DNA from: a virus
Taxonomy: Duplodnaviria; Caudoviricetes
Direction: 5' to 3' (one strand)
Virus record (IMG/VR): IMGVR_UViG_3300024988_000205
Location: 1-37,430 of that record
DNA length: 37,430 nt
Part shown: positions 1 to 37,430 of the stretch, piece by piece
Position numbering within the stretch: the first letter of the stretch is position 1
Layout of the letters: each line of letters begins with the position of its first letter
Notes under the pieces: generated by a model
Told to the model about the DNA's origin: nothing
What the model saw: only the letters and a program-made list of their open reading frames with translations
Databases searched by the model: none
Program-made: the position numbers and the translations under genes

Positions 1-951
1 CTATTTGGCTTTGAACGCCCGCAGCATCGCGTCGCGCTGCTGTTCGATCTGCATGTGCGCGTAGCGCTCGGTCGTTTTCACGCTGCTGTGGCCGAGGATC
101 TTGGACACGGTGAAGAGGTCGGCGCCGGTGGCGATGAGGATGCTGGCGCAGCTGTGGCGGAGGTCGTGGAAGTTGACGTCGGGCATGCCGGCGTCTTCGC
201 GCGCGCGGCGCCAGGCGCTTTTGATTCCTTCGATGCCGACTTCGAGCGGGAAGTGCTTTAGCCACGGGCGCAGGGCCGGCACGATGGGCACGGTGCGGGT
301 GCGCAGGGTCTTGGTGTTGCCGGCGTGGATGATGAGGCTGTCGCGGCCGATGTCTTCGCGGCGCAGTTTGACGATTTCGCCGCGCCTAGCGCCGGTGAGC
401 AGGGCGGTCCAGATGGCGGCCTGCACCGGCGTGCTGCAATGGCTGGCGATGGACTGCACCTGGTCGAGGCTGAGGTAGGTGCTGCGGGCGTTGTTCTCGG
501 GCAGGCGCTTGACGTGAGCGCTGTAATCGACGGGGATGAGTCCGCGCTCCCAGGCGAGGCGCAGGGCTTTCTTGAGGGTGCCGAGGCTGCGGTTGATGGT
601 GCCGGCGGCGTAGTGGCCGGCCATGTCCTTGACGATGTGGGCGGCAGCCTGGCGGGCCTGACTGGCGCGGTATTTTTCGAGCCAGAGCGCGATGCGGCGG
701 GCGTGGTCGAGGGCGGTCTTGGTGCTGCGCAGGGTTTCGGCGTGGGCGACGTACAGGCTGATGACTTCGGTAAGGCGCGGGTCGCTGGGGATACGCGGCG
801 TTTTGGCGACGGCGAGCGCGGCGCGCAGGTCGGCTTCTAGCTGCTTGGCAGCACCCGCAGTTGCGTCTTGCGGCAGGATGCGGTGAACTCGGCGCCCGTC
901 GACCATAATGCCGACGTGCCGGCGTCCCTTCTTGTCTGTCCAGATTGACAT
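1..951 (-). CDS. int: Phage tyrosine integrase
   Basis: Likely start MSIWTDKKGRRH (ATG at 951). Catalytic motifs LLTGARRGE, HDLRH and LGHSSVKTTERY. Confidence 0.95.
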   Translation of the reverse strand: MSIWTDKKGRRHVGIMVDGRRVHRILPQDATAGAAKQLEADLRAALAVAKTPRIPSDPRLTEVISLYVAHAETLRSTKTALDHARRIALWLEKYRASQARQAAAHIVKDMAGHYAAGTINRSLGTLKKALRLAWERGLIPVDYSAHVKRLPENNARSTYLSLDQVQSIASHCSTPVQAAIWTALLTGARRGEIVKLRREDIGRDSLIIHAGNTKTLRTRTVPIVPALRPWLKHFPLEVGIEGIKSAWRRAREDAGMPDVNFHDLRHSCASILIATGADLFTVSKILGHSSVKTTERYAHMQIEQQRDAMLRAFKAK

Positions 952-1118
952 GGTTGATTCTCCCGCAGCCAGGCTTTGCACTCTTCCAGATCGTAGCGCT
1001 TGGCCCTGATCCCGACGGGAGTATAGGGCATGCCGTCCAGTTCGAGCCGCCGGACGGTGGACTCGCTGATGGTGAGGGCCGCGCAGAGCTGCTGGCGGGT
1101 GAGGGCAGGGGTGGTCAT
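837..1118 (-). CDS. xis: Excisionase-like winged-HTH protein
   Basis: [31 protein letters not shown]...RYDLEECKAWL is a Xis/AlpA-type pattern. It lies directly upstream of int and overlaps it. Confidence 0.8.
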   Translation of the reverse strand: MTTPALTRQQLCAALTISESTVRRLELDGMPYTPVGIRAKRYDLEECKAWLRENQPCQSGQTRRDAGTSALWSTGAEFTASCRKTQLRVLPSS

Positions 1119-1579
1119 GCCGGCACGCGCTCCAGGATGTGGCCTTGCGCAGCCCGGCGTCGCGCTTCGAACAGGGCGTCGCGGCATTCGGCGCGCGGCA
1201 CGTTGGCGATCTGCTGTTCGTGCAGTTCGGCGCCGCGGTTGATGGCCTGCATTTCGCTGCCGGAGAATCCCCATTTACCGGTGCGCTCGTGGCGGGCCTT
1301 GATCTCCATGAGGGCGTCCTGCAGGGTGTAGACGACGTCGATGTATTCGGGGCCGACGTCGCGTTCGCACAGGATGAGGCTGACGTTGGCCATGGCGGCG
1401 AAGGTCCAGAAGTCATCCTCGATGCCGAGTCCGTTGCGCATGCGCAGGATGCCGGTGTGGATGGCCTTGCCAAGGTCGTCGAGCTGGTCGCGGGTCATGC
1501 CGTGCTGCATGGCGATGGTGTTCTGCCAGGCGAGGGGGTCGGCTACCCAGCGGGTTCTGCGCTTGCCGTGTTTTCTCAT
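1115..1579 (-). CDS. Hypothetical phage early protein
   Basis: 154-aa ORF with ATGA overlaps to both intI upstream and xis downstream. Confidence 0.8.
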
Positions 1580-2598
1580 GCTGTGATCCTGTCAAGCGGG
1601 CTGGTGGCGCCGCACGCGCCCCGGTTGAGTACGTGGGTATAGATCATGGTGGTGCTCACATCGCTGTGGCCGAGCAGTTCCTGCACGGTGCGGATGTCCG
1701 ATCCGGTTTCGAGCAGGTGGGTGGCAAAGCTGTGGCGTAGGGTGTGCGGATGCACCAGTTTGTGGATTCTGGCTGCTTGAGCAGCGGCCTTTACAGCGCG
1801 CTGGATATTGCGCTCGTTCCAGTGGTGGCGGCGCACGCTGCCGCTACGCGGATCGGTGCTGTAGCTCGGCGCGGCGAAGACGTATTGCCATGCCCACTCG
1901 GACGCGGCGCGCGGGTATTTGCGGGCGATGGCGTCTGGCAGCTCGACGTCGGCGTGGCCGGTGGATAGGTCGAGGTTGTGCCAGCGGAGCCGCTCGTCGA
2001 TGTGCTGTATCAGGTCTTCAACCAAGCTGGCCGGCAGCATGGTGACGCGGTCCTTGTTGCCCTTGCCTTCTCGAATGGTGATGAGGCGGCGCGCGAGGTC
2101 GACGTCCTTGATGCGCAGCCGCAGGCACTCCTTGATGCGCATGCCGGTGCCGTAGAGCAGCTTGATGATGAGGCCGTTGGTGCCGCTGACGTGTGCGAGC
2201 AGGGCGGCGATCTCCTGCTGGGTGAGCACGCTGGGCAGGCGCTTGGCCGTTCGGGCACGGGTGATGCCGTCGAGCCATGGCAGATCCACGCGGAGCACGT
2301 CGCGGTACAGAAACAGGATGGCGTGCATGGCTTGGTTCTGGGTGCTGGCGGAGACGTTGCGCTCGGTGGCCAGCGCGGAGAGGAATGCCTCGACCTCGGG
2401 CGCGCCCATCTCGGCCGGGTGGCGCTTGCCATGGAACAGGATGAAGCGCTTGGCCCAGTGCAGGTAGGTCTTCTCGGTGGAGTAGCTGTAGTGCCTGGTG
2501 CGGATAACCGCGCGCATCTGCTCCAGCAGCTTGGGCTTGGGCTGGGTGCCGTTCAACACTTGCGACGGTGTCGCGTTTGGTTTTTCGAGTGTGTGCAT
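1576..2598 (-). CDS. intI: Integron integrase (IntI family tyrosine recombinase)
   Basis: N-terminal [14 protein letters not shown]...[31 protein letters not shown]. Catalytic motifs [25 protein letters not shown] and [14 protein letters not shown]. Integron-specific insertion [10 protein letters not shown]...WQYVF...[18 protein letters not shown] upstream. Confidence 0.97.
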
Positions 2599-2627
2599 TG
2601 GCGCGGGTCTCCGTTGGGTGGGGTGGA

Positions 2628-2665
2628 GTTATGCGACAGGGGGTGTCGGAGAATTTAAGTTGGGC
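2628..2665 (+). other. attI: attI recombination site (predicted crossover G2659/T2660)
   Basis: GTTGGGC core at 2659-2665 next to the intI 5' end, after AT-rich GAATTTAA. GTTGGGCAC matches the reverse complement of the attC1 R'' region (GTTGGACAC) at 8/9. Confidence 0.75.
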
Positions 2666-2898
2666 ACCAGCAGTTCGGCCAGCTTTGTGTTGCCGTCGCC
2701 GCCGTAGGGGATGCACTCGCCGTCCCATCCGTGGCGCAGGTCGTCAACCTTCAACACCGCGCCATCCACTTCAATGCGCGGGTTCCAGTCGTCGCTGAAG
2801 ATGTCGAGCTTGTAGCTATCTGCCACTTGGTGCGCGTGTGATTCATCCTCGGCCATCACCACGCCGTAGGTGGTTATTTCAACCATGTAGAGTTTCAT
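2629..2898 (-). CDS. Cassette 1 ORF, acidic hypothetical protein (89 aa)
   Basis: MKLYMVEITTYGVV... with GGAG RBS 7 nt upstream. It reads through attI and stops at 2629-2631. Confidence 0.8.
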   Translation of the reverse strand: MKLYMVEITTYGVVMAEDESHAHQVADSYKLDIFSDDWNPRIEVDGAVLKVDDLRHGWDGECIPYGGDGNTKLAELLVPNLNSPTPPVA

Positions 2899-2916
2899 GT
2901 CTTCGCTCCAGTCCGT

Positions 2917-3003
2917 GTCCAACAATCCGGTCGAGCCGAGGCCCGCCAGCGTCTTTAATCCTTGCCTGATTCCGTAAGGCCCGGCTCACCGCAAGCGTTA
3001 GAT
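2917..3003 (+). other. attC: attC site 1 (87 bp)
   Basis: R'' GTCCAAC, 5-nt spacer, L'' GGT(C)GAGCCG pairing with L' CGGCTCACC (one extrahelical base), 6-nt spacer, R' GTTAGAT. Confidence 0.92.
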
Positions 3004-3296
3004 GACTCATCACCGAGCCTCACGCGGGCTTCCCATGCTCGCCCGTCGTCAGTCCAGCTTGCCGCCATCGCAGCGCAGCACTCCGAGCACCAGCGGTAGC
3101 TCATCAGCGAGCCGTCGAACACAGCCGCCAGCAGTCGCACGCGCTCGCCCGGCACAATCTCTTGCCGGCACATGCCGCAGGTTCCACCCTTGCGCGCGGT
3201 GCCAATCTTGTCCTTCAGCACCTTGTCGCCAGGGCTTCCGAAATCACCCTCGAAGGGGTTCGTTTTCAAACACTCAGCTTCGTCAAACGTCGTCAT
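2955..3296 (-). CDS. Cassette 2 ORF, putative zinc-binding protein (113 aa)
   Basis: ARKGGTCGMCRQEIVPGE...WCSECC has two CxxC pairs. It stops inside the attC1 loop. Confidence 0.8.
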   Translation of the reverse strand: MTTFDEAECLKTNPFEGDFGSPGDKVLKDKIGTARKGGTCGMCRQEIVPGERVRLLAAVFDGSLMSYRWCSECCAAMAASWTDDGRAWEARVRLGDESSNACGEPGLTESGKD

Positions 3297-3360
3297 CTAA
3301 CCCTCCGTTCGTTCGGACGCTCCGCCTGCGGCTCCGCGCCGCACAACTTGAGCGTTATGC
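3295..3360 (+). other. attC: attC site 2 (66 bp)
   Basis: R'' ATCTAAC (exact complement of the preceding GTTAGAT), spacer CCTCC, L'' GTT(C)GTTCGG imperfectly pairing with L' CCGCACAAC, 6-nt spacer, R' GTTATGC. Confidence 0.92.
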
Positions 3361-3911
3361 CCCTTGCACCGTGCGGCCAGCTCAACCAGCCATTCCGCCA
3401 GCGCCGGGGGCGTGTGCTCCCGCTCTGCCTTCGTTATGTGCGGGCGGTAGTCCTCGCGTTTCCGGCTCTGCACCACGTAGGCCGCCTCGCCCATCACGTA
3501 GGGCAGCGCCGGTATCTCGCCAGGTGCGCAGCCGACCACATAAAACCATGTGGCCTTTTCTGCCTTGTGGCCCCACCACTTCTGCGGCGCAGCCAGCGTC
3601 CATCCTCCGAGCTGGTCGCGTTCGCCAGGTCGCGGTAGTTTCTGCGCATCCCAAAGCGTCGAGCCGGCCGGGTGTTCGAGCACGCCGCCGAATTCCCGCA
3701 CCAGTGCCACAGCCAGGCGCCCGAGGTTCCTTTCGTCCGGCCTCGGGTTTGCAAAGGCCCGTAGCCGGCCCCAGGCTCGGCAAGGAGGGTGCGCTACCAC
3801 AGGCCACGGCCCGTCGTAGGTGCGCGCGTCTCGCTCGGCATCAAACACGTCCACGTCGGAAAGTTCCTTGTAGTGGCTGTCGGCGCGTGCGAAGAGGATG
3901 GCTACGGTCAT
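3297..3911 (-). CDS. Cassette 3 ORF, putative DNA cytosine methyltransferase-like protein (204 aa)
   Basis: VVAHPPC (motif IV PC-like), VLEHP (motif VI-like) and KATW. A canonical FxGxGG motif I is not evident. It reads through the whole of attC2. Confidence 0.6.
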   Translation of the reverse strand: MTVAILFARADSHYKELSDVDVFDAERDARTYDGPWPVVAHPPCRAWGRLRAFANPRPDERNLGRLAVALVREFGGVLEHPAGSTLWDAQKLPRPGERDQLGGWTLAAPQKWWGHKAEKATWFYVVGCAPGEIPALPYVMGEAAYVVQSRKREDYRPHITKAEREHTPPALAEWLVELAARCKGHNAQVVRRGAAGGASERTEG

Positions 3912-3931
3912 CGCGTTTCTCAATCGTCGGG

Positions 3932-4001
3932 GCACAACCCGTCGTGCGAAGGGACGCGCCGCGATGAAGCTGCATCGCGCCCCTCCACTCTGTCATTGAG
4001 T
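3932..4001 (+). other. attC: attC site 3, degenerate R' (ATT instead of GTT)
   Basis: R'' GCACAAC (GGGGCACAAC matches the upstream junction GTTATGCCCC at 9/10 as reverse complement), L'' GTG(C)GAAGGG, L' CCCTCCAC, 6-nt spacer, then ATTGAGT. Confidence 0.8.
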
Positions 4002-4008
4002 GGCCCGC

Positions 4009-4266
4009 TCACGCCGCACCCTTCTTCATATACCGCCGATGCACGTACATGCTGGCGGTGATTCCAAACGGGCCGCCGAGCATGTAGGCGGCGACCTCGC
4101 TAAAGCCGGCTTCCGGCATCAGCCGGTAGAGCGCCAGGTGGCCGGCGCCGATTAGAAAGCTGGTGAGGAATGCCGCCACGTAGTGCCCCTGGTTGACGTT
4201 CTGGCTCTGGAAGCCGAGGGCGAACACGCTCATGAAGCAGCTGGCGAAGAGGAGGAGTTCGTTCAC
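4009..4266 (-). CDS. Small multi-pass membrane protein
   Basis: 85 aa with about three hydrophobic segments and a basic C-terminus. Confidence 0.75.
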   Translation of the reverse strand: MNELLLFASCFMSVFALGFQSQNVNQGHYVAAFLTSFLIGAGHLALYRLMPEAGFSEVAAYMLGGPFGITASMYVHRRYMKKGAA

Positions 4267-4281
4267 GACGGCCGCCCTTGG

Positions 4282-5142
4282 TCAGCTGTTGGCGAACGGG
4301 TTGCCGAAGAAGAACGGGGTCCCGGTCTTCTCCTTGATCTGGCCGATCAGGGTCGAGGTGGCATCTTCGAGCACCTTGTCCTGGCGGATCAGTTCAAACC
4401 AGAAGGTCAACTTGCCGTCGCGTACGCGGTAGCGCAGCCGGGCGTCGATGCGATAGGCGTCGCCGTTCCAGAAGACCTGCAGGCCGATGCTGAAGCGGTC
4501 GAAGACCTGCATTTTCTGGATGGTCTGGGCGTCGTCATCCTGGGTGAAACTCATCTGCACGCCGCCGCTCTGCAGCCGGATCGCGCTTTTGAAGCGCATG
4601 TCCTGGTTGGCCTCGAAGGTGAGTGCCATTTCGAGCATCTGCGCGCCGGTGGGGCTGCCGTCGACGCTGGCGATGTCCTTGAGGTTTTCTTCGATGAACG
4701 AAGCGAAGTCGGGTTGGTTGAATGGCTGTTTGTTCTTGCCCACCCAGCGGTTCCACTCCTCCGAAAACTCGGGCGAGAAGCTGGCCTTGTGGTCGCGCCA
4801 GGCTGCTGCGTCCTTGTCCTCGCCGTGGTCGTTGAGGATGCCGGTGAACTTGACGTCGCCAGCCTTGTAATTGGCGATGCACCAGATCGTGCTGCTGTTG
4901 AGCGATCCGTGGCGCTTGATGTAGTCGACGAAGCTGTCGGCATCGTTGAGCTCGATGGTCGCTTTCTTGCGGCGCGGGGCGTCGAGCAGCTTTTCTTCGT
5001 CGCGCTCTTCCAGCTTCCAGCCCGGGGGCATGGCAATGCGCTTGATGTGCGACTCGGGTTTGCTGCCGATCTCGGTCGGCGCCTTCATCTCGCGGGACAG
5101 GGTCTGCGCGAGGTTTTCGGTTTCGGTGCTTGCGAGTTCCAT
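4282..5142 (-). CDS. DUF2303 / YfdQ-like phage protein
   Basis: Motifs DADSFVDYIKRH, FASFIEENLKDI, FKSAIRLQSG and ARLRYR typical of this family. Confidence 0.8.
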   Translation of the reverse strand: MELASTETENLAQTLSREMKAPTEIGSKPESHIKRIAMPPGWKLEERDEEKLLDAPRRKKATIELNDADSFVDYIKRHGSLNSSTIWCIANYKAGDVKFTGILNDHGEDKDAAAWRDHKASFSPEFSEEWNRWVGKNKQPFNQPDFASFIEENLKDIASVDGSPTGAQMLEMALTFEANQDMRFKSAIRLQSGGVQMSFTQDDDAQTIQKMQVFDRFSIGLQVFWNGDAYRIDARLRYRVRDGKLTFWFELIRQDKVLEDATSTLIGQIKEKTGTPFFFGNPFANS

Positions 5143-5151
5143 CGTGGTTCC

Positions 5152-5496
5152 TTATGCGGATTTGAGTTGTGTGGGCGCGGCCTCGGAGGCGGACGGCACG
5201 CTCTTGAGATCCAGCTTTTGCTGGTGTGGATCGTCGGCGACCAGGTTGCCCTCGGGGGTGGCGAACAGCATCGCTTCCATCGGCTCGTCGGCGGGCTTGG
5301 TCACCTTGACCTTGCCGGTTAGGATCATGGCGCCGCCGCGCGTGGCCTTCTTCACGTTGATGCTCAGGTCGATGCGCCCGGACTTGCCGGACGAATCGAC
5401 CGCCGCCACCAGCTCGGCGAGTTTGTCGCTGGCGGTGTCGATGAACACGCCGCCGCCGATATGGCGGAGGGTGTCGGTGATGGGTCTTGCTGACAT
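5152..5496 (-). CDS. YfdP-like phage protein (usual partner of DUF2303)
   Basis: MSARPITDTLRHIGGG...LAELVAAVDSSGKSG...FATPEGNLVADDPHQQKL, with AAGGAG RBS. Confidence 0.75.
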   Translation of the reverse strand: MSARPITDTLRHIGGGVFIDTASDKLAELVAAVDSSGKSGRIDLSINVKKATRGGAMILTGKVKVTKPADEPMEAMLFATPEGNLVADDPHQQKLDLKSVPSASEAAPTQLKSA

Positions 5497-5546
5497 TTTG
5501 ATACTCCTTTTACGGCCTGGCTCGATGGGGCAGGCTTCCCGGGTGG

Positions 5547-6122
5547 TCAAGCGGTTTGCTCCAGGCGTTCGGCGACGGCGAGCGTGGTCAGCTCGCGGAT
5601 GAGGTCGGCGTGTCGTTCCTTCAACGCCGGCAGGCCAGCCAGGACTTCCTGGCGCCTGGTCGCTGGGTCGAGCTTGTCGCGGGCGCAGGTGTGGGCAATT
5701 GAGTGGATGGCGTCGCGAGCCTTGGTATGCAAGCTATTTCCAACGGGGCTGCTGCGATCCCGGAACGACCGGAGCTCGAATCCGTAAAACGGTACGCGCT
5801 CGGCTGTTGCAATCAGCGCGATGCAGTCCGCCACGTCGGCATACAGCAGCGTGGCGAATTCCTTCCTGGCCGCCGTGAGGCGCTTCTCGTAGTCTTTCCT
5901 GATCGCGTCGGCCTCGCGGGCATCCTTCGCGAGCGAGGCGATCACCTTGTCCATCGCCGTGAGTGCGGCGCGGATGGCGGTCGACTCGCCTGCCGTGAGG
6001 CCGTAGTCGTTCGGGTCGATCTTGCGCAGGGCGGTGGCTGTGCGCGCCATGTGGGCCTTGCGCGCTGCGATCACGGCGCCACCGTCGTGGAGCGCCTGGC
6101 TTTTCTGGAGGTCGCTCAGCAT
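5547..6122 (-). CDS. Hypothetical helical protein
   Basis: MLSDLQKSQALHDGG..., 191 aa, starting 2 nt after the upstream stop. Confidence 0.7.
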   Translation of the reverse strand: MLSDLQKSQALHDGGAVIAARKAHMARTATALRKIDPNDYGLTAGESTAIRAALTAMDKVIASLAKDAREADAIRKDYEKRLTAARKEFATLLYADVADCIALIATAERVPFYGFELRSFRDRSSPVGNSLHTKARDAIHSIAHTCARDKLDPATRRQEVLAGLPALKERHADLIRELTTLAVAERLEQTA

Positions 6123-6124
6123 GA

Positions 6125-6358
6125 TCAGGCCGCCATTTCCTCGGCCGCCATCGGTTGCATGCCAAGTTGATGCGCATGCGCCACATGCGCCAGGGTGCGC
6201 AGGTCGTCGACGATCGGCGAGCCCGGGGTGTAGACCGAGGCGTTGACGACCATGGAAGACAGCATCTGCGTGAGGCTGTGCCAGCGCCCGATGCTGGGCC
6301 GGGCCAGCGCCTCCTGCCAGCGCAGCGAGACGATGGAGGGGATGACGATGGGCTGCAT
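6125..6358 (-). CDS. Hypothetical protein
   Basis: MQPIVIPSIVSLRWQEALARP..., 77 aa, TGATG-coupled to the upstream ORF. Confidence 0.65.
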   Translation of the reverse strand: MQPIVIPSIVSLRWQEALARPSIGRWHSLTQMLSSMVVNASVYTPGSPIVDDLRTLAHVAHAHQLGMQPMAAEEMAA

Positions 6359-6504
6359 CACACCACTCCGGCGGCGGCCAGCAGCACCATGACGGCCATT
6401 CCGGCCAGGCACACCGCAGCGATGATGGTGTCTGCGCGTTCGGCCTGCTCGGCCCGGCGCTGGGCGTTGTATGCACTCAGTTCGTTTCTGGTTCCGAAGT
6501 TCAT
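6358..6504 (-). CDS. 48-aa protein with C-terminal transmembrane helix (first gene of the pL operon; not in the ORF track)
   Basis: MNFGTRNELSAYNAQRRAEQAERADTIIAAVCLAGMAVMVLLAAAGVV*, with GGGAGAGGG RBS; its stop overlaps the next ATG. Confidence 0.7.
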   Translation of the reverse strand: MNFGTRNELSAYNAQRRAEQAERADTIIAAVCLAGMAVMVLLAAAGVV

Positions 6505-6666
6505 TGCGATTCCCTCTCCCGTGGTTAATCGGTTCACTGCTCCCCAACATCACCCTGCGTCTTCGTGAGGCTCCTAGCCGGTTGCCCGACCGTGGGATGG
6601 GTCCAGGCCCATCACGTCTGCCGCTTGGGGTGCGCAACGGGGCGCGCGGCTACGGGGTATGTCGTT

Positions 6667-6707
6667 ACTTTATAACCATGGTTCTCAATCTGTCAAGAAC
6701 CAAGGTT
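6667..6707 (-). promoter_or_regulatory. pL promoter with operators OL1/OL2
   Basis: Minus-strand TTGACA (6691-6696) and TAAAGT (6667-6672). Palindromes AACCATGGTT (6674-6683) and AACCAAGGTT (6698-6707) are 24 bp apart. Confidence 0.85.
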
Positions 6708-6765
6708 ATATTTTGTGGCACAATGAAGCCGCGCCCGATGTGGGCGAGTCGAAAAGGAGTCAGGG

Positions 6766-7071
6766 ATGGATCAGAAAGAACTGGCGGAAGCGGGGGCGCC
6801 TGGCCTGCTGTACCGGCGCGAGGATGGCGTGGAGATCCCGCTTGATCAGGGTAATGTGTGGGTGTGGCGCATGGGCCCGTCTGGCCGCTGGATGTTGGCG
6901 CGATACATGGATGGCATGATCGAAGAAAGCTATGCGCCTATGGAAGACGCTGAGCTTGGGATCGCGCTCGCCGCAATCAGTCGTGGTTATCAACCACCAC
7001 GTACCCTTCATCGTCTAGAGACACTGTCTGGGCGAATTCCGCCTGAAGGTGGCTCGGTGCCCGAGGCTTGA
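6766..7071 (+). CDS. Hypothetical protein (immunity-region accessory)
   Basis: 101-aa ORF with AAGGAG upstream. It overlaps the convergent ORF 6977-7180. Confidence 0.5.
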   Translation: MDQKELAEAGAPGLLYRREDGVEIPLDQGNVWVWRMGPSGRWMLARYMDGMIEESYAPMEDAELGIALAAISRGYQPPRTLHRLETLSGRIPPEGGSVPEA

Positions 7072-7180
7072 ACCGCCTGAACACGAGCCCGCCGAAATCG
7101 ACGGTGTAGTGCGCTGGATAGTTGCGAAGTTCGTCCAGCAGCTCGCCGACGGTGATGGTGGGGTGGGGTTTGTTGGTCAT
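6977..7180 (-). CDS. Hypothetical protein
   Basis: MTNKPHPTITVGELLDELRNYP..., 67 aa, ATGA-coupled to the upstream lipoprotein gene. Confidence 0.6.
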   Translation of the reverse strand: MTNKPHPTITVGELLDELRNYPAHYTVDFGGLVFRRFKPRAPSHLQAEFAQTVSLDDEGYVVVDNHD

Positions 7181-7572
7181 GGCGTCGCCGGTGGGCGGTA
7201 GTTGCTTGAGCCGATCAGCGATGCGCCTTGCTCGGTGGTCGCGCTCGATGTGGACTGGAAGACGCCGTTTGTGTCGAGGCTGAAGGTGACTTCGTTGGTG
7301 CGCACGTCGCTGCCGCCCACCAGGCCGCCGATGAAGGGGATGAAGGTTTCGCCGCGCACCCGGACGTCGACGTGTTGATAGACGATTTCGGTGGTGCCGT
7401 CCGACTTGTTTCTCACCACGTTGGGGCGGCCCAGGGCGGCCTCGATCTCGGCGCGCGTGCTCTTGCCGGGCTGGAAGGCGCGGGCCTGGTCGGGCTTGAC
7501 ATCCATGCCGGCGGACATGCAGCCGGCAAGCACTGTGGCCGCGATGATTGTAGTGGCTAGAGTCGTTTTCAT
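7177..7572 (-). CDS. Lipoprotein, SmpA/BamE-like pattern
   Basis: Lipobox VLAG-C; PGKSTRAEIEAALGRP resembles the SmpA/OmlA motif. Confidence 0.75.
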   Translation of the reverse strand: MKTTLATTIIAATVLAGCMSAGMDVKPDQARAFQPGKSTRAEIEAALGRPNVVRNKSDGTTEIVYQHVDVRVRGETFIPFIGGLVGGSDVRTNEVTFSLDTNGVFQSTSSATTEQGASLIGSSNYRPPATP

Positions 7573-7967
7573 GGCTTTGCTGCCGCCACGGTGCGGTTGA
7601 AGTCCAGCGCCTTCTCGTACTGGTCGGGGATACAGCCAATCCAGTTGTCACACCATACCGTGACCAGCATCCGGTACTTGCCGCCACCCAGTGGCTCTTT
7701 CGTTACCCTGGCTGCAAGATACGGGCTGCTGTCGGCTGGGTTGTAGGTTTCGATCAGGACGTTCGTCGCCGTCTGGATTTTGTAGCGGGCGTTGTGAACC
7801 ACCCATAGCTGAGCGGCTTCCCATTTGACGTTGCAGTCGTCGGCGCCGGCGCAGGTCGGGATCGTCCGGTTGATCTCGTTGAGTACGGCTTGGCGTTGCG
7901 GGTCGGCTGTGGTGGCGCAGCCGCTCAATGTGGCGGCGATCAGCACTGCCGTCAGTGTGTTCTTCAT
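7569..7967 (-). CDS. Lipoprotein of unknown function
   Basis: MKNTLTAVLIAATLSG-C lipobox, four further cysteines, GAGGG RBS. Confidence 0.8.
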   Translation of the reverse strand: MKNTLTAVLIAATLSGCATTADPQRQAVLNEINRTIPTCAGADDCNVKWEAAQLWVVHNARYKIQTATNVLIETYNPADSSPYLAARVTKEPLGGGKYRMLVTVWCDNWIGCIPDQYEKALDFNRTVAAAKP

Positions 7968-8036
7968 GATGTTTCCCTCTCCCCTGTTTATTCGAATTGA
8001 AGCTCCAACTGTACCGCGAACATCAACACTCTGGCG

Positions 8037-8387
8037 CTACGCTGGTTTCTTGGTTTTGGTGCTGAGTTCCTTAAGTGCATCGCCAGCCTGAACGAGCCTT
8101 TGCACGTCGTAATCGGCAAGGTCCTGGCATACCTGCACCAGGTGCTTGATCCTTTCGTCGTGCACGTAAAGGCCGTCAACCATATCGCCCTGCCCCTCTG
8201 CCAGCCACATTGCCCTGACGCCGCATGCCTCGGCGAACTGCGCTGTGAACTCCGAGCCCGTGGCGTCGCTTCTTTCCAGCTTGGAGATGTTCTCCTGCGT
8301 GCACACGTTATTGATCCTATCCGCCAGCTGCTGCTGGGTCAGTTTGGCGTGGACGCGTGCCGTGCGTAAGCGTTCTCCGTATTTCAT
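8037..8387 (-). CDS. cI: CI-like repressor (XRE HTH, 116 aa, no peptidase domain)
   Basis: MKYGERLRTARVHAKLTQQQLADRI...QENISKLER...CGVRAMWLAEGQGDM, divergent from cro. Confidence 0.88.
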   Translation of the reverse strand: MKYGERLRTARVHAKLTQQQLADRINNVCTQENISKLERSDATGSEFTAQFAEACGVRAMWLAEGQGDMVDGLYVHDERIKHLVQVCQDLADYDVQRLVQAGDALKELSTKTKKPA

Positions 8388-8394
8388 GGCTTGG

Positions 8395-8466
8395 AACCTA
8401 TAACCACGGTCATAAACAGTCAAAGAACTGTAGTTGTTGACATCAGTAGAACCTTGGTTATATTCT
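8395..8466. promoter_or_regulatory. pRM/pR divergent promoters with operators OR3/OR2/OR1
   Basis: Operators AACCACGGTC (8402), AACTGTAGTT (8426) and AACCTTGGTT (8450) at 24-bp spacing. pR: TTGACA 8437-8442 with TATTCT 8461-8466. pRM on the minus strand: TTGACT (8418-8423), 17 nt, TAGGTT (8395-8400). Confidence 0.85.
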
Positions 8467-8472
8467 GAGGGC

Positions 8473-8919
8473 ATGAGCATGGAATCTCTCCAACAGGCAG
8501 TCGATTTGGCACACGGCCAGGCGCAACTGGCGCGCGGCATTCGCGAGCGAATCCCCGGGTCGAAAATCAGCCAGCCACATGTGTACAAGTGGCTTAACAG
8601 CCCCAACCCCGATCAAATGCCACCGGCCGACGTGGTGCTTGCGATCGCGGACTTTCTTGAGTACCGGATGACGCCGCACGATCTGCGGCCCGACCTGTAC
8701 CCCAACCCCGGCGATGCTCTGCCGTCCCATATGGCTCCGGTATGCAAGTGCGCTTCGACCTTCGGGGAATTCGGCGAGCCGCGCTCGGGTGTCGAGCGCC
8801 GCGATGGCGACCGCCGCCAAGTGAGCGATCCCGACTTTGGTGATTTCGGCGAGCCGCGCGACGGGGAGCGGCGGGAGGAAGACCGCCGGCGCAGCGACGG
8901 CGATGAGGCCGCCGCGTGA
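8473..8919 (+). CDS. cro: Cro/YdaS-like regulator with repeated charged C-terminal extension
   Basis: GQAQLARGI...ISQPHVYKWL...TPHDLRPDLYPNP is a YdaS/Cro signature. First gene after pR. Confidence 0.85.
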   Translation: MSMESLQQAVDLAHGQAQLARGIRERIPGSKISQPHVYKWLNSPNPDQMPPADVVLAIADFLEYRMTPHDLRPDLYPNPGDALPSHMAPVCKCASTFGEFGEPRSGVERRDGDRRQVSDPDFGDFGEPRDGERREEDRRRSDGDEAAA

Positions 8920-9012
8920 GCAAGCGCGGCTGGTGGGAACGCTTGTTCGGGCGCGGCGATGAAGCCGAGATGTCGCGTGTGCTGTCGATTTCGACGCGCA
9001 AGGCGAATGATC

Positions 9013-9357
9013 TCAGGGCGCTGCGGGACGATCCGAATCCGGCCGCTCCAGCTTCGCGCGTATATCGCTCGACTGAAGAATCGCAGCAGAGAATACGTCG
9101 AGTGCTCGACGCGCTGCGGCCCGAAACTCGTCGTCCGCTTTGTCGAGCTTGCTGTCGATGCTGTCGTATGCGATCACGAGTACGCTGCGGATCATCGGCT
9201 CGGGGGCAGAAATGAGCGGCAGCATGGATAGGCATAGCTGCTCCATGCCGATGAGCAGGGCCGCGCGCTCGTCGCTGGTTTTTTGCGTCTCGATGAGTTC
9301 CGAGGAGAGTGTCCGCACGGCGTTCTCCAGGCGCTTGAGCCGTTCTTCGGTTTCCAT
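9013..9357 (-). CDS. Hypothetical protein, antisense to the pR operon
   Basis: METEERLKRLENAVR..., 114 aa, with GAAAGGAA RBS and TAGAAT -10 at 9396-9401 (minus strand). Confidence 0.65.
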   Translation of the reverse strand: METEERLKRLENAVRTLSSELIETQKTSDERAALLIGMEQLCLSMLPLISAPEPMIRSVLVIAYDSIDSKLDKADDEFRAAARRALDVFSAAILQSSDIRAKLERPDSDRPAAP

Positions 9358-9486
9358 GTCCGTTCCTTTCGGTGTGTGGTTTGGTGAGACTTGCCATTCT
9401 ACCGAGCCTGGAACGGGCGCCTTTTCCGCCCTGGCAGATGGCGGTGCTGTTCGTAATCTGCCGCATGCAGTCCTCCTCCAATCCTT

Positions 9487-9517
9487 CCCCGGCGCTGTCC
9501 TGGCCGGGGCTTTTTTT
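9487..9517 (+). terminator. Intrinsic terminator (tR1-like)
   Basis: CCCCGGC stem, 9-nt loop, GCCGGGG, then CTTTTTTT, upstream of cII. Confidence 0.8.
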
Positions 9518-9579
9518 CGATCAATGGATGCAGGCTACGCAATGGCCCGGCCGGCGTCAGCGTTCACGAGGGAGAGGCA

Positions 9580-10023
9580 ATGAACATCACCGATGCGGCG
9601 TTCGCGACGGTGCACGATTACCCGGGCGGGTCTGAGAGCCTGGGGCCGCGGGTTGGGCTTGATCCGGCGGTGCTGCGGAACAAGGTCAATCCCAAGAACA
9701 CGACGCATCACCTGCGCCTGGATGAGTCGGTGCGCATTCAGGGGGTGTCTGGCGACCACCGCATGTGCCGGGCGATGAATGAGGCGCTGGGCTATCTGCC
9801 GCCGATTCCCCGCATCGATGTGGCGGTGTCGGATGCGGCGCTGCTGGAGACGTACACGCGCTTGATGAGCGAGCTGGGCGACTTTTCCGGCAAGTTCCAC
9901 CAGGCGCTGGCGGACGGCAAGTTGACCTCGCGCGAGATCGATGGGCTGCAGTCCGAAATGCTGGAATTTTTCGCGGCGGGCGAGGAGCTGTTGAACCGTG
10001 CCCGCCAGATTGCGGAGGGTTGA
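9580..10023 (+). CDS. cII: CII-like phage regulatory protein (YmfL-like)
   Basis: VHDYPGGSESLGPRVG...LRNKVNP...HHLRLDE...ALADGKLTSRE, with GGAGAGG RBS. Confidence 0.8.
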   Translation: MNITDAAFATVHDYPGGSESLGPRVGLDPAVLRNKVNPKNTTHHLRLDESVRIQGVSGDHRMCRAMNEALGYLPPIPRIDVAVSDAALLETYTRLMSELGDFSGKFHQALADGKLTSREIDGLQSEMLEFFAAGEELLNRARQIAEG

Positions 10024-10039
10024 CTTGGCGGGCCGCGCG

Positions 10040-10231
10040 ATGAGCCAACCGGAGCGCCAGGCATGGGCGCTTTCGTACGCAATGCGTGCGCGGCCTACGC
10101 CGGAGCTGGCGTCGCGCTATTTCGAAACACTCAAACGAATGCTGGGCGATGACCCGGCAAACAATCAGAACACGGGGCCGGCGACGGCCGAGGGGACGGC
10201 GTGCAGGACAAGACAGATACAGCAGGTCTGA
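10040..10231 (+). CDS. Small hypothetical protein
   Basis: MSQPERQAWALSYAMR..., fills the gap between cII and the primase. Confidence 0.45.
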   Translation: MSQPERQAWALSYAMRARPTPELASRYFETLKRMLGDDPANNQNTGPATAEGTACRTRQIQQV

Positions 10232-12456
10232 ACGCCGTGGCGTTCGATGCGATCCCCCCCACGCTGGCTGCGCGCGCGCAGTGGTTGGTGTGGCGATTCG
10301 AGTCGAAGCCGGGGGATAAGAAGCCGCGCAAGGTGCCGTATTACGTTTCCGGCGCGCGCCGCACGGGTGAGCAGGGTTCGGACGCGGATCGGGCGGCGCT
10401 GGTCGATCTGGCCACGGCGCGGGCGGCGGTCGAGAAGGCTGGCAGTCGTTGGACGGGCGTGGGCTTCGCCTTTCTGCCGGGGGATGGCCTGATCGGGGTG
10501 GACCTCGATGGCATGTTCGATCCGGCGACGGAGCTGATGACGGAGCGCGGCGCGGCGATCATCGCTAACTGCAACAGCTACACGGAGTTCTCGCCGAGCG
10601 GCAAGGGTGTGCACATCATCTGCTCGGGCGAGACGGAGACGTTCAAGTCGAACGAGGTTGGCGTGGAGGTGTTCTGCGGGCGCCAGTTCTTCACGTTTAC
10701 TGGCAAGCGCTATCCGGCCACGCCGGAAGAGGTGAACCCGCTGCCCGAGAAGGTGCTGAAGCGCCTGAAGGCGACGGTTGAGAGCGGCAAGAAGCGCGCG
10801 GCCACCGGCAAGCCATCCACTGCGCCGGCGCCAGCCCTGGAGGGCCGCGCCAAGGTCGAGAGCGCGCTGGCGTTCATTTCGCCGGAGTGCGGCTACGACG
10901 ACTGGATTCACATCGGGATGGCGATCTGCTCGGAGCTGGGCACGGGCGCGGGCGATGTGTTCGATGCCTGGTCGGCGAAGTCGGCGAAGTATCCCGGCAG
11001 CGCCCAGGTGGCGACGCACTGGAAGAGTTTCGAGCCGGGCAAGGGCGTGACGGGGGCGACGATTTTCAAGCTGGCGATGGATGCCGGCTGGTCTCCGCCC
11101 AAGCCGCCGAAAGCATCACGGGCGCGGGCGCAGCCCGGTGGGGGGGGCAAGGCTTCCTCGCTGCCGGACGATATGCCGGACTGGCGCAAGAAACTGCTGT
11201 ACGACAAGGGCGACCTGAAGGCCTGCCTGGCGAACGTGTACGACATCCTGCTCAACGATCCTTCGTGGCAGGGGGTGCTGGCGTTCGACGAATTCGCTCA
11301 GCGCACGGTGAAGCGTGCGCCGCCGCCTTTTGAGGGCGGCATGGCCGGCGAGTGGGACGGCACCGACGATAGCCGCACCGCGATGTGGTTGGCGCGGACG
11401 TATCGCTTCACGCCGTCGTCGATCATGGTGGCGGAGGCGGTGGAGGTGCTGGGGCGCGCGTTTGCGTTCCATCCCGTGCGCGACTGGCTGAAGTCGCTGC
11501 GGTGGGACGGCACGGCGCGCATCGATCACTGGCTGGAAGATTACCTCGGCGTGGCGCGCACCGAATACACGGAGCGGGTGGCGGCGTGGTTTCTGCTCGG
11601 CATGATCGCGCGGGTGATGCGGCCGGGGGTGAAGTTCGATTACTGCCTGGTGTTCGAGGGTATCCAGGGGCGCGGCAAGTCGACCACGCTGTCGATCCTG
11701 GGCGGCGAGTGGTTCGGCGACACCGACATCGATCTGCACAACAAGGATTCGATGGCGGCGCTGCAGGGCAAGTGGCTGTATGAGTTCCCCGAGCTGGGAT
11801 CGCTGGCCCGCACCGAGTCGCTCAAACAGAAGTCGTTTCTGTCGCGCCAGATCGATGAATATCGGCCGGTGTATGGCCGGCGCCAGATCAAGGTGCCACG
11901 GCAGACGGTGTTCTCCGGCTCCACGAACGAATGGGAATGGAACAAGGACCCGACGGGCGGGCGTCGCTTCTGGCCGATCGAGGTCGGCGAGATCGATCTT
12001 TCCGGCTTGGCGAAGGTGCGCGACCAGCTGTTCGCCGAGGCCTTCGTGCGTTACCAGCAGGGTGAGCGGTTCTACCCAACGGGCGAAGAGCAGCGCCTTC
12101 ATTTCGATCCCGAGCAGCTGAAGCGCGAGCAGGGCGAATCGCTGGTCGACGCGCTGCACGACTGGGTATACGAGCAATACAAGCCGTTCTCGGTGGCCAT
12201 GGCGGCCTTCGAGGGGCTGAAGGTCATCGATGCCAGCAAGCTCACCCGCGACATGCAGACGCGCATCGGCATCGCCCTGCGCAAGCTCGGCTGCGGGCGC
12301 GTGGAAAAGCGCAACGGCATGGTGCGCTACTGGTACACGGCACCGAAGAGGGACTCTGATCCAGCGACAAATGAAACGGCACCACCGGCAATGGAAACTG
12401 CGCGCGTAGGTGGTGTGCGACCCGGGGAAGGAGGGCTCGATGCCGCGCCATTCTAG
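10201..12456 (+). CDS. Primase-helicase fusion (AEP primase-like + PriCT-2 + VapE-type P-loop helicase)
   Basis: QWLVWR, GLIGVDLD and EFSPSGKGVH (primase); YDDWIHIGMA...FDAWSAKSAKY (PriCT-2); Walker A EGIQGRGKST and DPTGGRRFWPI (VapE). Confidence 0.9.
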   Translation: MQDKTDTAGLNAVAFDAIPPTLAARAQWLVWRFESKPGDKKPRKVPYYVSGARRTGEQGSDADRAALVDLATARAAVEKAGSRWTGVGFAFLPGDGLIGVDLDGMFDPATELMTERGAAIIANCNSYTEFSPSGKGVHIICSGETETFKSNEVGVEVFCGRQFFTFTGKRYPATPEEVNPLPEKVLKRLKATVESGKKRAATGKPSTAPAPALEGRAKVESALAFISPECGYDDWIHIGMAICSELGTGAGDVFDAWSAKSAKYPGSAQVATHWKSFEPGKGVTGATIFKLAMDAGWSPPKPPKASRARAQPGGGGKASSLPDDMPDWRKKLLYDKGDLKACLANVYDILLNDPSWQGVLAFDEFAQRTVKRAPPPFEGGMAGEWDGTDDSRTAMWLARTYRFTPSSIMVAEAVEVLGRAFAFHPVRDWLKSLRWDGTARIDHWLEDYLGVARTEYTERVAAWFLLGMIARVMRPGVKFDYCLVFEGIQGRGKSTTLSILGGEWFGDTDIDLHNKDSMAALQGKWLYEFPELGSLARTESLKQKSFLSRQIDEYRPVYGRRQIKVPRQTVFSGSTNEWEWNKDPTGGRRFWPIEVGEIDLSGLAKVRDQLFAEAFVRYQQGERFYPTGEEQRLHFDPEQLKREQGESLVDALHDWVYEQYKPFSVAMAAFEGLKVIDASKLTRDMQTRIGIALRKLGCGRVEKRNGMVRYWYTAPKRDSDPATNETAPPAMETARVGGVRPGEGGLDAAPF

Positions 12457-12460
12457 CCCC

Positions 12461-12726
12461 GAGGTTAGGAAGGTTGGGAGCAGGTTAGGAAGCCTGAATC
12501 CCGCATGGATAAAGGAGGTTCCTAACCTTCCTAACCTTCCCAACCTGTTTTGCTTTTCCTTACACGTAGCGCGTGCATGGCACGCACGCACACGTATACG
12601 CGCGTGCGTAACACCCGCTACACACACAACACCTCGTTTCAGGTTAGGAAGGTTAGGAAGGTTAGGAACAAGCCCTGTTTATGCGGCTTCCACCCTTCCT
12701 AACCTGCTCCCAACCTTCCTAACCTC
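12461..12726. repeat. Nested inverted arrays of 9-bp GGTTAGGAA units; probable replication origin
   Basis: Four blocks of three units in alternating orientation (starting near 12461, 12519, 12640 and 12696) flank a purine/pyrimidine-alternating core, directly after the helicase gene. Confidence 0.8.
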
Positions 12727-12744
12727 TGCCGGAAAGGATCTGTG

Positions 12745-12945
12745 ATGCCCGAGAAACTGACCCGAGCCCAGCGCTCAGCCATCAACAAGCGCGCCCTCAC
12801 ACTGGCCAGCCGGCTGCGCGATCAAGCCTATTGGGCCTATCGCATCCGCCTGACCGAGCAGGCCAGGGTCGATCCCGATTCGATCCACGCCGACGATGCC
12901 ACGCCCGGGCCGGACATTTCAGACCTGCTGGAGTTCGACGTATGA
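12745..12945 (+). CDS. Small hypothetical protein
   Basis: MPEKLTRAQRSAINKRAL..., AAAGGA RBS, ATGA-coupled to the next gene. Confidence 0.6.
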   Translation: MPEKLTRAQRSAINKRALTLASRLRDQAYWAYRIRLTEQARVDPDSIHADDATPGPDISDLLEFDV

Positions 12946-13208
12946 CGGTCGAACTGAACACGATGCGGGCGGACTACGTCCTGGTGCGCCGCTGGTGGAA
13001 GGAATCCGAGGGTTGGACCGAAGCCGATCTGGCCGAGGCCGACCGGGGCGTGAAGGCCGCCGTCGACAGCAATGACGCCGAGCGGATCGCGTTGTGGGCG
13101 AACTGGCTGGCCGGGATGGCTGAGGAGATCCGGCGCTTCACCTCAATGGTGCACGCCGCCGAGGATCGCATGCGGGCAGCGGCGTCGGCGGAAAGGCAGG
13201 CGGCATGA
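12942..13208 (+). CDS. Hypothetical protein
   Basis: MTVELNTMRADYVLVRRWW..., ATGA overlaps at both ends. Confidence 0.65.
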   Translation: MTVELNTMRADYVLVRRWWKESEGWTEADLAEADRGVKAAVDSNDAERIALWANWLAGMAEEIRRFTSMVHAAEDRMRAAASAERQAA

Positions 13209-13813
13209 GCACGATCAGCATCCGCAATAACTTCCCCGAGGTGGCGGCCAGGCTGAACCAGCTGGGCACGGACATCGGCAACAAGGCGGTGGTGCGGGCG
13301 CTGAACACGACGATCGATCAGGGCAAGACCCAGATGGCGCGGCAGATCAGCCAGGAGTTCAGGGTGAGCGTGGGCACGGCCAAGGATCGCCTCAAGGTCT
13401 ACAAGGCCTCGGCACGCAACGGTGCGTTCAGGCTTGTGGCCACGCTGGAGGCCACGCGAAAAGACCCGGGCCGATCGATGAACCTGATCGCGTTCGTCAC
13501 CAAGGGCAAGGTCAGCAAGGCGTCTGCCAAGCGCAGCGGGCGCACCGACCTGGCTGGCCAGCTGCAGTTCCAGATCAAGCGTGCCGGCGGTAAGAAGTCC
13601 ATCAAGGGTGCGTTCGTCGGCAACATGGGCCGCACGGTGTTCATCCGCACTGGCAAGGAGCGGCTGCCGATCAAGGCGCTCAACACCATCGACATCGGGC
13701 AGATGTTCAACACCAGGCGCGTCAACAAGGTGGTGAAGCAGGTGATGCTCGACAAGTTCCCCGCTAACTTCCAGCGTGAGCTACGCGCCGTGCTGCAGGG
13801 GTACGCCAGATGA
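13205..13813 (+). CDS. Lambda gpZ-like minor tail / tail completion protein
   Basis: Basic 202-aa protein with VVRALNTT...GAFVG...VFIRTGKERLPIK, resembling the gpZ family. Confidence 0.6.
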   Translation: MSTISIRNNFPEVAARLNQLGTDIGNKAVVRALNTTIDQGKTQMARQISQEFRVSVGTAKDRLKVYKASARNGAFRLVATLEATRKDPGRSMNLIAFVTKGKVSKASAKRSGRTDLAGQLQFQIKRAGGKKSIKGAFVGNMGRTVFIRTGKERLPIKALNTIDIGQMFNTRRVNKVVKQVMLDKFPANFQRELRAVLQGYAR

Positions 13814-13871
13814 TCAGGGCCGTCCAACCAGCATCGAACTTGTCGAGCGAGGGCGGGGCCCCATGTTTCAC

Positions 13872-13923
13872 GGGTCCTTCCCAGCCCCTCCGCACACGGC
13901 GCGAAACGATCGCGGGAATTCGC
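13872..13923 (+). other. cos: Lambda-like cos site (cosQ + cosN)
   Basis: GGGTCCT (identical to lambda cosQ) at 13872-13878, then ACG-[GCGCGAAACGAT]-CGCGGG-AATTCGC, mirroring lambda ACG-[12 nt]-CGCGGG-TTTTCGC, just upstream of the small terminase. Confidence 0.7.
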
Positions 13924-13953
13924 CAGTTTTGTGATGTGCAGGGGGGTGCGTAA

Positions 13954-14424
13954 GTGTCGCGGATTGTAGGGCAGGAGCGGGTTGCGGAGGTGTTCGGGGT
14001 AGCGCCGAAGACGATCGTCGACTGGCAGGAGCAGGGGTTCCCGATCGCGTTCCGTGGCAGCCCCGGGATACCCAGCGAATACGAGTCGGCGGACTGCATC
14101 CGCTGGTATGTCGAGCGCGAGGTGAAGAAGGTTCAGAGCGAGTCGCCGAACGATCGGCTGGCGCGGGTGAAGGCCGACGCGATCGAGATGGACAACGCGG
14201 AGCGGCGCGGCAAGCTGATTCCGGCCGATCTGCTGGAGCCGAAGCTGAAGGCGGCGTTCGTGGCGGCGCGCGAGAAGTGGCTCGACGCGGTGCCGCGGCT
14301 GGCGCGCGAGCTGCCGGAGGATCTGAGCGCGCGCGAGACGATGCTGCAGGGCGAGCTGGAGTCCTTCCTGGTGCGCCTGGCGGACTGGCAGAAGGCGGAC
14401 GAAGACCAGGAGGATGACGAGTAA
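13954..14424 (+). CDS. Terminase small subunit (Nu1-like)
   Basis: wHTH VAEVFGVAPKTIVDWQEQGFP...YESADCIRWY followed by a coiled coil. Confidence 0.9.
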   Translation: MSRIVGQERVAEVFGVAPKTIVDWQEQGFPIAFRGSPGIPSEYESADCIRWYVEREVKKVQSESPNDRLARVKADAIEMDNAERRGKLIPADLLEPKLKAAFVAAREKWLDAVPRLARELPEDLSARETMLQGELESFLVRLADWQKADEDQEDDE

Positions 14425-24184: not shown

Positions 24185-24952
24185 ATGGCAATGATCAATT
24201 TCGGAGTCGGCCGCATCATCACGGTCCCGCAGAAGCTGGCGGACGGCACGGCCATCGCCAACCCCACGCCCGTCATCATCGGCGACCTGCAGGACGTCTC
24301 GGTCGACATGTCCGTCGAGATGAAGACCCTGCGCGGCAACAAGCGCTACCCCATCGCCGCCGGTCAGGCCGGCGGCAAGATCGAGATCAAGGCCAAATAC
24401 GCCAAGCTCGACGCCGCCATCATCGGCAGCCTGTTCCTCGGCAAGGCCGCCACCACCGGCATCAAGGCGGTCAAGCTCGACGACGCCTACACCATCCCTG
24501 CCACGCCCGGCCCGTACACCGTCACCATGGTGCCGCCCAGCTCCGGCACCTTCGTCGCCGACATGGGCGTGGTGTTCACCGCCACCGGCGTGCAGCTCAC
24601 GCGCGTGGCGAGCGCACCCGCCACCGGCGAGTACTCGCTCAACGCCTCCACCGGCGTCTACACCTTCGCCGCCGCAGACCAGGGCAAGGCCATCAAGGTC
24701 AGCTACGAATACAGCGCGGCGACCGGCGGCCAGATCCTGACGCTCACCAACGAGACCATGGGCTACATGCCCAGCTTCACGCTCATGCTGCAGAACAGTT
24801 ACGACGGCAAGAACCTCGTCTGCAAGCTTAATCGCGCGGTGTCCAACAAGTTCGCGCTGCCGCTCAAGTCCGACGATTTCGCGATCTACGACTTCGAGGC
24901 GGAAGCGTTCTCCGACGCCGCTGACGAGCTCGGCTACATTTGTCTTTTTTAG
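24185..24952 (+). CDS. Major tail tube protein
   Basis: CAGGAG RBS; GDLQDVSVDMSVEMKTLRG...YPIAAG...KSDDFAIYDFEAEAF; position in the tail operon. Confidence 0.8.
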   Translation: MAMINFGVGRIITVPQKLADGTAIANPTPVIIGDLQDVSVDMSVEMKTLRGNKRYPIAAGQAGGKIEIKAKYAKLDAAIIGSLFLGKAATTGIKAVKLDDAYTIPATPGPYTVTMVPPSSGTFVADMGVVFTATGVQLTRVASAPATGEYSLNASTGVYTFAAADQGKAIKVSYEYSAATGGQILTLTNETMGYMPSFTLMLQNSYDGKNLVCKLNRAVSNKFALPLKSDDFAIYDFEAEAFSDAADELGYICLF

Positions 24953-24964
24953 AGTGGGTGCTGA

Positions 24965-25561
24965 ATGAAGCACTGCACGAAGTGTGGCGTTGAAAAGCCG
25001 CTGTCCGAGTTCTCGATGCATAGGTCCAGTCGAGACGGGAAGCAGTCGCGGTGTAAGGCGTGCGCTAACGCCTACGCTGCGTATGCCGCTGACCCCGAGC
25101 GCAAGAAGGCAAAAAGCGCCGCGTGGTACAGGGCAAATAAAGAGAAGGCAGATGCCACCGCCGCCGCCTGGAGTAAAGCGAACGCGGCGCGCAAAAGAGC
25201 AACCAACGCGGCGTTGTATGCCGCGAATCCCGAGCGCAAAAAGGCAGTCATGTCCGCGTGGGTGAAGGCGAATCCAGAGAAGGTCCGCGTCATCCAACAC
25301 AATCGCCGCGCACGTAAACGCGATATGGGTGGCAGGTTGTCCTCCAGTTTGCCCGCGCGCCTGTTTTCGTTGCAGCACGGGAAATGCGCGTGCTGTGGGC
25401 AACCGCTCGGCGACAAATACCATCTCGACCACATCATGCCGATCTCGCTCGGTGGCGCTAATACCGACGACAACATTCAGCTTCTGCGCCAGCGTTGCAA
25501 TAACCAAAAACACTCAAAGCACCCGGTTGAGTTTATGCAATCACGAGGGTTCCTGTTATGA
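24965..25561 (+). CDS. HNH homing-type endonuclease
   Basis: N-terminal CTKC...CKAC zinc finger; CACCG...HLDHIMPISLGGANTDDNIQLLRQRCNNQK HNH motif. Confidence 0.9.
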   Translation: MKHCTKCGVEKPLSEFSMHRSSRDGKQSRCKACANAYAAYAADPERKKAKSAAWYRANKEKADATAAAWSKANAARKRATNAALYAANPERKKAVMSAWVKANPEKVRVIQHNRRARKRDMGGRLSSSLPARLFSLQHGKCACCGQPLGDKYHLDHIMPISLGGANTDDNIQLLRQRCNNQKHSKHPVEFMQSRGFLL

Positions 25562-26052
25562 GTGCCGTCGTCGTTTCCGTGTTGCCGGGCGCCGGGGTGT
25601 GGCCACGGCTGGTTGCCTTTGTGCGCAGCGTCTTCTCGCGCCGCGTGCTGCTCGCCCTCGCGGGCGTCGATACCGTCGTGCTCGCCGGCCACGTGTACGC
25701 CGTGCGCGCGCGTCCGCTCGGCGTCGACCGTGAACTGGTCCCGGCGCTGATCCGCTGCAGCCAGGCCTTCGTGCGCATGGAGGTCACCGACGCGCTGTAC
25801 GACGACATCGTCAAGACGCTGTCGCTCGGGCTCAACGCGCCCGCGCGCCAGATCGAGTCGCATGCCGTCTCGCTGTGGGACCTCGCCCCGGTCATCGACC
25901 TCATCGCGCGCGTCAACGGCCTGCAGACCATGGAGGCTGGCCGGGCCGACCTGGGAAAGATTCTGGAGGTGCTGGCACAGACTGGGACGGACTCTATGCC
26001 TGGATCGTCAGTGCCACCGGCTGGACCTGGGACCACGTCGACCAATGCGTGA
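25558..26052 (+). CDS. Tail assembly chaperone (gpG-like)
   Basis: Lies between tail tube and tape measure genes; contains slippery G GGA AAG at 25953-25959. Confidence 0.7.
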   Translation: MSAVVVSVLPGAGVWPRLVAFVRSVFSRRVLLALAGVDTVVLAGHVYAVRARPLGVDRELVPALIRCSQAFVRMEVTDALYDDIVKTLSLGLNAPARQIESHAVSLWDLAPVIDLIARVNGLQTMEAGRADLGKILEVLAQTGTDSMPGSSVPPAGPGTTSTNA

Positions 26053-26279
26053 CGCTGCCGCAGGTCGACGCGCTCTCGGCATTCTGGGCCAGCGTGCCGC
26101 CGCCCAACGTGCAGCTCAAGCGCATCGCGCTCGCGCTCGGCCTGCCCGACACCCAGCCCCTGCATACGTCTGCAACGCCGACCAGCGCCGAGGATGCGAT
26201 GCGCGCCGCGCTGGCTGCCGGCCTGCCGGTGATGGAAGGTCGGCCGGACGATCCCATGCTTGATCTGATCGGACTGTGA
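25953..26279 (+). CDS. gpT-like extension reached by -1 frameshift
   Basis: The -1 frame from GGGAAAG reads GKDSGGAGTDWDGLYAWIVSATGWTWDHVD...LIGL*. Confidence 0.75.
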   Translation, partial: GKDSGGAGTDWDGLYAWIVSATGWTWDHVDQCVTLPQVDALSAFWASVPPPNVQLKRIALALGLPDTQPLHTSATPTSAEDAMRAALAAGLPVMEGRPDDPMLDLIGL

Positions 26280-26281
26280 CG

Positions 26282-26470
26282 ATGGCGACCCAGATCACGA
26301 TCCGACTCGAAGTGCGCTATGCCTGGTGGCTGATGCCTTACGTCTACACGCTGGCATTCTTCTGCGCCCTGTTTGCCGCCGAGCCCAATCAGGAAAAGCT
26401 GAACCGCGTCTTGAATCGCGCCGTCACTGTCCGTGCCGTGCGCGAAAAACAAGGGGCGCGCGGTGGCTGA
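26282..26470 (+). CDS. Small hydrophobic hypothetical protein
   Basis: MATQITIRLEVRYAWWLMPY..., between gpT and the tape measure gene. Confidence 0.55.
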   Translation: MATQITIRLEVRYAWWLMPYVYTLAFFCALFAAEPNQEKLNRVLNRAVTVRAVREKQGARGG

Positions 26471-28604
26471 CAATAAAGCCGAACTCACAATCGACGGCAA
26501 CATCGCCCCCCTCAAGCAGAAGCTGCGCGAGGCGGGCGACGAGCTGAAGCGTTTCGGCGCCAGCGGCGGCCCGGCCGTCGACGGCGTCGCGTCGTCGGTG
26601 ATGAAGCTTACCACGCGCTTCACCGCGCTCGGTGCGGTGCTGTCGCTGGGTGGTATCGCCTCGATGGCGCGGCAGTCGATCGACGCCGCCGACTCGCTCA
26701 ACGACCTGGCCGACCGTACGCAGACCAGCGTCAAGGCGCTGGCCAGCTTCGAGCTGATCGCCAAGCAGTCCGACACCAACCTCGAAGCGCTGGGCAAGGG
26801 CCTCAACAAGCTGTCGATCTTCATGGCGGAGAACGCCGCCGAGGCGAAGAAGCTCGGCATCACCGCGCGCGATCCGGTGCAGGCCTTCATCCAGTTCGCC
26901 GACGCCCTGGGCCGCGCTGCCACGCCGCAGGATCGCGCCGCCATTGCCAACCGCGTGCTCGGCAAGAGCTTCCAGGACCTGCTGCCGCTGCTGCAGCGCG
27001 GCGCCGCGGATCTGCGCGAGGCGGCCGCCGCCAGCGAGGAATACGCGACGAAGCTCGAAAAGCTTGCCCCGCGTGCGGGCGAGTTCAACGACCGCCTCGA
27101 CGAAATGCGTCTACGGTGGGACGCGCTCAAGGTCTCGATGGGCAGCGCCTTCCTTGACCTGCTGCCCAACAGCATGACGATGGACAAGGCCTCGGCCCGC
27201 ATCATCGAACTCAAGGGCAACATCGGCACGCTTGAGCGCGCGCTCAAGGGCAGCGACGGCTCCGGCCTGCTGCACAAGATGCTGTACGGCACCAAGGACG
27301 AGATCACCGCCAAGCTCGCCGCAGCGCGCAGCGAACTGGCCGCCCTGCAGGCGCAGAAGTCCGCCGCACCAGGCGGCAGCGCTGCCGGCAGCGGCGGCCC
27401 GCTCACCTTCGGCGAGGTATTCGACAGCGGCAAGAAAGCCAAGAAGGCCAAGACCGGCGACCAGGTCAGCGATGCCGAATGGGCGATGGAAGAAGCCGCC
27501 CACCTGCAGCGCACGCTGTACGAAATCGACCAGCAGCGCAACGAGTACCACGAGGCCGCGAACCAGGCCGTGCTCGAAGCCGACAAGAAGCTGATCAAGG
27601 AGATGGACCAGATCCAGCTCCTGCGTGTGGAAGGCGCGAAGAACGCCGAGATCGCCCGCATTGATGAGATGGAGGCGATGGCAGCCCATGAACTCGAGAT
27701 GGGTAGCATCACCCAGGCCGAATACCTTGATCGCTTGAGTGAGTTCAACCAGCAACGCCTGGCAGCAGAGGCTGATCTGATCGAGAAAAAGATCGAGCTT
27801 GCAAAACAGGACCCGACGCAAGACCCCGTCGAGATCGAGCGTTTGGAACAGCAGCTCCTCGAGCTGCGCCGTCAGTACGGCCTGAAGAAAAAAGAAATCG
27901 ATCTGAAGCAGGCGGAGGAAACCGCGAGCATCTGGAGAGATCTAGGCGATCGTGTTAGCGGGCTGTGGGACAAGGGCGTGCAGGCGCTTATGAATGGCAC
28001 GCTGACGTGGAAGAACGCCATGCAGGCCGTCGGCGCGGAGGTGGTGCGCTGGTTCGCCGACAAGGTTGTGAACGGGATGGTCAAGGATTGGGCGCTTGGC
28101 TTGGCGAAGAGGCTTGCGGCGCTGATGGGGTTCACCACCGCCGAAAAGGGTGTCCAGGTTGCGGGTGCTGCCGCCACCGTCGCCACCAAGACCGCCGAGA
28201 CAACCGCCGTGGTCGCCGGCAACGCCGCGCAGGCCGGCTCCGGCGCTGCAGCCTCGCAAGCCTCGATTCCCTACGTCGGCCCGATCCTCGCCCTGGCGGC
28301 AATGGCTGCGGTGTTTGCCGCCGTGATGGCGATTGGCAAGCGCAAGTCCGCCGCCGGCGGCTACGACATCCCGCGCGGCCTGAACCCCGTCGTACAGACG
28401 CACGAAGAGGAAATGATCCTGCCGAAGAAATACGCGAACGCGATCCGCGACATGACACGGGGCGGCTCGGGCGCCGCACCGGGCGGAGGAAATGTCTACA
28501 TCGACGTCCATGCGCAGGATGCCGACAGTTTCCGCTATTCGCAATCGCAAATCCAGGCGGACATGGGCCTCGCTTATGAGCGCATGGTCAAGAGGAACAC
28601 CTGA
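26463..28604 (+). CDS. Tail tape measure protein
   Basis: Long Ala-rich helical protein (SIDAADSLNDLADRT...) with C-terminal SAAGGYDIP...HEEEMILP; GTG start. Confidence 0.9.
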   Translation: MADNKAELTIDGNIAPLKQKLREAGDELKRFGASGGPAVDGVASSVMKLTTRFTALGAVLSLGGIASMARQSIDAADSLNDLADRTQTSVKALASFELIAKQSDTNLEALGKGLNKLSIFMAENAAEAKKLGITARDPVQAFIQFADALGRAATPQDRAAIANRVLGKSFQDLLPLLQRGAADLREAAAASEEYATKLEKLAPRAGEFNDRLDEMRLRWDALKVSMGSAFLDLLPNSMTMDKASARIIELKGNIGTLERALKGSDGSGLLHKMLYGTKDEITAKLAAARSELAALQAQKSAAPGGSAAGSGGPLTFGEVFDSGKKAKKAKTGDQVSDAEWAMEEAAHLQRTLYEIDQQRNEYHEAANQAVLEADKKLIKEMDQIQLLRVEGAKNAEIARIDEMEAMAAHELEMGSITQAEYLDRLSEFNQQRLAAEADLIEKKIELAKQDPTQDPVEIERLEQQLLELRRQYGLKKKEIDLKQAEETASIWRDLGDRVSGLWDKGVQALMNGTLTWKNAMQAVGAEVVRWFADKVVNGMVKDWALGLAKRLAALMGFTTAEKGVQVAGAAATVATKTAETTAVVAGNAAQAGSGAAASQASIPYVGPILALAAMAAVFAAVMAIGKRKSAAGGYDIPRGLNPVVQTHEEEMILPKKYANAIRDMTRGGSGAAPGGGNVYIDVHAQDADSFRYSQSQIQADMGLAYERMVKRNT

Positions 28605-29233
28605 TGCCAGCCCTGCCGCCCTTCATCGAAACCGTGTTGCCTGTGCTGAATAATGATTTCGGCACCGTCGGCGGGCCTCAGTGGCGCACTGGCATCATAG
28701 AAAAGCGCACCGGGCACGAGCAGCGCAACATCGACCTCGACGATCCGCGCCGCGAGTGGTCGATGGGCGAACGCGGGATGCTCGAGGCCGACCTGGACGC
28801 GCTGCTCGAGTTCCACACGATGGTGCGCGGCGCGGCCATTGGGTTCCGGTTTCTGGACCAGGCCGACCACAAGGCCAGCACCAAGCAGTTGTTGGGGTTT
28901 GGCACGGGTGCGCTCGCGACCTTCCAGCTGGTTAAGCACTACGGTGAATCGGCATACGAGTATGTGCGCCCGATCACCAAGCCGATCGCCGGCACGGTCG
29001 CGGTGTATGTCGACGATGTTTTGCAGGCCAGCGGCTGGACGCTGGACGCCGCCACCGGGATCGTTACCTTCGCTGCAGCGCCCGCGCTGGATGCCGTCGT
29101 CAAGGCGACGTTCCAGTTCCATGTTCCGGTGCGCTTCAAGGAAGACCGTATTCGCCACAAGTTCGAGATGTTCACGAACGATGGCAAGTGGTTTTCCGTC
29201 AGCCCGGTCACCCTGATCGAGCTGCCTCAGTGA
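28604..29233 (+). CDS. Distal tail protein, DUF2460 (GTA-like)
   Basis: GGPQWRTGI...GHEQRN...GFRFLD...FQLVKHY...RPITKP...FHVPVRF. Confidence 0.88.
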   Translation: MPALPPFIETVLPVLNNDFGTVGGPQWRTGIIEKRTGHEQRNIDLDDPRREWSMGERGMLEADLDALLEFHTMVRGAAIGFRFLDQADHKASTKQLLGFGTGALATFQLVKHYGESAYEYVRPITKPIAGTVAVYVDDVLQASGWTLDAATGIVTFAAAPALDAVVKATFQFHVPVRFKEDRIRHKFEMFTNDGKWFSVSPVTLIELPQ

Positions 29234-30099
29234 AAACCCTGATCGCCACCCTGCGCGCCGCCTTTGCCGCCGAGGTGGCGCAGATCACCACCTGCCTGCG
29301 CATCACCCGGCGCGACTCCCAGCAGTTCCACTATGCCGCCAACAGCCGGGACCTGGTGTTCGCCGGAAAGACGTGGTCGGCGCGCGGCGCTGACGACACG
29401 ACGGCCATCACCAACTCGCTGCGGGACAGCGTCGGCAACGTCGATATGGACGGCTTTTTCGAGTCGGCGCAGCACCGGACGGACCTCCGCTCCGGCTTGT
29501 ATGACAACGCCAGGGTCGAGATATTCCAGGTCGACCGGGCCAACCTGCCCGCGACGGTCACGCCCGAAACCACGCTGTGGCTGTTCACCGGCTATACCGG
29601 CCAGGCCATCGTGAAACCCGACGGCCACGGCTACAGCATCGAGGCGCGCAGCCTGATCCAGCTGCTGCAGCAGAACATCGGCACGCTCACGTCCGGCATC
29701 TGCCGCGCCGAGTTCGGCAGCCTCACCGGCGACGAGCCGTGCCTGGTCAATCCGGCAGGCTACACGGCCACGGCCGCGGTGGAATCGGTAAGCATGAACC
29801 GCCTGCTCAAGACCCCGGCACTGACACAGGCCGTGAGCTGGTTCAGTGCCGGGCGCCTGACCTGGCTTACTGGAGGAAACGCCGGCGCCGTCGAATATGT
29901 CGCGCAGTACGCGCCGGGCTTCGTGGTGCTGTTGCGCCCTGGGGTCGCCGCGATCCAGGCCGGCGACACCTTCAGCATCGTCGCGGGCTGCGATCACACT
30001 CTGGGCACCTGTGCGGCCAAATTCAACAACGCCATCAACTTCCAGGGCGAGCCGTTCCTGCCGGGCCTCGACCCGGTATTCGCGAGGTCTGTGCTATGA
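29230..30099 (+). CDS. Tail hub protein, DUF2163/BR0599 family
   Basis: CLRITRRD...GLYDNARVEIF...CRAEFG...AGCDHTLGTCAAKFNNAINFQGEPFLPG. Confidence 0.9.
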   Translation: MKTLIATLRAAFAAEVAQITTCLRITRRDSQQFHYAANSRDLVFAGKTWSARGADDTTAITNSLRDSVGNVDMDGFFESAQHRTDLRSGLYDNARVEIFQVDRANLPATVTPETTLWLFTGYTGQAIVKPDGHGYSIEARSLIQLLQQNIGTLTSGICRAEFGSLTGDEPCLVNPAGYTATAAVESVSMNRLLKTPALTQAVSWFSAGRLTWLTGGNAGAVEYVAQYAPGFVVLLRPGVAAIQAGDTFSIVAGCDHTLGTCAAKFNNAINFQGEPFLPGLDPVFARSVL

Positions 30100-30521
30100 G
30101 CAAACACGGCGAGCGCATTGTGTCGATTGCGCGGCAGTACATCGGCACGCCGTATCACCACCAGGCGCGCGTGCCAGGCGTCGGCATCGACTGCGTCGGG
30201 GTGCTGGTGTGCGTCGCGCGCGAGCTGGGCATCCTCGCCGAGGACGCGGATTATGTGACGTACGCCCGCCACGCCCGGGACGACGAGCTGCTGCGCATCC
30301 TGGACGCGCACCTCGAGCGCCTGCCCGACCCGGCGCTGGCAGAGGCGGGCGACGTGCTGACGTTTCGCATCGGCCCGTGGCCGCACCATGTCGCGATCAA
30401 GACCGGCCCCGACACCTTGCTGCATTCCTATGCCGGCATCGGGCGCGTGGTCGAGACCCAGATCGGCCGCAGCTGGCAGCATCGCATCATCGCGGCCCAT
30501 CGAATCCCGGAGGGCAGCTAA
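30096..30521 (+). CDS. NlpC/P60 tail-associated peptidase
   Basis: ARQYIGTPYHHQARVPGVGIDCVG...HHVAI...LLHSY. Confidence 0.92.
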   Translation: MSKHGERIVSIARQYIGTPYHHQARVPGVGIDCVGVLVCVARELGILAEDADYVTYARHARDDELLRILDAHLERLPDPALAEAGDVLTFRIGPWPHHVAIKTGPDTLLHSYAGIGRVVETQIGRSWQHRIIAAHRIPEGS

Positions 30522-33500
30522 ATGTTAGGGGGCGGCAGCAGCAAGGTCGTCACCACCGAGCGCGTCGTATCCGACCGGCGCGGCGTGGTGATGGGGCAGG
30601 ACGGCCTGCCCCAGACGCAGGAGGGTGTGGCCATCCCGGTCATTTCCGGCACCGCGCGCGTCAACCCGATCCTGATGTGGCTCGGCCCGCGGCGCATCGT
30701 CGTCACGGCCACCACCACGAGCCAGAACGTCGGCAAGGGCGGCGGCGGCGAGACCATCACGCAAACATCCTATTCGGAGCGGCATTACCAGACCTGGGCG
30801 GTGATGATCGGCAAGGGCCCGATCCGCGCGATCAAGCGCATCTGGTTCAACTCCGTGCTGGTGTATTCCGCCGAGCACTGGCGCGACGATGACACGAAGG
30901 CGGAGTCGGCCAAGCTCGCCGACAAGATCGCGTTCTATCCGGGCACCTTCGACCAGATGCCCGACCCGACGATGCAGGCATACATGGGCTCGACCTCGAC
31001 GCCCGCATTCCGTGGCCGCGCCTACATCGTGTTCAACGAAGTCGACATATCGGCGTTCTCGAACACGGTGCCGCATGTCACGGTGGAGGCATGTGCGGAC
31101 GGCCACGGCGGCATCACCGAAGCCGCAGACGGCCCGGCGCCGCTGCACCAGATCATCGGCAGGGTCTGTCGCATGTGTGGACTCGATGACGCCGACATCG
31201 ACTGTTCGCAGTTGTCCGATAACGTGCTTGGGCACATCATCGACTCCGTTTCGGCTGGCCGGAATATTCTGGACGCGCTCAAGACCGCGTACCTGTTCGA
31301 CATCCGCGAGTCGGCCGGCAGGATCGAGTTTCTGAAGCGCCCGCAGCCGGCGTTCCGCCCGGAGTATGAAGACCGGGTGTTCCTGAACGAAAAAGGCCTG
31401 CTCATCAACGCCTACCACGGCGAGCTCGGCCGCGCCGGCCTGTTCTCGGGATCGGCGGGAACGTCCGAGGGGATGACGCTGCTGCTGCAGGCGTGTGCGC
31501 ACGCCTACCGCATCACCGGCAAACAGTCGTGGCTTGACCGTGCGCTGCTGGTGTGGCAGGGCCTGGAGGAGGTCTGCTATCGCGCCCCCATCCCGAACGG
31601 CGCCACGCTGTGGCTGCCGCACTGGCTGGTCAACGTGCGCGCCCCAATCGAGGCGCAGTCCTACCGGATGCACACGTTGCTGCGCTTCGAACCCGTCACG
31701 GGGGGCGTCGAGGCCACCATCCCGGTCGGCCCGGGCTACTACAGCGAGTTGGCGAACCAGGTGTTCGTGGTCTTCAACCCCGAATCGTTCCCGATTTCCG
31801 ATCTGCCGAACGCCGAGATCGTCGGCGACGCGGTCGCCGTCACAAAATACCCGTTCGAGCTGCGCAAATCGCCCGACGGCATTCAGCCGTCGACGGTGTA
31901 CCTGCCGGGGCCAACGGCGGCGCTGGACGCCGTGGTGGCCTACAGCTACAACGCGGGCGCGCTGATCGATGTCAATGAGCCGTTCGAGGTCGACCCGGTG
32001 TGCCGCGTGCTGCGCGACGGCGAGATTTCGTGCGCGCCTGACGCTGCCGAGTGGGCCGTGGCTTCGTTCGATGAGATGTACCTGGCCACCGGTGAGTCGC
32101 GCTGGCTGGATGCCAGGGCAGCAGCGGTCGAGTCGCTGAAGCAGATTTGCGACATCGACGACGGCCGCTCCTGGTTCCGTCCGCAGCCGACCACCACCGC
32201 ATTCAGCCTGACCGGCACGGCGTCCTATTCGAAGCGCATGGGAATGAGCGCAGCGAACTGGCGGCGCGACCCCCTGAGCGGCAACGTCACGGGCTTCATT
32301 CCGGCTGCCACCGATCTGTCGCGCCAGTTCGAGGCCCAGATCATTCGCGGCCTCAGCGGCGAGGAACGCAAGGCGCAGGACACGCATATCCGCGTCGAAA
32401 TCGGGTGCTCGGTGCCGTCCGTCAACCGCGTCTGGGTGTTCCTGCGCCGCTCGATCAACTTCGACGCCGACGACACCTGGTATGCACCGCTGACCCTGAC
32501 GGGCGGCAGCGCACTCCAGACGCTCGATATTCCGATCAACCTGTTCCGCCGCTACGTCTCACAGGGTAGCAACGGCGCGATCAGCACGGGCGAGGGGCTG
32601 GTGTCCGCCGTGTGGCAGGCCAGCCACGCCTACAGCGCAGGGAACCGGCGCACCAGCACGACCTACAACGGCTATGCCTACACGGCGACCGACGGAACCT
32701 CGGGCGCGACCGAGCCCGCCTGGCCGCTGGTGATCGGCAACACCGTCGCCGACGGCTCGGTCACCTGGACGTGCAGCGGGTATGCCGGATTCCCGGTCAA
32801 CGAGACCATTCGCAACGTCGGGATCTCCGATTGGGAGGCGTCCGAACACACGCTCACGATTCGCCGGGTGCGCCCGATCCCAGAGATCCCGATGCCCTAC
32901 ACGCCCTATGTGACGGCCTTCACGGTCATCACGATGGGCGGGCAGATTTCGGACTGGCGCGGCCCGCCTGGGAGCGGCTACCAGTTCCCCGACGCATGGG
33001 CACGGTCGAGCGAGCCCACCTATATGCAGGGCATGCTGGATTTCCTGCTGGACGCAGCCGACGAGTACGCCACCAACTACGGCGCGCGCGGCCCGATGAT
33101 GCCGGTCTATGTCTGGTATCGCGCCGACAATGAAGAATATGGCGCCGTCAATACGTGGACCTGGCAATGGACCGACCCCAACACGATGTGGGCCGGCTAT
33201 CAGTACCGGCCGATGCAGTCCATCGCCAACGCGGCGCGGCGCACGGGCAATGCAACGGCCAAGACGCTCGCGGGCGACTTCTACCAGTGGCTCAACGGCC
33301 TGTGGCCCGGCTGGCCGAACTACGTCATCACGGAGATCCCGGAGGCCATCGCGCCATGGGAGGCGACGACCGACTATCACACCGGCAGCTTCAACAGCGA
33401 CACGTCGCTGATCCGCCCGACGGTGGCGAACGGCTACCTGTACCGCTGCGTGCAGACCGGCAGCAGCGGCGCCACGGAGCCCGCAACGTGGCCGACCACG

Positions 33501-35354
33501 CTCGGCGGACAGGTCGCGGACGGCACGACGCTGTGGGAGTGCTGCGGCTACGCCTACTCGGTGACGACGCCGGCTTTCGGCAACTACCACGAGCCGCACT
33601 TCGCGGCGATGATCTGGCGCGGCGCCCTCTACACCCGCATGTGCAATATCTCGGCGCCGGTGAACAGCGCGTGCGAGGCGCTGATGGGCAAGTGCCACAC
33701 CTACCTGTCGAACCTCTACAACACCACCGGCGAGATGGCCGGGACGTTCTGCGCCTATCCGGCGACACAGGACTGGTACGGATTCTGGCACGCCGAGATC
33801 GTCGAGACGTTGTGCTGCGTCAAGGAGTTCGGCAGCGCGTGGCACACCGCCGGCCAGCTGTCCGACTGCGATACATGGCTCGACGGCCTGGATGCGTGGA
33901 CAACCTCGAAGACACGCACCCTCGTTCCGCTCGATTGGCGCGACTTCGGCGCCGGCCTGCCCAACGGCAAGCCACGGCCGTGGTACGAGATCAAGACGAC
34001 GCAGGACAAGGAGCTGCCGAACGAGGTGTCGGTCAGCTATTCGTCGCCCGAGCAGGACTATGCCAAGGCGCTGCAGTATTCCCGCCTGCCTGGCGTGTCC
34101 GGCAGCGCGCAGAAAGCGAACGTCGACCTGCCTGTGGCGATGGCGCCCGAGGAAGCGAACAGCATCGCGTTCAGGCATCAATACCTGATGTGGGGGGAGC
34201 GCGACAAATTCACCTTCAACGTCACCCGCACGCTGGCCGAGTACGAGCCGGGTGACACCATCCCGATTCCGTTCGACGGCGTCGAGACCCCGTTCCGCAT
34301 CGAGCGCGTCGACCGGGGGGCGAATGGGCTCATCAAGATCGAGGCAGTCCCGCACCTGCCCGACGTGGTTCGCTACACCGCGACCTTCGCCGGGGCGCGT
34401 ACCGCCAGCGGCGCGCGCTCCATGCCGGGCCCCGTGGCCACGGTGTACGAGTTCTTCGAGGCACCGCTCGCGCGCGACGCAGAGGAGAACCCGGAGGGAT
34501 TCCTTGCGCCGCTGACGGGATACTCCGGCTGGCGCGGGGCGGACGTTCTGCGTTCGCCAGACAGCGGCGCGTCGTGGACAACCGAGGCCACACGCCGCGC
34601 GCCCGCGCGCCTCGGCACGGCCTATGGGCCGTTCGGTGGCGGCGTCTCGGGTGGGCTCATCGACCGCAAGACCTACATCGCCGTGAGCCTGCCGCAAGGC
34701 ACGCTCGAGAGCGTGACGCTCGACCAGATGCTGGCGGGCGCGAACCCGGCGATGATCGGCGACGAGGTCGTGCACTACCAGAACGCCGTGCTCCAGGGCG
34801 ACGGCTCGTATCTGTTGAGCGTGTTTCTGCGCGGGTGCCGTGGTACCGAATGGGCGATCGACGGACATGTGGGCAATGAGCGGTTCCTCGTGCTTGACGA
34901 GAACGTGAACCGCATGCCGATGCCGCTGGCAAACATCGGCCGGCCGTTCGACTACAAGGTGGTGTCGGTCGGGGAGGACCCCGTAGACATCACAGCGTGC
35001 CTGTACATAGCGCTCGGCCGGGCCCTCAAGCCCTATTCGCCGTGCCACCTGAAGGCGACCCGCAACGGCTCCGGCGACATTGCGTTGACCTGGTTGCGAC
35101 GCACGCGCATCGGTGGGCTGTGGCGCGACAACGTCGACGCGATGCTGTCCGAGGACTTTGAAGCGTATGAGATCGATGTGCTGTCGGACGCCGACGTGGT
35201 GCTGGCTACCTACACCGCGACATCACACACGGCCACCATCACCGCCGCCCAGCAGACTGCGCTATTCGGCGGACTGAAGCCCGGCATGAAGGTGTTGATC
35301 TATCAATTGTCGGCGAGCGTTGGACGTGGCTACCCGCTGGCCGGCACTGTTTAA
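30522..35354 (+). CDS. Central tail-tip / host-specificity protein (Phage-tail_3, GTA megatron-like) with a large internal insert
   Basis: N-terminal IPVISG, RIWFN and PAFRGRAYIVF; FDIRESAGRIEF; C-terminal ELPNEVSVSY, GANPAMIGDEVV, LRGCRGTE and LTWLRRTR. Confidence 0.88.
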   Translation: MLGGGSSKVVTTERVVSDRRGVVMGQDGLPQTQEGVAIPVISGTARVNPILMWLGPRRIVVTATTTSQNVGKGGGGETITQTSYSERHYQTWAVMIGKGPIRAIKRIWFNSVLVYSAEHWRDDDTKAESAKLADKIAFYPGTFDQMPDPTMQAYMGSTSTPAFRGRAYIVFNEVDISAFSNTVPHVTVEACADGHGGITEAADGPAPLHQIIGRVCRMCGLDDADIDCSQLSDNVLGHIIDSVSAGRNILDALKTAYLFDIRESAGRIEFLKRPQPAFRPEYEDRVFLNEKGLLINAYHGELGRAGLFSGSAGTSEGMTLLLQACAHAYRITGKQSWLDRALLVWQGLEEVCYRAPIPNGATLWLPHWLVNVRAPIEAQSYRMHTLLRFEPVTGGVEATIPVGPGYYSELANQVFVVFNPESFPISDLPNAEIVGDAVAVTKYPFELRKSPDGIQPSTVYLPGPTAALDAVVAYSYNAGALIDVNEPFEVDPVCRVLRDGEISCAPDAAEWAVASFDEMYLATGESRWLDARAAAVESLKQICDIDDGRSWFRPQPTTTAFSLTGTASYSKRMGMSAANWRRDPLSGNVTGFIPAATDLSRQFEAQIIRGLSGEERKAQDTHIRVEIGCSVPSVNRVWVFLRRSINFDADDTWYAPLTLTGGSALQTLDIPINLFRRYVSQGSNGAISTGEGLVSAVWQASHAYSAGNRRTSTTYNGYAYTATDGTSGATEPAWPLVIGNTVADGSVTWTCSGYAGFPVNETIRNVGISDWEASEHTLTIRRVRPIPEIPMPYTPYVTAFTVITMGGQISDWRGPPGSGYQFPDAWARSSEPTYMQGMLDFLLDAADEYATNYGARGPMMPVYVWYRADNEEYGAVNTWTWQWTDPNTMWAGYQYRPMQSIANAARRTGNATAKTLAGDFYQWLNGLWPGWPNYVITEIPEAIAPWEATTDYHTGSFNSDTSLIRPTVANGYLYRCVQTGSSGATEPATWPTTLGGQVADGTTLWECCGYAYSVTTPAFGNYHEPHFAAMIWRGALYTRMCNISAPVNSACEALMGKCHTYLSNLYNTTGEMAGTFCAYPATQDWYGFWHAEIVETLCCVKEFGSAWHTAGQLSDCDTWLDGLDAWTTSKTRTLVPLDWRDFGAGLPNGKPRPWYEIKTTQDKELPNEVSVSYSSPEQDYAKALQYSRLPGVSGSAQKANVDLPVAMAPEEANSIAFRHQYLMWGERDKFTFNVTRTLAEYEPGDTIPIPFDGVETPFRIERVDRGANGLIKIEAVPHLPDVVRYTATFAGARTASGARSMPGPVATVYEFFEAPLARDAEENPEGFLAPLTGYSGWRGADVLRSPDSGASWTTEATRRAPARLGTAYGPFGGGVSGGLIDRKTYIAVSLPQGTLESVTLDQMLAGANPAMIGDEVVHYQNAVLQGDGSYLLSVFLRGCRGTEWAIDGHVGNERFLVLDENVNRMPMPLANIGRPFDYKVVSVGEDPVDITACLYIALGRALKPYSPCHLKATRNGSGDIALTWLRRTRIGGLWRDNVDAMLSEDFEAYEIDVLSDADVVLATYTATSHTATITAAQQTALFGGLKPGMKVLIYQLSASVGRGYPLAGTV

Positions 35355-35363
35355 GGAGCATCA

Positions 35364-36008
35364 ATGACTACACCGCGTGCGGGCCTGCCCGAACTGGCCG
35401 CCTCCCAGGAGGCAAAAGAGGTTGTCCACAATGAAGCGCTGCGCATGATCGAGGCGCTGACTGTTGGAGGCGTCGTCACCCTGTCGCTATCCACACCGCC
35501 GGGCTCGCCGACCGAGGGCGGCGTATGGGTGGTGGGGGCGACCGCGACCGGCGCATGGGCCGGCAAGGAAAAGCAGCTCGCCCACTACACCAATGGCGCG
35601 TGGGCGTTCTATGCGCCTGCCGACGGCTGGCAGATCCACGTGATCGACGAGGACAAGCAGTATTTCTACAACGGCACCGCGTGGACGGCTTATGCAGTTG
35701 CAACGCAGGTTGACAGCGTGCAGGAAAGCGTGGCTGCGGCTGGCTCAACGGCCGGCACAGCAACCGCCCTCACCGCGCGCCTGTGCGAGGTCACAAGCAG
35801 CACGGCGGGCACGGCGGACGGCGTCAAGTTGCCCGCCATCGCCCAGGGCGAACGCTGCACGGTGTTCAACAAGACGGCCAACGCACTCAAGGTGTATCCG
35901 CCATCCGGCCAGCAGATCAATTATGGCGGAGCCGATGTCGCGCACACGCTGGCGGCGTGGGGGACGACCACCTACTACGCCGTGAAAACAGACAGCTACT
36001 ACACCTGA
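35364..36008 (+). CDS. DUF2793-family tail fibre-associated protein
   Basis: MTTPRAGLPELAASQEAKEVVHNEAL...PPGSPTEG...GAWAGKE...W.FYAP..GW. Confidence 0.85.
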   Translation: MTTPRAGLPELAASQEAKEVVHNEALRMIEALTVGGVVTLSLSTPPGSPTEGGVWVVGATATGAWAGKEKQLAHYTNGAWAFYAPADGWQIHVIDEDKQYFYNGTAWTAYAVATQVDSVQESVAAAGSTAGTATALTARLCEVTSSTAGTADGVKLPAIAQGERCTVFNKTANALKVYPPSGQQINYGGADVAHTLAAWGTTTYYAVKTDSYYT

Positions 36009-36020
36009 TCGGAGGAAACC

Positions 36021-36320
36021 ATGCAGGAAAAAATCGCAGCAGCAGCAACCTGGTGGGACAACATTTTCCAGGCGCTGGTCTTCACCGGCATCGGCATGCT
36101 GATCGCCATTGGGCAGATCCTGCAGACCAAGGAGCCGATCACGCTCAAGCAGGCGCTGGGGCGGTGCATCACCACCGGAGGCCTCGCGCTGGTGGCGGGG
36201 TCGGTGCTGGCGCTGTTCCCGGGCCTGCCGTTCATTGCGCAGATCGGCATCGCTGCGATGCTGGCCAGCCTGGGCAACTCCGGGCTGGAGCTGCTGATCC
36301 AGCGGATGTTCGGGCGCTGA
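36021..36320 (+). CDS. Holin
   Basis: 99 aa with three hydrophobic segments, GGAGG RBS, immediately before the endolysin. Confidence 0.8.
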   Translation: MQEKIAAAATWWDNIFQALVFTGIGMLIAIGQILQTKEPITLKQALGRCITTGGLALVAGSVLALFPGLPFIAQIGIAAMLASLGNSGLELLIQRMFGR

Positions 36321-36321
36321 T

Positions 36322-36855
36322 ATGCGCATCACGCTCGATCAGATCAGGGCGGTGATGCCCAGGGCATTCAGGCCAGAGCGGCTAATCGATCAGATCAATG
36401 ACGCCATGACGGAGTTCGCCATCACCTCGCCCGCGCGCCAGGCGGCGTTTCTGGCACAAGTCGCGCACGAGTCAGGCAGCCTGCGCTACGTCGAGGAGAT
36501 CGCATCCGGCCGCGCCTACGAGGGCCGGGCCGACCTCGGCAACGTGCATCCCGGCGACGGCGTGCGATTCAAGGGCCGCGGCCTGATCCAGATCACCGGG
36601 CGCGCCAATTACCGCGCCTGCTCGCTCGCGCTGCACGGCGACGAACGCCTGCTCGATCACCCCGAGATGCTGGCGGGCGTGGTCGATGCATGCCGCTCGG
36701 CGGCATGGTTCTGGCACAGCCGCCATCTCAACGATCTCGCCGACGCGGCGGACGACGACGCGTTCCGCAGGATCACCCGGCGGGTGAATGGCGGATACAA
36801 CGGCCTGGCCGACCGGCGGGCGTACTACCAGCGCGCAATGGAGGCGCTGGCATGA
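36322..36855 (+). CDS. Endolysin, glycoside hydrolase family 19
   Basis: AAFLAQVAHESG, DGVRFKGRGLIQITGRANY, SAAWFW and ITRRVNGGYNGLADR. Confidence 0.93.
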   Translation: MRITLDQIRAVMPRAFRPERLIDQINDAMTEFAITSPARQAAFLAQVAHESGSLRYVEEIASGRAYEGRADLGNVHPGDGVRFKGRGLIQITGRANYRACSLALHGDERLLDHPEMLAGVVDACRSAAWFWHSRHLNDLADAADDDAFRRITRRVNGGYNGLADRRAYYQRAMEALA

Positions 36856-37430
36856 TGCCGCGCAGATTGCCCCTCGCCGCGATCGCTATCGCCATCTTCG
36901 CCGCCGCCGCGGCGGGCTGGTGGTTTGGCCAGCCCAAGCCCGTGCAGGAAACCGCCGCGCCGGAGCAGCACCAGGCCGACGGCTCGGTGATCCTCGAGCG
37001 CCGGCCGGATCCGAAGGCCAAGCCCAAGCAGCAGATCCCGCGCAAGGCCAAGGTCGAACGCGTCGCACAGGTCGTCGTGCAGCCCGATGCGATCGCCGAG
37101 GCCGGCAAGCCCTGCCCGCCGGTCACCGTCGACATGACCCTGATCCGCGAGCCCGACGGCATGCGCCGCGTCCTGGCCAGCAGCCCCGACGGCCAGATCG
37201 TCGGCGGCATCGATGTCCCTGTCGACACCGCAGCACCGCCAGAGCCGCCCAAGCGCTGGGGCGCGGGCATTTCATGGTCGCCGGCGGATTCGACTGCGGG
37301 CGTGTGGATCGAGCGCGACGTGCCGGTGTTCAGCCGGGTCGTGCGGGTGGGGGCGGAGGTCAACCAGGCGCGCGTCGGGATCGATGCGGGCGGGATCGAG
37401 ACCCGGGTGCGGGTGGGGTTCGCGTTCTAG
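36852..37430 (+). CDS. Membrane-anchored lysis-region protein (spanin position)
   Basis: N-terminal TM helix, Pro-rich linker, C-terminal amphipathic beta strands ending RVRVGFAF; ATGA-coupled to the endolysin. Confidence 0.6.
   Translation: MMPRRLPLAAIAIAIFAAAAAGWWFGQPKPVQETAAPEQHQADGSVILERRPDPKAKPKQQIPRKAKVERVAQVVVQPDAIAEAGKPCPPVTVDMTLIREPDGMRRVLASSPDGQIVGGIDVPVDTAAPPEPPKRWGAGISWSPADSTAGVWIERDVPVFSRVVRVGAEVNQARVGIDAGGIETRVRVGFAF

Follow-up and report, generated by a model that had tools for sequence, protein, structure and literature searches.

The 37,430-nucleotide stretch analysed here (the window) carries a complete integron within an intact temperate prophage. Its cassette genes are inverted, so that they would be transcribed from one early promoter together with intI and xis-int, and the element likely forms a device for swapping accessory genes of the early region. 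The parts of the integron and the orientation of its genes were observed, as were an attI site common to related loci, a clade of IntI proteins associated with phages, and differences in cassette content between near-identical phages.

Genomic setting and the integron integrase

The prophage is complete and unbroken (37.8 kb), and it lies inside a split host tRNA-Val gene with 14-bp att repeats at both ends. Its left end encodes a phage tyrosine integrase, int (positions 1–951, minus strand; PF00589, PHROG 1), whose 14-bp att core is the one found at both prophage ends, and an excisionase-like HTH gene, xis (837–1118, minus strand; PHROG 668/66, E about 1e-6). One phage early gene of unknown function (1115–1579, minus strand; PHROG 20828) separates xis from intI and has ATGA overlaps with both. 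Homologues of xis that are 91–94% identical directly follow intI in three related loci (L009, L036 and L248). Upstream of the cassette array, early genes for a small membrane protein, a DUF2303 protein and a PHROG 204 member were recognized by family matches (4009–5496, minus strand). The initial annotation, made from the sequence alone, had placed an integron between phage early genes and xis-int, and Pfam and PHROG matches on both sides agree with this. The overlap of the intI stop with the next phage start codon (1576–1579) is present as described, and neither convincing flanking terminal inverted repeats nor a neighbouring transposase family match was found, in line with the reported absence of transposon ends and IS remnants.

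The intI gene (1576–2598, minus strand) encodes 340 residues without internal stops and matches TIGR02249 with 465.7 bits, against a curated cut-off of 265. The residues Arg154, Lys182, His285, Arg288, His311 and Tyr320 align with the catalytic residues of IntI1, and Lys227, Tyr228 and Trp237 align with its integron-specific insertion; Vibrio IntIA was also compared, and the roles of these residues are presumably those assigned in IntI1. The set is not found in the XerC/D-like proteins of the host. The claim of an intact IntI with the integron-specific insertion is confirmed. The host has its own intact IntI and attC arrays. The window IntI is 59% identical to the host IntI, which branches elsewhere, and 55% identical to IntI1.

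Recombination sites

The attI site (2628–2665, plus strand) consists of a GTTATGC repeat (2628–2634), a CGACA-N5-TGTCG palindrome (2634–2648), and the crossover G↓TT (2659/2660). The crossover core GTTGGGC (2659–2665, plus strand), located 61 bp from the intI ATG, is the attI core anticipated in the initial annotation. The motif is common to 49 of the 69 IMG/VR IntI loci, and in these 49 the sequence similarity stops at G↓TT. The distance from the intI ATG to the crossover is 45–83 bp in phage-type loci (median 61, n = 47) versus a median of 124.5 bp in chromosomal loci (n = 26). A close copy of the attI pattern occurs in 2 of 200 genomes of the family, and no match other than the source genome itself was found in 400 genomes of the class.

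A covariance model trained on 27 chromosomal attC sites only, run with filters off at E ≤ 1, gave exactly three matches in the 37,430 bases. They are attC1 (2917–3003; E 9.4e-9), attC2 (3295–3360; E 1.2e-7) and attC3 (3932–4001; E 1.1e-4), all with the top strand on the plus strand, and they delimit cassette 1 (2660–2997), cassette 2 (2998–3354) and cassette 3 (3355–3995). In the window sequence, the R'' box matches the R' box at the start of its own cassette at 6/7, 7/7 and 6/7 positions. The same pairing was found at 6/7 or better in 117 of 121 related cassettes, with a mean of 6.75 versus 5.08 for the next R'. The single-strand folding z-scores of the three window sites are modest (−1.7 to −1.8); therefore, the evidence for attC comes from the covariance model and the R-box pairing rather than from folding energy. 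Three attC-bounded cassettes had been proposed, and neither the integrase HMM nor the attC model contradicts the proposal.

The last site, attC3, has a G-to-A change at the crossover base and ends in A↓TTGAGT; in L250, an attC of almost the same sequence has G↓TTGGGC at its end. Judging from this comparison, attC3 is probably impaired. The change looks local to the window. The idea that a degenerate final attC generally anchors such arrays was considered and rejected: the GTT is kept in 22 of 23 sites at array ends and in 93 of 93 inner sites, counts obtained with callers that favour GTT. The mutated last attC, the inversion of the cassette genes and the missing Pc and Pint matches are points that the initial annotation did not mention.

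Cassette genes and their predicted transcription

All three cassette ORFs are encoded on the minus strand; they run against the attC top strand and in the direction of the phage early operon. The cassette 1 gene (2629–2898; 89 residues, function unknown), defined by its translation, crosses the crossover point and stops in the attI repeat. Its product had no Pfam match; the nearest Atlas clusters are 57–100% viral, and six viral homologues were found. The cassette 2 gene (2955–3296; 113 residues, two CxxC motifs; PHROG 19515 and 7314) stops inside attC1, and 9 of its 11 viral homologues adjoin an inverted attC. The cassette 3 gene (3297–3911; 204 residues; PHROG 12600) reads through attC2 and stops beside the ATG of the cassette 2 gene.

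The cassette 3 protein is predicted to be a compact protein resembling cytosine-5 DNA methyltransferases. It had no Pfam match and no sequence match in the PDB. The best folds for its AlphaFold2 model (pLDDT 86.7) are all C5 methyltransferases, including DNMT3 and M.HaeIII (E 3e-4 to 6e-4, with TM scores of only 0.36–0.48), and an HPPC motif is invariant. About 22 of 76 homologues of this gene lie behind unrelated attC sites, and 54 have no attC-like site. A single origin of the cassette form was rejected (9 label changes, AU p 3e-5, 63 rows).

The inverted orientation extends to related loci. In 121 related cassettes, PHROG families matched 42 inverted ORFs versus one forward ORF, while Pfam matched 13/69 forward versus 1/69 inverted ORFs in control chromosomal cassettes, the two tests thus using different libraries. 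Sixty-six of the 121 inverted ORFs terminate at four fixed positions within the recombination sites. For the 79 inverted ORFs without a family match, the strand assignment is based on ORF length and stop position. A crude count of the longest ORF gave 30 ties and 11 forward ORFs of 77. The cargo is diverse (124 cassette proteins in 104 families); many of the phage-family matches on inverted ORFs are DNA-modifying, and the annotated part leans to methyltransferases and to Mom-like and Lar-like genes. A second phage design places forward cassettes 3' of intI, and the genes are again co-directional with intI.

A crude scan found no sigma-70 match for Pc or Pint on either strand in positions 1–6660. 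The sole leftward sigma-70-like match in positions 1–8700 is a candidate early-left promoter at 6667–6696 (minus strand, TTGACA-18-TAAAGT), which is a consensus match only; the scan yielded 3 matches versus 1.4 expected in shuffled sequences. No terminator-like site was found on the minus strand between this match and int. A LexA-type box is absent from the 61-bp intI-attI intergenic region. This box was tried as a discriminator between the two types of locus and proved uninformative because, although it is absent from 47/47 phage-type loci, only 2/26 chromosomal controls have one.

A phage-associated clade of IntI

In a tree of 41 rows, the split between phage and chromosomal IntI proteins had a support of 99/99. 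In a tree of 267 rows, the phage clade comprises 55 rows and contains none of the 96 chromosomal IntIs; its members form 42 clusters at 90% identity. Among unselected metagenome IntIs, 2 of 77 fell in the phage clade, both with a phage-type context. A phage tyrosine integrase gene is found within 4.2 kb downstream in 28 of 39 loci. Within the sequences compared, the clade occurs only in phage contexts; the initial annotation had suggested checking the neighbours of the nearest relatives. The context varies: of the 28 int genes, 5 are convergent, and the L011 locus is flanked by the terminase and portal genes. No clade member was found among 50,697 GenBank phage records (nine matches at E ≤ 1e-60, all below 60% identity).

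The relation of this clade to class 1 integrases was also considered, in trees without IntI3. FastTree first put IntI1 within the phage clade (support 98 and 86), and the IntI1-like group moved out once 77 metagenome rows were added; an origin of IntI1 inside the phage clade was thereby rejected, and the first placement is a probable case of long-branch attraction. In one tree that contained IntI1-like proteins, the phage group was monophyletic with a bootstrap value of only 40%. Support in the IQ-TREE analysis was split: in 1000 bootstrap trees, the phage and IntI1-like sequences were joined in 682, the IntI1-like sequences were nested in a phage subset in 593, and the phage group was whole in 403 (AU p 0.50). 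That class 1-like integrases descend from the phage clade, or are its sister, is doubtful.

Cassette variation among related phages

Phages that are identical over kilobases carry different arrays beginning exactly at G↓TT. In each of three sets of loci (L018/L021/L034, L022/L023 and L030/L031), the phage is one and the same and the arrays part at this point. Different cassettes at the same attI were the variation to be looked for in related phages, and they are found here even between near-identical ones. Together with the phage-context clade and the coupling to the early operon, these differences support the earlier proposal that the phage has domesticated an integron to shuffle early genes. 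The further proposal of exchange with host integrons fared less well. Two of 80 chromosomal control loci (L116 and L139) contain inverted phage-type cassettes, a weak hint that such exchange may occur, and the arrays of this host have no cassette DNA in common with the prophage. No excision joints, cassette circles or attP joints were seen in the contigs of four runs, which cannot show rare forms. The read depth of the prophage is about that of the host, i.e. it was uninduced, and RNA runs matched no more than 8% of the sequence words.

Comparison with known integrons

Integrons and CALINs have been described in phage genomes (Qi et al. 2023, PMC9892861). The three complete integrons found there among 10,705 phages are a slice of the Vibrio host integron, class 1 integrons carried by P1, and an integron of Shewanella type within a cryptic prophage. 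The integrons of the present lineage resemble these in their complete intI-attI-attC arrangement in temperate phages, the presence of DNA methyltransferases in the cassette cargo, and classical attC sites. They differ in their phage-specific IntI clade, systematic gene inversion and xis-int coupling, which do not appear in the accessible text of that study. A match to the integron of the host or to class 1 was not obtained, given the identities above and no common cassette DNA.

The window also shares with class 1 and sedentary chromosomal integrons, as outlined in the available sections of PMC11551772, the recombinase family and its residues, the attC anatomy, an intI divergent from the attC top strand, and the position of the newest cassette beside intI. 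In contrast to them, the cassette genes (3/3 in the window) face intI instead of pointing away from it; Pc, Pint and LexA-box matches are missing; the intergenic region is 61 bp; the cargo consists of phage genes; and expression is predicted from the far side of the array. Inverted-integrase integrons, known from Treponema among others (Cury et al. 2016, PMC4889954, as excerpted), likewise have co-directional intI and cassette genes, but their intI is flipped relative to attC. In the window, the attC top strand is on the plus strand and intI on the minus strand, the standard geometry of intI, attI and attC, and the inversion affects the genes inside the cassettes. From gene arrows alone, one design would be mistaken for the other. 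As abstracted in bioRxiv 10.1101/2024.07.02.601686, bacterial anti-phage defence cassettes also make integron arrays libraries for phage-host conflict; the window is their mirror image, with an array that belongs to the phage. Within the literature searched, including the accessible portions of these sources, phage integrons are already in print as captured host or class 1 pieces, and no phage-specific inverted-cassette design was found.

Proposed mechanism and alternative explanations

The early promoter would read the cassettes, intI and xis-int as one transcript; therefore, induction is likely to trigger cassette exchange. Upon derepression, during induction or infection, IntI would be made alongside Xis and Int, and the attC bottom strands could fold in the replicating phage DNA. 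IntI would then cut out cassettes (attC × attC) and put circles in at attI (attI × attC). Incoming cassettes would land beside intI, the position farthest from the promoter; thus the device would change which genes are present and not, as in Pc-driven integrons, how strongly each is expressed according to its rank.

An alternative that we consider unlikely is that intI is mostly a passenger, often lost, and that a phage-wide pool of inverted cassettes is shuffled mainly by chromosomal IntI in trans. The host does have an intact IntI with attC arrays, and homologues of the window cassette genes lie in inverted arrays with intI within 3 kb in only 1 of 97 loci. In addition, about 11 of 42 stretches with the attI pattern keep attI and often only the first codons of intI, and intI is truncated in several relatives (L075, L076, L210, L221 and L235). 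Against this, the members of 42 clusters, with identities as low as 45%, encode a full-length IntI with intact catalytic residues, and the gene comes with an attI of its own and overlaps the start codons of downstream phage genes. An attI site is usually preferred by its cognate integrase, which also argues against shuffling in trans.

Much less probable is an inversion that serves silencing, with cassettes antisense to an unrecognized Pc or silent after landing in a host integron. The promoter scan was crude, and Pc would miss the inverted phage-type cassettes found in chromosomal arrays. However, the window cassette genes are co-directional with the phage operon and abut it tightly, their homologues are ordinary operon genes in most phages (as in the 54 of 76 above), the intI-attI gap leaves little space for Pc, and the second design keeps the same direction as intI. 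It is more improbable still that a fragment of a host chromosomal integron was captured recently and by chance. Captures of this kind have been published for Vibrio and Shewanella prophages (accessible text of PMC9892861), and the viral locus L064 combines an IntI of chromosomal type with a long upstream region, but the divergence of the host IntI, the lack of cassette DNA common to prophage and host arrays, the inverted phage genes as cargo, and a clade without a chromosomal member speak against it. An assembly chimera of host integron and prophage, conceivable for a source genome that is a metagenome bin with 9% contamination, is refuted by a single unitig (depth 620) that covers positions 1–6221 from int to DUF2303 with 0 differences and by pieces from two other runs (perhaps duplicate records of a single data set) that span the intI-attI-cassette junctions; L248, a genome of the same genus with the same design and other cassettes, also speaks against it.

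Biological significance

Integrons are regarded as platforms of bacteria that enter phages only occasionally. With an early-operon device for gene swapping as the preferred reading, a phage lineage appears to have rebuilt this platform as one that lacks its own promoters, has its genes flipped into line with the early operon, and carries cargo leaning to DNA modification. The DNA-modifying and anti-restriction-type cargo suggests a role in counter-defence. It is quite possible, if somewhat short of probable, that temperate phages of freshwater and wastewater Betaproteobacteria run an old integron lineage that belongs to them and draws on a separate pool of inverted cassettes, and that ordinary phage genes have repeatedly been made into cassettes there. 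If so, it would mirror the defence integrons of bacteria on the counter-defence side and be a tractable system for studying how cassettes are created, the plain and cassette forms of one gene providing a pair for this purpose. The design provides a site-specific mechanism by which the early regions of temperate phages could become mosaic and suggests a route for phage genes into host integrons, and its arrays are a mineable set of candidate anti-defence genes.

Results

Judged by the intI-plus-attC definition, the integron in the window is real and complete, and the initial annotation, which had placed a complete integron with an intact IntI and three attC-bounded cassettes in a temperate phage, is borne out. 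The intI gene (2598-1576, minus strand) scores 465.7 bits against TIGR02249 (cut-off 265), and its product retains every catalytic residue known from IntI1 and the integron-specific insertion. A covariance model trained on 27 attC sites from chromosomal integrons found exactly three sites in the window, attC1 (2917..3003), attC2 (3295..3360) and attC3 (3932..4001), the last with a G>A change at the crossover base relative to L250. The attI site contains a CGACA...TGTCG palindrome with a 5-base spacer (2634-2648). A second one falls within the 5' part of the intI coding sequence (2561-2575), where the spacer is 8 bases in several relatives. Both recur in many relatives and are possible additional binding sites for IntI or a repressor. 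The primase gene is followed by a long inverted repeat (12520-12667) whose ends read TCCTAAC/GTTAGGA; it scored weakly on both strands in a heuristic attC scan and gave no covariance-model match.

The surrounding element is a lambda-like temperate prophage with int, cI/cro, primase, terminase, portal, capsid, tail and lysis genes. It is complete (37.8 kb in total), with a 14-bp core repeated at both ends, about 140 bp to the left and 200 bp to the right of the window. The prophage splits a host tRNA-Val(CAC) beside gltX. In the host assembly G000, the tRNA is broken at the anticodon loop just left of window base 1 (C171:51441-51515), and the prophage carries its own complete, diverged tRNA-Val(CAC), apparently the assembly's sole CAC copy. 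The tail gene region holds an inserted HNH/endonuclease VII-type gene (24965-25561). An assembly chimera is very unlikely: positions 1-6221 are covered without a difference by a single unitig from a run that may be the window's own source, and the junctions are bridged in two further runs, possibly one data set. The few named close IntI relatives belong to Thiobacillus, Sulfuricella and Rhodocyclaceae records, from which we infer a Thiobacillus-like host. This host also encodes an intact IntI of its own, located at the end of a contig (C67:16-1008); its attC arrays lie apart from that gene, on two different contigs (C2:6453-7044 and C29:2520-4626).

In the control set (the best 80 of 588 chromosomal loci, drawn from a 4/64 sample), the attC top strand is opposite intI for every call at a threshold of 11.5, and intI, attI and attC of the window share this standard geometry. 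However, all three cassette genes of the window lie on the intI strand and are thus inverted, a point missed by the initial annotation. The genes extend through the recombination site upstream of them: gene 3 (3297..3911) continues past attC2 to a stop one base ahead of the gene 2 ATG; gene 2 (2955..3296) stops inside attC1; and gene 1 (2629..2898) spans the crossover (2659/2660) and terminates within the attI repeat, 30 bases ahead of the intI start. The overlap of the intI stop with the next phage gene, already noted, is present, and that gene in turn overlaps xis. A crude scan matched a sole candidate leftward promoter (6696-6667, minus strand), no leftward terminator between it and int, and no promoter near attI. 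The window integron is neither of the Pc-driven nor of the inverted-integrase type.

IMG/VR provided 74 IntI loci, or 69 after five lacking the 5' end were left out, and 49 of the 69 share the attI motif. After removal of four duplicates, 121 cassettes were delimited in 33 loci, and R'' matches the R' of its own cassette in 117 of them. PHROG matches in these cassettes fall on 42 inverted ORFs versus one forward ORF; Pfam matches in chromosomal control cassettes (69 of 86 passed the length and R-box filters) are 13 forward versus one inverted. The cruder longest-ORF count gave 36 inverted, 30 ties and 11 forward for viral cassettes (n=77) and 4, 12 and 70, respectively, for chromosomal ones (n=86). 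Annotated cargo comprises 10 DNA methyltransferases, four PAPS-reductase-like, four Mom-like, three DHH, two Lar-like and two PHROG 12600 proteins (the gene 3 family); the remaining PHROG matches are to other families or to ones without an assigned function. Stops of inverted ORFs lie at +9, +2, -5 or -29 from the crossover in 66/121 cases. Inverted ORFs stop beyond their own cassette in 59/121; therefore, their C-termini are set by the neighbouring cassette. The ATG-to-crossover distance in phage-type loci is half of the chromosomal-integron value. As for the neighbours of related IntIs, a phage tyrosine integrase lies within 4.2 kb downstream in 28 of the 39 loci examined and a serine recombinase in one (53 of 94 listed ORFs scanned).

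Eleven phage contigs keep attI and have lost intI (L206, L209, L214, L222, L228, L234, L235, L236, L240, L241 and L247); often the first intI codons remain, most contigs retain an inverted array, and several adjoin terminase or portal genes. L210 and L226 have two attI sites 902 bp apart, with a truncated intI enclosed by the array. In L047 (7500-9000), L062 (9163-9236) and L366, cassettes lie downstream of intI. These doubled attI sites and downstream cassettes suggest secondary-site insertions or rearrangements.

IntI trees, built without IntI3, separated 22 phage-type from 19 chromosomal IntIs at 99/99. In a 267-row tree, the phage-type IntIs, including that of the window, form one clade of 55 (support 91-92) containing none of 96 chromosomal IntIs, although phage-group monophyly had only 40% bootstrap in one analysis including IntI1-like proteins. 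Clustering of 54 of the clade's rows at 90% gave 42 clusters, with identity down to 45%. Two of 77 metagenome IntIs not picked as viral fall inside, one with xis-int downstream and the other with attI and an inverted cassette; both genome-borne members (L248 and L249) are in prophage contexts, and the host's own IntI lies outside.

Related phages carry different cassettes at the same attI. Up to G|TT, identity among L018, L021 and L034 is 100%, after which come three different first cassettes; the arrays of L018 and L021 differ in length, and 99.8% identity resumes beyond them for 3.2 kb. In L023, the first cassette is new and is followed by a 92% copy of the one that comes first in L022; beyond the array, the two are 99.98% identical over 4.6 kb. 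L030 and L031 have common blocks at shifted positions. L248, from a genome of the same genus, has different cassettes with IntI, int and xis at 87%, 92% and 94%. These differences are what attI x attC insertion is expected to leave behind, whichever integrase acted.

Homologues of the window genes adjoin inverted attC sites in 17/80 (gene 3, first caller), 9/11 (gene 2) and 2/6 (gene 1) viral loci, and never forward ones among the 97; intI is nearby in one of these 97. A more sensitive caller gave 20/76 for gene 3, plus two by eye. On the gene 3 tree, cassette forms are intermixed with plain ones. This means that attC was gained or lost repeatedly, the tree being blind to which of the two; intragenic recombination could have contributed. 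The host assembly has a 51% identical gene 3 homologue without attC sites (C146:6986-7501). Two chromosomal arrays, integrons of Gallionella and Halothiobacillus bins (L116:8335-9850 and L139:2960-3780; DUF5131, PHROG 1273), also contain inverted cassettes of phage type. In L064, the IntI is of chromosomal type but the cassettes are inverted, and one of them resembles an L023 cassette. In the virus-classified contig L175 (1-5000), an IntI1-like integrase (62%) that has a LexA-type box and a single forward cassette lies beside an integrase gene.

Another arrangement is seen in L046 (7100-10100), L052 (7600-8800), L054, L057, L060, L073 (7800-8000), L081 and GenBank KX853513 (L164:5700-10639). 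Here the cassettes lie 3' of intI, and the attC top strand and genes are co-directional with it. The first six form a separate IntI clade (99-100), and this design probably solves the same constraint independently.

Discussion

The accessible text of Qi et al. 2023 (PMC9892861), the one study on phage integrons found in the literature searched, and that of a 2026 review (PMC13492144) describe them as captured from hosts. In contrast, the phage integron design of the window is a lineage with a shared attI and a phage-type IntI clade. The inverted-cassette design is absent from the accessible portions of PMC4889954, PMC11551772, PMC13366799 and PMC8138268 and of two 2026 preprints (10.64898/2026.08.16.745060 and 10.64898/2026.09.14.751636); single examples may occur in the figures or Dryad annotation file of Qi et al., preprint supplements or subscription journals.

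Contig data revealed no induction or excision. Most likely, once the repressor is lifted, the early-left transcript would express the cassettes, intI and xis-int together, and IntI would exchange cassettes on replicating phage DNA. Recombination would proceed via the folded attC bottom strand, a chemistry borrowed from established integrons as described in the accessible part of PMC5371416. For the window phage, we infer co-expression of these genes, IntI activity and a counter-defence function of the cassettes.

Follow-up and report, generated by a model that had tools for sequence, protein, structure and literature searches.

The stretch of DNA analysed here (the window, 37,430 bases) probably contains an integron that resides in a phage: it closes a leftward run of prophage genes, and its cassettes carry bottom-strand genes of phage families that are likely transcribed, along with intI, xis and int, from the phage promoter pL. 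In its relevant passages, PMC5027507 treats the sense orientation of cassette genes to attC, which makes them readable from the promoter Pc, as central to integrons. The phage group to which this locus belongs keeps the recombination geometry yet reverses the genes, uncoupling the two.

The window comes from contig C171 of genome G000 and covers most of the prophage, which is inserted at a tRNA-Val gene just outside the window, with a 14-nt repeat at each end and host genes beyond. Searches of the window for tRNAs and for Rfam families returned no match. From left to right, PHROG matches identify the phage integrase, an excisionase-like gene, phrog_20828, IntI, three small ORFs, a holin-like gene, DUF2303 and phrog_204 and then, further to the right, cI-like, cro-like, CII-like and primase genes. 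Head, tail and lysis genes follow (long ORFs, assigned by eye). Between pL and cI (6766-7967) lie a plus-strand ORF of 101 aa, phrog_21180 and two lipoprotein-like genes. We take this position to correspond to that of rex in lambda, and exclusion functions are possible for these genes. The holin-like gene (4009-4266) is upstream of the array here and directly downstream of intI in five relatives (L010-L013 and L026; L047 is also listed in this comparison), so the integron platform occupies different points of the gene run in relatives. Contig depth over 900-7000 is about 620 in run X1, about 1200 in X3 and below 20 in X4; the high values in X1 and X3 may reflect abundant or induced phage. Feature coordinates are collected in Table 1.

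Table 1. Features of the phage-resident integron and its surroundings (window coordinates)
Feature	Position	Strand	Basis or remark
phrog_20828 ORF, excisionase-like gene, phage integrase	1..1579	-	Downstream part of the leftward run; PHROG
intI, integron integrase, 340 aa, intact	1576..2598	-	TIGR02249; alignment to 2A3V
attI	2627..2666	+	Crossover G/TT at 2659/2660, AAG/TTGGGC
ORF1, 89 aa	2629..2898	-	Crosses junction (Pro-Asn), stops in attI
attC1	2917..3003	+	GTCCAAC..GTTAGAT; upstream of ORF1
ORF2, 113 aa, cysteine-rich	2955..3296	-	phrog_19515/7314; stops in attC1
attC2	3295..3360	+	ATCTAAC..GTTATGC; upstream of ORF2
ORF3, 204 aa	3297..3911	-	phrog_12600; runs through whole attC2
attC3	3932..4001	+	GCACAAC..ATTGAGT; final site of array
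Holin-like, DUF2303, phrog_204, three small ORFs	4009..6504	-	Early-left genes upstream of array, without attC
pL-like promoter, -35 TTGACA, -10 TAAAGT	6667..6709	-	Sigma-70 site 6696-6667, 10/12; operators 6672-6685, 6696-6709
cI-like repressor gene and pR region	8037..8466		Two operator copies (8400, 8448)

The integrase is intact. It scores 465.7 bits against TIGR02249 (cut-off 265), aligns end to end with VchIntIA (2A3V, E 6.5e-88), includes the IntI-specific insertion and keeps every catalytic residue (R154, K179, H285, R288, H311 and Y320). As in regular integrons, attI sits beside the 5' end of intI and has a G/TTRRRY-type crossover. About 60 nt separate this crossover from the intI start; spacers of this kind have a median AT content of 0.47, compared with 0.58 in bacteria. 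No CTG-N10-CAG box was found upstream of intI among the close viral relatives listed. Of the 42 loci in the phage integrase group, 34 show the attI motif, ahead of differing first cassettes. A second GTTA motif within it, at 2627, is the source of the ORF1 stop codon, and in 19 of the 34 loci having the motif the phage attI ends the reading frame at codon 11. Positions 2627-2650 also hold a short inverted repeat (CGACA-N5-TGTCG) kept in many group members; the RNA of this region folds better than 200 of 200 shuffles, and the repeat could be an integrase-binding or regulatory element. At its other end, the intI stop codon overlaps the ATG of the next gene. Overlap with a downstream ORF is moderately enriched in viral loci (20/40, versus 10/78 in bacteria), and when the ORF is not demanded the stop/start overlap does not discriminate (22/40 versus 24/79).

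Sites of the attC type were located with a covariance model trained on 27 sites, two from the window (attC2 and attC3) and 25 from other viral loci; it was used in place of an earlier hand-made finder that overlooked attC3. Across all 37,430 bases the model returns exactly three sites, including attC1, which was outside the training set (32.9 bits, E 6e-6). The model prefers short sites and detects too few of the long ones, which makes every count of attC-bearing genes a minimum. Across the 27 sites, 81% of cells are paired, against 63% after shuffling and 38-54% after sliding (0 of 500 shuffles as high), a figure inflated by the relatedness of the sequences and by drawing the structure from those same sequences. 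The bottom strand of all three window sites folds better than the top, with z of only -1.5 to -1.9. Extrahelical G and T on the minus strand identify it as the bottom strand, and thus the R''-L''-L'-R' architecture is opposite to intI, as in regular integrons. The original prediction that the sites have normal geometry relative to a minus-strand intI therefore holds for all three, by extrahelical bases and by the covariance model. The R' core of attC3 is ATT in place of GTT, which likely weakens this site. The span first proposed for the feature, 2629 to 3938, leaves out most of attC3. Near-identical copies of the window's sites head other genes elsewhere: attC1 copies (94-96% identical) precede unrelated genes in L027, L028 and L281, and attC3 copies (98%), in L022-L024, precede a DHH phosphoesterase and one further gene, which is unrelated.

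Crossovers at 2659/2660, 2997/2998, 3354/3355 and 3995/3996 delimit cassette 1 (2660-2997), cassette 2 (2998-3354) and cassette 3 (3355-3995). Sequence comparison indicates that these move as crossover-bounded units, as expected of a regular integron. Cassette 2 is 90% identical to its counterpart in L158 over all 357 nt between crossovers, with differing neighbours on both sides, and is placed directly at an attI-like site in L155; cassette 3 matches L076 at 82.5% identity over 640 of 641 nt. Cassette 2 begins with GTTAGAT, and the R'' of attC2 (ATCTAAC) complements these seven bases exactly. Because attC is nearly palindromic, the array can also be read as genes each followed by a downstream site. 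The swap boundaries of cassettes 2 (against L158) and 3 (against L076) agree in placing each attC upstream of its own gene, as had been proposed. Among the contigs of four DNA runs over 900-7000, which lose rare variants, no joint at a cassette crossover was found in the matches listed. One joint in run X6 (1226-4034) was set aside, the sequence between its ends not being given.

All three cassette ORFs lie on the minus strand, as originally proposed, and are real genes. Changes among their homologues fall mainly at third codon positions (62/105 for ORF1, 210/290 for ORF2 and 867/1298 for ORF3), and more codon changes are synonymous than non-synonymous (44:36, 196:52 and 691:301, respectively). 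The sense arrangement, a top-strand ORF followed by attC, is absent: the bottom strand encodes all three ORFs, and attC precedes each of them. A plus-strand ORF of 321 aa at 3002-3967 was a competing candidate. We rejected it as a shadow frame, since stops interrupt it in 9 of 10 ORF3 and 3 of 7 ORF2 homologues (12 of 17 overall) and it has no PHROG or Pfam match.

The reversed layout extends well beyond this locus. We compared 74 viral loci found with the window's IntI with a bacterial control made of the best 80 of 588 matches, from 4 of 64 parts of GTDB. Upstream of intI, 40 of the 74 viral loci contain 146 model matches, all in normal geometry. Judged by ORF length, 34 viral cassette intervals are antisense, 3 sense and 55 ambiguous (n = 92), against 1, 69 and 17 in bacteria (n = 87). 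A codon-score tie-break on the same intervals gives 76 antisense, 10 sense and 6 ambiguous in viruses against 10, 71 and 6 in bacteria, where the minority calls (10 sense viral, 10 antisense bacterial) include some errors and some real mixed arrays. A length-independent measure points the same way: a Shine-Dalgarno sequence and start codon just past the site on the bottom strand accompany 157 of 250 viral sites and 10 of 135 bacterial sites. The host provides its own control, as the chromosomal cassettes of G000 (C2 and C29) are sense. These clusters (C2:5880-7617 and C29:1948-4626) lie apart from the intI on C67, whose array ends at the contig edge.

The window's integrase belongs to a group of viral integrases. 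In a FastTree phylogeny of 131 integrases, the window IntI falls with 42 viral loci and with none of the GTDB-sample sequences (support 0.982), while 14 viral integrases fall outside its group; an IQ-TREE analysis of 55 sequences, with groups picked from the first tree, gives the window and viral branch an SH-aLRT of 99. Two further members, both absent from the trees, are in prophages of sequenced genomes, G004 (88% identical) and G025 (65%). The G004 prophage resembles that of the window in its phage integrase (90%) and in intI (84% at the DNA level), and holds four different backward cassettes, two of them encoding methyltransferases. Phage-resident integrons with backward cassettes are widespread, with a betaproteobacterial phage IntI group that has its own attI. 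The layout tracks the phage setting and not one enzyme lineage, given that the viral contig L056 combines a Gallionella-like, bacterial-type IntI with five backward cassettes, which suggests a second recruitment of the integron platform by a phage. A set of 50,697 phage records contained no IntI more than 60% identical to the window's. Virus Rctr41k (KX853513; L284:4680-5678) has an IntI-like gene (45%, annotated as xerD) among co-oriented small genes, with palindromes repeated upstream but no attC model match.

Several variants were seen at single loci. Sites of the same polarity lie downstream of intI, beyond the attI array, in L039 (7538-8966) and L054 (9163-9236), and the ORFs between those of L039 are backward. 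In L155 (425-510), an attI-like site is followed by the ORF2 cassette and then another gene, with intI absent from the locus, possibly the way in which integrase-less phage arrays originate. Three viral IntIs outside the group have downstream attC sites of the other polarity, of the inverted-integrase type (L038:7471-7565, L073:3755-3814 and L065:7872-7961); the ORFs beside attC in L038 and L073 appear sense.

Two alternative histories for the array bear on these comparisons. A host chromosomal integron could have been captured by imprecise excision and its cassettes inverted through top-strand recombination; parts of the literature describe captured host integrons in Vibrio and Shewanella phages (PMC9892861) and the inversion of cassettes by top-strand recombination (PMC5027507). 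However, top-strand insertion flips gene and attC together, whereas here attC is normal and the genes alone are reversed. The host's second IntI, on C67, is only 59% identical to that of the prophage and lies elsewhere in the tree, and the cargo comes from phage families that mostly lack attC. Capture followed by inversion is therefore largely refuted, and we regard it as highly improbable. Alternatively, the array could be a relic of off-target insertions by host integrases at GTT-like sites close to phage gene ends, by the attG route, with the phage intI and attI as passengers that do not shuffle cassettes. Insertion at attG is described in sections of 10.1101/2022.09.11.507474, many backward arrays have no intI inside the 3 kb flanks examined, and both the attI-like site of L155 without intI behind it and the backward cassettes downstream of intI in L039 would fit. 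Against this stand the intact IntI, the attI kept across the group ahead of differing first cassettes and the ORF3-family genes, which occupy attI in L119 and L019 and the third position in the window. We consider a passive relic improbable, and an integron that resides in the phage and works there accounts better for these observations.

The expression of such cassettes was originally attributed to pL at the far end of the array, and the anatomy fits this proposal. The operator ATAACCWWGGTTCT occurs exactly at 6672, 6696 and 8448, with a three-mismatch copy at 8400; matches number 8 against 1.4 expected, and 0 of 100 shuffles scored as high. As the two operators over the 6696-6667 site recur at pR, the site is likely pL. 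Between 6504 and 1, every ORF taken to be a gene is encoded by the minus strand, and gaps stay below 100 nt, which completes a lambdoid early-left layout (a repressor-controlled pL, operators in common with pR and genes co-oriented to xis/int). Two possible objections were checked by a scan of 1-9500 that found neither an internal promoter nor an intrinsic terminator on the minus strand; like the plus-strand search, it relied on a simple sigma-70 consensus and is blind to Rho-dependent stops, antitermination and activator-dependent (CII-type) promoters. No plus-strand sigma-70 consensus or Pc-like site was detected in 1-8400, and a plus-strand Pc could not read bottom-strand ORFs anyway. This arrangement makes it likely that the cassettes are transcribed from pL.

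Another possibility is that the integron is real, but that its cassettes and intI are driven, in the lysogen for instance, by promoters that are internal or depend on an activator, in place of a pL 2.7 kb upstream. The restriction of the scan to the sigma-70 consensus, the CII-like gene of the prophage, the separate ribosome-binding site of each cassette and a strong terminator-like hairpin near the left end of the run in the related G004 prophage are all compatible with this. It is nevertheless unlikely given the lack of an internal consensus promoter, the short gaps between genes, the abutting ORF3 and ORF2 (TAG-ATG) and the mere 60 nt or so between the attI crossover and the intI start, where bacterial spacers are richer in AT. 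Transcription from pL remains our preferred reading.

Reliance on pL had also been expected to reverse the expression gradient. The geometric part of this stands: a newly inserted cassette lands farthest from pL, just ahead of intI, so that older cassettes are not pushed away from the promoter. An actual gradient is doubtful. In class 1 arrays, promoter distance was negligible and translation of upstream cassettes mattered, according to the relevant portion of Carvalho et al. (10.1101/2024.03.26.586746), and on this basis read-through and coupling probably outweigh any gradient. Orientation may also matter for recombination, as a bottom strand on the lagging template favours attC folding (as discussed in part of PMC8946536). 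Should the replication origin be near the primase gene, the bottom strand would serve as lagging template for a fork moving leftward.

The ends of the genes suggest how translation could cross the sites. None of ORF1-ORF3 has a stop codon in its own cassette; AAC is in frame at each junction (encoding PN, SN and HN) and the ORFs terminate in attI, attC1 and attC2, respectively, the TAG of ORF3 lying in the R'' of attC2 and followed directly by the ATG of ORF2, likewise in this R''. Homologues align up to the junction Asn, after which their tails are unrelated. We surveyed 152 antisense ORFs of viral loci, which fall into 123 families. Read-through with in-frame AAC characterizes 61 families, whereas 25 terminate at the TAA of the core and 36 ahead of the junction (mostly by 8 bases); a single family crosses it in a different frame. 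A stop in the AAC frame, within the site or no more than 30 bases past it, is available at 94% of viral (n = 250) and 81% of bacterial sites (n = 129). In-frame AAC is frequent in any case, at 49% in cassette bodies and 82% in the window's genes (triplets of the YY-AAC type); being frequent in GC-rich genes, it makes part of the frame bias a matter of codon usage. Overall, these sequence patterns lend moderate support to a rule of in-frame read-through.

The cargo is phage-like. PHROG matches were obtained for 29 of 76 viral antisense ORFs and for 6 of 70 bacterial sense ORFs, and the viral cargo includes five DNA methyltransferases, two Mom-like proteins, two PAPS reductases, two DHH phosphoesterases and one exonuclease. 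ORF3 is predicted to have a small C5-cytosine methyltransferase-like fold. Its PPC motif is invariant in all 34 aligned sequences (alignment A2, made from 34 of 44 initial rows after two with internal stops and 8 divergent or partial ones were dropped), and its structure model (pLDDT 92.5) has M.HaeIII and DNMT3 as best Foldseek matches, which are weak (E 2e-4, TM 0.45). No Pfam methylase match was found, and an Atlas search with ORF3 returned only hypothetical clusters, save for a methylase cluster at rank 29 (score 0.90).

We surveyed homologues of the three ORFs for a reverse-oriented attC upstream, as the original prediction had suggested, by applying the attC model to 95 of 103 loci (8 near-duplicates were omitted). 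An adjoining match was found for 20 of 72 homologues of ORF3, 6 of 11 of ORF2 and 3 of 11 of ORF1, always on the coding strand, as were all 129 model matches in these loci. The query gene sets the orientation of such loci, and the survey is thus no independent test of orientation. Homologues without a match (52 of 72 for ORF3) resemble plain phage genes with short tails of their own. This pattern suggests that phages are where resident genes and reusable attC sites are combined into cassettes, which might proceed by successive attG-type insertions near gene ends or by exchange at R''.

How cassettes are first made is an open question of long standing. One view, which we put forward tentatively and hold to be possible, is that temperate phages are cassette factories running their own integron lineage, with cassettes shuffled under pL and leaking silently into hosts. 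Early genes would gain an attC in front and a GTT junction at a dispensable 3' end, giving backward, stop-less cassettes, which could be stored silently in host chromosomal integrons until another phage recruits them. If true, near-identical gene pairs with and without attC would record cassette genesis under way. Matched material for a before-and-after comparison is at hand, in that ORF3 occurs both as a plain gene and as a cassette and attC copies head unrelated genes.

Backward cassettes of the phage type had been imagined to reside in host integrons, and one such case came to light. G020, a complete genome of the same genus, has a chromosomal integron beside a tadA-like gene, the one that also adjoins the host C67 IntI. 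In its array (L281:5077-10610), sense cassettes flank about six backward, phage-type ones (ORFs read by eye). A backward HNH cassette there has a backward counterpart in the viral locus L157, with 89% DNA identity from one junction to the other and 93% protein identity, and one attC is 94% identical to attC1 of the window. The match with L157 shows traffic between phage and chromosomal integrons. Single backward-cassette candidates were also seen in L187 and L241. In host arrays, such cassettes are prone to mis-annotation or to being read as lacking an ORF.

Taken as a mechanism, the resident integron would operate as follows. Upon infection or induction, the repressor would leave pL and a single transcript would span first the cargo, then intI. 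Cassettes would be excised by IntI (attC x attC) and newcomers inserted at attI through the ordinary bottom-strand reaction, which suffices, so that no new chemistry is required. The strand-selection rule that aims bacterial cassettes away from Pc would thus aim phage cassettes along the phage operon. Each unit of the mRNA would present, in order, a hairpin, a ribosome-binding site, a gene and a junction, and stop-less read-through may keep ribosomes moving across the hairpin. As a gene often terminates within the bottom strand of the site that follows, each rearrangement would alter its C-terminal tail. With a cargo of variable early genes (DNA methyltransferases, Mom-like proteins, PAPS reductase and nucleases), the benefit is likely a fast exchange of modification and counter-defence genes.

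The closest known systems share parts of this organization. The sedentary chromosomal integrons of Betaproteobacteria, as far as they are treated in 10.1101/030866, have the same IntI family, attI by the intI 5' end and short single-gene cassettes, and attC structure and strand are common to both: trained on phage sites, the attC model still detects 138 sites in bacterial loci. The regular type, in the portion of that article dealing with IntegronFinder, also has intI opposite to attC. Unlike in chromosomal integrons, the genes here occupy the bottom strand and have attC upstream, and no Pc was found. Both intI and the cargo point the same way within a run of phage genes; the cargo is of phage families, and many of its genes have no stop of their own. 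In the inverted-integrase integrons of the Treponema type, likewise outlined in a section of 10.1101/030866, intI is also co-oriented with the cassette genes; there, however, it is intI that is turned around relative to attC while the genes are sense, whereas here only the genes are turned around and the arrangement of intI and attC is normal. The attG insertions and SALINs of Loot et al. (10.1101/2022.09.11.507474) offer a possible route by which attC could reach the ends of phage genes, although the pertinent sections concern existing cassettes entering bacterial chromosomes and not resident genes becoming cassettes.

A literature search, with subscription papers, supplements and figures largely outside its scope, found only Qi et al. 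2023 (PMC9892861) to be devoted to integrons within phage genomes. In its relevant passages, attC arrays and complete integrons in phages are described with methyltransferase cargo, phage attC sites recombine with attI1 and divergent attC sites are noted in one phage. Its complete integrons, as presented in those passages, are captured host or class 1 integrons, in contrast to the phage integrase lineage found here, and the passages describe neither a reversed-gene layout nor such a lineage. We re-checked the TJE1 CALIN and found it canonical (attC bottom strands minus, ORFs plus). The relevant passages of Weinberg 2017 (PMC5737381), PMC13366799, PMC13323075, PMC8618304 and PMC8946536 contain no reversed layout either, and the backward-cassette phage integron is apparently undescribed in print. 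To the systems above, the present locus adds a phage IntI group with its attI, a sense control in the same host, stop-less read-through and a matched cassette in a host array.

Follow-up and report, generated by a model that had tools for sequence, protein, structure and literature searches.

The prophage and its integron locus

The window, by which we mean the whole 37,430-nt stretch of viral DNA analysed here, is a prophage integrated at tRNA-Val. In the host assembly, the prophage adjoins tRNA-Val and is flanked by host genes at both ends, and a 47-nt copy of the tRNA-Val end (83% identical) lies about 37.7 kb away. PHROG families matched in the window included integrase, primase, terminase, portal, capsid, tape measure, and endolysin, and Pfam searches matched a CI-like HTH protein and CII. 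As summarized in Table 1, an integron integrase gene, an attI site, and three attC sites were found inside the leftward early gene run of this prophage. Two pairs of repeats were also observed elsewhere in the window, namely an inverted repeat directly after the primase gene (12461-12547/12640-12726; 87-nt arms, 84% complementary) and a 66-nt direct repeat (17416-17481/23385-23450; 92% identical, 5,969 nt apart), the copies of which flank the portal and capsid genes.

Table 1. Features of the integron locus and its predicted early promoter (positions in the window)
Feature	Position	Strand	Remarks
intI, integron integrase, 340 aa	1576..2598	-	TIGR02249, 465.7 bits (cut-off 265)
Putative Shine-Dalgarno-like GGAGA of intI	2608..2612	-	Between ORF1 stop and intI ATG
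attI	2628..2665	+	Crossover G|TT at 2659/2660; gives ORF1 tail and TAA (2631-2629)
Cassette 1, 338 bp	2660..2997	+	Exact metagenome contig match 2659-3001
ORF1, cassette 1 gene, 89 aa from ATG	2629..2898	-	Asn80 = 2661-2659 at attI crossover
attC1	2917..3003	+	R'' 2917-2923, R' 2997-3003; contains ORF2 tail and stop
Cassette 2, 357 bp	2998..3354	+	attC2 R'' complementary to upstream core; contig breakpoints 2995 and 3356-3360
ORF2, cassette 2 gene, 113 aa	2955..3296	-	Asn100 = 2999-2997 at attC1 crossover
attC2	3295..3360	+	Whole length translated by ORF3
Cassette 3, 641 bp	3355..3995	+	Bounded by cores of attC2 and attC3
ORF3, cassette 3 gene, 204 aa	3297..3911	-	Asn186 = 3356-3354 at attC2 crossover
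attC3, last site	3932..4001	+	Core ATT, not GTT; no current read-through
Likely early leftward promoter	6667..6707	-	Promoter-like site and two palindromic operator-like boxes

The prophage IntI contains the motifs that we take to be those of tyrosine recombinases, and the intI stop overlaps the start codon of the next phage gene. The attI crossover is located 60 nt from the intI ATG. An IntI search returned 74 viral loci, 48 of which carry the same attI motif beside intI; different first cassettes follow it, the sequence diverging right after the core. In each of the three attC sites, R and L boxes are accompanied by spacers of 5 and 6 nt and, on the R'' arm, by extrahelical bases, in keeping with the attC anatomy in Nivina et al. 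2016 (PMC5027507). A geometry scan of the first 12 kb recovered these three sites only, and 60 kb of shuffled DNA contained none with a score of at least 10; three weaker matches (scores 11.2-11.5) were returned from the structural half of the window. Free folding of the attC sites was not significant on its own (z -1.5 to -1.8): attC1 formed the canonical bottom-strand hairpin, attC2 was partly paired, and attC3 took a different fold.

The attI and all three attC sites were shown to have one polarity, in direct orientation and pointing away from intI, and the attC scan found no site on the other strand of the contig. Meanwhile, ORF1-3 lie antisense to the att sites, in the same direction as intI and the early leftward genes, so that each attC precedes its gene and the 3' ends of the genes meet the neighbouring site. 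Inversion of whole cassettes by top-strand recombination (Nivina et al. 2016) was ruled out, since the attC polarity equals that of attI and only the genes are reversed. A crossover at R'' with the attC trailing its gene was also ruled out, since the cores match across R' and the contig breakpoints lie at R'. In 106 of 135 cassettes, R'' was complementary to the upstream core at all four of four bases. On the sequence evidence, each attC is shown to travel with the gene whose 5' end it precedes.

Some sites had features of their own. A site nearly identical to attC1 was found on other genes in two loci (L027 and L028). The attC2 spacer provides both the GGAGG ribosome site of ORF2 and its stop-start junction. 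At attC3, the Asn frame described below would stop 8 nt before the ORF3 ATG, and the crossover codon would remain Asn with the ATT core. Near-identical copies of attC3 in L022, L023, and L024 keep a GTT core where the window has ATT at 3995; cassette 3 may be fixed in place by this core.

Cassette genes of the window

The initial annotation had claimed that three cassette genes cross the att crossovers and borrow their C-termini and stops from the neighbouring site, with the AAC of the crossover read as Asn in each. The coordinates and translations were in full agreement with this claim, including the endings (...PNLNSPTPPVA before the stop in ORF1) and the Asn residues at positions 80, 100, and 186 of ORF1, ORF2, and ORF3. 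This read-through occurs because the cassette genes are antisense, a cause that the annotation did not give. After the Asn, the tails comprise 9 residues in ORF1, 13 in ORF2, and 18 in ORF3, the last spanning all of attC2 and reaching a stop directly before the ORF2 ATG. The gaps from each stop to the next start are 30 nt (intI), 56 nt (ORF1), and 0 nt (ORF2).

Profile searches gave no PHROG, NCBIfam, or Pfam match for ORF1. ORF2 matched PHROG 19515 and 7314 and contains two CxxC motifs, and is likely zinc-binding. ORF3 matched PHROG 12600 over residues 2-186, with the profile ending at Asn186, and the pLDDT of its structural model fell to 72, 60, and 52 in the last three blocks. Among 111 sequences of the ORF3 family, P42-P43-C44, which corresponds to the catalytic Pro-Cys motif of C5 methyltransferases, and E79 were invariant. 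In Foldseek searches with ORF3, every match listed was a C5 methyltransferase, though weak, among them DNMT3 and M.HaeIII (best E 2e-4, TM 0.36-0.47). An Atlas neighbour at 0.90 has PF00145 in 73% of its members; ORF3 itself did not match PF00145 in Pfam at an E of 0.05, nor any PDB sequence, and a glycine-rich SAM motif was not evident at its N-terminus. ORF3 is likely a small C5 DNA-methyltransferase-like protein.

Early transcription and the host

The candidate early promoter at 6696-6667 was the sole promoter-like site on the minus strand within positions 1-9000, and no terminator-like site was found on that strand in the same range. Palindromic boxes at 6674-6683, 6698-6707, and 8450-8459 overlap leftward and rightward promoter-like sites, and these three are likely repressor operators. 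A promoter scan of positions 1-9000 detected no Pc-like promoter near attI, and a LexA-type box was absent near attI, with one weak match at 7620. In RNA runs, only 5-11% of words were present.

The host possesses a second IntI that is 59% identical to that of the prophage, as well as attC sites on other contigs. In detail, its chromosomal intI is located at a contig end, with four attC sites elsewhere (G000 contigs C67, C29, and C2), and it grouped with that of a Thiobacillus genome in the FastTree analysis.

Reading frame at the crossover across related phage arrays

The 48 loci sharing the attI motif together with the window constituted a set of 49 loci with 178 junctions, for which ORF, start, and attC calls were made by heuristics. 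Asn-frame read-through was observed at 87 junctions and other-frame read-through at 3. At 88 of the 178, the ORF stops on its own and uses no tail, by a TAA inside the core (23), by a stop at most 20 nt before the core (46), or further away (19). Grouped by gene family, the crossover AAC was read as Asn in 69 of the 72 read-through families (p about 1e-17 against a generous 50% null); this and the following p-values are optimistic, because sites and genes are related by descent and the start calls are heuristic. For the three ORFs of the window alone, one shared frame would arise by chance in 1 in 9 to 1 in 27 cases, and the count of 69 in 72 families excludes chance as the source of the shared frame. 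The standardised crossover frame inferred in the initial annotation was thereby upheld in a larger set, in which the frames were far from random.

A PHROG scan of the 71 families represented outside the window matched 25 of them, of which 23 use the Asn frame and 2 a different one. These two PHROG-confirmed genes (L016 and L061) belong to the 3 of 72 families with other-frame read-through, which demonstrates that exceptions to the Asn frame are real. In a second set, consisting of loci with homologues of the ORFs, the Asn frame was used at 28 of 31 read-through junctions and in 15 of 18 new families, and one of the three exceptions (L083) was a miscall by the cruder method used there. In 34 of the 69 Asn-frame families, a stop in the core or next to it already blocked another frame. 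Bases near the core were biased too, with C at +9 in 91% of these families.

The antisense orientation recurred as well: of 106 clean phage cassettes, 93 gave a higher score for the bottom-strand than for the top-strand ORF, while ORF length alone did not resolve orientation in the second set (27 of 51). In the chromosomal control (80 genome loci), 55 of 60 cassettes were top-strand. Read-through was commoner in phage cassettes (57/106) than in chromosomal ones (p 2e-4), where a clear ORF was present in 53 cassettes and extended into the cassette's own attC in 12 of them. The Asn frame was used by eight of these 12, so some of the bias arose before the phage system; the Asn-frame share of read-throughs was nevertheless higher in phages than in chromosomes (p 0.007).

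Stop placement, insulation, and coupling at the att sites

The att sites themselves agree with this frame. At all 41 attI sites, a stop closes the Asn frame after no more than 51 nt (3-51 nt, in variants of different spacing); this frame was open for more than 150 nt at none of the 41, compared with 12 and 6 in the other two frames. The corresponding numbers at 113 attC sites were 1 for the Asn frame and 26 and 18 for the others, and at the 61 attC sites without current read-through they were 0 versus 14 and 12 (p 5e-5 and 3e-4). In contrast, the excess of Asn-frame stops was missing at 84 chromosomal attC sites (12 open in the Asn frame, 9 and 6 in the others; p 2e-4). The phage att sites are shown to close the Asn frame no later than the next start codon, and they do so even when they are currently free of read-through.

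To this can be added the geometry of the following gene. In 57 filtered single-gene cassettes, the next gene's own frame was evenly distributed (18, 21, and 18), and the next gene was open back to the crossover in 0 of 18 cases in the Asn frame versus 15 of 39 in the others (p 0.001). In the Asn frame, 0 of 57 cases ran more than 10 nt past the next start, versus 17 of 75 otherwise (p 3e-5). In one locus (L036), whose junction lay outside the filter for the 57 rows, Asn-frame read-through at the attC1 junction was found to fuse with the next cassette gene (327 nt); that gene begins within the attC loop, and the case represents a natural fusion.

The initial annotation had further proposed that translation remains continuous across the attC hairpins. 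This held for the ORF3-ORF2 junction with its gap of 0 nt, the only one of its kind in the window, and did not hold generally, as the stop lay at most 15 nt from the next start at only 13 of 57 junctions. Eight tails cross a whole attC, and the end point of every one lies in the interval from 21 nt ahead of the next start to 8 nt beyond it. Stop-start overlap as a speciality of the Asn frame was considered and found weak, a 4-nt overlap being present also in 10 of 38 other-frame cases that pass the whole attC. Most cassettes offer an early stop to the incoming gene and have their own ribosome site after the hairpin; in 7 of 57 (e.g., L022, L041, L061, and L067), the ribosome site and start codon lie within the attC. 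In our view, the frame lock serves mainly as insulation, with coupling in second place.

Tail exchange and cassette mobility

The tails had a median length of 9 residues, with at most 2 residues in 25 of 78 and more than 25 in 8 of 78. One and the same cassette gene was found with different tails, of 1 versus 29 residues in L022 and L023 and of 9 versus 1 in L014 and L015, and in both pairs identical IntI proteins stand next to different arrays. Conversely, one tail was found appended to unrelated proteins.

The expectation that similarity among homologues would stop at the Asn was borne out for all three genes, in that other tails follow the Asn or, outside cassettes, the ends are unrelated. 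For ORF3, 59 of 80 loci were examined: 13 homologues have an attC at the 3' end, all with the in-frame Asn and none with the tail of the window, and the other loci mostly end shortly after the last conserved Cys. A protein search with ORF3 likewise revealed the Asn ending with varied tails in 27 of 107 parsed matches (of 120 listed), and homologues outside cassettes end a median of 8 residues past the last conserved Cys, with unrelated ends. ORF2 homologues have Asn at the same position in 10 of 10 examined (of 12 loci); nine have a tail, in seven different versions and never that of the window, and the contig of the tenth ends there. Among five ORF1 homologues, two have the Asn with other tails and three, in loci lacking attC, end differently. 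Among the homologues examined, none carried any of the tails found in the window. In addition, when the cassettes were permuted in silico, 15 of 15 orders of one to three cassettes reached a stop after 9-24 residues. As for the shufflon-like swapping of protein tails that the initial annotation had envisaged, the tails do change with the neighbour, while functional switching found no support, the tails being short and beyond the conserved domain.

Traces of rearrangement were also searched for in metagenomes. One wastewater/sludge contig from unrelated runs matches 2659-3001 exactly and has other att-like DNA before cassette 1. There were 75 loose contig ends, and 11 of the 20 that were listed fall at att boundaries; loose ends were also located at the R'' positions 2915, 3297, and 3932. 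Joints from excision or cassette skipping were not found in the contigs of three near-identical runs (X1, X2, and X3); since contigs drop rare variants, this is no evidence of inactivity. The same attC on different genes and the loose ends at R'' could be read in a rival way, as cargo swapped into old cassettes.

IntI lineage, cargo, and other layouts

In an IntI tree (FastTree, midpoint root), 47 of the 48 IntIs with this attI and three other viral IntIs formed one branch (support 98), which contains none of the 78 genome rows obtained from a scan of 4 of 64 parts. Nine GenBank phage records included no member of this clade, the best identity being 55%. A co-directional gene closely follows intI in 33 of 44 loci.

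The same backwards frame-locked array was observed in L056, whose IntI is nested among chromosomal integrases of Thiobacillus and Gallionella, which suggests a second recruitment of intI. Another IntI branch (support 100) consists of viral sequences only and lacks this attI motif; of its six loci (L038, L044, L046, L049, L052, and L065), five have attC-like matches on the other strand. In addition, L252 (KX853513.1, Virus Rctr41k, 4456-9870) displayed a different phage integron layout, with an IntI-like gene annotated as xerD followed by six attC-like sites of ~120 nt and cassette genes in the usual orientation, one of them a methyltransferase.

Most cargo families of the arrays are without known function. 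Those with PHROG matches included three DNA methyltransferases and Lar-like, Mom-like, exonuclease, and HNH families.

Interpretation of the frame convention

The explanation that we consider probable is that the window harbours a prophage integron whose antisense cassette genes share one crossover frame, and that this convention likely makes reshuffling safe from fusions and runaways. The array and intI would be transcribed from the repressor-controlled leftward early promoter, and shuffling would thereby be tied to prophage induction. An incoming cassette would be inserted at attI, just before intI, and acquire whichever tail is available there. In either of the other two frames, fusion with the following gene or overrun of it would be frequent, and selection would therefore hold genes and sites to one frame. 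The tails would most likely be tolerated by-products, and a tail that spans a whole attC and ends at the next start would probably couple translation; a function for the borrowed tails is unsupported.

An inherited bias without ongoing selection, in which cargo was swapped into old cassettes and the core closes two frames so that the Asn frame is left, appears unlikely, although less so than the other alternatives. The occurrence of attC1 on different genes in L027 and L028 and the loose ends at R'' are what such swapping would leave behind, and the C at +9 in 91% of families, the closed second frame in 34 of 69, and the mostly Asn-frame read-through of chromosomal cassettes (8/12) point the same way. 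It leaves the partner side unexplained, however: none of the 61 unread phage attC sites is open beyond 150 nt in the Asn frame as against 12 of 84 chromosomal ones, attI variants of different spacing keep the Asn-frame stop at 3-51 nt in all 41 cases, and phages exceed chromosomes in the Asn share (p 0.007).

The shufflon-like reading, according to which borrowed tails alter activity, stability, or partner and tail swapping is itself selected, seems to us improbable. C-terminal residues can serve as degradation signals, a role that would be open to such tails, and the tails do swap, 8 of 78 being longer than 25 residues. Against it stand the median of 9 residues with at most 2 in 25 of 78, the finding of one tail on unrelated proteins, the unrelated ends of ORF3 homologues outside cassettes at a median of 8 residues past the last conserved Cys, and the 88 of 178 junctions at which no tail is used. 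That the prophage merely captured a fragment of the host's chromosomal integron, with chance antisense ORFs, is very hard to credit, even though the host has its own intI and attC sites, high-GC DNA yields long antisense ORFs, and phages with captured host integron pieces are described in the consulted text of Qi et al. 2023 (PMC9892861). ORF2 and ORF3 belong to phage protein families in the called frame, and such homology-confirmed frames contradict chance ORFs; moreover, the prophage IntI is 59% identical to that of the host and falls in a separate viral clade, dozens of phage contigs show this layout, and intI is directly followed by a co-directional gene in 33 of 44.

We therefore retain the prophage integron with a protective frame convention as the preferred explanation. 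A wider proposal, on which we are evenly divided, is that temperate phages of Betaproteobacteria have domesticated an integron lineage of their own, comprising the IntI clade, the attI, a backwards cassette pool of DNA-modification and anti-restriction genes, a switch by induction, and a co-evolved standard for translational plugs. If true, such a system would mirror, on the side of counter-defence, the bacterial anti-phage integrons that are the subject of two preprints (10.1101/2024.07.02.601686 and 10.1101/2024.07.02.601719). A phage lineage would here use the chemistry of integrons with reversed genes that form part of its early gene run, and a frame rule acting on both genes and att sites makes the co-evolution of a recombination site with translation open to testing. 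Given cargo such as the DNA methyltransferase, Lar-like, and Mom-like genes, the arrays may offer a ready supply of phage genes for counter-defence. For annotation, they carry the warning that many short phage proteins end in att-derived tails outside their domain.

Comparison with known systems

Shufflons such as that of R64 (Rci/sfx, pilV) invert segments to provide alternative C-terminal domains of one gene. The prophage array resembles them in that site-specific recombination alters a C-terminus in frame, but what would move here is whole genes, by excision and insertion, and the tails that they acquire are short and generic. We do not count the array among the shufflons, as all four att sites are in direct orientation and the scan found no attC on the opposite strand of the contig.

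The ORF-11 of attI1, as presented in the consulted part of PMC8876359, is a platform leader peptide that takes its stop from the incoming cassette and promotes translational coupling. Like it and the short attC ORFs treated in that part, the genes of the prophage array span a crossover and are given a stop by the partner; in contrast to ORF-11 as presented there, it is the cargo genes that cross the site, on the opposite strand, with stops from both attI and attC.

According to the consulted text of Qi et al. 2023 (PMC9892861), phage genomes contain integrons and CALINs with DNA methyltransferase cargo, phage attC sites recombine with IntI1, and complete phage integrons are fragments of host or class 1 integrons; the main text of that paper, as far as consulted, contains neither antisense cassette genes nor a frame lock nor a phage IntI clade. 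The consulted part of PMC13366799 records no integrons in the phages studied there. Within PMC open access and bioRxiv, the range of our search, no description of antisense frame-locked phage cassettes was found.

Integrons are described as bacterial devices with genes facing Pc. With the classical representatives, namely the mobile class 1 integrons and the sedentary chromosomal integrons of Betaproteobacteria, the prophage array shares a TIGR02249 IntI, an attI beside the intI start, attC sites with the anatomy given above, G|TT-bounded cassettes, and an array pointing away from intI. According to the literature, IntI cuts the bottom strand of attC at the invariant AAC, between A and C. Unlike in classical integrons, the genes of the prophage array are on the bottom strand with the attC ahead of the gene, expression is likely to come from a phage promoter at the far end, a new cassette would be promoter-distal, and the tails come from the neighbour, whereas those of classical integrons come from the cassette's own attC. 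An integrase, an attI, attC sites, and cassettes as crossover-bounded units are thus all present, while top-strand cassette genes expressed from Pc are not; because the genes are antisense and no promoter-like site lies near attI, we class the array as a variant of the integron and not as an ordinary member.
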